41,403 nucleotides of DNA, taken from a virus. Taxonomy: Duplodnaviria > Caudoviricetes. The position numbers and the translations under genes were made by a program. Location: the IMG/VR virus record IMGVR_UViG_3300012808_000018, positions 1-41,403 of that record; one strand, given 5' to 3'. Below, one piece after another: positions 1-41,403 of the stretch (the stretch's first letter is position 1; every line of letters starts with the position of its first letter). Under the pieces are notes generated by a model. It was not told where the DNA came from. It worked only from the letters and a program-made list of their open reading frames with translations, and did not search any database.

Positions 1-1242
1 ATGGCCAAATCACAACTTTCACAGAACATGTTCACTTTTAAAACAACTTTGTTTTTCCATAAGCATGCCGTTCACAAGACAAACGGTACCGTTTCTATCT
101 ATCTCCGCTTGTATGTGTCCTCCCCCGGTCAGTACGAAGAGGACCACGTACCGCTAAAAATACGTTGGGATCATGATAAAATTGATCGAGAGGCATGCCA
201 ACTTCTTCCCAGGTTCAAGGGCGATACTGACGTGAATGATTACAACATGGTGATCATGACCGAAAGAGGAAAACTCAACAACATCGCCAAAGTGTACAGA
301 CTTCGCGAGAAGCTGCTCACCATGAATAGCCTGAAACGGGAATTACGGTACCTGGATAAAAGACGGTCACTTGTTGCATATATGCTAGAGCGTCGAAAGG
401 AACTTTACAACAAGCGAGAGATCTCAGAACAGACAAGTAAGAATTACGGAAATACAATAAATAAAGTCGAGAGGTTCAATGCAGATACCCGGTTCGATGA
501 AATAAACCACGCATGGATGAAAGACTTCCGTGGACATCTGAAAAAATTGGATCTCAAGCCTAATACCATCTGGACGACTATAAAGGACGTAAAATCTTTT
601 CTACGAATTGCGAATGAAGAAGCGATGATATACGTCGACCAAGATGCCATTGACTTTGAGAATAAATATACCAAAACACCTACGACGTTCCTGAACCGGG
701 TGGAACTTAACCGACTGATCAATCTACCGAAAACATATCCGCTTTCCGAGATAGAATCTGTGGTGCATCGCGCATTTCTCTTTTCCTGCTTTACTTCACT
801 GCGGATTTCGGACATTTACGCCGCCAATAAAAGCTGGATGCTTTCGGACAACTTTTTACTTTTTACCATGCGCAAAAACATACAGCGAGCGCCAAAAACT
901 ATCAAGATTCCTATAATCCCTATTGCGAAGAAACTTATTAATGAGTCGCTCAACCAATTTTTCACACTCCCGACTCAGCAAGAATACAATAGGACATTGA
1001 AAGACCTAGCTGCAAAATCGAATATTACAAAACGCTTAACATCACACGTGGGTCGGCACACATTTGGCTACCTATTTATGACCAGTGTCGGCGATCTGTA
1101 CGCATTAAAGGATATTCTAGGCCATTCGCGGATAGACACGACCGAAAGATACGCGCACATCGACGAAGAATACAAGCTGGAGCAGGCAATGAAAATACAA
1201 GAAGGTCTAGCCGAATTTTCGAGATCGGGATTCCTTGGCTAA
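1..1242 (+). CDS. int: Tyrosine recombinase / phage integrase
   Basis: Catalytic motifs SLRISD (R), SHVGRHT (HxxR), LGHS (H), TERYAH (Y); N-terminal arm-binding-like segment GTVSIYLRLYV. True start may be the ATG at 28. Confidence 0.95.
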   Translation: MAKSQLSQNMFTFKTTLFFHKHAVHKTNGTVSIYLRLYVSSPGQYEEDHVPLKIRWDHDKIDREACQLLPRFKGDTDVNDYNMVIMTERGKLNNIAKVYRLREKLLTMNSLKRELRYLDKRRSLVAYMLERRKELYNKREISEQTSKNYGNTINKVERFNADTRFDEINHAWMKDFRGHLKKLDLKPNTIWTTIKDVKSFLRIANEEAMIYVDQDAIDFENKYTKTPTTFLNRVELNRLINLPKTYPLSEIESVVHRAFLFSCFTSLRISDIYAANKSWMLSDNFLLFTMRKNIQRAPKTIKIPIIPIAKKLINESLNQFFTLPTQQEYNRTLKDLAAKSNITKRLTSHVGRHTFGYLFMTSVGDLYALKDILGHSRIDTTERYAHIDEEYKLEQAMKIQEGLAEFSRSGFLG

Positions 1243-1255
1243 GGTTCTTAAAAAT

Positions 1256-1336
1256 TGTTACAAACGATACAAACGCCGCTCAAATTGTTTTAAGCGGCGT
1301 TTTTTGTGGCAATTGCCGTTTGTATCGCTTGGAACG
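1256..1336. repeat. Left cluster of four 9-bp iteron-like repeats (YGWTMCWAA), two forward and two inverted
   Basis: tgttacaaa 1256-1264, cgatacaaa 1265-1273, tttgtatcg 1319-1327, cttggaacg 1328-1336; the 16-mer tacaaacgatacaaac (1259-1274) is identical to 28999-29014. Confidence 0.75.
1271..1305 (+). terminator. Intrinsic terminator after the integrase (may be bidirectional)
   Basis: aaacgccgct-loop-agcggcgttttt stem with T-run, between convergent genes. Confidence 0.75.
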
Positions 1337-1340
1337 GGCG

Positions 1341-1760
1341 CTATATTTCTATTGCGTTCACTACCGCATTAAGATTTGCTCTCATCACTTCATCAGCCAA
1401 CTTAGGCACTTCTCGGTCTAACACTGGACTAAGCCACCTTTTTGCAAGCCGATTTCCGCGGTTCATTTTGCCCAGTGATCTTTGATTGGTTTTCTTACGC
1501 TGCCCGCTCGAAGTTACCCAGCTGGAACCTTTGCTACCGCCCATTCCGCGACCTGCTCCTTTGTGTACAAAAATAAGGTGTCGCATAAACTTGAACCCAA
1601 TTCGCTCGATATCGCCATATCTACGTCCGTAACTGATCTTTATCGAATCCAGTCCATCCCCACTGCGATGACGGGAGTTGATCATCCCCATGTAACTTGC
1701 TTTAATACTGGATAGGGTGTTACCACCCCATCTTTTCATTATTTCGTTTGCTTCTGCCAT
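1341..1760 (-). CDS. Putative neck / tail-completion protein (HK97 gp10-like)
   Basis: 139 aa, basic and Gly-rich, C-terminal AKRWLSPVL motif typical of neck proteins; 2 nt downstream of the tape measure gene. Confidence 0.5.
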   Translation of the reverse strand: MAEANEIMKRWGGNTLSSIKASYMGMINSRHRSGDGLDSIKISYGRRYGDIERIGFKFMRHLIFVHKGAGRGMGGSKGSSWVTSSGQRKKTNQRSLGKMNRGNRLAKRWLSPVLDREVPKLADEVMRANLNAVVNAIEI

Positions 1761-1762
1761 TT

Positions 1763-4700
1763 CTATGCTGTTGCCTTGGTTAGAATCCTAGCTTTCCTTT
1801 CCTGCGCATCCTCGATGTCCTGTAGTGGTATATAAACTTTCTTATCTGCAGCTTTGTTGTATGCTGCAATCATTTCGATCATCAGCCCTTCCATACGGCT
1901 ATTATCCACGATCTGGTTGACGATTGTCTGGGATGGCATCAATGACTGCACCTGGTTCTCTCTTCCGCTCTCCATCATGCCAACAAAATCGGCCACTACA
2001 GGATTGCGAAGCTGTTCACTGGACACAACATATTCCGGCATACTGTTCTCGCCTGCAGAAAACTGTTTTCCGGTGGCACCTGTAAATATAGTTGGCTTTC
2101 TGACCCATCCTTTTGGGTCGTCCGTAAATCCACCGTGAAAAAACTGTGGCGCCTTTGTCGCTGCTATCACTCCCATCTGTAGTACGCCTGCAGCGCCTAC
2201 GGCTGCAGCGTTGATCCAATTGAGAGGAGGGGGAGATGATGCGAGCGCTCGAGTTACTCCCAACGCCATGTTGATCCCGGCCTGCAAGAGATCTGCATTT
2301 TTTTGCGCCTTCCATGCTTTAAGCTTTTCTGCACGCTCCAATCGATCATAGCGTTCGTTTATAGACTTTTTCTGCGCTTCGGTAAGGTTCTTATTGGAAA
2401 GTTCGCTTTCGCGTTGTCTCTGGAATGATGCTAAAGCAGCCTGCATCTCCGCATCTCTATTGTTAGCTCCAATGGTAAAAAGAGCGTCCGATACATCCTG
2501 GGCGGCATTGATAGCAACCTCTTTTTTCGTTTTGTTAAGATCCCTGTCCTTTTTTTGGTTGTACTCATTTTTCTTAGCGTCACGTTCCGCCTCGAGCGCA
2601 TCCATAAGCGCGTAGAACTCTACTGTATCCTGATACTCTGTCGCGAACTTATCGAGCAACTTCTGCCGTTCTGCTTCATACCAGACATCGATCTGCCCCA
2701 GTTCACGCTGCTTGTCCGAGGCCACGAGCGCAGCGGTACGATCCTTGATATCTTTCGTTTCCTTCTCTATTCGCTCACGCTCGTGAATTTCTGCATTTGC
2801 CAGATCACTGGCTTCATCCTTTTGTAACTGCGCGAGTACCTCCGCATTTCCGGAGAATCTTTTCCGCTGCTCTTTGTAAAAAGCCTCTATCCGATTTTTC
2901 TCCTTCTGGAGTTCCGACGCGTGCTTGTTCCCCAGCTGCACTCTCAGTTCTTCTACCAGTTCCGTAGATTCACGTTCAAGCTCAACGCGCTTAGCAGCGA
3001 CAGCTGCTTCTTTTTGGGTATTTAAATCAGAGATGGTCGACTTGGCGTCAGTTACCTGTTGTTTGGTTGCGCCTTTTTTCTCAAATTCTTCCAAAAACTT
3101 CTCCCGCGCACTGATCAGCTTATCGTACTTCGCCTCCTCCTGCGCAATTTCTTTTCGGAAATATTCTTCTTTATCGATCAGCTGCTGCGCAGCGAACAAC
3201 TTCTCGTCATTCAGTAGTTTTTTGGCAAGTTCGGTTGCCCGCTCCTGCGCGCGCTCCTCATCTGTTTTCGGAGTCTTTTTTGTTTTGTCCTTGGTAGGAT
3301 ATTTCTTGGTCAGCGCAGCCAGTCGAGCATTCAATTTATCGAACCAAACCTGCGCCTCCTGGTGAGCGTCTTCGGAATACGATTTATCGTTCAGCACATC
3401 CTTTAAAAGCTTGATATGCTTTCGCACTTCGTCAACAGGGCCCGTCATCGCGGCACTGGCATTTGAAGCGAACGTATAAAGAGCTGCAGCCGACTTGGGT
3501 GCCGTACCGTTGATCCCGTCAAAATAGGTTATGATATCGCGCATCGGCTTGGTAAGGGTCTGGCCGTAGACGTCGCGTAAGGCAACAGCTGCGTCATATG
3601 CCTGACCGAGTGCCAAGGTGTTTTGATCGCCGGCGCGTTTGATACGCTCGGCATGGTTGATGGCCAGCTCCGAATCCTTTGCTACTTTTCCAGAATCGAT
3701 AAAATCACGGGATTTCCGCATCTGTTTCTGCCAGGCATCGGCAAGGCGCATGTTTTCGGCAAAAGTTTTACCGATCTCCTGAATGTTGTCTCGCTCCCTG
3801 ATCTCGAAGAGCTCTCGCTGCTTTTTGGTAAAATCTTCGACCTTGGCTCTATTTATGTCAATAGCTCGTCCATATTTATCCCATTCGCTGACTGCTGCAG
3901 GAATAAGGACGGATAGATCCTGGATTGTTTTGTTCAGCCGCTCCTGTTCCTCCTTGGAGAGGTTTGTCCTTCCCTTCAGATCGTCATAGGTAGACATCAG
4001 CGTTCCGACCTCGCTATCGAACGCCCTCATTTCAGATCTTTGCTGGCGGTAACTGTCCGTTGTGCGCTGCAGGGACGAATCGACTCCGTTCAACTTATCG
4101 ACTAACCCGATCATGTTCGCAGTAACATCAGTCAGCCATGCCCGGACAGTACTGTTTTCCCACATCTGATCCCACTTGTTCTTAAGTTTATCAAGGTTGG
4201 CCTGCAGATTGGTATTGACCGTATTGAACTCCGCTATCACGGAAGTTCCCTTGTTGAACTCTTCCGTGGCCAGCGCTTGGCTCGCGCGGAGTCCGTCGGT
4301 GTTGTTGGCCAGTGCACTAAGAGCCTGAACGGCTCCGGATTCCTTTATCTCCAGTGCCTGCATACTGGAGGCCAGCCCCTCGATCCCCCCAGTAAGCGAC
4401 CGGGATTTTTCCAGCACCATGATAAATGCCTCGTTGGCGTCCTTAGCCAGTATGTCGCTAAACTCTTTGGTGGTAACACCCGCGATCTTGGCGAACTTTG
4501 GAAGATCCGTACCCATTTCAACAAGAAACTTGCCGATCGCAGTCGAGCTCGTCTCCATACTTTGCCCCAGTTCGTCGAGCTTAGCGCCCAAGCCCAATAC
4601 ATTGGCTGCGGAAATATCAGCAGATGGAGCAAGTCCGGCAAGTCGTTTGGCAAAGTCGATCATTTTTTCTTCGTTCGCCGTTCCCGATGCCCCAAGGGTG

Positions 4701-5377
4701 TTTATTGTAGACCCCAGTTTTAAGAGAGCGTCAGAAATCCCATATTGATCCTCGATTTTAAAGATCTCTGCCAGCTTGCCCAAAGTATTTATTGCCTGTT
4801 CGGTGCCGCCAAGGTCTTCGCCAAGGGCAACACCTATCATATCGGCAGCCTTCACGAAGTCCTCGACATCTTTTTTTGCAGAAATCCCCAATTTACCGGC
4901 AACGAAAGCAAGGTTCAACAGTTCTCCGCTTGCTGTCCTGGTATCGATGCGCTTGAACGATTCGTTCATTGCATTGACCTCGACTTCGGTGAGACCGGTA
5001 GATTTCATTACTGCAGCGTAGCTATCGCTGAGCTCGGCATTTTGCGAGATGATTCGCTGTCCTGCAGCCAAAAGTGTCTCGCCGATCTTGGATATAGTGA
5101 AAAGGCCTGCAGCAGACTTCACCAACTGGCCCATCTCGCCTTTAAGAAAGCCAAAAGACTCGCTTACGCCGTTTATGTCATCAGTTATGGCTCTGATCCG
5201 CTCGTTTACCTTGCGCAATTCTTCCGATTTCCGGATGAAATCTTCGGTTTCCGGTTCAAGCCTAGCCAGCTCATTGGTCAGCTGACGGGATGTTTGACGG
5301 AGTGATTTTAACGTATTTTCAACCGCTCGGCCATCCACATAAATGGTGACGTACCTGTTTTCTGTATTTCCTGCCAT
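1763..5377 (-). CDS. Phage tail tape measure protein
   Basis: 1204 aa, helical/coiled-coil; TP901-type core (LAFVAGKLGI...FAKRLAG...FAKIAG); C-terminal GGFT...AGE..PEYVV motif. Confidence 0.93.
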   Translation of the reverse strand: MAGNTENRYVTIYVDGRAVENTLKSLRQTSRQLTNELARLEPETEDFIRKSEELRKVNERIRAITDDINGVSESFGFLKGEMGQLVKSAAGLFTISKIGETLLAAGQRIISQNAELSDSYAAVMKSTGLTEVEVNAMNESFKRIDTRTASGELLNLAFVAGKLGISAKKDVEDFVKAADMIGVALGEDLGGTEQAINTLGKLAEIFKIEDQYGISDALLKLGSTINTLGASGTANEEKMIDFAKRLAGLAPSADISAANVLGLGAKLDELGQSMETSSTAIGKFLVEMGTDLPKFAKIAGVTTKEFSDILAKDANEAFIMVLEKSRSLTGGIEGLASSMQALEIKESGAVQALSALANNTDGLRASQALATEEFNKGTSVIAEFNTVNTNLQANLDKLKNKWDQMWENSTVRAWLTDVTANMIGLVDKLNGVDSSLQRTTDSYRQQRSEMRAFDSEVGTLMSTYDDLKGRTNLSKEEQERLNKTIQDLSVLIPAAVSEWDKYGRAIDINRAKVEDFTKKQRELFEIRERDNIQEIGKTFAENMRLADAWQKQMRKSRDFIDSGKVAKDSELAINHAERIKRAGDQNTLALGQAYDAAVALRDVYGQTLTKPMRDIITYFDGINGTAPKSAAALYTFASNASAAMTGPVDEVRKHIKLLKDVLNDKSYSEDAHQEAQVWFDKLNARLAALTKKYPTKDKTKKTPKTDEERAQERATELAKKLLNDEKLFAAQQLIDKEEYFRKEIAQEEAKYDKLISAREKFLEEFEKKGATKQQVTDAKSTISDLNTQKEAAVAAKRVELERESTELVEELRVQLGNKHASELQKEKNRIEAFYKEQRKRFSGNAEVLAQLQKDEASDLANAEIHERERIEKETKDIKDRTAALVASDKQRELGQIDVWYEAERQKLLDKFATEYQDTVEFYALMDALEAERDAKKNEYNQKKDRDLNKTKKEVAINAAQDVSDALFTIGANNRDAEMQAALASFQRQRESELSNKNLTEAQKKSINERYDRLERAEKLKAWKAQKNADLLQAGINMALGVTRALASSPPPLNWINAAAVGAAGVLQMGVIAATKAPQFFHGGFTDDPKGWVRKPTIFTGATGKQFSAGENSMPEYVVSSEQLRNPVVADFVGMMESGRENQVQSLMPSQTIVNQIVDNSRMEGLMIEMIAAYNKAADKKVYIPLQDIEDAQERKARILTKATA

Positions 5378-5381
5378 GGTA

Positions 5382-5416
5382 CGAAAGTCCGGACAGAATT
5401 TACCAAGGAAACGACA
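5382..5416 (-). promoter_or_regulatory. Putative late promoter (TGTCGTTT-N19-GACTTTCG), 4 nt before the tape measure ATG
   Basis: One of six copies of the same motif with conserved spacing upstream of late genes. Confidence 0.7.
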
Positions 5417-5428
5417 CGAACCTAAACG

Positions 5429-5452
5429 AAAAAAGCCGGCTTTAAGCCGGCT
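5429..5452 (-). terminator. Intrinsic terminator
   Basis: Minus strand reads agccggc-ttaaa-gccggc-tttttt, just after the 681-aa gene. Confidence 0.75.
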
Positions 5453-5464
5453 AGATCAATGATT

Positions 5465-7510
5465 TTAAACCCTCAAGGTCCACTTATTTTTAAACCAAAC
5501 GTAATTCCCAATGACAACAAATTCTTTATCGGGAGCGGATAGGTACGGATACTGTTTATATCGATCATATCTACCCTGAGCGAACCATTGCAGATATTCT
5601 CCGGCATCGTGGGCCGTTCCGTTGGCCACTCCTGATATTGTGCTGGTTCCGATCTGCTCTTTCATGTCCTCTGTATATTTTTGCAGTTCGATGTTATATG
5701 GCAAATTGACCACCGATACTGCGAATGCCCCACCCTCATCGGAATAGAAACGGATCGTGAGATCATTCGTCCATCCCGTCATAAAGCCATCATCATCGGT
5801 TTCCGTTCTGATCTTTCTAGTAAACAGCTTGGCAAATATTTTTCCTTCCGGGGTTGACAGCTCTGCTTCACCAACTACTACCTGGATATTCTGGGCTCCC
5901 CCTAAAATGGCGTAGTTGGGATAACATGTTATCTTACCAATAATACTTTTCTTACTTCCATTTTCCCGAGGTTCAAATACGACTTTATCCAGTAGAGCAG
6001 CAACCTTCGCCCGATTTCTATCGGCTATGACAATCTTCTGCAGGGGAGAAAGGCCAAAGAACTGAAAAACGTTCATCTCCGCATTTACTGTTACTTTTTC
6101 TGATAGACAATAAAATTGGTAGTAAGGTAACGTTATCTGGTTGATTATCCCTGCTACCCCACCCTGATCCAGGGATTGAGTGTAGGATATACCACCGTTA
6201 CCTATGTTGTTACCGGTAGCAAATGGCATTTTATAAATTGGGTTCACCCGAATTTCTTGCACTCCTTTATAAGAGAGAAACCGAAAAGAGAAACCGTTTT
6301 TATTGTAGACATTTGCTCCATTGTAAACGGAATCATTTTCTTTGTAAAACTCGCTATAGATATTTCCAGATTGCTGTGCAACTGGCATAACAACATCCAC
6401 CATTCCTTTAAACTGTGTTCCGCTAGTGAACGGTTTTCCGAAAGTAAGGGTTAAATCCTTTGATCTACTGACGTCATACCCAACTATTACAGAGAGTTCG
6501 TACTTTACCGTCTTATATAACTCGTCCGAATCGTCAATTTTCGTGATCAGTTTAAACGCTGTTTCGGCTTGTTGCTTGATCTGGAGAGAATCATCGTGTA
6601 GGCTATCACTCACGTCGATCTGGTCCCATTTATTGATCACGTCCGGAGCAAACTCAAAATATGCAATCTTGTCAAGGGAATCAAAGTATATCATTACCCG
6701 ATGGTCGTTCCGGATCCCCTTAAGATATTGCGCAATAGTGTCTCCAGGAAGATGATACGAGGGAGATACCTTTTGGTCAGCCTTGAAGTCCGAGCCCGTT
6801 CGTATCCCGGTGTTGTAGATAACAATGCTCTTGATAAATTCATCCTCTAGATAGCTGCCCTTCGCCTCATATCCTAGGAATGAGCATACCTCCCGGATCA
6901 GCCACGTATGGTAAAAGAAAGGGGTGTAAAAGAGATCATCGGTGACCGAGGCCATATTGGAAAAATCATTTACCGCCTGCCATTTCTCCTCCGTCTCCTG
7001 TCCGAGTATGCGCGTATTCTTAAGCGTCGGCCAGCAAAAGCCAAGGTTATCTGCAGGGAGGTTTTCGGCAAGCATACTTGCAACGGCCTCACTGGAGTTA
7101 CTGCCCAGCGAAATTGTCTTAAATATGATCTTGCCGTTTTCCCTGGTCAAAAATACCTCCGGCAAAGTCAGCTCCCGAAGTTTTTCGGCCACCGTACCAT
7201 TGTCCACCGTCAGGGATCCTTCGTATCCGGAGCGCGAAACATCGAACTCCAACTGCGCACCCTTCCAGCTCATTCCGTGCAGGACAATAGTTACATTTCG
7301 GCGCACGCGGGCGGCCCGGTTCTCCAGATGGTGCGCGTGTCCAAAGTATGCAATATTCTTTGGCGTTAAGGGGAAAGTAACGGGATAGACGAAGCTTCCG
7401 GAGAAAACGGCCTCCTCGTTAAAGGTAGTGGCCACAAATTCGGCAGTCAGCCTTGAGTTCGGGGAAACGTCAAGGCTGATCCCGTCACCGATGATCTCAA
7501 ATGCACTCAT
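5465..7510 (-). CDS. Putative tail tip / baseplate hub protein
   Basis: 681 aa, beta-rich; N-terminal 'GSFVYPVTFPLTPKN' resembles siphovirus tail-tip proteins; located in the tail module. Confidence 0.55.
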   Translation of the reverse strand: MSAFEIIGDGISLDVSPNSRLTAEFVATTFNEEAVFSGSFVYPVTFPLTPKNIAYFGHAHHLENRAARVRRNVTIVLHGMSWKGAQLEFDVSRSGYEGSLTVDNGTVAEKLRELTLPEVFLTRENGKIIFKTISLGSNSSEAVASMLAENLPADNLGFCWPTLKNTRILGQETEEKWQAVNDFSNMASVTDDLFYTPFFYHTWLIREVCSFLGYEAKGSYLEDEFIKSIVIYNTGIRTGSDFKADQKVSPSYHLPGDTIAQYLKGIRNDHRVMIYFDSLDKIAYFEFAPDVINKWDQIDVSDSLHDDSLQIKQQAETAFKLITKIDDSDELYKTVKYELSVIVGYDVSRSKDLTLTFGKPFTSGTQFKGMVDVVMPVAQQSGNIYSEFYKENDSVYNGANVYNKNGFSFRFLSYKGVQEIRVNPIYKMPFATGNNIGNGGISYTQSLDQGGVAGIINQITLPYYQFYCLSEKVTVNAEMNVFQFFGLSPLQKIVIADRNRAKVAALLDKVVFEPRENGSKKSIIGKITCYPNYAILGGAQNIQVVVGEAELSTPEGKIFAKLFTRKIRTETDDDGFMTGWTNDLTIRFYSDEGGAFAVSVVNLPYNIELQKYTEDMKEQIGTSTISGVANGTAHDAGEYLQWFAQGRYDRYKQYPYLSAPDKEFVVIGNYVWFKNKWTLRV

Positions 7511-8035
7511 TTAATTGATGTAAGTTGCTACTTTATAGATTTGGTTCTTCAGTCGGCGCTTGCGGTAAACGCCATCACCCTCCCGGCTGCCGGCACCATT
7601 GGTATTTCCCTCGACGGTGATGGTGTAACTTCCGGACTGCCACTGATCGATGAACCCCACGTGTCCGATCCTTTTAAGATTGGAATAGTAAATCCCGAAT
7701 ACATCTGCAGTCTGCGGAATTCCCTGCAGGGAATTTTTGCCGTGCTGATAGATGAGCCGGCTGGTAGGGAGCAGTGCCGGCGACCATGCATTTTTCGGAT
7801 TGGGAACATCTGCCTGGCCAAGCGTCCAACACACGAAGCTCGCACACCAAGCATAGCCTTTACCAAGGCCTGTGTACCGGAGGTAGCTTTCCACCTCGAT
7901 ACCGTCATTCTTTCCGGTTTTCTCGCGGACATGCAGCTGGCTGTCGTAAATGTATTTTACAAGCTGCCGCTTGGACGGTTGAGCTTGTGCCGACCAACTG
8001 GCCAGCACAAGCAATAAAACTACAACACCGCGCAT
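7511..8035 (-). CDS. CHAP/NlpC-P60-family peptidoglycan hydrolase with signal peptide (endolysin candidate)
   Basis: AWCASFV (catalytic Cys), GHVGFI (His), VEGN; N-terminal signal peptide MRGVVVLLLVLASWSAQA. Confidence 0.85.
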   Translation of the reverse strand: MRGVVVLLLVLASWSAQAQPSKRQLVKYIYDSQLHVREKTGKNDGIEVESYLRYTGLGKGYAWCASFVCWTLGQADVPNPKNAWSPALLPTSRLIYQHGKNSLQGIPQTADVFGIYYSNLKRIGHVGFIDQWQSGSYTITVEGNTNGAGSREGDGVYRKRRLKNQIYKVATYIN

Positions 8036-8376
8036 GTGAGAATGACGAAGGAGATAAAGATGATAAAGTACACCGCCAGAGAAATAGGTACTTTCTTTTC
8101 GGGCGAAAGCCTCTTGAAGTCATCCTTGAAAAAGCCAGTCCTGAAGTAATGGCCAATGTCCGGCCATATCGTTTTGACCACTGACCAGGTGCAGGCCTGG
8201 AACACAGAAAAGGCAAAGCACACCACCACGATCGTGTGCAGGATGCCGGCATCAAAAGAAGCAGCTGTGGGGTCAACACTGCGCAGCGCATAGGGCGCCG
8301 CAAAAAAGAGTACTAGCAGCATGACTATCATGCTGTTTTCCTGGATCCATTTTTTGATTTTGTTATTCATGTTCAT
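8020..8376 (-). CDS. Membrane protein with 3 predicted TM helices (holin candidate)
   Basis: 118 aa with three hydrophobic segments; overlaps the CHAP gene start. Confidence 0.6.
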   Translation of the reverse strand: MNMNNKIKKWIQENSMIVMLLVLFFAAPYALRSVDPTAASFDAGILHTIVVVCFAFSVFQACTWSVVKTIWPDIGHYFRTGFFKDDFKRLSPEKKVPISLAVYFIIFISFVILTCAVL

Positions 8377-8377
8377 T

Positions 8378-11137
8378 TTAAAGATTGCCTGCTAATATTG
8401 CCCTTATCTTGCCATACATACCTCTGGCAAGTTGTCTGTAGCCACTTTGCTGGGGGTGGATGCCGTCAGTATATCTCCGAACTGTCTGCGTCACATAGTC
8501 ATTCACCGGTTCGTCGACAAACTGATAACTGTTAATCCTATCGATGTACGCACCGTGCATCACGGTAGTGACCCTTGGATGGTACTTCCCGTTGTCGAAA
8601 ACTTCAATGTACTTTTGGTTAAGTTTTGAGATAGACCTTTTGAAAATTGTGGCACTCCTGTCTCCTATATGTAGCTCTGGTGCACCGATCGCACAAAGCC
8701 CCACAATAAACTTTGCATTTGGGAAACCGCGATCTGCGCTAAAGAATGCATCAATAAAGATCTTTGCATAGGCTATAATTTCGTCGATCTCTGCATCGGT
8801 TGCTACAACAATACCCTGACCCACATCGTTAGTGCCCAATGGCATAGAAAATATATCAATCTCCTTCCTAGTGAGGTCCGGATAATTTGTCTGCATGTAT
8901 TGCTGAAAATTTAGCAACCCGCTGAACATAAAGGCATTTGTCTTGCCCTGATAAGGTGAATTTTCGTATTCTGGATTTACATACTGCTTCCAGCCCCAGC
9001 TTCCCCTAGCTTCGTGTTTACCGCCAACGCTCCCCCTGGTGCCTATCTGTATAAACTTGTGATCGCCATCTTCGTCAAGAAGCCTATACAATTCCGTCGG
9101 ATAATTTTGGTTTTCAGCTATGGAATCACCGCTAGCACATATCATTTTCTCCGAAATCCCATCGCCAACCGACCTGGAAACAGGTCTCACGATAAGCCTT
9201 TTTTCTTCCAATCGGTTCATTTTTCGATCGAACAAGGAGTAGGTAAGTGCATTATTTGTTGAAGCTGGAACTGGAACGTGCCGGATACCATTCCCGCGTC
9301 TAAGGAAGTTCGCTGCTGAATCGTTGCCCGTAACCACCATCGTGCCGCCGTTTGATTCCGGGTTGAGATTGGAGAAATCAAAGAAGATATCATTATTGCG
9401 GCCGATCACGCTGTCCAAGTATTCGGGGACAACGATTTTTGACTCGTTGTTTTCCGTGTTGAGCACGTTTATTTCCCTTTGAAGGACTTTTATTATTGAG
9501 TTAAGTTTTAACCGTAGACGATAGGAATTCATGTTTGCCAGCGTGCTCGCACAAAGCCGAAGGTAATTTGCTCCTGCTGGAAACATAATTGGTTCGTTAT
9601 TCCAAGTGGTAGCGCCACTAGCTGGAAGTGGAATACCGGAGATGTAACCGGCCTCTGATTTGTCCCTATAAAACGAAATCCGATGTGCGCCTGCGCTACT
9701 GGCTCCCGATCCTCCGGAAAACAGCGCATAGTCGGCTGATGAACATGGAATAAAATCTGAATATGTCCAGTTACTTGCGGTCATGAGCTTACCATTGCTC
9801 GAGGATATATACTTCCCTACGGTAAACTTTGAAGGGGAAAAAAGAAAATAGTCCAAGATCAGGTTGAGATCAAGGTTGCTCATCAGTTTGAAGAGACTTT
9901 TAAAATATACCTTGGCAGAAGTTTTTAGAACGGATGTTAAGGTAACGCGGGCATAGTTTGCTCCGGAAGGCTTTACAAAATTTTCCTTCCAGTAGGTTGT
10001 TTGCGTATTTATTACGGTGCTCGAAATAAATGTAGTCGCATCCGGACTAGCATACCAAGCAACTGCACTGAGGTTGATCTGTGCCAACACCCGAGCCGAA
10101 TACTGGAGTGCATCATCCGGAACAAAAATAAAATCACTTATCGACCAAGCACTGTTCGCAGTTGCCACCCCCAAGGTATTGAGGTAATAACCATCGGTCC
10201 ATTTGTTGATAGAAGCTTCGGTGACCGGCTCTTTTGCTAATTGCCCGGACACAACATCAGATACCATGAAATAGGAGGTGATCACTCCTGCAGTCTGAAT
10301 ATTTGACAAACGGTATCCTACACTTCCTACAGGAACATCAACCACTACCGGTGAAGTAGTAGTAGGTATCTGGAGGCCGGAAATGAATGCGCCGGCAAGA
10401 TCATAAAACGCAATATTATTTTGAACGGATCCGTACGAAATGTTTCCTTCAAGTACTATCTTTTTGACCGAATCTGCTATAGATATCTGATTTGTCGATT
10501 GATATCCCTGTAGTGAAGATTGGCCGCCGCTAAGGTTTATGTAAATTCCGCTTGCCCAATTAACAGCTGTACTTGGCAAGATCTTAGTACTGTCTTTAAG
10601 CTCCGATTTGCTTGCGAGATTACTGGTGTCCGTAGTTTTAAGTATCCATTTGTTACTCACACCAGGAATATCTGCGGCACCGGCTGTCTGATTTGCCGCG
10701 ATAGACCAAAGCTTCCCCTGATACAAAACATACTGATCTCCCGTATTAACCCATACATACGTTTTACTGCTATCCCAGTCACCTAGATTAGCATCTTTAC
10801 CATTGGTGCCATTTGTACCATTGGTACCGTCGGTACCCTTAGGCAGATCGCCCAGATCTAGAATAGCGCCAAAAGTGTTTTCCCACCACCATAGCCATCT
10901 TTTTCCCTTTACAACTTCAACATCGTTTCCATTTAATTTATACCAGCCAGGTGAGAGTTCCCTCTTGCGTGTAAAACCTGCGGGTCCATTCGGGATTATT
11001 TTTGGGTTGGCCTGTGTTCCGCCCAAAAGTGGCTGCATTTCTACGGCAGCTGCCATAGTTGCCTCAGTCACTTTCAGCATCATATTCTGCAGGGACATGG
11101 GCCCTGCATAAATTCGTACTTGTATTCCTTCTGCCAT
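8378..11137 (-). CDS. Tail spike/fibre with collagen-like linker, repeated beta domains and C-terminal SGNH/GDSL esterase
   Basis: GTDGTNGTNGTNGKD triplets; CBM5/12-like WDSSKTY..YVLYQGKLW; SGNH blocks GDSI, GTND, DGIHP. Confidence 0.75.
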   Translation of the reverse strand: MAEGIQVRIYAGPMSLQNMMLKVTEATMAAAVEMQPLLGGTQANPKIIPNGPAGFTRKRELSPGWYKLNGNDVEVVKGKRWLWWWENTFGAILDLGDLPKGTDGTNGTNGTNGKDANLGDWDSSKTYVWVNTGDQYVLYQGKLWSIAANQTAGAADIPGVSNKWILKTTDTSNLASKSELKDSTKILPSTAVNWASGIYINLSGGQSSLQGYQSTNQISIADSVKKIVLEGNISYGSVQNNIAFYDLAGAFISGLQIPTTTSPVVVDVPVGSVGYRLSNIQTAGVITSYFMVSDVVSGQLAKEPVTEASINKWTDGYYLNTLGVATANSAWSISDFIFVPDDALQYSARVLAQINLSAVAWYASPDATTFISSTVINTQTTYWKENFVKPSGANYARVTLTSVLKTSAKVYFKSLFKLMSNLDLNLILDYFLFSPSKFTVGKYISSSNGKLMTASNWTYSDFIPCSSADYALFSGGSGASSAGAHRISFYRDKSEAGYISGIPLPASGATTWNNEPIMFPAGANYLRLCASTLANMNSYRLRLKLNSIIKVLQREINVLNTENNESKIVVPEYLDSVIGRNNDIFFDFSNLNPESNGGTMVVTGNDSAANFLRRGNGIRHVPVPASTNNALTYSLFDRKMNRLEEKRLIVRPVSRSVGDGISEKMICASGDSIAENQNYPTELYRLLDEDGDHKFIQIGTRGSVGGKHEARGSWGWKQYVNPEYENSPYQGKTNAFMFSGLLNFQQYMQTNYPDLTRKEIDIFSMPLGTNDVGQGIVVATDAEIDEIIAYAKIFIDAFFSADRGFPNAKFIVGLCAIGAPELHIGDRSATIFKRSISKLNQKYIEVFDNGKYHPRVTTVMHGAYIDRINSYQFVDEPVNDYVTQTVRRYTDGIHPQQSGYRQLARGMYGKIRAILAGNL

Positions 11138-11147
11138 AAAATTTAGA

Positions 11148-11504
11148 TTATCTAGTTATTACTCCTGTTAATACCATTTGCCCGCGCACGTATGTGTAAC
11201 GCTTCCCGGCCTTCACGACAAGTACGTCGTAGTGGTATAGGCCTGGGACTAACTTTAGAGTGTTTTTCCCGAAGTTCATGTACATAGTATTGCTTTCTGC
11301 CCTAATTCCTCCGTTTGCCAATGTCAGGGAGAGATCTGGCTCTCCGGAATAGGATGGATCTCGACGAAAATCGACCCGTATCTCCTCCGCGCCCTGCAGA
11401 ACGAAGGGTTCGCCATTAACGCGCCAGTCACTCAAAAAATGGGATTCATCGACTCCCTGAATCAGATCAAAATTGTATTCACCGATATCTTGAAAATAGT
11501 CCAT
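11148..11504 (-). CDS. Putative BppU-like baseplate / tail-fibre adaptor protein
   Basis: 118 aa beta protein with N-terminal 'LIQG' and C-terminal 'GLYHYDV...YVRG' pattern; directly upstream of the spike. Confidence 0.55.
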   Translation of the reverse strand: MDYFQDIGEYNFDLIQGVDESHFLSDWRVNGEPFVLQGAEEIRVDFRRDPSYSGEPDLSLTLANGGIRAESNTMYMNFGKNTLKLVPGLYHYDVLVVKAGKRYTYVRGQMVLTGVITR

Positions 11505-11506
11505 TG

Positions 11507-13132
11507 CTATAATTTATTGTTGTTCCATAATTCCTCCAGATGTCCGCCGGTAATTTCGAAGGAAAGCGCGTGAAGGTTCTCCCCATCTGTATGTTCCTCT
11601 ATAGTAGTACTTGCAAGATTGATGGGCCACCACTGGCCATCTATGAATGCGTACTTCTCACGGCTTAAAAAGAAATCGCGCAACGCATGGATCGCTTCGC
11701 GGCTCTTGAAGCCGGTACTGATCTTTTCCTTATTGCGAATTGCTATGTCGAAGTCGATATCGGTACTGTTTTGCAGCACAAAATCCTTGATCTGCATCAG
11801 ACGAGCCGTACTTTTCTCAATGTCGTAGCTAGTCACCTTGCGCCCATATGTATATAAGGTCTCATAGGATCCATAGGAATTTTGAAAAAGGAAAACGCGT
11901 GAATAATCGAGATATCTATCATCGATCACATATTTCATTCGCGTACTCACGGGGATACCGTTTTGGCGTAACTCTACACTGTATGCGACTACATTATACT
12001 CGGGATAATAGGTGTTAACTTCTAGAGCCTCCATATCGACCGGCACAATGATCTTTTGAAATTTTGCGACGTCCGGAACTGGCAAGTTTACTACCCAACG
12101 CGTGTCGTTGTCGTACTCAATATCCAATCGCAAAGTAACGTTCTGAAGGTTCGCGACGAGGTTTATCCAACTTAGCCAAAGCTGCTGTGCTGGCAAGATC
12201 TTTTGGGATCGTTCGGATGATGGCAGCAACCAATCTGTAAGCCCTTCGTTGACAAGAGCCTGATTCGCTGTAATGCCTATTCGGTTTTTCGAAACACCAC
12301 CCAGTACTGCCCATTTTTCGGCCGTAAACTGAAAGCCGGCGGTTTGCTGATTTGCCCCAGAAACCTCTGTGTAATTGATAAAATAGGAGACCACGCCCTT
12401 ACCAAATGAAATTGCTGAACTATCAAAGTCCGGACGGTCCATTCCGTGCAGCTCCAGCAGCGAGCTGATCGGTAGGGAAACGTCCCAACGTACAATTCCG
12501 TTACGATCGGCAGGCATGGACGATTCGATTAGCTTAGTGGCCATACCATCAACAACAGCAAATAGTTCCGCGTAAACCCGAAGATTTTCGGTGTATGCCG
12601 GCTGAGCACCGGCTTCTTTATAAAGGATGATATTGGTATAGTTCGTGCTCCCGCCAATCTGCGACACGACGTCTATATGGGAATCTTCGGTCTTTTCCCT
12701 TGCAAGAAATTCTATACAGGCGGCCGAATAGTCTATCAACCCTCCGCCGCCTACCGATCCCATCTGTATCGGTCCCGGAACAATGGAAAGAACGTATCGC
12801 GAACGTATGTTGAAATTTTTCGATAGGGCATCCATCACCCGCGCGATCCAGGCAGAGGCTGTTTCGGACGAAGATTTTCGAGGCAGCTCGTTCTTAGATG
12901 GATCAAAAACCGTCTTATAGGTAAACACCTCCCGGATGTTGTAATAATCGATGATTAGCAATTGTCCCTCGGCAGGGCCGTTGTACCCTTCTAACGTAGA
13001 TGCCGTAAAGAACAGCCAGCCGCAAAAATTTGAGCCTGGATCCGTCACTACATTGTCCGACTGCCATTCAAAAAGCATCGGGTTACGGGAAAAGCTAAGC
13101 TCGTCTGGTTGACGGATCAATGTTACTGCCAT
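11507..13132 (-). CDS. Putative tail (distal tail/baseplate) structural protein
   Basis: 541 aa; C-terminal 'FLFQNSYGSYETL...STGF' pattern recalled from Bacteroidota siphovirus tail proteins; tail-module position. Confidence 0.55.
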   Translation of the reverse strand: MAVTLIRQPDELSFSRNPMLFEWQSDNVVTDPGSNFCGWLFFTASTLEGYNGPAEGQLLIIDYYNIREVFTYKTVFDPSKNELPRKSSSETASAWIARVMDALSKNFNIRSRYVLSIVPGPIQMGSVGGGGLIDYSAACIEFLAREKTEDSHIDVVSQIGGSTNYTNIILYKEAGAQPAYTENLRVYAELFAVVDGMATKLIESSMPADRNGIVRWDVSLPISSLLELHGMDRPDFDSSAISFGKGVVSYFINYTEVSGANQQTAGFQFTAEKWAVLGGVSKNRIGITANQALVNEGLTDWLLPSSERSQKILPAQQLWLSWINLVANLQNVTLRLDIEYDNDTRWVVNLPVPDVAKFQKIIVPVDMEALEVNTYYPEYNVVAYSVELRQNGIPVSTRMKYVIDDRYLDYSRVFLFQNSYGSYETLYTYGRKVTSYDIEKSTARLMQIKDFVLQNSTDIDFDIAIRNKEKISTGFKSREAIHALRDFFLSREKYAFIDGQWWPINLASTTIEEHTDGENLHALSFEITGGHLEELWNNNKL

Positions 13133-13136
13133 GATC

Positions 13137-13171
13137 CAAAAATCAACACTACAGGGTGTTTAGAAACGACA
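13137..13171 (-). promoter_or_regulatory. Putative late promoter (TGTCGTTT-N19-GATTTTTG), 4 nt before ATG
   Basis: Copy of the six-fold repeated motif. Confidence 0.72.
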
Positions 13172-13207
13172 GTATATAAATCATAACTTTACTCAAATTA
13201 ATACTAT

Positions 13208-13855
13208 ATGGACACTGAAAATATTAAACCCTTAAATGCCGAGCAAAAGAAACTATTGACCGATAAAATCAATGGATTCGGGTTTATACTGACCGAAGCG
13301 ATGCGACATGTGAATGTATGCTTATACATGAATCATTGGGCGAATTATCCGGAGCTCACGGAGGATGAGCTTCATATGATATATTTTTCACATTACAAAC
13401 TTGCAGTTATTGATGCAGCTAAATTGATAAGTTTTAAAAGGACTGATAGTATTGAAAAGCCAAGAGGGAAAAGCGACAACGACATTCATGCAATCTATAG
13501 TATATTTCATGCGGTGGATAACCTCAAGTCGGCTAACAAATCCTCTTATTTAATGAACGAGATGACCGAGCTAAAGAAAGAACTGAGCAACTGGGACGAA
13601 TTCTCGGAAGATGTTCTTAAATTAAGGAATGAATGGTTTGCTCACTTCGGAAAAGAGAGCAGAAGGGAGAAAACCGAATTTATAAGGGCAGACTACCTTA
13701 ATAACTATCTAGTTTTGCTTAACGAATTTATTAAGTTGCTTAATGCGGAATTTTCACTGGGATTTTCAGAATTAATGGATGAAGATCACGAATTTTTCGT
13801 TAGAATTTACAGAAAGGTCTTTGGACCGACAGACAACTTTCCATTTGGAAATTAA
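13208..13855 (+). CDS. HEPN-motif protein (AbiU2-like), moron / putative abortive-infection RNase
   Basis: 215 aa all-helical protein with RNEWFAH motif (nt 13625-13645); opposite strand to the late module; visibly AT-richer than its flanks. Confidence 0.65.
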   Translation: MDTENIKPLNAEQKKLLTDKINGFGFILTEAMRHVNVCLYMNHWANYPELTEDELHMIYFSHYKLAVIDAAKLISFKRTDSIEKPRGKSDNDIHAIYSIFHAVDNLKSANKSSYLMNEMTELKKELSNWDEFSEDVLKLRNEWFAHFGKESRREKTEFIRADYLNNYLVLLNEFIKLLNAEFSLGFSELMDEDHEFFVRIYRKVFGPTDNFPFGN

Positions 13856-14310
13856 AACGAAATGCCGTCCTTTAAGCTAAACTCTGCAAAATAGCCGTAG
13901 TGGTTTTCCCCTACAGGACCTATAGAATCGGAATTCCATGCGTTCGGATCAAATCCGTACAGTTTATTGGAATTCCGATTTTTTGTTAAAAAAGCGTACA
14001 ATCTATCAAGTACCTGCTCCGATTCGGTGAAGACCTGCAGCTTTGTTTCCTGATCGTCCGGCTGCACGTATTGCAGGGCCATGGCCAGTCCATCTTTCAG
14101 CCAGACAGAGCCCATTGCCGCATTGTGTCTGATATTCTTGGAGTATGGTGGCACTAGTAAGATCATACGATCGGTTATACTGGAGAGAAGCGGCACGGCA
14201 TCTTCATAGCTAACAGAAAAGACGGCAGGGTTACGCTTTTCGTGGTGCTTGAGAGCGGGATCAGCGGCTGCAAATTCCTTTATCAGATTGATATAAGCGA
14301 GTAGGTTCAT
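13852..14310 (-). CDS. Putative tail terminator / completion protein
   Basis: 152 aa; size, position and C-terminal 'IGPVGENHYGY' pattern. Confidence 0.45.
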   Translation of the reverse strand: MNLLAYINLIKEFAAADPALKHHEKRNPAVFSVSYEDAVPLLSSITDRMILLVPPYSKNIRHNAAMGSVWLKDGLAMALQYVQPDDQETKLQVFTESEQVLDRLYAFLTKNRNSNKLYGFDPNAWNSDSIGPVGENHYGYFAEFSLKDGISF

Positions 14311-14318
14311 TTGTCGTG

Positions 14319-15152
14319 CTATTTTTTACTGTTTCTTTTCATATCCCGGAACTTGATCTGTGAGCGCTCGAGGCTCATGAGCGTAGTGGCAAGGAACTCA
14401 TCCTCCAATGTTTCGGCGGTCCTGCCTTTTTCACCCAGCAGATCATCAAAAACACCAAGCCAGCCGTAATTGGGCACCTGTTGGTTTCCTAAAGGTGTAT
14501 TCTTGGCCCGTTTCTTTGGAAAAACGTGCGGATAGTAGGATGCCAAGATGTTGCGCGCGCTCACGTAAAACAGGAAGATCCCGTCGCGGATCGCTAAATC
14601 TAGATCCGCAAAAACTTCCGCCCGCTGCTCGACTAGGTTACCGTTGAATTTCTCCCGGATATCGCCTCGATAATCAGGATTGTCCTTTTTATATTGGTTG
14701 CCCTTGCCTTTTGGTCGATATAGCGTCGCGATAAGCCTATCAAGTGCCTTTTCGTCCCTGTGCTGCCAGTAGGCGATGAAATGTGCTTCGGCGATACAAT
14801 ATTCCCCAAAGCGCAGGTTTCCGAGCTCTTCCTCCGGACCATAATAATCCACGCCATCGATTGAGAACTGGGGGATCTTGTTAAGGGAGAGATCCAGTTC
14901 ACCGAAAACCCAATGGATGTGCTGCAGGTGATAGGCAAGCTGCTCGTCGCTCATAAGCTTTACCCCGTCCCAGGCTCTGATCGTGAGCAGACAAAAAGAA
15001 CGCACAAGCTTATCGTACTCGTTCATCCGGTTTTCAGTCTTCAGATAGATCTGCGCCAAGTTCGGGTACTGCTCCTCGGGAACTTCGTTCCAGTTCTCCG
15101 GGATGTTAGCCGTGTAGACCTTTTTGCCGTCGGCTATTTGAAATTTTACCAT
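14319..15152 (-). CDS. Hypothetical protein, possible tail assembly chaperone
   Basis: 277 aa; IPENWNEV and LRFGEY motifs resemble chaperone-like phage proteins; late module. Confidence 0.45.
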   Translation of the reverse strand: MVKFQIADGKKVYTANIPENWNEVPEEQYPNLAQIYLKTENRMNEYDKLVRSFCLLTIRAWDGVKLMSDEQLAYHLQHIHWVFGELDLSLNKIPQFSIDGVDYYGPEEELGNLRFGEYCIAEAHFIAYWQHRDEKALDRLIATLYRPKGKGNQYKKDNPDYRGDIREKFNGNLVEQRAEVFADLDLAIRDGIFLFYVSARNILASYYPHVFPKKRAKNTPLGNQQVPNYGWLGVFDDLLGEKGRTAETLEDEFLATTLMSLERSQIKFRDMKRNSKK

Positions 15153-15646
15153 AGTTTCTGTAAACGCGATTTAACGTTGTATTTTTTAAGATAATGAGTG
15201 ACAACCAAAGTAGCAACGACTCCCACTGCCAAACCGATCCACAACAGGGAAAATCCTTGCGTTTTTGCTCCAGTATCGGTCACCTTGTTTTTTGCTATGT
15301 CGGTACCTTCCTCGACCTGTACCTCTTGTTTTTTTCTACCGCTGGAATCAACGGATCCGCTCTGCGATCCTTTTTTATTTCCTGCAGACACAAGCAGTGT
15401 TCCGTTTTCGCCTTCGGCCTTGATGTTCCCATCTTTATCCACGGTCAAGCTGCGAAATCCCTGCGCTTTCATCGCGTAGAGCTCTTCGCTTGAGCGTATA
15501 TCGTAGGTGCGTTTAAGATCGACCTTCGCATCGATGGTACCGGAACTGTCGCGATAGGCGGTGTACCGGATATCCTCGGAGGTCTTCCGGAACATGTTGC
15601 ACGAGGTGAGGATCATCACCATTAACAAAAAGTAGAGTTTTTTCAT
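15146..15646 (-). CDS. Lipoprotein with C-terminal TM helix (unimolecular spanin candidate)
   Basis: Lipobox MILTSC after a hydrophobic leader; C-terminal LLWIGLAVGVVATLVV helix; follows the lysozyme gene. Confidence 0.65.
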   Translation of the reverse strand: MKKLYFLLMVMILTSCNMFRKTSEDIRYTAYRDSSGTIDAKVDLKRTYDIRSSEELYAMKAQGFRSLTVDKDGNIKAEGENGTLLVSAGNKKGSQSGSVDSSGRKKQEVQVEEGTDIAKNKVTDTGAKTQGFSLLWIGLAVGVVATLVVTHYLKKYNVKSRLQKLW

Positions 15647-15648
15647 AG

Positions 15649-16110
15649 CTATAGCAGGTTAAATATCTGTGCTTCACGTTTTCGGCGATTGATGCGCTGC
15701 GCTGTGGTCCTTGTGCCGGCAGGCTCGCATCCGGCGATATCAAGCGCAGCCAAAAATGCAGCAGCTTCCGAGGTCTGCCCAGCTTCAATGAGATCGATCA
15801 GTCCACTTGTGTAGAAGAGCCCCCCTTTGATATCGTACACCAGGGAAACAAGTGCATCGAACTGGTTCTGTGTCAATCTGCACTTGATGTGGGAATTCAC
15901 CACGCGGATCGGATTGCGAAGCGAGTATTCAAGCAGCGCATCTGCCTGCTCGACAGAAACAAGCCGATCGCCCTCTTTAACAAGTGCGCCGCTTTCCCAA
16001 CGGATCGATCCGTAACCGATCATCCACACGCCATCCTTCCCCTGGTAGGCGTTCATGCGCAATGCGCTCCATTCCTTAATGAGCTTCAGCCCGCTTCTTG
16101 ATAGTTTCAT
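15649..16110 (-). CDS. GH24 phage lysozyme homologue, catalytic triad substituted
   Basis: GLKLIK..AY..GVWxIGYG, LTQNQFDALVS and RRKREA motifs; expected E/D/T positions are S/G/M. Confidence 0.8.
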   Translation of the reverse strand: MKLSRSGLKLIKEWSALRMNAYQGKDGVWMIGYGSIRWESGALVKEGDRLVSVEQADALLEYSLRNPIRVVNSHIKCRLTQNQFDALVSLVYDIKGGLFYTSGLIDLIEAGQTSEAAAFLAALDIAGCEPAGTRTTAQRINRRKREAQIFNLL

Positions 16111-16456
16111 AATTGGCCAATTTTAGTTCGTACTTCTGTTTCAGTCCCTCCAGATGCCGGATCGACAGTTGGCTCGCCGTCAGCTCCGCCCGCAGGGAAT
16201 TGTTTTCCTTCGTCGTGTCCGTCATGAGCACCATGTACTCTTTTTCGCGGCTAAGCGCGCTTAGAATCTGTTTGTTCAGGAAATCGATCTGGTTGCGCAG
16301 ATCTGCAATGACCTCACCAAGCGTATTGCGGACGGTGGCATCTACCGTGGCCACGTTCTGCCGTCTGGAGAACAGGCTCGTAACGGATGAGCTCACCACG
16401 CTCGAGCTGAGGATGGCCATTATCAACTGCACCAGAGAGAATTGATCGTTCATCAT
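16076..16456 (-). CDS. Holin-like / N-terminal TM plus coiled-coil protein
   Basis: Hydrophobic N-terminus followed by coiled coil; immediately upstream of the lysozyme. Confidence 0.5.
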   Translation of the reverse strand: MMNDQFSLVQLIMAILSSSVVSSSVTSLFSRRQNVATVDATVRNTLGEVIADLRNQIDFLNKQILSALSREKEYMVLMTDTTKENNSLRAELTASQLSIRHLEGLKQKYELKLANYETIKKRAEAH

Positions 16457-16458
16457 AT

Positions 16459-17496
16459 TTACATTGAAAAGATTTTACGTTCGCTGTTTGTGATCCTAAA
16501 GTTCATTGGGCTATCTTCCGGTTCGATCTCGCCGAACTCATCCGGATTTGCCTCGAGGTAGTTGCGCGCCTGTTCCAGGAACTCGTTTCCGTCCTTGGTC
16601 AATTGCTCGATCATCAGGTTTCTGTCGTCTGATCCCGGCACCCGCTTGCGCGAGTCCTTTAGGGTTTCGTAGTAGGTGTACAGATTGGCCTGCACGCCGA
16701 TATCGGACACGTCTATCAGCTTATCGACAATACCCTTGGCCACCGTTAAAAGCACGATGCCCGGTATCAGAAAATTGTCGATCAAGATCTTTTCCCTGTC
16801 GGAATAGTCCGCTTTTCCTTTCAGCCTAGAGAATATAGCAGGACTGATCAGGCGCTGCACCTCGAACTGCTCTATACGGTACATGATGTAACGGAGCGTA
16901 ACGAAAGTCATGTATGGATTGGTAAGATAGTACGACTGGCTGAACCGATCGGCCGATTTCACGAAGTACCGTTCCTGCTCCAGATAGTATTCCGACTGCT
17001 TCCAGTTCTCGAACAGGTCGATATTTGCGCTCAGGTACTCGAGCAGACTATCCATTGCCGCAAAACCATCACGCGCAACCTGGTATTTAAGATCATCGAT
17101 CTGCCACTGGAAGGCTGTTTTTTGGTTTTCGTTGGTCGATATACGCATGCCGTTATCACCGATCTGCATCTGCAACTGTCCCATACCGTTCATAAAGGCA
17201 ATATTTGCAACTGCATCCTGGATAAAAAGCAGCGGCTCATGATAGCGTTCGGGCGCGAGCGTGTACTGCGCGCCATCCGCGATAATTGTCGCCTTTTCCT
17301 CATCACTCAAAGTCTCCAGTGTGGCCAGCGCGTCGCGGTAGGCATCCGCTAGCTCCCGGAATAGCGCAGGCCCTAATGCGCGGACAAGATATTTTCTTTC
17401 TGCGCGGCGGATGTGTGATTTTATCCGCGTTATGGTAAACGAAGCGTTCGAGGTGAGGTAATTTTGCACCTCCTTGATATCGGAAAAGAAATTCAT
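16459..17496 (-). CDS. Putative head-tail adaptor (DUF6712-like)
   Basis: 345 aa directly after portal; two internally similar halves (AERKYLVRALGPALFREL / IEQFEVQRLISPAIFSRL). Confidence 0.55.
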   Translation of the reverse strand: MNFFSDIKEVQNYLTSNASFTITRIKSHIRRAERKYLVRALGPALFRELADAYRDALATLETLSDEEKATIIADGAQYTLAPERYHEPLLFIQDAVANIAFMNGMGQLQMQIGDNGMRISTNENQKTAFQWQIDDLKYQVARDGFAAMDSLLEYLSANIDLFENWKQSEYYLEQERYFVKSADRFSQSYYLTNPYMTFVTLRYIMYRIEQFEVQRLISPAIFSRLKGKADYSDREKILIDNFLIPGIVLLTVAKGIVDKLIDVSDIGVQANLYTYYETLKDSRKRVPGSDDRNLMIEQLTKDGNEFLEQARNYLEANPDEFGEIEPEDSPMNFRITNSERKIFSM

Positions 17497-18884
17497 CAGC
17501 TTACAATTTTGGTACCGCGTCCAGTATCGGTAGTAGTTAACACTTTGTCCAATGTGATCAGCTTCATATCTGGATTCCAGCCGTTGTATTCGCGCACGAA
17601 GTCGAAGATATGGTACAGTATAGCTCTGTCCGCGCTATTGATCGCATTCATTACAAGCCAAGATTCCCGGATATTGGAGCCGCCATTGTTTGCGCCTCCA
17701 GTGTAGGATCCGCCCGGCATGCCTACGCCGAAAACGGCAGGATTGACAAGCATCGAGAAAAGAATTTCCGCATTGGCAGCGGCTCCATCTGGGAGGTATG
17801 CGTCAGACTTAAGTTTATCGTCGATAGGCTCGATAATGATATGGCCAGACTCTTTCCCGTTACTACGATCGGTCTCAAAAAACGAAACGAAGGTCCTCAT
17901 TGCGTTATCTGTCCCCGTGAGGTATTTGTCCATCTCGTCAAGCTGTTTGTTTACTTCCACTGTCCGAGCTTCGACAGACATACTGGCCCATTTTGGAAAC
18001 TTGTTGAGCCAGTACTGCTGGTGTATCTTGACGTGGTACTTGATGGAGCTTTGGTTTCTAAAGATCGCGCGCTTGTATTCCGGAATGGAGTTGGATATTT
18101 CCAGCCATCCGTTCTCCCGGATTGCATCCCAGGCAACACGTGGATAGTAGTCGTATTCAGCATCCGGAAAATACGTCGGGAAAATGTACCGGTGGTCACC
18201 ATCGGTATAACGTATGCGCTCTACCTCTTCGTACCAGTCTGCCGAATTGATCACCTTGGTGATTTCCTTGTCGCGTGCATCAGAAGATGGAGCAGGAAAA
18301 TTTGCCGATCGCATGATCTTATCGATCCTGCCGGTGGATTGGTCGTATGGCAAGTAACGGTACTTGCGCGCCTTATCGTGTCCGACCTTGACGACCTTGG
18401 AGCGGTCCGCGTTCATCATCAATGATGGGAACGTGATGCCTAGAAAGTTATAATCCTGAATATTTGATATCCGCCATCTGTCGATGTTCGAGCGTTTCAG
18501 AAACTCGGTGACCTCGGCGTCCTTCACAAGGGAATACTTCATTTCCTTGTTATCGTCAAGTCCTTCCTCGATTACCGGGATCAGCTGCTGTCCAAAAAGT
18601 TTGTAGTTCAACAAACGCAAAGCGGACATGGCCACGCCCGATTTGCGAACCTCCGCGAAAACTTCATCTGGAAAGCGATCTGTTCGTCCCCAGGGCACCC
18701 ATTCACGCGAACCGCTGAACTCTTTTTTGTTGGGAACTACGGAGCCGAAGTTCTCATCCTTCAACTTAGCGGCAACGGAACTGGAGGTGGTGCCGGAGGA
18801 GGTCGCAACGTATGATCCGCCCTCTCTAAATGCGTATATCGGAAAACCTTCCGAGCTATATTCTATGTGCCGGGTTCCTGTCAT
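17496..18884 (-). CDS. Phage portal protein
   Basis: 462 aa; WVPWG..D.FP, YYPRVAW and GSNIRE motifs of Bacteroidota phage portals; head-module position. Confidence 0.75.
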   Translation of the reverse strand: MTGTRHIEYSSEGFPIYAFREGGSYVATSSGTTSSSVAAKLKDENFGSVVPNKKEFSGSREWVPWGRTDRFPDEVFAEVRKSGVAMSALRLLNYKLFGQQLIPVIEEGLDDNKEMKYSLVKDAEVTEFLKRSNIDRWRISNIQDYNFLGITFPSLMMNADRSKVVKVGHDKARKYRYLPYDQSTGRIDKIMRSANFPAPSSDARDKEITKVINSADWYEEVERIRYTDGDHRYIFPTYFPDAEYDYYPRVAWDAIRENGWLEISNSIPEYKRAIFRNQSSIKYHVKIHQQYWLNKFPKWASMSVEARTVEVNKQLDEMDKYLTGTDNAMRTFVSFFETDRSNGKESGHIIIEPIDDKLKSDAYLPDGAAANAEILFSMLVNPAVFGVGMPGGSYTGGANNGGSNIRESWLVMNAINSADRAILYHIFDFVREYNGWNPDMKLITLDKVLTTTDTGRGTKIVS

Positions 18885-19156
18885 TTTACTACACGTTTGC
18901 CGTTAAACTCAAAAATCAATTGGATGTGGATTGCAGACTTAATTCCCGAGTCTAGATCTACCAGTCCGCGCATTTCGTTATCGCGCACTGAATATGGCAG
19001 GCCCTGAATCTGTCCCTTTTCGATGGTACGCCATTGTCCTCCCTTTCTCCGAGTGCGATCACACGTGAGATAGGTCATGGAAAAATGCTCTTTAGATACC
19101 TGATATCGGCATCGGTCAAGCTGCTTTAAGACTTCGGAAAGAGGTATCGTTTGCAT
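18881..19156 (-). CDS. Hypothetical phage protein
   Basis: 91 aa, ATGA overlap with portal, preceded by the late promoter motif. Confidence 0.75.
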   Translation of the reverse strand: MQTIPLSEVLKQLDRCRYQVSKEHFSMTYLTCDRTRRKGGQWRTIEKGQIQGLPYSVRDNEMRGLVDLDSGIKSAIHIQLIFEFNGKRVVK

Positions 19157-19160
19157 ACTT

Positions 19161-19196
19161 CAAAAATCACTCATTGAAGGCCTTTGCGAAACGACA
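19161..19196 (-). promoter_or_regulatory. Putative late promoter (TGTCGTTT-N20-GATTTTTG), 4 nt before ATG
   Basis: Copy of the six-fold repeated motif. Confidence 0.72.
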
Positions 19197-19405
19197 CAAA
19201 GAGCGGATACTTATATATCAACCTGTTACGTTAAAATTTTCAAAAATTGGACTTTTTTTGTGCGCAAAAGACTAAAAACCAAGAACATGAAGGTTTCAAA
19301 AGTTTCAAAAAGGATGCAAAGTGTCTTTCAGCACCCCGCCGTGCCCTGTCAAAAAACGGCATTTTCCGTTTTTTTTGCCCTCGGAATATGATTCGGTACC
19401 CTCGA

Positions 19406-19432
19406 TCGAGGCCCCCTTGAAAGGGGCCTCGA
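19406..19432. repeat. Perfect 10-bp inverted repeat (tcgaggcccc/ggggcctcga)
   Basis: Seen directly; lies just downstream of the TS-like gene in a ~250-bp non-coding gap. Confidence 0.7.
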
Positions 19433-19452
19433 GGTCGGTCCAATTTTTTTTT

Positions 19453-20091
19453 TTAGACGTTGAGGGCGAACCTTACCTGCCTGTCTCCCCCGATCAACTG
19501 CCGGGTTCCTTCCATGTTGTTGCTATAGATGTGCACATTCCCCAGGAACATCGTGATCTCCTTCAATGGCAGATCGATCTTGCGCGAGATCAGGTACAAG
19601 TGATAGATATCTGCAGGCAGACCGAGGTTGGCATCCGAGCTGCGCTGGTATGCCGATAGGATCAACTTGCCGTTTTCGATCTGGAACTGGATGAGCGACA
19701 GGCACGGGCTCTGGTTGCTCTCGGCTCCGGTCGCGCCAAGGAACAGCACATAGTTCTTGCTCGCCCTCTTCTCCCGGTTGATCTGTTTAATTAAGTCCGG
19801 TAGCTTCTCGAAGTAGGTGGGATAGGAGTTGATAAGGATCGGACCGCAGTAGTCCCACCACGTTACGCCGATCTCACGGTACCGCTCGGTAAGCCGTTCG
19901 CCCTTCTCGAAGAGCTCCAGCTCGCCGGACAGTTTACGCCTGGCGATCTGGTGGCCTTCAAAGATGTCCAGCAGATCTGCCGGCTTGAGCGAAAGCTTTT
20001 GGTTATGGAGATAGGTGATATCGCCCTTGTTGTTGCGTTGGCTCTTTCCCTTGTTCAGGATCTTCTCTAGCATTAGATGGTACTTGTTCAT
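19453..20091 (-). CDS. Truncated thymidylate synthase-family protein (probably cytosine-specific)
   Basis: GELELF (E58), VTWWD, SPC (catalytic Cys), YQRSSD, LGLPAD (Asp at the Asn177 position), GNVHIY; only 212 aa. Confidence 0.88.
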   Translation of the reverse strand: MNKYHLMLEKILNKGKSQRNNKGDITYLHNQKLSLKPADLLDIFEGHQIARRKLSGELELFEKGERLTERYREIGVTWWDYCGPILINSYPTYFEKLPDLIKQINREKRASKNYVLFLGATGAESNQSPCLSLIQFQIENGKLILSAYQRSSDANLGLPADIYHLYLISRKIDLPLKEITMFLGNVHIYSNNMEGTRQLIGGDRQVRFALNV

Positions 20092-20100
20092 TGTCCTAAG

Positions 20101-20931
20101 CTATTTGACGATCATGATATCGGTGTACTTAGCTGCAGGGTTCGGCTGGGCAACGTGGGAGTACACCACAGAATGGCTGAAGGGATTCGCCCCGGGAACC
20201 TTACGTTCCATCCACTCACACAGCTCGATGATCTGCGACTTGTTCGATGTGAAGTAATAGTAGTGTGGCACCTGCAGAACCTCCAACACATCAAGATAGT
20301 CTCCCAGCTTCCAATACGAAGATTTGTAGGGTACAACATCAGTTGACAGGTATGGTGGATCGACAAGGAACACAACGTTTGGTCTGTTCCTGTAGAGCGC
20401 GAAAAGTTCCTTGTAATCCATGCGGACACGTTCCACGCCATGTAGATAACCATCGGCATTGTACGCGGAACCCCGCACTACGTTATAAAACGTTTGGCGG
20501 CCAAGCGTATCCAGATCATGCACATAGTTCATAGCAAAGAGCAGGTTGCTTGATATGGTGATATAGTCAACATATCCTGTGGCGATCTCTTCGTGCCTGA
20601 TCCTGTCCAGTATTGGCCGGCGTCTGTCCTTGGGAATAGCCTTGTCCCTCGGAAGATCGGCAACAAGTTCCCTTAGATCGGCTACTAAGCGGTTGGTTGC
20701 GTCGATGCGCTGCAGTCGTTGGTAAAAGTTATCGTAGTCGTTGTAGACTACCTTTGCATCCGGGTAATGCTTTTTTACCGTGTTGGCAAGCAGACCACTG
20801 CCGCCAAAAAGGTCGACATAAGTGGCCGTAGGCGAATTAGTTGCCAAAATCTCCGTGAATTTTTTCAGGAATCTTCTTTTCTGTCCCATGAACGGCAAGG
20901 GTGCCGAGGTGTGAATTTTACTTGTTTTCAT
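20101..20931 (-). CDS. DNA amino-methyltransferase (Dam/D12-like, alpha class)
   Basis: PLPFMGQK (motif X), YVDLFGGSG (motif I), VYND, FLVDPPY (motif IV). Confidence 0.88.
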   Translation of the reverse strand: MKTSKIHTSAPLPFMGQKRRFLKKFTEILATNSPTATYVDLFGGSGLLANTVKKHYPDAKVVYNDYDNFYQRLQRIDATNRLVADLRELVADLPRDKAIPKDRRRPILDRIRHEEIATGYVDYITISSNLLFAMNYVHDLDTLGRQTFYNVVRGSAYNADGYLHGVERVRMDYKELFALYRNRPNVVFLVDPPYLSTDVVPYKSSYWKLGDYLDVLEVLQVPHYYYFTSNKSQIIELCEWMERKVPGANPFSHSVVYSHVAQPNPAAKYTDIMIVK

Positions 20932-20942
20932 TTTATATTTAT

Positions 20943-21074
20943 TAAATTTGCGTTCTCACAAACAAAAATTACTGCAGACTATTGTACATCATGCAAGGTT
21001 ATCCCCGGCCGTGAATGTGTATACGTTTGCAGTTTTTGTTTGTGAGAATTACGAAAGCAAGCCGGGGACTTTTT
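20943..21074. promoter_or_regulatory. Structured intergenic element with interleaved inverted repeats and a + strand TAAATTTG -7 box; candidate regulatory RNA
   Basis: 20953-20968 is the perfect reverse complement of 21033-21048; tccccggc 21002-21009 pairs with gccgggga 21061-21068. Confidence 0.6.
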
Positions 21075-21081
21075 ACCCCGA

Positions 21082-22590
21082 TCACATAGCCCTAGCAGGC
21101 ATCCATAATCCAGCGGACGATTCCAGTCTAGCAGAATACTTAAAATATCCTATCATATCCATTGCGTCCCCCTGGTGCGTTGTATAACGCTGATCAACGC
21201 TCTGTTTACGTTCATCCGTCTTGATCTTTTCAGGGCCATAGGTTCCTTCCTTTGCCGCCGAGTTATTGATCGAATGTATAAGGTACTTGCACTTGGTCCG
21301 GTTCCAGGAAAAGATCGGCAGTGCCGGATGGTCATTACGCATGGCAATAGACCAGAACTTGTATTTATCGTGGTGCTCCGGAGCCGCGCCATAGTACTGA
21401 CGTTCCACATCCCAGCCGTTCTTTTCCAGCGTTTGGATCACGATATCGGCATAGGTAAGCGGTGAACGTGCATCTTTACCCATTGCCGTCTGATCATACC
21501 AGTACACAACCCTGCGAAGGCGATGGAAACGATAATAGTCGCACCAGCGCTGCACAAGCACCTCGATCATCTCTCCATCGTTGACAGGCGTAATGGATGA
21601 CAGGAACCGGAACTCGTTCAGAAAATTTTCCTGCCCCGTAACCACACAGCAGAACTTGCCATAATCCAGGGCAATATCCAGTTCCGTCTCCAGCAGCACA
21701 TCGTTCACCTCGCGGCAGTCCAGATCATCAAAGCTGCTCTTGTCGTAGCCCTCTGCATTTTCGATCAGTCCGCGCAGATAATCGTTATTGAAATCGTCGT
21801 AGGTATGGCGCTTTTCGTTAAACAGCGGATAGAAACCGCCCCCAACCGCGCGCGGACGTATGTTGCCAATTTCGATATCATACTCGTACTTGGTCATGAT
21901 CCTGCGCTGCTCGGTGAACCAATCTGCAGGCAGATTATCCGAATTAACACTTGACGGTGCGCGCACATATAGGATCTTGTCCGGAGTCGCCTGCGCTGCC
22001 GTCTCATAGGTATAGATGAATTTTCCCTCCTGCGTCCGGGGAATGGATGATGCGTATACCTGGGAAAGCCATTTGGGATGGTGTTCAAAGTATCGCTTAC
22101 CACCGCGTAGCGTTGCCAGTGTCTCTTTTTGGAACTTGACAGGATCGAGCTCACAGAACTCATCGGCAAGCCCGGTGCACGTGTTAAGTCCGCGAGAGCT
22201 GACATCCTGTGAAAGCAGGAGCCATACCGCCCCGGTATACCAAGAAATTGCCTTGCCGTAATCCTGTGGCGGCTCGTAAGGTTCTCTCCAATTTCTCCAG
22301 GTCGGTTTCTTACATACGGTAAAATGCACCTCCGGAATGTAGCCCAGGGATTTGAGTGAGGAAATCGTGGACGGCAGCGTTCTGGTGAGCGCCTGCTGAT
22401 AGGTTCTGGCCTGCATGAAGTTGGTACTGCGCGGCAGCTCGTGCGCGATATCCTCCATCTTGTCGGCAAGTACAGTGGATTTTCCCACACCGCGAGCGCC
22501 CTCGATGACGACGGTGCGCTGCGGGGCATTGCGGACAACGATCTGCATCGCATTACGGACAAGTTCAAGCTTAGGTCTATTCCCCGCCAT
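21082..22590 (-). CDS. terL: Terminase large subunit
   Basis: Walker A EGARGVGKS, Walker B GLADEF, RNase H-like IALDYG and HQGDAMD. Confidence 0.9.
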   Translation of the reverse strand: MAGNRPKLELVRNAMQIVVRNAPQRTVVIEGARGVGKSTVLADKMEDIAHELPRSTNFMQARTYQQALTRTLPSTISSLKSLGYIPEVHFTVCKKPTWRNWREPYEPPQDYGKAISWYTGAVWLLLSQDVSSRGLNTCTGLADEFCELDPVKFQKETLATLRGGKRYFEHHPKWLSQVYASSIPRTQEGKFIYTYETAAQATPDKILYVRAPSSVNSDNLPADWFTEQRRIMTKYEYDIEIGNIRPRAVGGGFYPLFNEKRHTYDDFNNDYLRGLIENAEGYDKSSFDDLDCREVNDVLLETELDIALDYGKFCCVVTGQENFLNEFRFLSSITPVNDGEMIEVLVQRWCDYYRFHRLRRVVYWYDQTAMGKDARSPLTYADIVIQTLEKNGWDVERQYYGAAPEHHDKYKFWSIAMRNDHPALPIFSWNRTKCKYLIHSINNSAAKEGTYGPEKIKTDERKQSVDQRYTTHQGDAMDMIGYFKYSARLESSAGLWMPARAM

Positions 22591-23164
22591 GCTTCACCTC
22601 CTCATGCTGCACATCTTCGATCAGACCATCCATCATGGCGCCGAAATCCACGGTACCGGTCTTGTAGATCATGCCCAGTGCGCGCTCTGCTTTCTGGTCT
22701 ATATTGATGTTTACCTCGTGACGCTCTATCAGTTCGGCGTTGAGCGCCGCAGAATCTTCCGTTCCTCCTGCAGCCTTGAGTTCCTTGGCTGCCTGCACCA
22801 TTGCCATCGGATTGTTCATGGCCTGCGCCATGCTCCGGGCATCGAGCAGCGTTTCGATCACAATGTGGTTGATCACTTCGGTCTTTATCTTGTAGATATT
22901 GCCGAAGAGCTCCATTGCGTCGTTGATATACCTACGTGCGGTTGAAGCGGAAATGGGCTTACCACGACGGTCGCCCAGCTTGCGCATCACCTGTATCGTA
23001 TCGGTCATCGTATTGTAGTTGCGAAATAGCGTGTAGGCATCCATATACCAATCCAGTAGGTCCCGCTGCTTTGCAGTTAGGACGTTCTCCGGATCGTCGT
23101 CATCACCCTTTAGATAGGACATGATGTAATCCTTATTGGTATCCTGCCCGATAAGCTTACTCAT
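22577..23164 (-). CDS. Putative terminase small subunit
   Basis: 195 aa helical, HTH-like ISASTARRYI; overlaps the terL start. Confidence 0.65.
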   Translation of the reverse strand: MSKLIGQDTNKDYIMSYLKGDDDDPENVLTAKQRDLLDWYMDAYTLFRNYNTMTDTIQVMRKLGDRRGKPISASTARRYINDAMELFGNIYKIKTEVINHIVIETLLDARSMAQAMNNPMAMVQAAKELKAAGGTEDSAALNAELIERHEVNINIDQKAERALGMIYKTGTVDFGAMMDGLIEDVQHEEVKHGGE

Positions 23165-23864
23165 CGCCGTCCTCCAATAATTTTTTGAACTGCTCCAGCT
23201 CTTTCAGCCTTAGCTCAAGGCGTTTTTGCACCTTGGCGCGCTTGTGGCCATCGGGGAGGGAAAGCAGCTTCTTTTTGTCCTTGGATATATTGGATTGTAG
23301 GTTGGCCATCGATTTGCCGATCAATTTGGGATCGGTACCGGCAACCTTTTCCTCGATCGTGGCAATGTGCTCGGCAATGTACTTACCAGTTTCCCGGTAC
23401 TCATCGATCAGGCTCCAGTAATGGTTCACGGCTTGATGATCATCGAGCATGGCAAGCACCATCTCCAAACGGCGATCCTGGTCCTCGGTGAAGCCGATCT
23501 CGATGAACAGCTGCATAGCGCGGCGATGGTGCATATTCTTTTTGCGGTGCAGATCCTGCACGGCTTCGGGCAATGAACTGAAATCTTCACCCTTGACCTG
23601 ACGTTGCGGAACGTCAAAAACGGCAAGTTCCGGAACGGCCGGCTTTGGTACTAAAGTACTACTGGAGACAACTTGTTCCTCGATAGTGAGATCGGAAAGG
23701 ATAGTGAGCTCTTCCAAGAGCCGGCGGTGATGGTAGTTGCTCGAGCCGGCACGAAAAACGATCTGCAAAGCCAAATCGTCCGAGTAGCGCTCGAACAGTA
23801 CGCGGCCTTCCTCGTAGCTGTGGACGGTCTGGGATAGATACTTTTTGATTGCCGATATTGCCAT
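23157..23864 (-). CDS. Hypothetical phage protein
   Basis: 235 aa helical, first gene of the terminase operon, preceded by the late promoter motif. Confidence 0.75.
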   Translation of the reverse strand: MAISAIKKYLSQTVHSYEEGRVLFERYSDDLALQIVFRAGSSNYHHRRLLEELTILSDLTIEEQVVSSSTLVPKPAVPELAVFDVPQRQVKGEDFSSLPEAVQDLHRKKNMHHRRAMQLFIEIGFTEDQDRRLEMVLAMLDDHQAVNHYWSLIDEYRETGKYIAEHIATIEEKVAGTDPKLIGKSMANLQSNISKDKKKLLSLPDGHKRAKVQKRLELRLKELEQFKKLLEDGDE

Positions 23865-23868
23865 GATC

Positions 23869-23903
23869 CAAAAGTATCAAGGCGCTGACGGCCTAAAACG
23901 ACA
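23869..23903 (-). promoter_or_regulatory. Putative late promoter (TGTCGTTT-N19-TACTTTTG), 4 nt before ATG
   Basis: Copy of the repeated motif; this -7 box matches Bacteroidota TAnnTTTG exactly. Confidence 0.75.
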
Positions 23904-24143
23904 CTATATCCTTACCAGGATAAAGATCTGCTGCCGGTTTGTATTGGTGAAGTTCGGAACGCCAATTTCGGCAAGTGCATCCCATAGATTTTCCACGCTC
24001 CAGTTTTCGCTTTTTTGCCAAATTTCGTCCACAGAACGTTCAATATCGGCAAAGGTCATCAGGATGTTGTTGCCGTCCGTGCGATCGGGGATCTGGAAGC
24101 GGTCCTGTAGGATGTTGATCAATCGTACAACTTTCTCGTTCAT
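23904..24143 (-). CDS. Hypothetical protein
   Basis: 79 aa ORF filling the gap in the operon direction. Confidence 0.55.
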   Translation of the reverse strand: MNEKVVRLINILQDRFQIPDRTDGNNILMTFADIERSVDEIWQKSENWSVENLWDALAEIGVPNFTNTNRQQIFILVRI

Positions 24144-24157
24144 GTTTGCTGTTTTAC

Positions 24158-24185
24158 AAAAAAGCTCCCGCGAAAGGGAGCTTTT
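24158..24185 (-). terminator. Intrinsic terminator (may be bidirectional)
   Basis: aaaaaagctccc-gcgaaa-gggagctttt after the tail tube gene. Confidence 0.8.
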
Positions 24186-24213
24186 CTATTATTCTAATCA
24201 ATAATTGCTTCAA

Positions 24214-24948
24214 TTACGCGGCAGGTGCGATTTCGATAGGAGCCTTGTAGATAGCTGCTGGGATCGGTGACTTGGAAAGATAGGTCTGCACCGAGGTGTT
24301 AGGGTCCTCGACCAGTTTACCAGTGGTACCTTCCACCGTCTCCAGCTGAGCCGGAAACTTCGGCGTGCCCAATACCTTCACCTTGCCGTTCTGCTCGACC
24401 ACTAGGAATACCAGTCTGCGGTTTGCGCTCGATGCCAAGAAGCCCAAGAACTCCTCATCGTTGCTTGGATAGGAAACCTCCATTGAATTGGAGAACGATT
24501 TCCCGTCACGCGCACCGATCAGCGAGTATTTTAGTTCACCTGTCTCCAGTGTGCAGTAAAGCTCGTGGAAGCACTTGCCGGTTTTAAATACAAACTTGTC
24601 CGCTAAGGGAATGGTAACAAGCTCGGCAAATTCGGTCGCGTTCAACGTATCGATATTGATCAAACGGTCCGGCCACTTGGCTATATCTTCATCAAAGGCG
24701 TAGTACACCCTGCCCTCGATACCACCGGGATTGTAGGTTCCCTGTTTATAGGTGATGTTCTTTGCGTTCAGCGCAAGGGAAAGCACGCCGGCCTGTTCCA
24801 TCGGGATCAGCCCTAAAAAACCGATTACTCCGGAAATCGCGAACGTTGCCTCCGGATGATCGATACCCATTGCAATTGCATTCCCCATGAATAGCGAGGT
24901 CATGATCAACAGCAAAAGGAATGTACCTATGTTATAGATCTTCTTCAT
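24214..24948 (-). CDS. Putative major tail (tube) protein with N-terminal hydrophobic extension
   Basis: NPGG motif followed by a beta-rich fold; third gene after the protease; first ~58 aa contain two hydrophobic helices. Confidence 0.6.
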   Translation of the reverse strand: MKKIYNIGTFLLLLIMTSLFMGNAIAMGIDHPEATFAISGVIGFLGLIPMEQAGVLSLALNAKNITYKQGTYNPGGIEGRVYYAFDEDIAKWPDRLINIDTLNATEFAELVTIPLADKFVFKTGKCFHELYCTLETGELKYSLIGARDGKSFSNSMEVSYPSNDEEFLGFLASSANRRLVFLVVEQNGKVKVLGTPKFPAQLETVEGTTGKLVEDPNTSVQTYLSKSPIPAAIYKAPIEIAPAA

Positions 24949-24951
24949 TGT

Positions 24952-25470
24952 TTAGCCCTCCTTTTCGTTAAGTTCAACCAAAAAGCCCACGCCGATCTTT
25001 ACAAGGCTTGCCACTAGTGCAGGATCTTTTTTCAAATCGTCGGCAGTGATATCACGCCCTTCGTAACGCCATTTCTTGCCGTAGATACGATAGGTTTTCT
25101 TTCCGGACTTGACGGTCTGGAAACCTTGATCGGCTGCGCTTTGTGCGCTTCCAAGTTCAGCGGACAAGGTGCCAAGCTCTTCGGTAAGCCGGGTCACCGA
25201 ACCTGTCAACGTGGCGATCTCCTTGTCCTTTTCGGCAATGTTCTTGCCGTGCAATTTGCCAAGATCTTCGCCTGCTTTTAACAACTGTTCGATCGCAGTA
25301 TCTTTAACCGAAAGCTGCTTCTGTAAATCCTGGTCGATCGATTCAAGGTCAACGATCTCGAAGGTTTTATCGGCAACAAGTCCCTCGATAAGCACTTTAG
25401 CGGCATCGCTGATCGTACCTACTACTAGATATGCCACCTTTTTTGTTTCTGTTTTCTTTGTATTGGACAT
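24952..25470 (-). CDS. Hypothetical coiled-coil protein downstream of capsid
   Basis: 172 aa with central coiled coil and small C-terminal domain. Confidence 0.7.
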   Translation of the reverse strand: MSNTKKTETKKVAYLVVGTISDAAKVLIEGLVADKTFEIVDLESIDQDLQKQLSVKDTAIEQLLKAGEDLGKLHGKNIAEKDKEIATLTGSVTRLTEELGTLSAELGSAQSAADQGFQTVKSGKKTYRIYGKKWRYEGRDITADDLKKDPALVASLVKIGVGFLVELNEKEG

Positions 25471-25526
25471 TTCAAATTTGTGTAAAATGGAAAAATGGGT
25501 GGGCGTTACTGCCCACCGTTAATTTT

Positions 25527-26498
25527 TTAGGCCGCTAGATCCTGATCGTTATGGAATACATATCCGTAATACCAGAAACCAAGACCGATCCACCAATCGG
25601 AAAGAAGCTTAACGGTTCTGTCGAGCTTCTGCACATCGAAACGTCCCTGATTCTCCGGCGCTTTCATCGGATTGGCTTTGTTATCATCCGGAGTTGCATA
25701 GATCAATTTGCTTGCACCGATACCAGGATATCCTTTTACCACGATGTGCTCGTCATCGATAAGCGTGGCTAAATTCTTTTTCTGATCGTAGTTTTGATTG
25801 TACTTCGCGCGCACCCCTTTGCGGTATAGACGTTCCAATTTGGTAGACATCGAGATTTCCTTGATGTGCTCGCGTAAAAGATCCGGGATAGCTTCCACAA
25901 ATGCCTCAACGTAATTACAGAATGCCACTGCATCCGTAGGTACGGTCCCCAGTGCGATGGAATTGGTTTTACCAAGCGCAAAAGCATCACGTATCAATTT
26001 ACGGATACCGTTCATCGAGCCGATGGCCGATGTTGCAGTACCTGGAGTGATCACGGCTTTTTCACCCAAGAAAGATGAGCGCATCTCAAGATCCTCTTCA
26101 TATTTACCGAGTATTAAAACTTCGGTCATGTACCGTACGATCGGCCACTCTTCGCGCGAAAGCTTGTTAGACGCAAGGAAACCAAGCCAAGAGGGAAAGA
26201 TTTCGTCTGGACTGATCTTAACGTCAATCTTTACATGCGTCAACGGAATACTCTCCAGTTCGAACTTGACTTCGGACCCGGTTTTAGGCGTGAAGTCCGT
26301 CTGGAAGGCCTGTAATACTTCGGTGATCGATGCAGTCGCCTTGTAGACTACAGTATCATCAGTCGGAAGTAACGGAAAGGAACTCACAAGTTGTGAGCGT
26401 TCCATGTACTTCGCCTGAAGGTTCTGCATACCTTGGCCGCCATCGACATAATGTTCGCCAAACTCGGCGACTACTTCATCAATATTTATTTTTGCCAT
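25527..26498 (-). CDS. Major capsid protein
   Basis: 323 aa directly after the prohead protease; HK97-like features (SMNGIRK, C-terminal DRTVKLLSDWWIGLGF). Confidence 0.8.
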   Translation of the reverse strand: MAKINIDEVVAEFGEHYVDGGQGMQNLQAKYMERSQLVSSFPLLPTDDTVVYKATASITEVLQAFQTDFTPKTGSEVKFELESIPLTHVKIDVKISPDEIFPSWLGFLASNKLSREEWPIVRYMTEVLILGKYEEDLEMRSSFLGEKAVITPGTATSAIGSMNGIRKLIRDAFALGKTNSIALGTVPTDAVAFCNYVEAFVEAIPDLLREHIKEISMSTKLERLYRKGVRAKYNQNYDQKKNLATLIDDEHIVVKGYPGIGASKLIYATPDDNKANPMKAPENQGRFDVQKLDRTVKLLSDWWIGLGFWYYGYVFHNDQDLAA

Positions 26499-26528
26499 TG
26501 TTTATGGATTTTATGTTAACGGTTATTT

Positions 26529-27806
26529 TTATACTCCGAAAAAGCCGGCATCAGCTGCCTTGTTGTGCGCTGCTATTTTCTTTTCCTCGCCAGGCGTTTG
26601 GATTTCGGCTGTTTTGTTAGCATCCGGCTTTGTTGCCGTTCCAGTGTCACCTACCGCACGTTTGGCGATCACACCTTCAAGCGTTGTAACCTTACCCTGC
26701 AATGCCGTGATTTCCGTCACCTGCGTTGCGATCGTGCTGTTGGCTGCAGTCAGGGAAACATTTGCAGCCTCAAGTTCTGTGGTTACGCGCGCGGCCTCAT
26801 CGATCACGGACTGTTCTACGATGGTGTGGCTGGTGATACCTGCAGCTGTAAGATCTGCGTTGGCAAGATCAAGCTGTTCCTGCGTTGCCGAACTATTGCC
26901 GGCTAGCGCAGCTACGTTGTCAAATTTTAAATTCATATGGGATTTTGATTTTTTGAAATTGGTTGATTTGAGCTTGGCGATCACCTCGTCCTGTGAGGCA
27001 ATGCCGTCGATAAGGCCGAACTCTATAGCCTTCGGAGCATAGAACACTTTTCCGGAATCCCAGCCTTTTCCCACCAGACGCTCGCCGCGGTTATGCTTTA
27101 CGGCATTTACAATGGATTCACCCATAACGGTGATCTCGTCCTCGAGTTCCTTCAGTGCGGCTTCGTCGCCCTTAGCTGCTTTCTCCAGTAGTACATTCTT
27201 GTCAAACGATGGTCTTGCACGGATAATAAAGCGTTTTATACCGTTCATTTCATCCTGCTTGGAGTAGTCAGCGAAAGACATCTGGGCACCGATGCTGCCA
27301 ACCTGCACAAGATCGCTGGTCGCATAGATCATGTTTGTAGCCGAGGCGATCCACATGCCGCCGGAACATAGCATCCCGCCGTTGACGAGCGTTGCCGTAT
27401 TCTTATTGCTACGGAAGATCTCCTCGGCAAGTTCCTTGGTTCCCTGAACCTGACCGCCTGGCGTATCCGCCAAAAAGAAATGGGCAATAATGTTCTGGTT
27501 GGCTTCTGCCTCCCGGAACGCCTGCAGCATTTCGTGCGATCCATCACCGCAATAGCCATAGTGCATGATCGGCCCTCGCAGGTCATAGAAAGCGATGGAA
27601 CCGGCAGTCGCATTTTTCCATCCATCACGGTAGTGGTAGGTGGTCAACGCAGAATGGAGCGCCATTGTCCGGGACTCTCCATTGTCGAACGATACCTTTT
27701 CCCCGGAGATCATACGCTCGATCATTGGGAGGTGGCGCTCAACCCACGCATTATCCATGAGCCAGTGGCCCCTTAGAATTGCAGATATCAGTTTAAAATC
27801 ACTCAA
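26529..27806 (-). CDS. S49/ClpP-like prohead protease with C-terminal scaffold
   Basis: DTPGG, MLCSGGMWIASA (catalytic Ser), VGSIG, AIEFGLIDGI; coiled-coil tail; TTG start. Confidence 0.88.
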   Translation of the reverse strand: MSDFKLISAILRGHWLMDNAWVERHLPMIERMISGEKVSFDNGESRTMALHSALTTYHYRDGWKNATAGSIAFYDLRGPIMHYGYCGDGSHEMLQAFREAEANQNIIAHFFLADTPGGQVQGTKELAEEIFRSNKNTATLVNGGMLCSGGMWIASATNMIYATSDLVQVGSIGAQMSFADYSKQDEMNGIKRFIIRARPSFDKNVLLEKAAKGDEAALKELEDEITVMGESIVNAVKHNRGERLVGKGWDSGKVFYAPKAIEFGLIDGIASQDEVIAKLKSTNFKKSKSHMNLKFDNVAALAGNSSATQEQLDLANADLTAAGITSHTIVEQSVIDEAARVTTELEAANVSLTAANSTIATQVTEITALQGKVTTLEGVIAKRAVGDTGTATKPDANKTAEIQTPGEEKKIAAHNKAADAGFFGV

Positions 27807-27835
27807 GTCGCTCGATTTAGTTAAACATTAAAGCA

Positions 27836-27870
27836 CAAAGATTCACCGCAAAAAAGGCTGTGAAACGACT
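27836..27870 (-). promoter_or_regulatory. Putative late promoter (AGTCGTTT-N19-AATCTTTG)
   Basis: Variant copy of the repeated motif upstream of the protease-capsid operon. Confidence 0.6.
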
Positions 27871-28345
27871 AGAAAATGACCGGAAAAGGGTATACGGGCG
27901 CTTTTTCGAGCGCGTTGCCCGAGAAAGAAAAACTGTACCGCTTGTTCTCGGAATCGTAATCTGCCGAAAATTCAAGCGCACCGGCGTAGCCTGCAAGGCG
28001 TTTTCGTCCAAGGTGGTCCTCGAAGATCACAAAGAACTGTTTGCCCAGCTGCTCCATGTCAGCGAACAGGTGCTGCGCTTCATCGCTATCTCCGGGGTAA
28101 AACCCTTGTAGATCCTGCGGATAATATGGACCGTTATCGGTCTTGGTGGTCTTTTCGGTGAACTTCAGGCTCTCTTGTGTAGCGTAGCCTTTATGGAAGG
28201 CGAGCTTTGGCTTTAGCTGGAGCGGAGCGACGGTACGTCCCTTGTAGACATCCGGGATGGATGCAACCGAATAATATGGAATGAAATAAAATGCGGACAA
28301 TCCCCCGGGATTGAAAAGCGCACGACTGGGAAACGATGTAATCAT
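27869..28345 (-). CDS. Tail-tube-like paralogue (hypothetical)
   Basis: Shares NPGG..Y[FY], [YA]T.E[ST] and F..[ED]..G....G patterns with 24214-24948; ATG at 28345 lies 3 nt after the promoter motif. Confidence 0.55.
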   Translation of the reverse strand: MITSFPSRALFNPGGLSAFYFIPYYSVASIPDVYKGRTVAPLQLKPKLAFHKGYATQESLKFTEKTTKTDNGPYYPQDLQGFYPGDSDEAQHLFADMEQLGKQFFVIFEDHLGRKRLAGYAGALEFSADYDSENKRYSFSFSGNALEKAPVYPFPVIF

Positions 28346-28348
28346 GCA

Positions 28349-28384
28349 CAATGATCACATCAAAGGCTGCTAAAAAAAACGACA
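28349..28384 (-). promoter_or_regulatory. Putative late promoter (TGTCGTTT-N20-GATCATTG), 3 nt before ATG
   Basis: Copy of the repeated motif; overlaps a terminator hairpin. Confidence 0.65.
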
Positions 28385-28408
28385 TCGACCTGTTGGAAAG
28401 TCGATGTC
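28372..28408 (-). terminator. Intrinsic terminator after the 164-aa gene
   Basis: Minus strand reads gacatcgac-tttccaacag-gtcgatgtc-gtttttttt. Confidence 0.7.
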
Positions 28409-28448
28409 AAATTTTGCGACAAGTCGGGACACGATTTTTTTGATTTTT

Positions 28449-28943
28449 TTATGCAGAAATTGATCTGCACATAGTTAGCGTATTAATTTTTTCCTTTCTT
28501 CTGCGCTCATAGGCCTTTTCGAGCGTTCGCACGCCAAGTGCATCCTCGTGGATTCCGCACTTGGTCTGCCAGTCAACGATGCACTGGCGCAGCTGTACCT
28601 TGTTGAGCAGGAAATGGTAGTCCATGTACTCATAAAAATCCTCCATCATTTCGAACCTCACCATCTGGTTGAAATCGATCTGGTCCTGTACCGAGAGATG
28701 CACGCCATTGCGCAGGTAGATCTTTTCGGAGACAACGAGGTTGATGGTTTCAGTGTACCGCTCATGCTTGGAGGCGGCATCGGTAAATTTAGTTTTGGAA
28801 GAGTCGTATCTCTTCAGTGACATCAGCAGTACGATTCCAAAAATGTTCTTTTTGGTCAACGTAAAATGCGGCATCAGCTTCACCCTTGAAGACAGATATA
28901 ATTTGTTTGGCAGGGTTAATTGGAGTGGTATATAAACATTCAT
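28449..28943 (-). CDS. Hypothetical protein, candidate late transcription activator
   Basis: 164 aa with basic HTH-like C-terminus (GIHEDALGVRTLEKAYERRRK); own canonical -7 box TATTTTTG (28949-28956) and terminator; sits at the head of the late module. Confidence 0.5.
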   Translation of the reverse strand: MNVYIPLQLTLPNKLYLSSRVKLMPHFTLTKKNIFGIVLLMSLKRYDSSKTKFTDAASKHERYTETINLVVSEKIYLRNGVHLSVQDQIDFNQMVRFEMMEDFYEYMDYHFLLNKVQLRQCIVDWQTKCGIHEDALGVRTLEKAYERRRKEKINTLTMCRSISA

Positions 28944-28995
28944 AAATGCAAAAATAATTACGGTTCACTTTCGGTTGAACGGTTTTTTAAAAAAG

Positions 28996-29307
28996 TGATA
29001 CAAACGATACAAACCGTTCCTACTGATACAAAGTGTTCCTAAGGCTTTTTTTGTCAAAATATAGGTTTATATATATTTAAATAAAGATTTGTATCATTTG
29101 TATCATTAGGAACAGTTTTTCATAGTTTTTGAAGTGTCGCAAAATCTTTCGGCTTTTTTTCCTAAAAACTGCCTTCACTGCCTGCAATCGCAGATCGGCA
29201 ATTTTGCCCAGCGAAAAAGGCGCAGTTTTAGGATCGGTCAAAAAGTGATACAAAAAACCGCGTTTTTGACAAAAATCGTTAGGATCATTAGGAACAGGCG
29301 ATCCAAA
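28996..29307. repeat. Iteron array of 13 9-bp repeats (YGWTMCWAA) around an AT-rich core; putative replication origin
   Basis: Forward copies at 28996, 29005, 29015, 29024, 29034; inverted at 29088, 29097, 29106; further copies at 29228, 29246, 29279, 29288, 29299; AT-rich spacer ~29055-29087. Confidence 0.8.
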
Positions 29308-29357
29308 AAAGCACAAAAAGCCGTAAAAGGGTATTGTCGCAGATGGGAAACAGACGT

Positions 29358-29837
29358 TCATCTGGATAGGCTCGATCCGAATTTGCTCCCCTTGATCCTG
29401 CCTTCACGTATCCAGCGGAAATATTTTTCAAGCCGGTCGGTGGTCAGCGCTTCGCACCTGTTATGTTCGTTATAGACCAGATCCATGGTCGATTCAATAA
29501 GTCTTATGTTGCCCTTCCAGCGCCGATTGACGCAGACGGCCCAATGGTCACCACCTTCGGCAAAGCTTACGTCAACAATTTTCCGCTCTCCATCGACGTA
29601 GAACAGATCGGTACACTGCCAGTCAAACCGCAGAATCAATGCGTCGATGCAAGCATCCCGTACATCATCGGACAGCTGGCCATAGACATGGTTCCATGTG
29701 TTTCGTTCATAACGAAAGATGTAAATAGATACACCATTTTTGTCGAAGAGTGTATAGTCTGTACATTGGTGTTTCTTTTCCTCGGTCATCCTGGCAAATA
29801 TGACGCGGTTACGCACGTGTATTTTCAACTGTTCCAT
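29358..29837 (-). CDS. Hypothetical protein
   Basis: 159 aa; upstream TAATTTCG -7-like box. Confidence 0.65.
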   Translation of the reverse strand: MEQLKIHVRNRVIFARMTEEKKHQCTDYTLFDKNGVSIYIFRYERNTWNHVYGQLSDDVRDACIDALILRFDWQCTDLFYVDGERKIVDVSFAEGGDHWAVCVNRRWKGNIRLIESTMDLVYNEHNRCEALTTDRLEKYFRWIREGRIKGSKFGSSLSR

Positions 29838-29902
29838 AAGGCGAAATTACTAAGTATTTTAGTTTTTAAAGTATACGATTTTAAAGTTGGCTATCTAAAA
29901 AT

Positions 29903-29929
29903 AAAAAGCCCCACCTTCCGGTGGAGCTC
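29903..29929 (-). terminator. Intrinsic terminator ending the early operon
   Basis: aaaaagccccacc-ttcc-ggtggagct; T-run on the minus strand. Confidence 0.6.
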
Positions 29930-29933
29930 TTGT

Positions 29934-30689
29934 CTATCGACGATATCGGTTCTTTTGCTTTCGACCTCCTTTTTTGGCAATTGCACCAGGCTTTGGAATC
30001 TTAGGCTTTGACATGGAATTGAAGGCAACTGCCGCATGTTCCATGGATATCCCGAGTTCGTCCATTTCTTCGGCTAAATTACCAAAAGACATACGTATAC
30101 CTATCTCATTGGCAAACGTGGCCAACTCATCATAAAACACAGCATCACAGACACGCCCTCCAGCACGCCTTTTGTCCAATACGGATTGAAGTTGCTCATA
30201 AATTTCATATATCGTCTTCCCTTTAATTCCCATCTTACCCGCAGCGATCAGCGTACGTAGGAAATATTCCATACGAATGTTGCGAGGGATTGTATAACGA
30301 AATGCTTCAGGAAGGTCGACCTGCATTCCAGTTACCTTCCAAACGGATGTAGCATCCTCTATGCACCGAAAACGCAATAGATTAATGACATACAGTTCAA
30401 TAGCTCCATAAAGTTTTTGTAATCCTACTAAAGTAGCTTTAACCCTGTATTGATGGTTTGGTTGTCGAGCCATGCTCTGCAGACGTTCAGCTTCACGCTT
30501 AAACTCTGTGTAGATTTGGTAAGAATCGATCACTTTGTCGTATACAGTGTAAAAGTGTACGCTGTGTACCGGTATTTCGCAAATATAACTGTGCTGCATC
30601 TTTATATTACGATAGAGTTCAAAGAGACAGCTGTCTATCTCCCGACCGATTTTCGCTACTTCGCTTTTAAGTTCTTCGAGGGTATCCAT
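29934..30689 (-). CDS. Hypothetical protein
   Basis: 251 aa ORF in the early operon direction. Confidence 0.7.
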   Translation of the reverse strand: MDTLEELKSEVAKIGREIDSCLFELYRNIKMQHSYICEIPVHSVHFYTVYDKVIDSYQIYTEFKREAERLQSMARQPNHQYRVKATLVGLQKLYGAIELYVINLLRFRCIEDATSVWKVTGMQVDLPEAFRYTIPRNIRMEYFLRTLIAAGKMGIKGKTIYEIYEQLQSVLDKRRAGGRVCDAVFYDELATFANEIGIRMSFGNLAEEMDELGISMEHAAVAFNSMSKPKIPKPGAIAKKGGRKQKNRYRR

Positions 30690-30700
30690 TGCTGTCAGAT

Positions 30701-30910
30701 TTATATTGTTTTATCGTGATGGGCTCTCCTAAGTCCGATATCCTCCGCCGGTATGCCGCTTTTGAAAGTTAATTTCACTTTGGAGAAATGACATTTTAAC
30801 GTTATTGAACGCTTAGTTCTTTTGATAATGGTAGCAGATCTATCCCTGCCCAGTCCGCTGTAGATAACCTCATCGTCCAGCTTAAGATCGTTTTCTAATA
30901 GTGTATCCAT
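30701..30910 (-). CDS. Hypothetical protein
   Basis: 69 aa, tightly packed in the operon. Confidence 0.6.
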   Translation of the reverse strand: MDTLLENDLKLDDEVIYSGLGRDRSATIIKRTKRSITLKCHFSKVKLTFKSGIPAEDIGLRRAHHDKTI

Positions 30911-30935
30911 TGTTTTGATTGAATGATTTTAATTG

Positions 30936-31223
30936 TTATTCCGACTTTTCCAGCTTCCTGCCGCAGAAGCAGCAGTAAACCGGAAAGAGGCTAGTTGTTT
31001 GACGCTTCATTTTACTTTGCTCTCCATTTGTCTTGGTGAAGGTGTAGTCTACTTTAAATTCGTGGTAGATAAATACCTTCCCAAAATTTGTCAGGCCGGA
31101 CGCCTTGTTCTGTATCCCCGTTCCCTCAAAGGCATTAAGCGCATCGTTGTATGACCTTTCCGGATGATTATCTTTCAACTTCTGCAGTATGTTCTTTTCT
31201 ACCTGCTCGATGCACTCACACAT
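30936..31223 (-). CDS. Small Cys-rich (Zn-binding) protein
   Basis: N-terminal MCEC and C-terminal YCCFCG; start chosen at the ATG overlapping the upstream gene. Confidence 0.65.
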   Translation of the reverse strand: MCECIEQVEKNILQKLKDNHPERSYNDALNAFEGTGIQNKASGLTNFGKVFIYHEFKVDYTFTKTNGEQSKMKRQTTSLFPVYCCFCGRKLEKSE

Positions 31224-31614
31224 GTTCACCTCCTTCCTGACATGCCGAACAGAGCGTACGCTCATCGTTTACCCAGTGGCAAGGATCGCCGGTTCTCTCG
31301 ATGCAGTCTCGGCAATCCTTCTCTGTGCATCCGCACTCTGTGCATACTCCGGGCGTCCTGCGCTTACGTCTTTGCGCAAGTAGAAATTTAGCGAGGGACG
31401 ACCTATAAAAATCGTCTAGGTATTCCTTGCGCGCGCTTTCTTCCGCAGGGATGGCCGATGACGGTAACAGTCGAGTATACTTGTGGGTACCGCCATTTGC
31501 CTGAAAAAAAATGGAAAGGTATATATGGCCAGCCGGAGCAATCTGTTTCCCTTTCAGGCGCGTTGTTTTGGTAGTATAAACCGGATCGGTGGTTTTAAAT
31601 TTTCTTCTCATCAT
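31216..31614 (-). CDS. Hypothetical protein with C-terminal Zn finger
   Basis: CTECGCTEKDCRDC...CHW...LCSAC. Confidence 0.65.
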   Translation of the reverse strand: MMRRKFKTTDPVYTTKTTRLKGKQIAPAGHIYLSIFFQANGGTHKYTRLLPSSAIPAEESARKEYLDDFYRSSLAKFLLAQRRKRRTPGVCTECGCTEKDCRDCIERTGDPCHWVNDERTLCSACQEGGEHV

Positions 31615-31623
31615 GTTCTCCGT

Positions 31624-31959
31624 TTAGCTTTTGATGGCTTTTTCTTCGCTCCTGATAGTCGTTTTTAAATTTATCACCTGCGAAAAGCGTTGCTTAAGGT
31701 GTTTTGGCAACTCGTTGACTTTACCCTGCCAAACGAAAACTGCATGAAATTTCTTTTTCTCAGCCAAAGCAACGCGCAAGGCCAAGGCCTCCACGGATGG
31801 TATTTCATCAAATAGGACAGCCCCAGATGGCCATGTTTTTAAATCAGGAGGGGAACAGTGGCCAAGGTTTATCGTAAATGGTACATTCATTCGTTTTAAG
31901 AGCTCTCTTGCTTTAGTGGTTTTACCCGAACCTGCCGGTCCTGTAATTAGTATTTTCAT
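31624..31959 (-). CDS. Small P-loop NTPase
   Basis: Walker A GPAGSGKT, Walker B-like VLFDE; 111 aa. Confidence 0.75.
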   Translation of the reverse strand: MKILITGPAGSGKTTKARELLKRMNVPFTINLGHCSPPDLKTWPSGAVLFDEIPSVEALALRVALAEKKKFHAVFVWQGKVNELPKHLKQRFSQVINLKTTIRSEEKAIKS

Positions 31960-31966
31960 AGTTATC

Positions 31967-32107
31967 TTATTTGTACTTTATTAGTGAATCTTTAATTGGA
32001 ACCCGGCATTTAAAACACCGGAAATTGTAATCGACCTTTTTAGGTTTGATATCTTCCTTCTTGCATGAGCAGATCAGGATCAGGATTAAAATGGTTAATA
32101 GTCTCAT
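31967..32107 (-). CDS. Small lipoprotein (46 aa, not in ORF track)
   Basis: MRLLTILILILICSCKKEDIKPKK...: hydrophobic leader, lipobox Cys, KKED; fills the gap between operon genes. Confidence 0.55.
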   Translation of the reverse strand: MRLLTILILILICSCKKEDIKPKKVDYNFRCFKCRVPIKDSLIKYK

Positions 32108-32139
32108 TCTTTAAATTTTTGAATGCAATTTTCTCTACC

Positions 32140-32466
32140 TTAAATCCAACCAATGATCCACAAGTCACTATTGTCCTTGTATTTCTTAAACATTGAGGTA
32201 TTTCCTTTTATCGAGTTCAGCTCATCGAATTTATGTTTCAGTTCAATCGATGGATCCTCGACGAAGAAGAATAGGTTTTCCCATCCGTCATCGCTTTTCC
32301 TGTCCCAGCCCAGAACCTGCAGCACGGGAGGGTTATCCTTTTTCTCCCATGACCATTGGGACATATCGGCAGGATAGGACCGGATGTCTAGTTCCGGAAC
32401 GACCGTCCGTTGTAATTCGTTAAAAATTGTGTACGCCTCTTGTACTGTTTTAAATGAAAGTGCCAT
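32140..32466 (-). CDS. Hypothetical protein
   Basis: 108 aa ORF in the operon. Confidence 0.65.
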   Translation of the reverse strand: MALSFKTVQEAYTIFNELQRTVVPELDIRSYPADMSQWSWEKKDNPPVLQVLGWDRKSDDGWENLFFFVEDPSIELKHKFDELNSIKGNTSMFKKYKDNSDLWIIGWI

Positions 32467-32494
32467 ATTGATGGTGTTTAAAGTTTTATATGTT

Positions 32495-32779
32495 TTAAAT
32501 TGTTAATCCGTAATTTCTCATTCCGATATCCTCACTCTTGCGCCGGAACGATCTGCCATGCCTACTCTCGCGGTAATGCGTTATAAAGCCGTTCGCATAG
32601 AAAAGCTTCAGGTCCCAAATCGTCAGCGCCTCGCAGTAATCACATTCCTCTTTTAGGGCAGAATGGAAGTACATATCGTAACGCTTGTCTTCGTTTGTCG
32701 GCAGATCCTCCTCTCCACTGATCTTTGTCCACGTCGAGAGATCTACCGGAAATTTTGCCGCTTGCTGTTGACTGCTCAT
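32495..32779 (-). CDS. Hypothetical protein
   Basis: 94 aa ORF in the operon. Confidence 0.6.
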   Translation of the reverse strand: MSSQQQAAKFPVDLSTWTKISGEEDLPTNEDKRYDMYFHSALKEECDYCEALTIWDLKLFYANGFITHYRESRHGRSFRRKSEDIGMRNYGLTI

Positions 32780-32937
32780 TTTCTTTTTTTGTTGTTCAAC
32801 TTCTTTGATATTATGTTGCTGACGGTAGCCTGCGAAACGTTATACCGCTGGCTTAACTGGTAGAGTGTGTAACCTCCGGTCAGCCATTCGCCGTATATCT
32901 TTGCGCGATCGTTATCCGTCAGCTTATTTCCGTTCAT
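32776..32937 (-). CDS. Small HTH DNA-binding protein (53 aa, not in ORF track)
   Basis: MNGNKLTDNDRAKIYGEWLTGGYTLYQLSQRYNVSQATVSNIISKKLNNKKRK; ATGA overlaps with both neighbours. Confidence 0.75.
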   Translation of the reverse strand: MNGNKLTDNDRAKIYGEWLTGGYTLYQLSQRYNVSQATVSNIISKKLNNKKRK

Positions 32938-33140
32938 CGTTCCAGTATTGATCTTTTTATTTCCCTCCGGAACGCGCGGTCAAGATCTTCCGTAGTACCA
33001 CCCTTGGTGGCGATCCGCTTTGGAACCTCTATTTCTTCCGGGCCATAATACTGGATTTCGGTTTTGACCGAGATCTCATATCCGCGCCTGGATAGGTAGG
33101 CTATCTGTTCCTGTTCTGTAAACTCCAGTATCATGATCAT
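32934..33140 (-). CDS. Hypothetical protein
   Basis: 68 aa, overlapping starts and stops with neighbours. Confidence 0.65.
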   Translation of the reverse strand: MIMILEFTEQEQIAYLSRRGYEISVKTEIQYYGPEEIEVPKRIATKGGTTEDLDRAFRREIKRSILER

Positions 33141-33412
33141 TATTCAAATTTTAGGTAGCGCTGGGCAACGTAGTGCCGAGCCTGTTCTATTGTAAGTACC
33201 GTTAGATTGCCGTCCTCTCCGACAAATCCGATCTTGGAGAGCCGACAGTCTTCAAAATTTCCCTGTATATGCGACAAGCATCCGTTGTTGAACTCGATCG
33301 TATGGTATGGTGACCTATCGTCAAACTTTCCAACCGACCAGTATAGCTCGGTGAGCTTGAACTTGCGCGACCTGTGGTCGATGATATGCTGTCCGTAAAA
33401 GAAATTTTCCAT
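33140..33412 (-). CDS. Hypothetical protein
   Basis: 90 aa, tightly packed. Confidence 0.65.
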   Translation of the reverse strand: MENFFYGQHIIDHRSRKFKLTELYWSVGKFDDRSPYHTIEFNNGCLSHIQGNFEDCRLSKIGFVGEDGNLTVLTIEQARHYVAQRYLKFE

Positions 33413-33414
33413 AT

Positions 33415-33609
33415 CTAGAACATTTTGATCTGTACGTTATATCCCATTTTGATCAGCTGATTGACATAGTACCGAGGTCCCACCGGTATTTCCTCTAGAC
33501 AGGAATAGGGGAATACATCCACCTCGTGTCTGGTGATATCCAACGTGAACCCGAATTCTTTCATCTTGGCGTGCAGGTAGTAGCGCTTGCGGTCCTTGTA
33601 TGCTATCAT
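33415..33609 (-). CDS. Hypothetical protein
   Basis: 64 aa, ATGA overlap with the helicase stop. Confidence 0.65.
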   Translation of the reverse strand: MIAYKDRKRYYLHAKMKEFGFTLDITRHEVDVFPYSCLEEIPVGPRYYVNQLIKMGYNVQIKMF

Positions 33610-36386
33610 GATTTTTGTTCCCAGGGAAATTCTTGCTGTGTCTCATCTTCCGGTACCGGAGCCGACATTGGCCCCAATATCTTGATCGTGTCCACTATCA
33701 TGTCGCCGCGACCGCCCTCAGCAAATCTTCGCTCCACATACTGTCCCTTCAGCTTGACCTTGACGCCCTTGGTGAGACGCTTGGCCATCTCCAGTTCTTC
33801 GGAATAGCATGTTATGTTCACGATGTTCTTTACCTGCATGCCGTCCTGCTCGTAGCTCATGTCCTCGACCATAAGCCATTTTACCTTTGGCTTACCATAG
33901 ACCTGCACAACTTCGGCATCGTTCCATTTCACCTCTCCCTCGAGCTCCCTCTCCACTCCAACCGGTTCATCGGTCTTTTCCAGGTTCAGATTAAGTGAAT
34001 CGTAGTCCAGTATGTAGGCATTGGAGATCTTACTCTCCGATTTGTTGCGGAAACTGGTGGACTTTATCATGCCTAGATATCCATCGAGATCCTTCATAAA
34101 ATTTACAATGGTTTCCACATTCAGACCGGTCTTCCCGGTCTGTTGCCTAATGGCATTCATATAGTGTGGATGGATGTTGTTCATCCGCAGATAAAGAAGC
34201 TTCTTTGGTTCGGAGAATGTATGCACCTTCGTGTCCTTGCCATCCTCGCGTTCGCTGCGTGGCACGATGAGCGGGATCTCGTTCTTCGTTTCGATTTTGA
34301 AATCATATCCATCGATGATCATTTTCTGATCAGCTAGGAATTCCATGGTCTTCCAGAAAGCTGCCAATGAATCGGATTCGGCTATCTGGCCGGAGAGTTT
34401 CACGATATCGGTTTTCATCTGCAGGAAAAATTCTTCGTAGGTGAAAGGAAAATTGATATGTCCCTGGAGTATTACACGCATTGTTAGCATCGTGCAGAAA
34501 TTATTCTGTATCCTGGTCTTAACTTTAAGGCCGTCCGCCCGAAATGACTCCGTTAGTTTCTTAAATTCCTTAGCGTAGGCATCGGAATAACGGCTTTCGA
34601 TCAATGTCCGGTGCTGTAACAGTTCGACGAGTATTCCGCCGAGACCGGCTTTCTCGTGTGCCTTCAATCTTTGGAACGTGGCGATCTGTTCGTCTGTGCG
34701 CGAGCTACCACTAATCTTTGCCGGGATTGTCCTGGTTAGTACCGAGGCATCATCCTTGGTAGATAGAAATTGGCCAATAAGGATAATCGTGCAGAGGATC
34801 TGCTGCACCTCTGTTTTTTTCTTCCTGGTCATGGATCCCTTTTCACGGCCTTCACCGTCGAATGCCGACTTGATCGCACGGAACCATTCTTCCTTGATGG
34901 CGTTTTCATCGAATTCATTAAATCCAACAGGACAATTCCTAAACCTCTCAAGGCGATTGAAAAAAGCAAAATCAGTCCCCTGGTTTAGGTTGAAAAATTT
35001 CATTTCCTTAAAAAACAGGTTAGATATCGACTCTGCATAAGCTGACTTCCCAGATCCAACCGGGCCATGAGCATAAAGGTGCGGGCAGCTACTGTTGAGG
35101 GCGTAAACGATATCCCGGAAGAGCGATACGAAAGCGTACATGATCCCAATCTTTCCATTATCGCCGTAGGCACCGACCATCATCTTGGACCATTCGGAAA
35201 AATCGATCGAAGGCTTGCTCCACTGCAGGAACCTGTCGTTCTCGTATAGATCATCCTCAGCGCGAAATTCGCCCTTGATCTCGCTCGCTGCCATCGATAG
35301 GTAGTTAACACCATCGATCTCTGTAAAGCCGTACTCGTTGAAGGAAACAAGCGAATCCTTGTATATCTTATTGGAATAGGCCCAGAATCCCTCCGGCTGC
35401 CAACCGAGCGTCTTGAGCTCGAAACATTTTGGGTATTCGCCCAGCAGCTCTGCTTTGAGCTTGTTCAGGTGTGATTTTGTAAATCCGTCCATTGTAAAGT
35501 AGACCCCCTCATTCATCAGGATCGATTCGAACTGGTCAACCGACGAAAAGGCCTTGGAGGGTAGTTCCAATATTGCTTTGGATCTACCATTGTGAACCTC
35601 GGTCAAACGGCGGTTGGCGTTTTCGTCCTTGGAATAGATGTGGATGAGGGGAGTCATAACAAAATTCGTCATGCGCCTCGCGCCGTCCTTGCCCATATGG
35701 AACCAGAATCCGGTCTTGTCCACGCCATCGATCTTGGCATCAAAGCCGGCCGTCCAGAACCGCTCCGTATTGATCCACGAGGGGATTGCGCGTTCCTTTT
35801 CTGCTAGCTCCTGCACTGCTTCCTTACGTCTTTTCTCGAGATCGCCCACACGCTTGATCAGACTTGGCGCTTTCACCTTTTTGTGCTTGGCCACGATCTT
35901 GCTAACGTATTCGTCACGAAGGAAATCAGAATCAAGGATGGCAAGCATTTCGGCAATCCTGCCGAGCGCTTCGTTTTCTGCATGTGTGTCGTTGTCCGGA
36001 ATTTGCAGTAAAACGTCTGCCTTGTAAAGGATCCCGTCAATGGACCTTTCGCGGATATACAGCTCTATCGGATTGTTTAAGGACTTGTTGACCGGAGCTT
36101 GGACAACTTCAACAGTTTCGACGGTATCTTCGCGTTCCTTGCGGATCATGTTTACCCGACGCTTCAGGCTTGCTATCTTGATCTTTTTAAAATCCGCACA
36201 GATGGAATCCATATACTCGCCCCGTAGATAGTCCGATTCGATCAGGGATATCATCTGCGCCATTTGTCCGATTGCGTCATTGACCGCGTGCATGTCAGTT
36301 CCCGCCACTTCCATAAGCGCAGCGGCCTTGAACATTACACCGTCCACTGATTTATCGGTGATATACTGTAGTACCTTGTTATCCAT
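33606..36386 (-). CDS. Replicative P-loop helicase (DUF927-like) with duplicated DnaG-type helical domain at the N-terminus and SSB-like OB fold at the C-terminus
   Basis: Walker A GPVGSGKS, Walker B GFNEFD; start MDNKV 1 nt after the primase stop. Confidence 0.8.
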   Translation of the reverse strand: MDNKVLQYITDKSVDGVMFKAAALMEVAGTDMHAVNDAIGQMAQMISLIESDYLRGEYMDSICADFKKIKIASLKRRVNMIRKEREDTVETVEVVQAPVNKSLNNPIELYIRERSIDGILYKADVLLQIPDNDTHAENEALGRIAEMLAILDSDFLRDEYVSKIVAKHKKVKAPSLIKRVGDLEKRRKEAVQELAEKERAIPSWINTERFWTAGFDAKIDGVDKTGFWFHMGKDGARRMTNFVMTPLIHIYSKDENANRRLTEVHNGRSKAILELPSKAFSSVDQFESILMNEGVYFTMDGFTKSHLNKLKAELLGEYPKCFELKTLGWQPEGFWAYSNKIYKDSLVSFNEYGFTEIDGVNYLSMAASEIKGEFRAEDDLYENDRFLQWSKPSIDFSEWSKMMVGAYGDNGKIGIMYAFVSLFRDIVYALNSSCPHLYAHGPVGSGKSAYAESISNLFFKEMKFFNLNQGTDFAFFNRLERFRNCPVGFNEFDENAIKEEWFRAIKSAFDGEGREKGSMTRKKKTEVQQILCTIILIGQFLSTKDDASVLTRTIPAKISGSSRTDEQIATFQRLKAHEKAGLGGILVELLQHRTLIESRYSDAYAKEFKKLTESFRADGLKVKTRIQNNFCTMLTMRVILQGHINFPFTYEEFFLQMKTDIVKLSGQIAESDSLAAFWKTMEFLADQKMIIDGYDFKIETKNEIPLIVPRSEREDGKDTKVHTFSEPKKLLYLRMNNIHPHYMNAIRQQTGKTGLNVETIVNFMKDLDGYLGMIKSTSFRNKSESKISNAYILDYDSLNLNLEKTDEPVGVERELEGEVKWNDAEVVQVYGKPKVKWLMVEDMSYEQDGMQVKNIVNITCYSEELEMAKRLTKGVKVKLKGQYVERRFAEGGRGDMIVDTIKILGPMSAPVPEDETQQEFPWEQKS

Positions 36387-36387
36387 C

Positions 36388-37500
36388 TTACTTGCCTTCC
36401 TCTGCGATCTCAATTTCCTCATCCACACAGCACTCCGGGAATTCACTCCGGACAAGCACGTCCGGATCATCGTTGTCCCTTATGGGCACCACAACCACAT
36501 TCAGTTCCTGTTCGATCAGCACATCGATGGCCTTTAGTGTCGCTTCCTTTCCTGCCTTATCGCCATCGAACATCAAGATCACTTTCTTGCACATCTTTTT
36601 CAGGATCTCCGCATGTTTGGCGGTAAGCGCGGTTCCTCCCGGGCATACGGTGTTCTTGATCCCGGCTTGGTGCATCATAATTACGTCGACCTGTCCCTCT
36701 ACGACAATGGCCACTCCCTGCTTGCGAATCTCTGATTGTGCCTGGAATATCCCGTATAGCACAGAATTCTTCTTATAGAGCATGGATTCCTTGCTGTTAA
36801 TGTATTTGGGCGCGCGGTCCTCGTTATTATCAAAAGCTTTACGTCCGCAGAAACCAATGATCTGGCCCCTCATGTCATGTATAGGAAAAATGATCCGGTT
36901 TCGAAAAAAGTCGTAGGTATCGCCCTTGTCATTCCGTGAGATAAGGCCCATTTCATTTCCAAATTCGTAAAATCCGCCGTCGACGATGTGCTTGGTGATG
37001 AACCTCCATTCATCTGGCGCGTAGCCGATCTGAAACTCGGCTATGGATTCCCTTGTAAGCATTCGTTGCTTCTGCAGGCTTGCAACGGATGCCCAGTGCT
37101 CTTTTGGCAGATCGTAGAAAGCTTTCTGCCATCTGCCCAGCGCTCCCTTGTTCATATCGATCATCGTCAGGCGTTTTTCCTTTACAATCTTGTCCTCTTC
37201 GCGGTCGTGGGTTTCCTCCAGCGTCAGGTTGAACTTATCGGCAAGGGTTCTCACTGCGTCCGGAAATTCAAGCTTTTTCTTTTCCATTATAAAGGTTATC
37301 GCGTTGCCACTGGCTCCGCAGCCGAAACATTTATAGATCCCCTTTACAGGAGATACCGAAAAGGATGGCGTTTTTTCGTCATGGAAAGGGCAGCAGCCTG
37401 TATAGTTCGCTCCGCGTTTGGTCAGGTCCACATGATCCTTTACGACTTCGTATATATCTGCAGTATCCAGTACGTTGTTAATCGACTCCTGTGTTATCAT
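36388..37500 (-). CDS. dnaG: DnaG-type DNA primase (CHC2 Zn finger + catalytic core + Toprim; ends right after Toprim)
   Basis: CCPFHDEKTPSF..YKCFGC, DFFRNRIIFPI, PKYINS, VEGQVD, FDGDKAG, DPD. Confidence 0.95.
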   Translation of the reverse strand: MITQESINNVLDTADIYEVVKDHVDLTKRGANYTGCCPFHDEKTPSFSVSPVKGIYKCFGCGASGNAITFIMEKKKLEFPDAVRTLADKFNLTLEETHDREEDKIVKEKRLTMIDMNKGALGRWQKAFYDLPKEHWASVASLQKQRMLTRESIAEFQIGYAPDEWRFITKHIVDGGFYEFGNEMGLISRNDKGDTYDFFRNRIIFPIHDMRGQIIGFCGRKAFDNNEDRAPKYINSKESMLYKKNSVLYGIFQAQSEIRKQGVAIVVEGQVDVIMMHQAGIKNTVCPGGTALTAKHAEILKKMCKKVILMFDGDKAGKEATLKAIDVLIEQELNVVVVPIRDNDDPDVLVRSEFPECCVDEEIEIAEEGK

Positions 37501-37588
37501 CTTGTTCTTGTAGCTTTTGAAATTTGAAATAGTATATATAAACGAATCGTGCGAGTGTGATCAGAAGTAAGGCTCCGATGATTTCCAT
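37478..37588 (-). CDS. Small single-TM peptide (36 aa)
   Basis: MEIIGALLLITLARFVYIYYFKFQK...; TAATG coupling to the upstream gene. Confidence 0.5.
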   Translation of the reverse strand: MEIIGALLLITLARFVYIYYFKFQKLQEQDDNTGVD

Positions 37589-37899
37589 TATTCCGATTGG
37601 TTGGTTCCCCATTCCCGATTGTGATCGTCCTGGTGTCTGCAGAAGCAATCGACAAGTTTCTCCCAGTGTACGTTCTCCAACTGATCCACAAAACTGTCGG
37701 CCACTTCGCAAGGTGCCTCCGTGAAGACAAAGGATGGCCAGTCAATGTCGAGCTTATCGCGGTGCATAACAGCCCGGCAATACTCGCCAAAAAATGTGAA
37801 ATTGAACTCGACAGTGACAGCTTGCTCATTACTGTCCGTCTGCTGGGTTTCTGTGTTGTGCAGTGTGAGATTTGAAGATAGTTTTTCTTGAAATTCCAT
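37588..37899 (-). CDS. Hypothetical protein
   Basis: 103 aa ORF in the operon. Confidence 0.55.
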   Translation of the reverse strand: MEFQEKLSSNLTLHNTETQQTDSNEQAVTVEFNFTFFGEYCRAVMHRDKLDIDWPSFVFTEAPCEVADSFVDQLENVHWEKLVDCFCRHQDDHNREWGTNQSE

Positions 37900-37923
37900 A
37901 GGGGTTAATTTTGGTGTTAAAAA

Positions 37924-38268
37924 TTATGCTGATTGCTCCTGTTGCTGATCAATACTGTTCTCAAAAAGTTTGAGCGTAGGATGCACGGTAATTCCCAGTT
38001 CCTTTGCGAGTCGTGCCTCGATCCACGCACCCTTAGATTTTTGCCAACCCGGTAGCAGTATCAGGTCGGTACATTCCATCAGTTTTACGATGCACCGGCG
38101 CATGTAGATTTCCCAGTCGGATCCTTCCGGAATGTCGGAACAGAACTCGTGCGGATTTCGTACAAAAAGTCCCTTGGCCTTGAGCTCTGCGCACACGACT
38201 TTAAAGGATTCGCGATTACCATCCGGATGGCCTGTTATGGGTCCGGAAATATAGATTACCCTGTTCAT
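37924..38268 (-). CDS. DUF4406-family (nucleoside 2-deoxyribosyltransferase-like fold) protein
   Basis: IYISGPITG, WEIYMRRCI..L.ECT..ILLPGWQKSKGAWIE; start MNRVIY. Confidence 0.85.
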   Translation of the reverse strand: MNRVIYISGPITGHPDGNRESFKVVCAELKAKGLFVRNPHEFCSDIPEGSDWEIYMRRCIVKLMECTDLILLPGWQKSKGAWIEARLAKELGITVHPTLKLFENSIDQQQEQSA

Positions 38269-38453
38269 TGCTCCAGCTTTTTTAGTTCCCTTGATGCAAA
38301 TACGACGGGAACAGTGTTTCCACATTCATCGCAGTTACTAAGCTCCATGGAAACACCGCCGTTTTCCTTTTCAGTGATCTTCATTTTATGGATTCCCGTA
38401 GCGCAACTTTTGCAATGGTAGACTATGATCCTTGGCTTTTTTACCTTACTCAT
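38265..38453 (-). CDS. Small Zn-ribbon protein
   Basis: CKSC...CDECG. Confidence 0.6.
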   Translation of the reverse strand: MSKVKKPRIIVYHCKSCATGIHKMKITEKENGGVSMELSNCDECGNTVPVVFASRELKKLEQ

Positions 38454-38464
38454 AAAATAGTGTG

Positions 38465-38764
38465 TTAGATTTTTTTTGATAATGGGGTCTTGACTGCATC
38501 TTCCCACCAGTTGGATATTTGGCTTTTTATCAGCAGCATGAAATCTGTCTTGGATTCTAGATCAGGTATATCTGTCAAGCCAACCGTCATTACATGGAAC
38601 ATGTCTGCAATACCGTACATGAATGCCATTTTAAGGTTCCTTTGCTCCGCAACTGTCATTTTGGATTCGTCGAGATCCGCCATGTCCAAGAGATTCTGCC
38701 AAGCCTGATCCATGTCGTAGATAGGGTGCTTTTTGCCGTCTGGTGTGTTAATAATCCTTATCAT
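38465..38764 (-). CDS. Hypothetical protein
   Basis: 99 aa ORF. Confidence 0.65.
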   Translation of the reverse strand: MIRIINTPDGKKHPIYDMDQAWQNLLDMADLDESKMTVAEQRNLKMAFMYGIADMFHVMTVGLTDIPDLESKTDFMLLIKSQISNWWEDAVKTPLSKKI

Positions 38765-38873
38765 TTCCCCGTTGATAGATGGTTAAAAATGCCCCCCTCC
38801 AAATAGGGGCCTCGTGTTTGTTTCAAAGTTGTAAATGGGCAAGAACGTTCGATTGGAGTTGCGCCCAAGATTT

Positions 38874-39263
38874 TTATCCTTTATAAGGAACTCTTTTGAT
38901 CAGATCGCCATCCCTAGCGGGATCCTTCCATTTCTGCACCAATACGATCCGCTTGAGCCTTGTACTGATCGGGTAAATCTTCGGTCCCTGTCCATTTCGC
39001 TGCACCTCTTTCGACGAAATGAAACATTCGACTTCGACCTCTTTGCCGATCAGAGCTGTTGAGACATTATTTTTGTCTATGTAACCGTTAAGTACAGTGA
39101 TTTTCCAGCATTCGGTTTTCCCTCTTTTGATCTGTAAGGGATCCGTCCACTGCGGTACATCTAAGATGATATGTTGTCTTCGCTTTGTCGGATCCTGTTC
39201 GTCATATCGATCGATCGGGAGGACATCTCTGATTATGCCCAATAATCTAATTGTAAGTGCCAT
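38874..39263 (-). CDS. OB-fold protein (DUF3127 / SSB-like)
   Basis: G.I..VLP...KRRQHIILD...IGKEVEVECFISSKE pattern. Confidence 0.6.
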   Translation of the reverse strand: MALTIRLLGIIRDVLPIDRYDEQDPTKRRQHIILDVPQWTDPLQIKRGKTECWKITVLNGYIDKNNVSTALIGKEVEVECFISSKEVQRNGQGPKIYPISTRLKRIVLVQKWKDPARDGDLIKRVPYKG

Positions 39264-39273
39264 TTATTAAACT

Positions 39274-39495
39274 TTAAAGTTGTTCTTCGTAGAGGTTCGT
39301 TGTGTTAATTACATCCGCGCTATCTGCTGTTTTCCCATCACGTAGGAATACACCGTCATACATAAGCGCTTCGTAGTCTACTCTTGACATGTAAAACCGG
39401 CAGCACCGGCCATCGATGTACAGGTTACATACCATGATATTGTTATTTGATTCCGAGGGACCTTTCACGTCTATTTGTAATTTTCTATTTCCCAT
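39274..39495 (-). CDS. Hypothetical protein
   Basis: 73 aa ORF. Confidence 0.6.
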   Translation of the reverse strand: MGNRKLQIDVKGPSESNNNIMVCNLYIDGRCCRFYMSRVDYEALMYDGVFLRDGKTADSADVINTTNLYEEQL

Positions 39496-39497
39496 GG

Positions 39498-39950
39498 TTA
39501 TACCGTTTTGATTCCTGCCCCATTATCTACACTGAAAACCTGTCTGTATTCATCAGCCCATAGGAGGATTGGAGCGACTCGCCCTTTAAAGAAAGCATAT
39601 TGTTTACTTTCTTTATTTGGAAACAGCTCGGCGAAATAACGTCCGTCTTGAACTATTCTGCGGCAGAGCACGTGAAGCCGACTGTTTTCGTGCATGGTGA
39701 GCATGAGCTGAACCTTATCAACTGCTGCAGCACGCTTACCAGTCAATGTCTTGGTCTTTTTAAAGGATTTGTCCCGTTGTCTGACCCAGCCCTTAAGCAT
39801 TTTGATCATATAGGCACGGGAGTACTCTTCCCATTTTTTGAGGGCTTGATCATTGGATTGACAGCTGATGGTTTTCGGCGTTAAACGGGCCTCTGTTGGA
39901 TAGGTAATAATTGCGTGCCTTTCGTGCGGCATAACCTGGATAAGTAACAT
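39498..39950 (-). CDS. Hypothetical protein
   Basis: 150 aa basic ORF. Confidence 0.65.
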   Translation of the reverse strand: MLLIQVMPHERHAIITYPTEARLTPKTISCQSNDQALKKWEEYSRAYMIKMLKGWVRQRDKSFKKTKTLTGKRAAAVDKVQLMLTMHENSRLHVLCRRIVQDGRYFAELFPNKESKQYAFFKGRVAPILLWADEYRQVFSVDNGAGIKTV

Positions 39951-40035
39951 ATTTAAATTTTTTAAGGGTTTACATCTTTTTAAAAGTGGTCAGTCATATT
40001 TCAACCGACCCTTGGCCCGTGCACTGTTGTTTAGC

Positions 40036-40638
40036 TTATATCAAATTCTTTGCGACGGCGAATGCGGTCATATCTGGACGTCGCGCAAAATTCCCTTTAC
40101 TACGGATGTTTTGCGTATGTGTTTTTACAGTCTCCTCTTCAATATTTAGGATATCGGCGATTTCCTTATCGATCTTGCCATTGGCCACAAGCTTTAATAT
40201 TTCTAGCTCTCGCTTCGTTAGATATTGTGTATTACCATCGATATCTGTACCGACCATGATCGTTGCGCATACTTTCCCCTCGTATTTGCATAACCCTCGC
40301 TTTCCACAATCAAAATACTCGGTGTAGAGAATGTTGCCACATGTAGAAATGTCAGCTTCATAATCAAACCCACCAAACCTACAGAAGATGTATTGCTGCA
40401 ACATTTCATCTGAATCGTGGATATTCCAATCTTTGATCGCTTTGATCGCCTCTGGATGCTTAGCTAAATCATCCGCTACGATCTCTAGCAAATAATCTGG
40501 AATTTGATCCCATTCCAAAACACTTCCAGCATGAAGGCATCTTATTTTACCCGTCTCTGGAGAAACAAAAAATTCAGCGCCTTTATCTTCGAGCCCGGCA
40601 GGAAGTTTCTGGTTTACTACTTGCAATTGAATTTTCAT
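40036..40638 (-). CDS. LuxR/GerE-type HTH regulator with Cys-containing N-terminal domain
   Basis: LTKRELEILKLVANGKIDKEIADILNIEEETVKTHTQNIRSK. Confidence 0.9.
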   Translation of the reverse strand: MKIQLQVVNQKLPAGLEDKGAEFFVSPETGKIRCLHAGSVLEWDQIPDYLLEIVADDLAKHPEAIKAIKDWNIHDSDEMLQQYIFCRFGGFDYEADISTCGNILYTEYFDCGKRGLCKYEGKVCATIMVGTDIDGNTQYLTKRELEILKLVANGKIDKEIADILNIEEETVKTHTQNIRSKGNFARRPDMTAFAVAKNLI

Positions 40639-40865
40639 AGAGCCTTTATCATTGAACTTAAGTTCTCAATCTTACTTTGACCTTCTCGAGCCAATTTGAT
40701 AGCAGCCAGGATCACCTCTTCATTATGGAAATCACCCTTCAAGACTTTACTGACCGTACTTTTATCAAAACCCGTCAGCTCACCTATTTTGTTGATAGAT
40801 CCGTGGGGGAGCTTGGATTTAAGCAATTCAAGATCTTTGGTACTTAGTAGGGATTTAGAATTCAT
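40635..40865 (-). CDS. Cro-like HTH protein
   Basis: 76 aa; SINKIGELTGFDKSTVSKVLKG; first gene of the early operon, divergent from the repressor. Confidence 0.75.
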   Translation of the reverse strand: MNSKSLLSTKDLELLKSKLPHGSINKIGELTGFDKSTVSKVLKGDFHNEEVILAAIKLAREGQSKIENLSSMIKAL

Positions 40866-40874
40866 TCTGTAAAC

Positions 40875-40965
40875 ATCAATTTTGTTTCATCAAAAGACGC
40901 AAATAATTTGTATAATATCAATTTTATGTCACCTTTTTATCAATTTATTTTCATAACAAATTGAT
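40875..40965. promoter_or_regulatory. Lysis/lysogeny switch region with repeated operator-like 15-mers
   Basis: atcaattttgtttca 40875-40889, atcaattttatgtca 40917-40931, atcaatttattttca 40939-40953, inverted half-site aaattgat 40958-40965. Confidence 0.65.
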
Positions 40966-40998
40966 ATTGAGGTAGAATATTTTTCACATTTTTGTCAA

Positions 40999-41403
40999 AT
41001 GAGTTTCGTAATCGGGGAAGAAATAAAAAAAAGAGTGAAAAGAAAGGGTCTAAAAAACAAGGCCTTTGGAGACCTCATGAACATTGAAGAGAGAAACTTA
41101 TACCATTTTTTCAAAAAGGAACAAATGGACGTCGATCAACTACTTCTCGCTAGCGAAATACTTGACTTCAACTTCCTTAGCCTGTACATTAAAAACTCGA
41201 AATTTAAAAACTACTGGCAAAAGTCTAGCGAAGCTAACTTACCTGTAGATGCTTTAGCAGTTGCACCATTGGAGAAAGTGGAACCTGAAATATCTTTCAG
41301 TATTTGCATTAAAGGATCGGTAGAAAAAATATCAAGCGAGATGTCAAATTTTTTGCAGTTGATAAAGATTGAAGCGGAGAATCGCGGATTGACCTTAGGA
41401 TAA
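40999..41403 (+). CDS. CI-like XRE HTH repressor (no S24 peptidase domain)
   Basis: IGEEIKKRVKRKGLKNKAFGDLMNIEERNLYHFFKK HTH; divergent from the Cro-like gene. Confidence 0.75.
   Translation: MSFVIGEEIKKRVKRKGLKNKAFGDLMNIEERNLYHFFKKEQMDVDQLLLASEILDFNFLSLYIKNSKFKNYWQKSSEANLPVDALAVAPLEKVEPEISFSICIKGSVEKISSEMSNFLQLIKIEAENRGLTLG

Follow-up and report, generated by a model that had tools for sequence, protein, structure and literature searches.

The enzyme classes discussed here, and the mom slot itself, are already known. In Mu-like prophages mom can be replaced by the genes of Hia5, Hin1523 or Nme1821, each of which alone gives broad m6A in vitro, and nothing but m6A (PMC3299994). For cytosine, the substitution N177D makes ThyA act on dCMP, and cytosine-modified phage contigs are best told from unmodified ones by positions 177 and 147 (PMC8670742). 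The dCMP hydroxymethylase of T4, gp42, works without the ThyA tail, its hydroxymethylation is abolished by D145N, and the mark of hydroxymethylases is an Asp or Glu three residues before the catalytic Cys, together with Ser-x-Tyr (PMC6400193). The mark of the 5-hydroxy-dCMP synthases is D169N; in the same work, thymidylate synthase (TS) homologues by themselves left only traces of modified C in the DNA of E. coli, and clear incorporation needed the phage kinase (PMC13326640). The DNA of phage Xp12 is described as 100% 5mC (PMC7653180). Two things appear to be undescribed: a cytosine-type TS homologue that occupies a mom slot without a kinase, and a single RNA switch shared by six or seven families of modifiers. 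A literature search (subscription journals, bioRxiv supplements and large RNA-motif supplements lay outside its scope) returned no paper on the specificity or the leader of this TS family, no modified base measured for any of its members and no test of its role on cytosine.

The window, by which we mean the whole stretch of DNA analysed, is the record of one virus of 41,403 bases, and its 51 proteins were scanned with Pfam. It encodes an integrase, a tape measure, a lysozyme, a terminase, a head protease and a primase (family matches); judged by its sequence, the source is a temperate phage of Bacteroidota, and the close relatives of its methylase come from Sphingobacterium. An earlier note, made from the letters alone, had described an intact DPPY methyltransferase gene and, 9 nt downstream, a 212-aa TS-fold gene, both between terL and the portal in a late operon of the packaging module. 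The two reading frames, both on the minus strand, were confirmed (Table 1) and both lie downstream of terL, whereas the name of the portal rests on position; the presumed gene (17496-18884) has no Pfam, PHROG or NCBIfam match. Between terL and the methylase gene lie a terminator-like hairpin and a folded leader, so that plain co-transcription with terL cannot be assumed. The placement in the packaging module is not conserved either, as in most relatives the genes are found where the tail module or the prophage ends.

Table 1. Features of the modification locus in the window
Feature	Position	Strand	Remarks
TS homologue gene	19453..20091	-	212 aa; Pfam Thymidylat_synt, E 1.6e-17
Methylase gene	20101..20931	-	276 aa; FGGSG and DPPY; Pfam D12, E 1.6e-6
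Terminase large subunit (terL)	21082..22590	-	phrog_2, E 2.2e-11; upstream of methylase
Non-coding block after TS stop	19321..19394	-	directly after methylase stop in sister phage L164 (by eye)
Long leader hairpin	20953..21048	-	folding z of the region -6.45; sole window match of model R2
Small upstream hairpin	21061..21081	-	right after terL stop
TAnnTTTG motif	20943..20950	+	sequence; antisense through leader

No dNMP kinase, dCTPase or DNA polymerase had been recognised in the window, and the Pfam scan of the 51 proteins agrees (unrecognisable forms aside); none is found among the 48 annotated features of hankyphage (Bacteroides phage p00 / jmh43_hp) either. Two candidates were examined and rejected. 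A 111-aa P-loop protein (31624-31959, minus strand) with Walker A and B motifs, AAA-like by eye, has AAA and Cytidylate_kin as its best Pfam matches, the score being too weak (E 0.049) to call it a cytidylate kinase. The open reading frame 37924-38325 is MazG-like by PHROG match but DUF4406 by Pfam, and was not retained as a dCTPase. Elsewhere in the window, a 215-aa gene of low G+C content (13208-13855, plus strand) lies on the strand opposite to the structural region around it; its HEPN_AbiU2 match is weak (E 0.0046) and PADLOC gives none, and it may be a defence moron. The non-coding block that follows the TS stop would mark the TS gene as a unit gained or lost. This block also stands just upstream of a 91-aa gene and the presumed portal, and could be a packaging or regulatory site. 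An inverted repeat of 13 bp lies at 19406-19432, 3' of the TS stop.

The methylase has the Dam fold (model pLDDT 86; Foldseek matches to Dam and DpnM, E 1e-7 to 2e-4), with FGGSG and the DPPY at residues 191-194; a sequence search of the PDB gave no significant match. It is 38% identical over 275 residues (E 1e-55) to gp53 of SuMu, a Mu-like phage; the gp53 gene lies behind Com at the phage end, and its beginning resembles the hia5 and hin1523 primers. It thus combines motif I and DPPY, the Dam fold and full-length homology to a Com-linked methylase, here a stand-in for Hia5, and is predicted to be a broad-specificity m6A writer of the Hia5/Hin1523 type.

The model of the TS homologue (pLDDT 81) matches ThyA, T4 gp42, MilA and dCMP monooxygenase, the best matches (Z 14.6-17.3, rmsd 2.6-3.4 over 195-202 residues, the top five being tied) all being nucleotide-level enzymes; MilA, a CMP hydroxymethylase, is among the tied ones (Z 16.1). 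There is no extra DNA-binding domain in the 212-aa model. PADLOC gave no match, ESM Atlas matched only the protein's own Pfam family, and the equivalog cut-offs of NCBIfam were missed (TIGR03284, 50 bits vs 108; NF002497, 53 vs 327). We aligned the protein with E. coli ThyA, T4 gp42 and the Xp12 TS homologue and counted residues over 247 distinct close relatives. The catalytic machinery described in the earlier note (E57, C130, YQRSxD, H187/Y189) and the Asp opposite N177 of E. coli ThyA (D161) were confirmed, on a TS fold with both the catalytic Cys and Glu. The family is uniform at these sites, with C130, E57, R150, D153, D161, H187, Y189 and L131, which replaces H147, present in 247/247 relatives and S151 in 246/247.

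The loss of the phosphate pocket appears to have been overstated. The ThyA ligands R166, S167, H207 and Y209 are kept in the family (R150, S151, H187, Y189). At the position of R21 in the DRTG loop, here NNKG, the window protein indeed has Asn, but the family has Lys or Arg in 240/247 (222 Lys and 18 Arg, with 6 Asn and 1 Met), at a position where the register varies, HMMER setting R19 against R21 and MAFFT differing; the adjoining K22 is present in 247/247, and T4 gp42 too carries a Lys in this loop. Where ThyA reads SRR and this protein SKN, R127 is lost (Asn in 247/247), but R126 is Lys (K112, 247/247), so that a basic residue is retained. R127 is dispensable in L. casei TS. At the level of the family, R127 would be the only phosphate ligand lost and the others are mostly kept or conservatively changed, as far as an alignment, as opposed to a ligand model, can tell. 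The C-terminal region reported as missing is shortened by internal loss, but still ends in a conserved F-x-L-N (F208 in 245, L210 in 246 and N211 in 247 of the 247). Other positions set the family apart: Gln at L143 (Q127, 247/247), changed folate-site residues (W83 to C82, F176 to A160 and K48 to H47, by ungapped counting), and WWDYCG and ESNQ loops that are invariant and family-specific. The median pI is 8.9, vs 5.6-6.4 for ThyA, gp42 and Xp12, and full-length relatives with SRR are also basic (P0432, 8.8; P0449, 9.3). A profile search for distant relatives gave 2027 matches at E<=0.001, and 17 of them form a series that begins with full-length Asp177 enzymes carrying DRTG and SRR, passes through SRN and ends in the short NKKG/SKN form.

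The invariance of D161 and of L131, with the loss of His147 that the latter entails, argues for the cytosine-type modification that had been proposed. Because Lys or Arg stands at position 21 in nearly all relatives, Lys stands at 126, and R166, S167, H207 and Y209 are kept, the mononucleotide dCMP would be a more likely substrate than DNA. As the equivalent of D169 (D153) is kept in all the relatives and D169N is absent, the enzyme is probably not a 5-hydroxy-dCMP synthase of that type. It has N88-S89-Y90 where the hydroxymethylase has S-x-Y (by eye). The Asp177-type TS gene of Xp12, which we infer to be the dCMP methylase of that phage, has Asn three residues before the catalytic Cys. Since D169 is kept, Gln and not Asp or Glu stands at L143, and Xp12 has Asn there, 5-methyl-dCMP would be the favoured product; we place about two thirds of our confidence in methyl and one third in hydroxymethyl or another group.

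We then asked how often the two genes go together, taking the best 80 of 349 TS loci from genomes and the best 80 of 514 from viruses, a redundant and non-random sample. The methylase is adjacent (within 600 nt) in 122/160, upstream of the TS in 45 and downstream in 77, so that co-occurrence is frequent but not obligate. Among the 38 other loci, 24 have both flanks of at least 1.5 kb and are solo TS; beside the TS, three of the 38 have another D12 methylase and one has a methylase of the N6/N4 type. Three different methylase families pair with the TS. Conversely, the TS is found in 27 of the best 80 methylase loci, and the 53 without it comprise 24 with both flanks of at least 1 kb and 29 with a short flank. 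The two closest sister phages keep terL, the methylase and the downstream genes, without the TS. No such methylase was found anywhere in 10/10 solo-TS viral records (completeness 36-100% where given, at least 90% for two) or in 3/4 solo-TS genomes, the fourth having one 2.4 Mb away (the positive control was found). In a tree of 114 distinct TS sequences, 34 are solo and the solo status changes 16 times, vs a mean of 29 after shuffling; a single conservative I/V column separates solo from paired sequences. The identities of TS and methylase are correlated (Spearman 0.75, 113 distinct pairs), which shared ancestry predicts as well.

Fusions of the two genes were also considered. A search for longer proteins gave 16 matches, of which the 11 examined are TS-methylase joints cut short or chimeras with unrelated proteins; every fusion among these is cut short where the two proteins meet and has the look of a deletion or an assembly chimera, and a Rosetta-stone reading was rejected. 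One group (P0303-P0309, one of them named Bacteroides caccae) is a 403-aa fusion, present in several records, in which a deletion removes the TS tail and the SAM-binding motif of the methylase. P0001 is an internal duplication.

Upstream of the methylase gene stands a long leader hairpin that ends 21 nt before its ATG, with a perfect outer stem of 16 bp and an inner stem of one purine-rich and one pyrimidine-rich strand with G-U pairs. A reading of the 16-bp inverted repeat as an invertible promoter was rejected, the stems extending with bulges and G-U pairs and the sequence varying between loci. The small hairpin just upstream has a 3' arm that is exactly complementary to the purine-rich strand inside the long hairpin (21003-21009), and because of this complementarity two mutually exclusive folds, i.e. 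a switch by alternative pairing, are predicted. In 65 leaders chosen by flanking motif and folding energy (z -5.7 to -16.7; median identity of the middle arm 41%), the upstream arm is exactly complementary over at least 7 nt to the inner purine-rich strand in 36, vs a mean of 10.5 and a maximum of 18 with partners swapped and 0.2 after shuffling; the sense strand is the more stable in 45/65. In a hand-set structure of 15 pairs, 86% of the cells pair and 12 pairs show two-sided changes, all slid controls being lower, though related sequences may inflate the figure.

For the search of further loci we used model R2, restricted to the hand-set outer and inner stems (the middle stem did not align, and R1, an RNAalifold consensus of 7 pairs, was set aside). 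A sense-strand match at E<0.05, once each, was found in 76/80 and 79/80 TS loci of the two sets (155/160, with 30 in training; hand count) and, among the best 80 loci of the methylase, in 73 (with 34 in training and one match lying downstream; hand count). The matches immediately precede whichever gene opens the unit, be it the methylase, the TS or a Mor-like gene, and about 225 related loci carry the conserved folded leader. The hankyphage leader, outside the training set, matches with E 4e-7, and the SuMu, T4, thyA and Xp12 stretches have no match. Rfam gave 0 matches at E<=5 in window positions 18500-21500 and 0 at gathering score in 14 leader-bearing loci; a 'D12-methyl' RNA motif found no support in the Rfam search or the main text of the literature. 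A TAnnTTTG sequence, which we take to be the Bacteroidota -7 promoter consensus, follows the hairpin in 53/59 methylase and 26/31 TS leaders with a long inverted repeat, and is a putative antisense promoter motif reading through the leader; the control for inverted repeats is high (45/150), probably including Mor-like genes behind the same leader, and the weight is carried by R2 and by the pattern scan described below. The Mor-like gene (80 aa, helix-turn-helix) is the first behind the leader in gut Bacteroidales phages, in 91/160 of the best TS loci (e.g., L162:40709-40951), and is absent from the window. At L212:5824-7995 an insertion of about 2 kb separates it from the methylase-TS pair, with the leader still upstream. 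A reverse transcriptase of a diversity-generating retroelement (family F3) lies near the slot in 62/160 of the best TS loci, as in hankyphage.

Viral contigs were further scanned with a DNA pattern of the leader. The matches listed, biased to one variant, comprise 100 stretches, 94 of them distinct, with 56 complete leaders (38 partial ones were set aside). Among the 56 listed, the leader is followed first by this TS in 16 (14 by HMM, 2 by eye), this methylase in 14, another D12 methylase in 3, Mom in 4, a ParB-N6/N4 methylase in 7 (5 by Pfam), a C5 cytosine methylase in 2 (L328, L333) and a small ORF followed by an ATPase-GNAT in 9 (1 by Pfam, 8 by eye), 1 being unassigned. The last combination, an ORF of about 50 aa and an ABC-type ATPase-GNAT fusion (L292:2-1168, minus strand; L267, L284, L293, L297, L301, L321 and L350), presumably is Mom-like, and the fusion is a candidate DNA acyltransferase. 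Because the same leader precedes Mom, C5, N6/N4 and Dam-type genes, we regard the TS as an exchangeable occupant of a slot for DNA modification, in which all the other identified occupants act on DNA and not on the nucleotide pool. The analogy with Mu mom drawn in the earlier note gains from this, since the same leader precedes true Mom genes, and hankyphage carries the pair at its right end, the mom end. Broken copies also occur behind an intact leader (a short-framed TS in L274, a frameshifted methylase in L330).

With somewhat better than even confidence, we propose that the locus holds two anti-restriction modifiers, each independent of the other, which share a single slot under regulation and of which the TS probably makes 5-methyl-dCMP. 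The long hairpin, the alternative pairing and the antisense promoter would keep host-toxic genes quiet in the lysogen, and induction would relieve the leader. The methylase would then write m6A broadly, while the TS, with the help of methylene-tetrahydrofolate, would turn free dCMP into a C5-modified form, most likely 5-methyl-dCMP. Host kinases, which under this model would have to accept 5-methyl-dCMP, and the host replisome would place the modified C at part of the cytosines of the phage DNA during lytic growth, with partial protection from restriction as the outcome. In hankyphage, the gene annotated ThyA and the methylase gene rise upon prophage derepression (ThyA log2 2.0/1.5/1.8/4.4 at 1/2/6/22 h); the induction of ThyA is weaker than that of the capsid genes, and the RNA-seq resolves no late class (PMC12135933).

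Against a pool enzyme speak the lack of a recognised kinase in the window, the action on DNA of all other identified genes of the slot, the Asn at R127, the changed folate site and the basic character of the family. All of these but the folate site, together with the invariant WWDYCG and ESNQ loops and the exchange of the TS with a SAM-dependent C5 methylase, would suit a folate-dependent enzyme that works by itself and acts on DNA, modifying C5 of cytosine once replication is done. We hold this to be unlikely, but not negligible, as the equivalents of H207 and Y209 are invariant, the phosphate ligands are mostly kept and the compact model has no added DNA-binding domain. In ThyA, H207 and Y209 bind the free 3'-OH of the nucleotide, and we know of no ThyA-fold enzyme that acts on a polymer. 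Slightly less likely again is the fuller claim that this family is the first of the ThyA fold to methylate cytosine in DNA through folate and not SAM, in thousands of temperate phages of Bacteroidota, the common gut hankyphage among them, gated by an undescribed RNA switch and antisense RNA as are Mom and four methylase families. One might also think of another cytosine chemistry, acting on CMP or making a modified nucleotide as a sink of the pool or a block to competing phages; the tie with MilA, the lack of a kinase and a tight regulation that fits any toxic product agree with it, but the slot is one common to DNA-protecting enzymes and the neighbourhoods show no sign of an RNA or antibiotic pathway, which makes it distinctly improbable in our eyes.

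Public records name the gene thymidylate synthase or ThyA, and one could think of a role in thymidylate supply, either from dUMP or through 5-methyl-dCMP that the host deaminates to dTMP; with the latter sink, no new kinase would be required. The earlier note had set such a role aside, and we agree that it is very improbable: Asp177 and the loss of His147 are invariant, a canonical ThyA is present in 5/5 host genomes checked, and the gene lies behind a leader of DNA modifiers, not with replication genes or dihydrofolate reductase. The same note had proposed a two-component system in which the methyltransferase would serve the TS by recognition or flipping of the base, or by providing a second methyl group. 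The adjacency in most of the best TS loci, the correlated identities and the in-frame fusions are what one would expect of it, yet we can hardly give it any weight, for solo TS are frequent and scattered over the tree, with the methylase absent from whole records, both gene orders occur, no residue set tells solo from paired enzymes, three methylase families serve as partners, most of the best methylase loci lack the TS (many with a short flank), the examined fusions look like deletions or chimeras, and Hia5, Hin1523 and Nme1821 act alone in vitro, on adenine.

The TS family comprises at least 8000 clusters at 90% identity, and the hankyphage allele alone is found on at least 1000 contigs; its members are routinely labelled thymidylate synthase and hence read as metabolic genes. 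If the enzyme makes modified cytosine, base modification at the level of the pool would extend beyond large lytic phages with kinases and polymerases of their own to small temperate phages that depend on the machinery of the host. Common gut prophages would then carry both A and C marks, which would bear on host range, on the methylomes of Bacteroidota and on phage isolation. An inducible hankyphage lysogen exists (PMC12135933). The leader may also serve as a bait for DNA-modifying enzymes, a short pattern having retrieved Mom, C5, N6/N4 and Dam-type genes.

Hankyphage is among the closest known systems. Its 'ThyA' and 'DNA methyltransferase' are 72% and 49% identical to the TS and the methylase of the window, adjacent to each other and preceded by the same leader; the main text of the hankyphage papers searched has no discussion of the TS gene. 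There the pair, with the TS first, follows a Mor-like gene and closes the right end of a Mu-like genome; the window phage, which has an integrase, carries the methylase first and then the TS, behind terL. The methylase resembles Hia5, Hin1523 and Nme1821 in its Dam fold, its length (about 280 aa) and the position of its DPPY; SuMu has Com and no match to the R2 leader, whereas the window phage has no Com gene. The TS shares with T4 gp42 (5hm-dCMP), Xp12, the 5-hydroxy-dCMP synthase of RB69/HY126 and MilA the fold, the Cys and Glu, Asp177 and a short C-terminus, but is only 13-18% identical to these enzymes and has neither the Asp/Glu145 nor the D169N mark. Unlike the known dCMP-modifying phages, the window phage and its relatives are small, temperate and devoid of a recognised kinase, dCTPase or polymerase. 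E. coli ThyA shares with the TS the fold, E58, C146, R166, S167, D169, H207 and Y209, and the TS differs from it by N177D, H147L, L143Q, R126K, R127N, W83C, F176A and a length shorter by about 50 residues. The slot as a whole compares with Mu com-mom, both having an exchangeable gene at a dedicated place under the control of a structured leader; the genes of the window are unrelated in sequence to Mom, and control here appears to be exerted by an RNA switch and an antisense promoter motif in place of Com.
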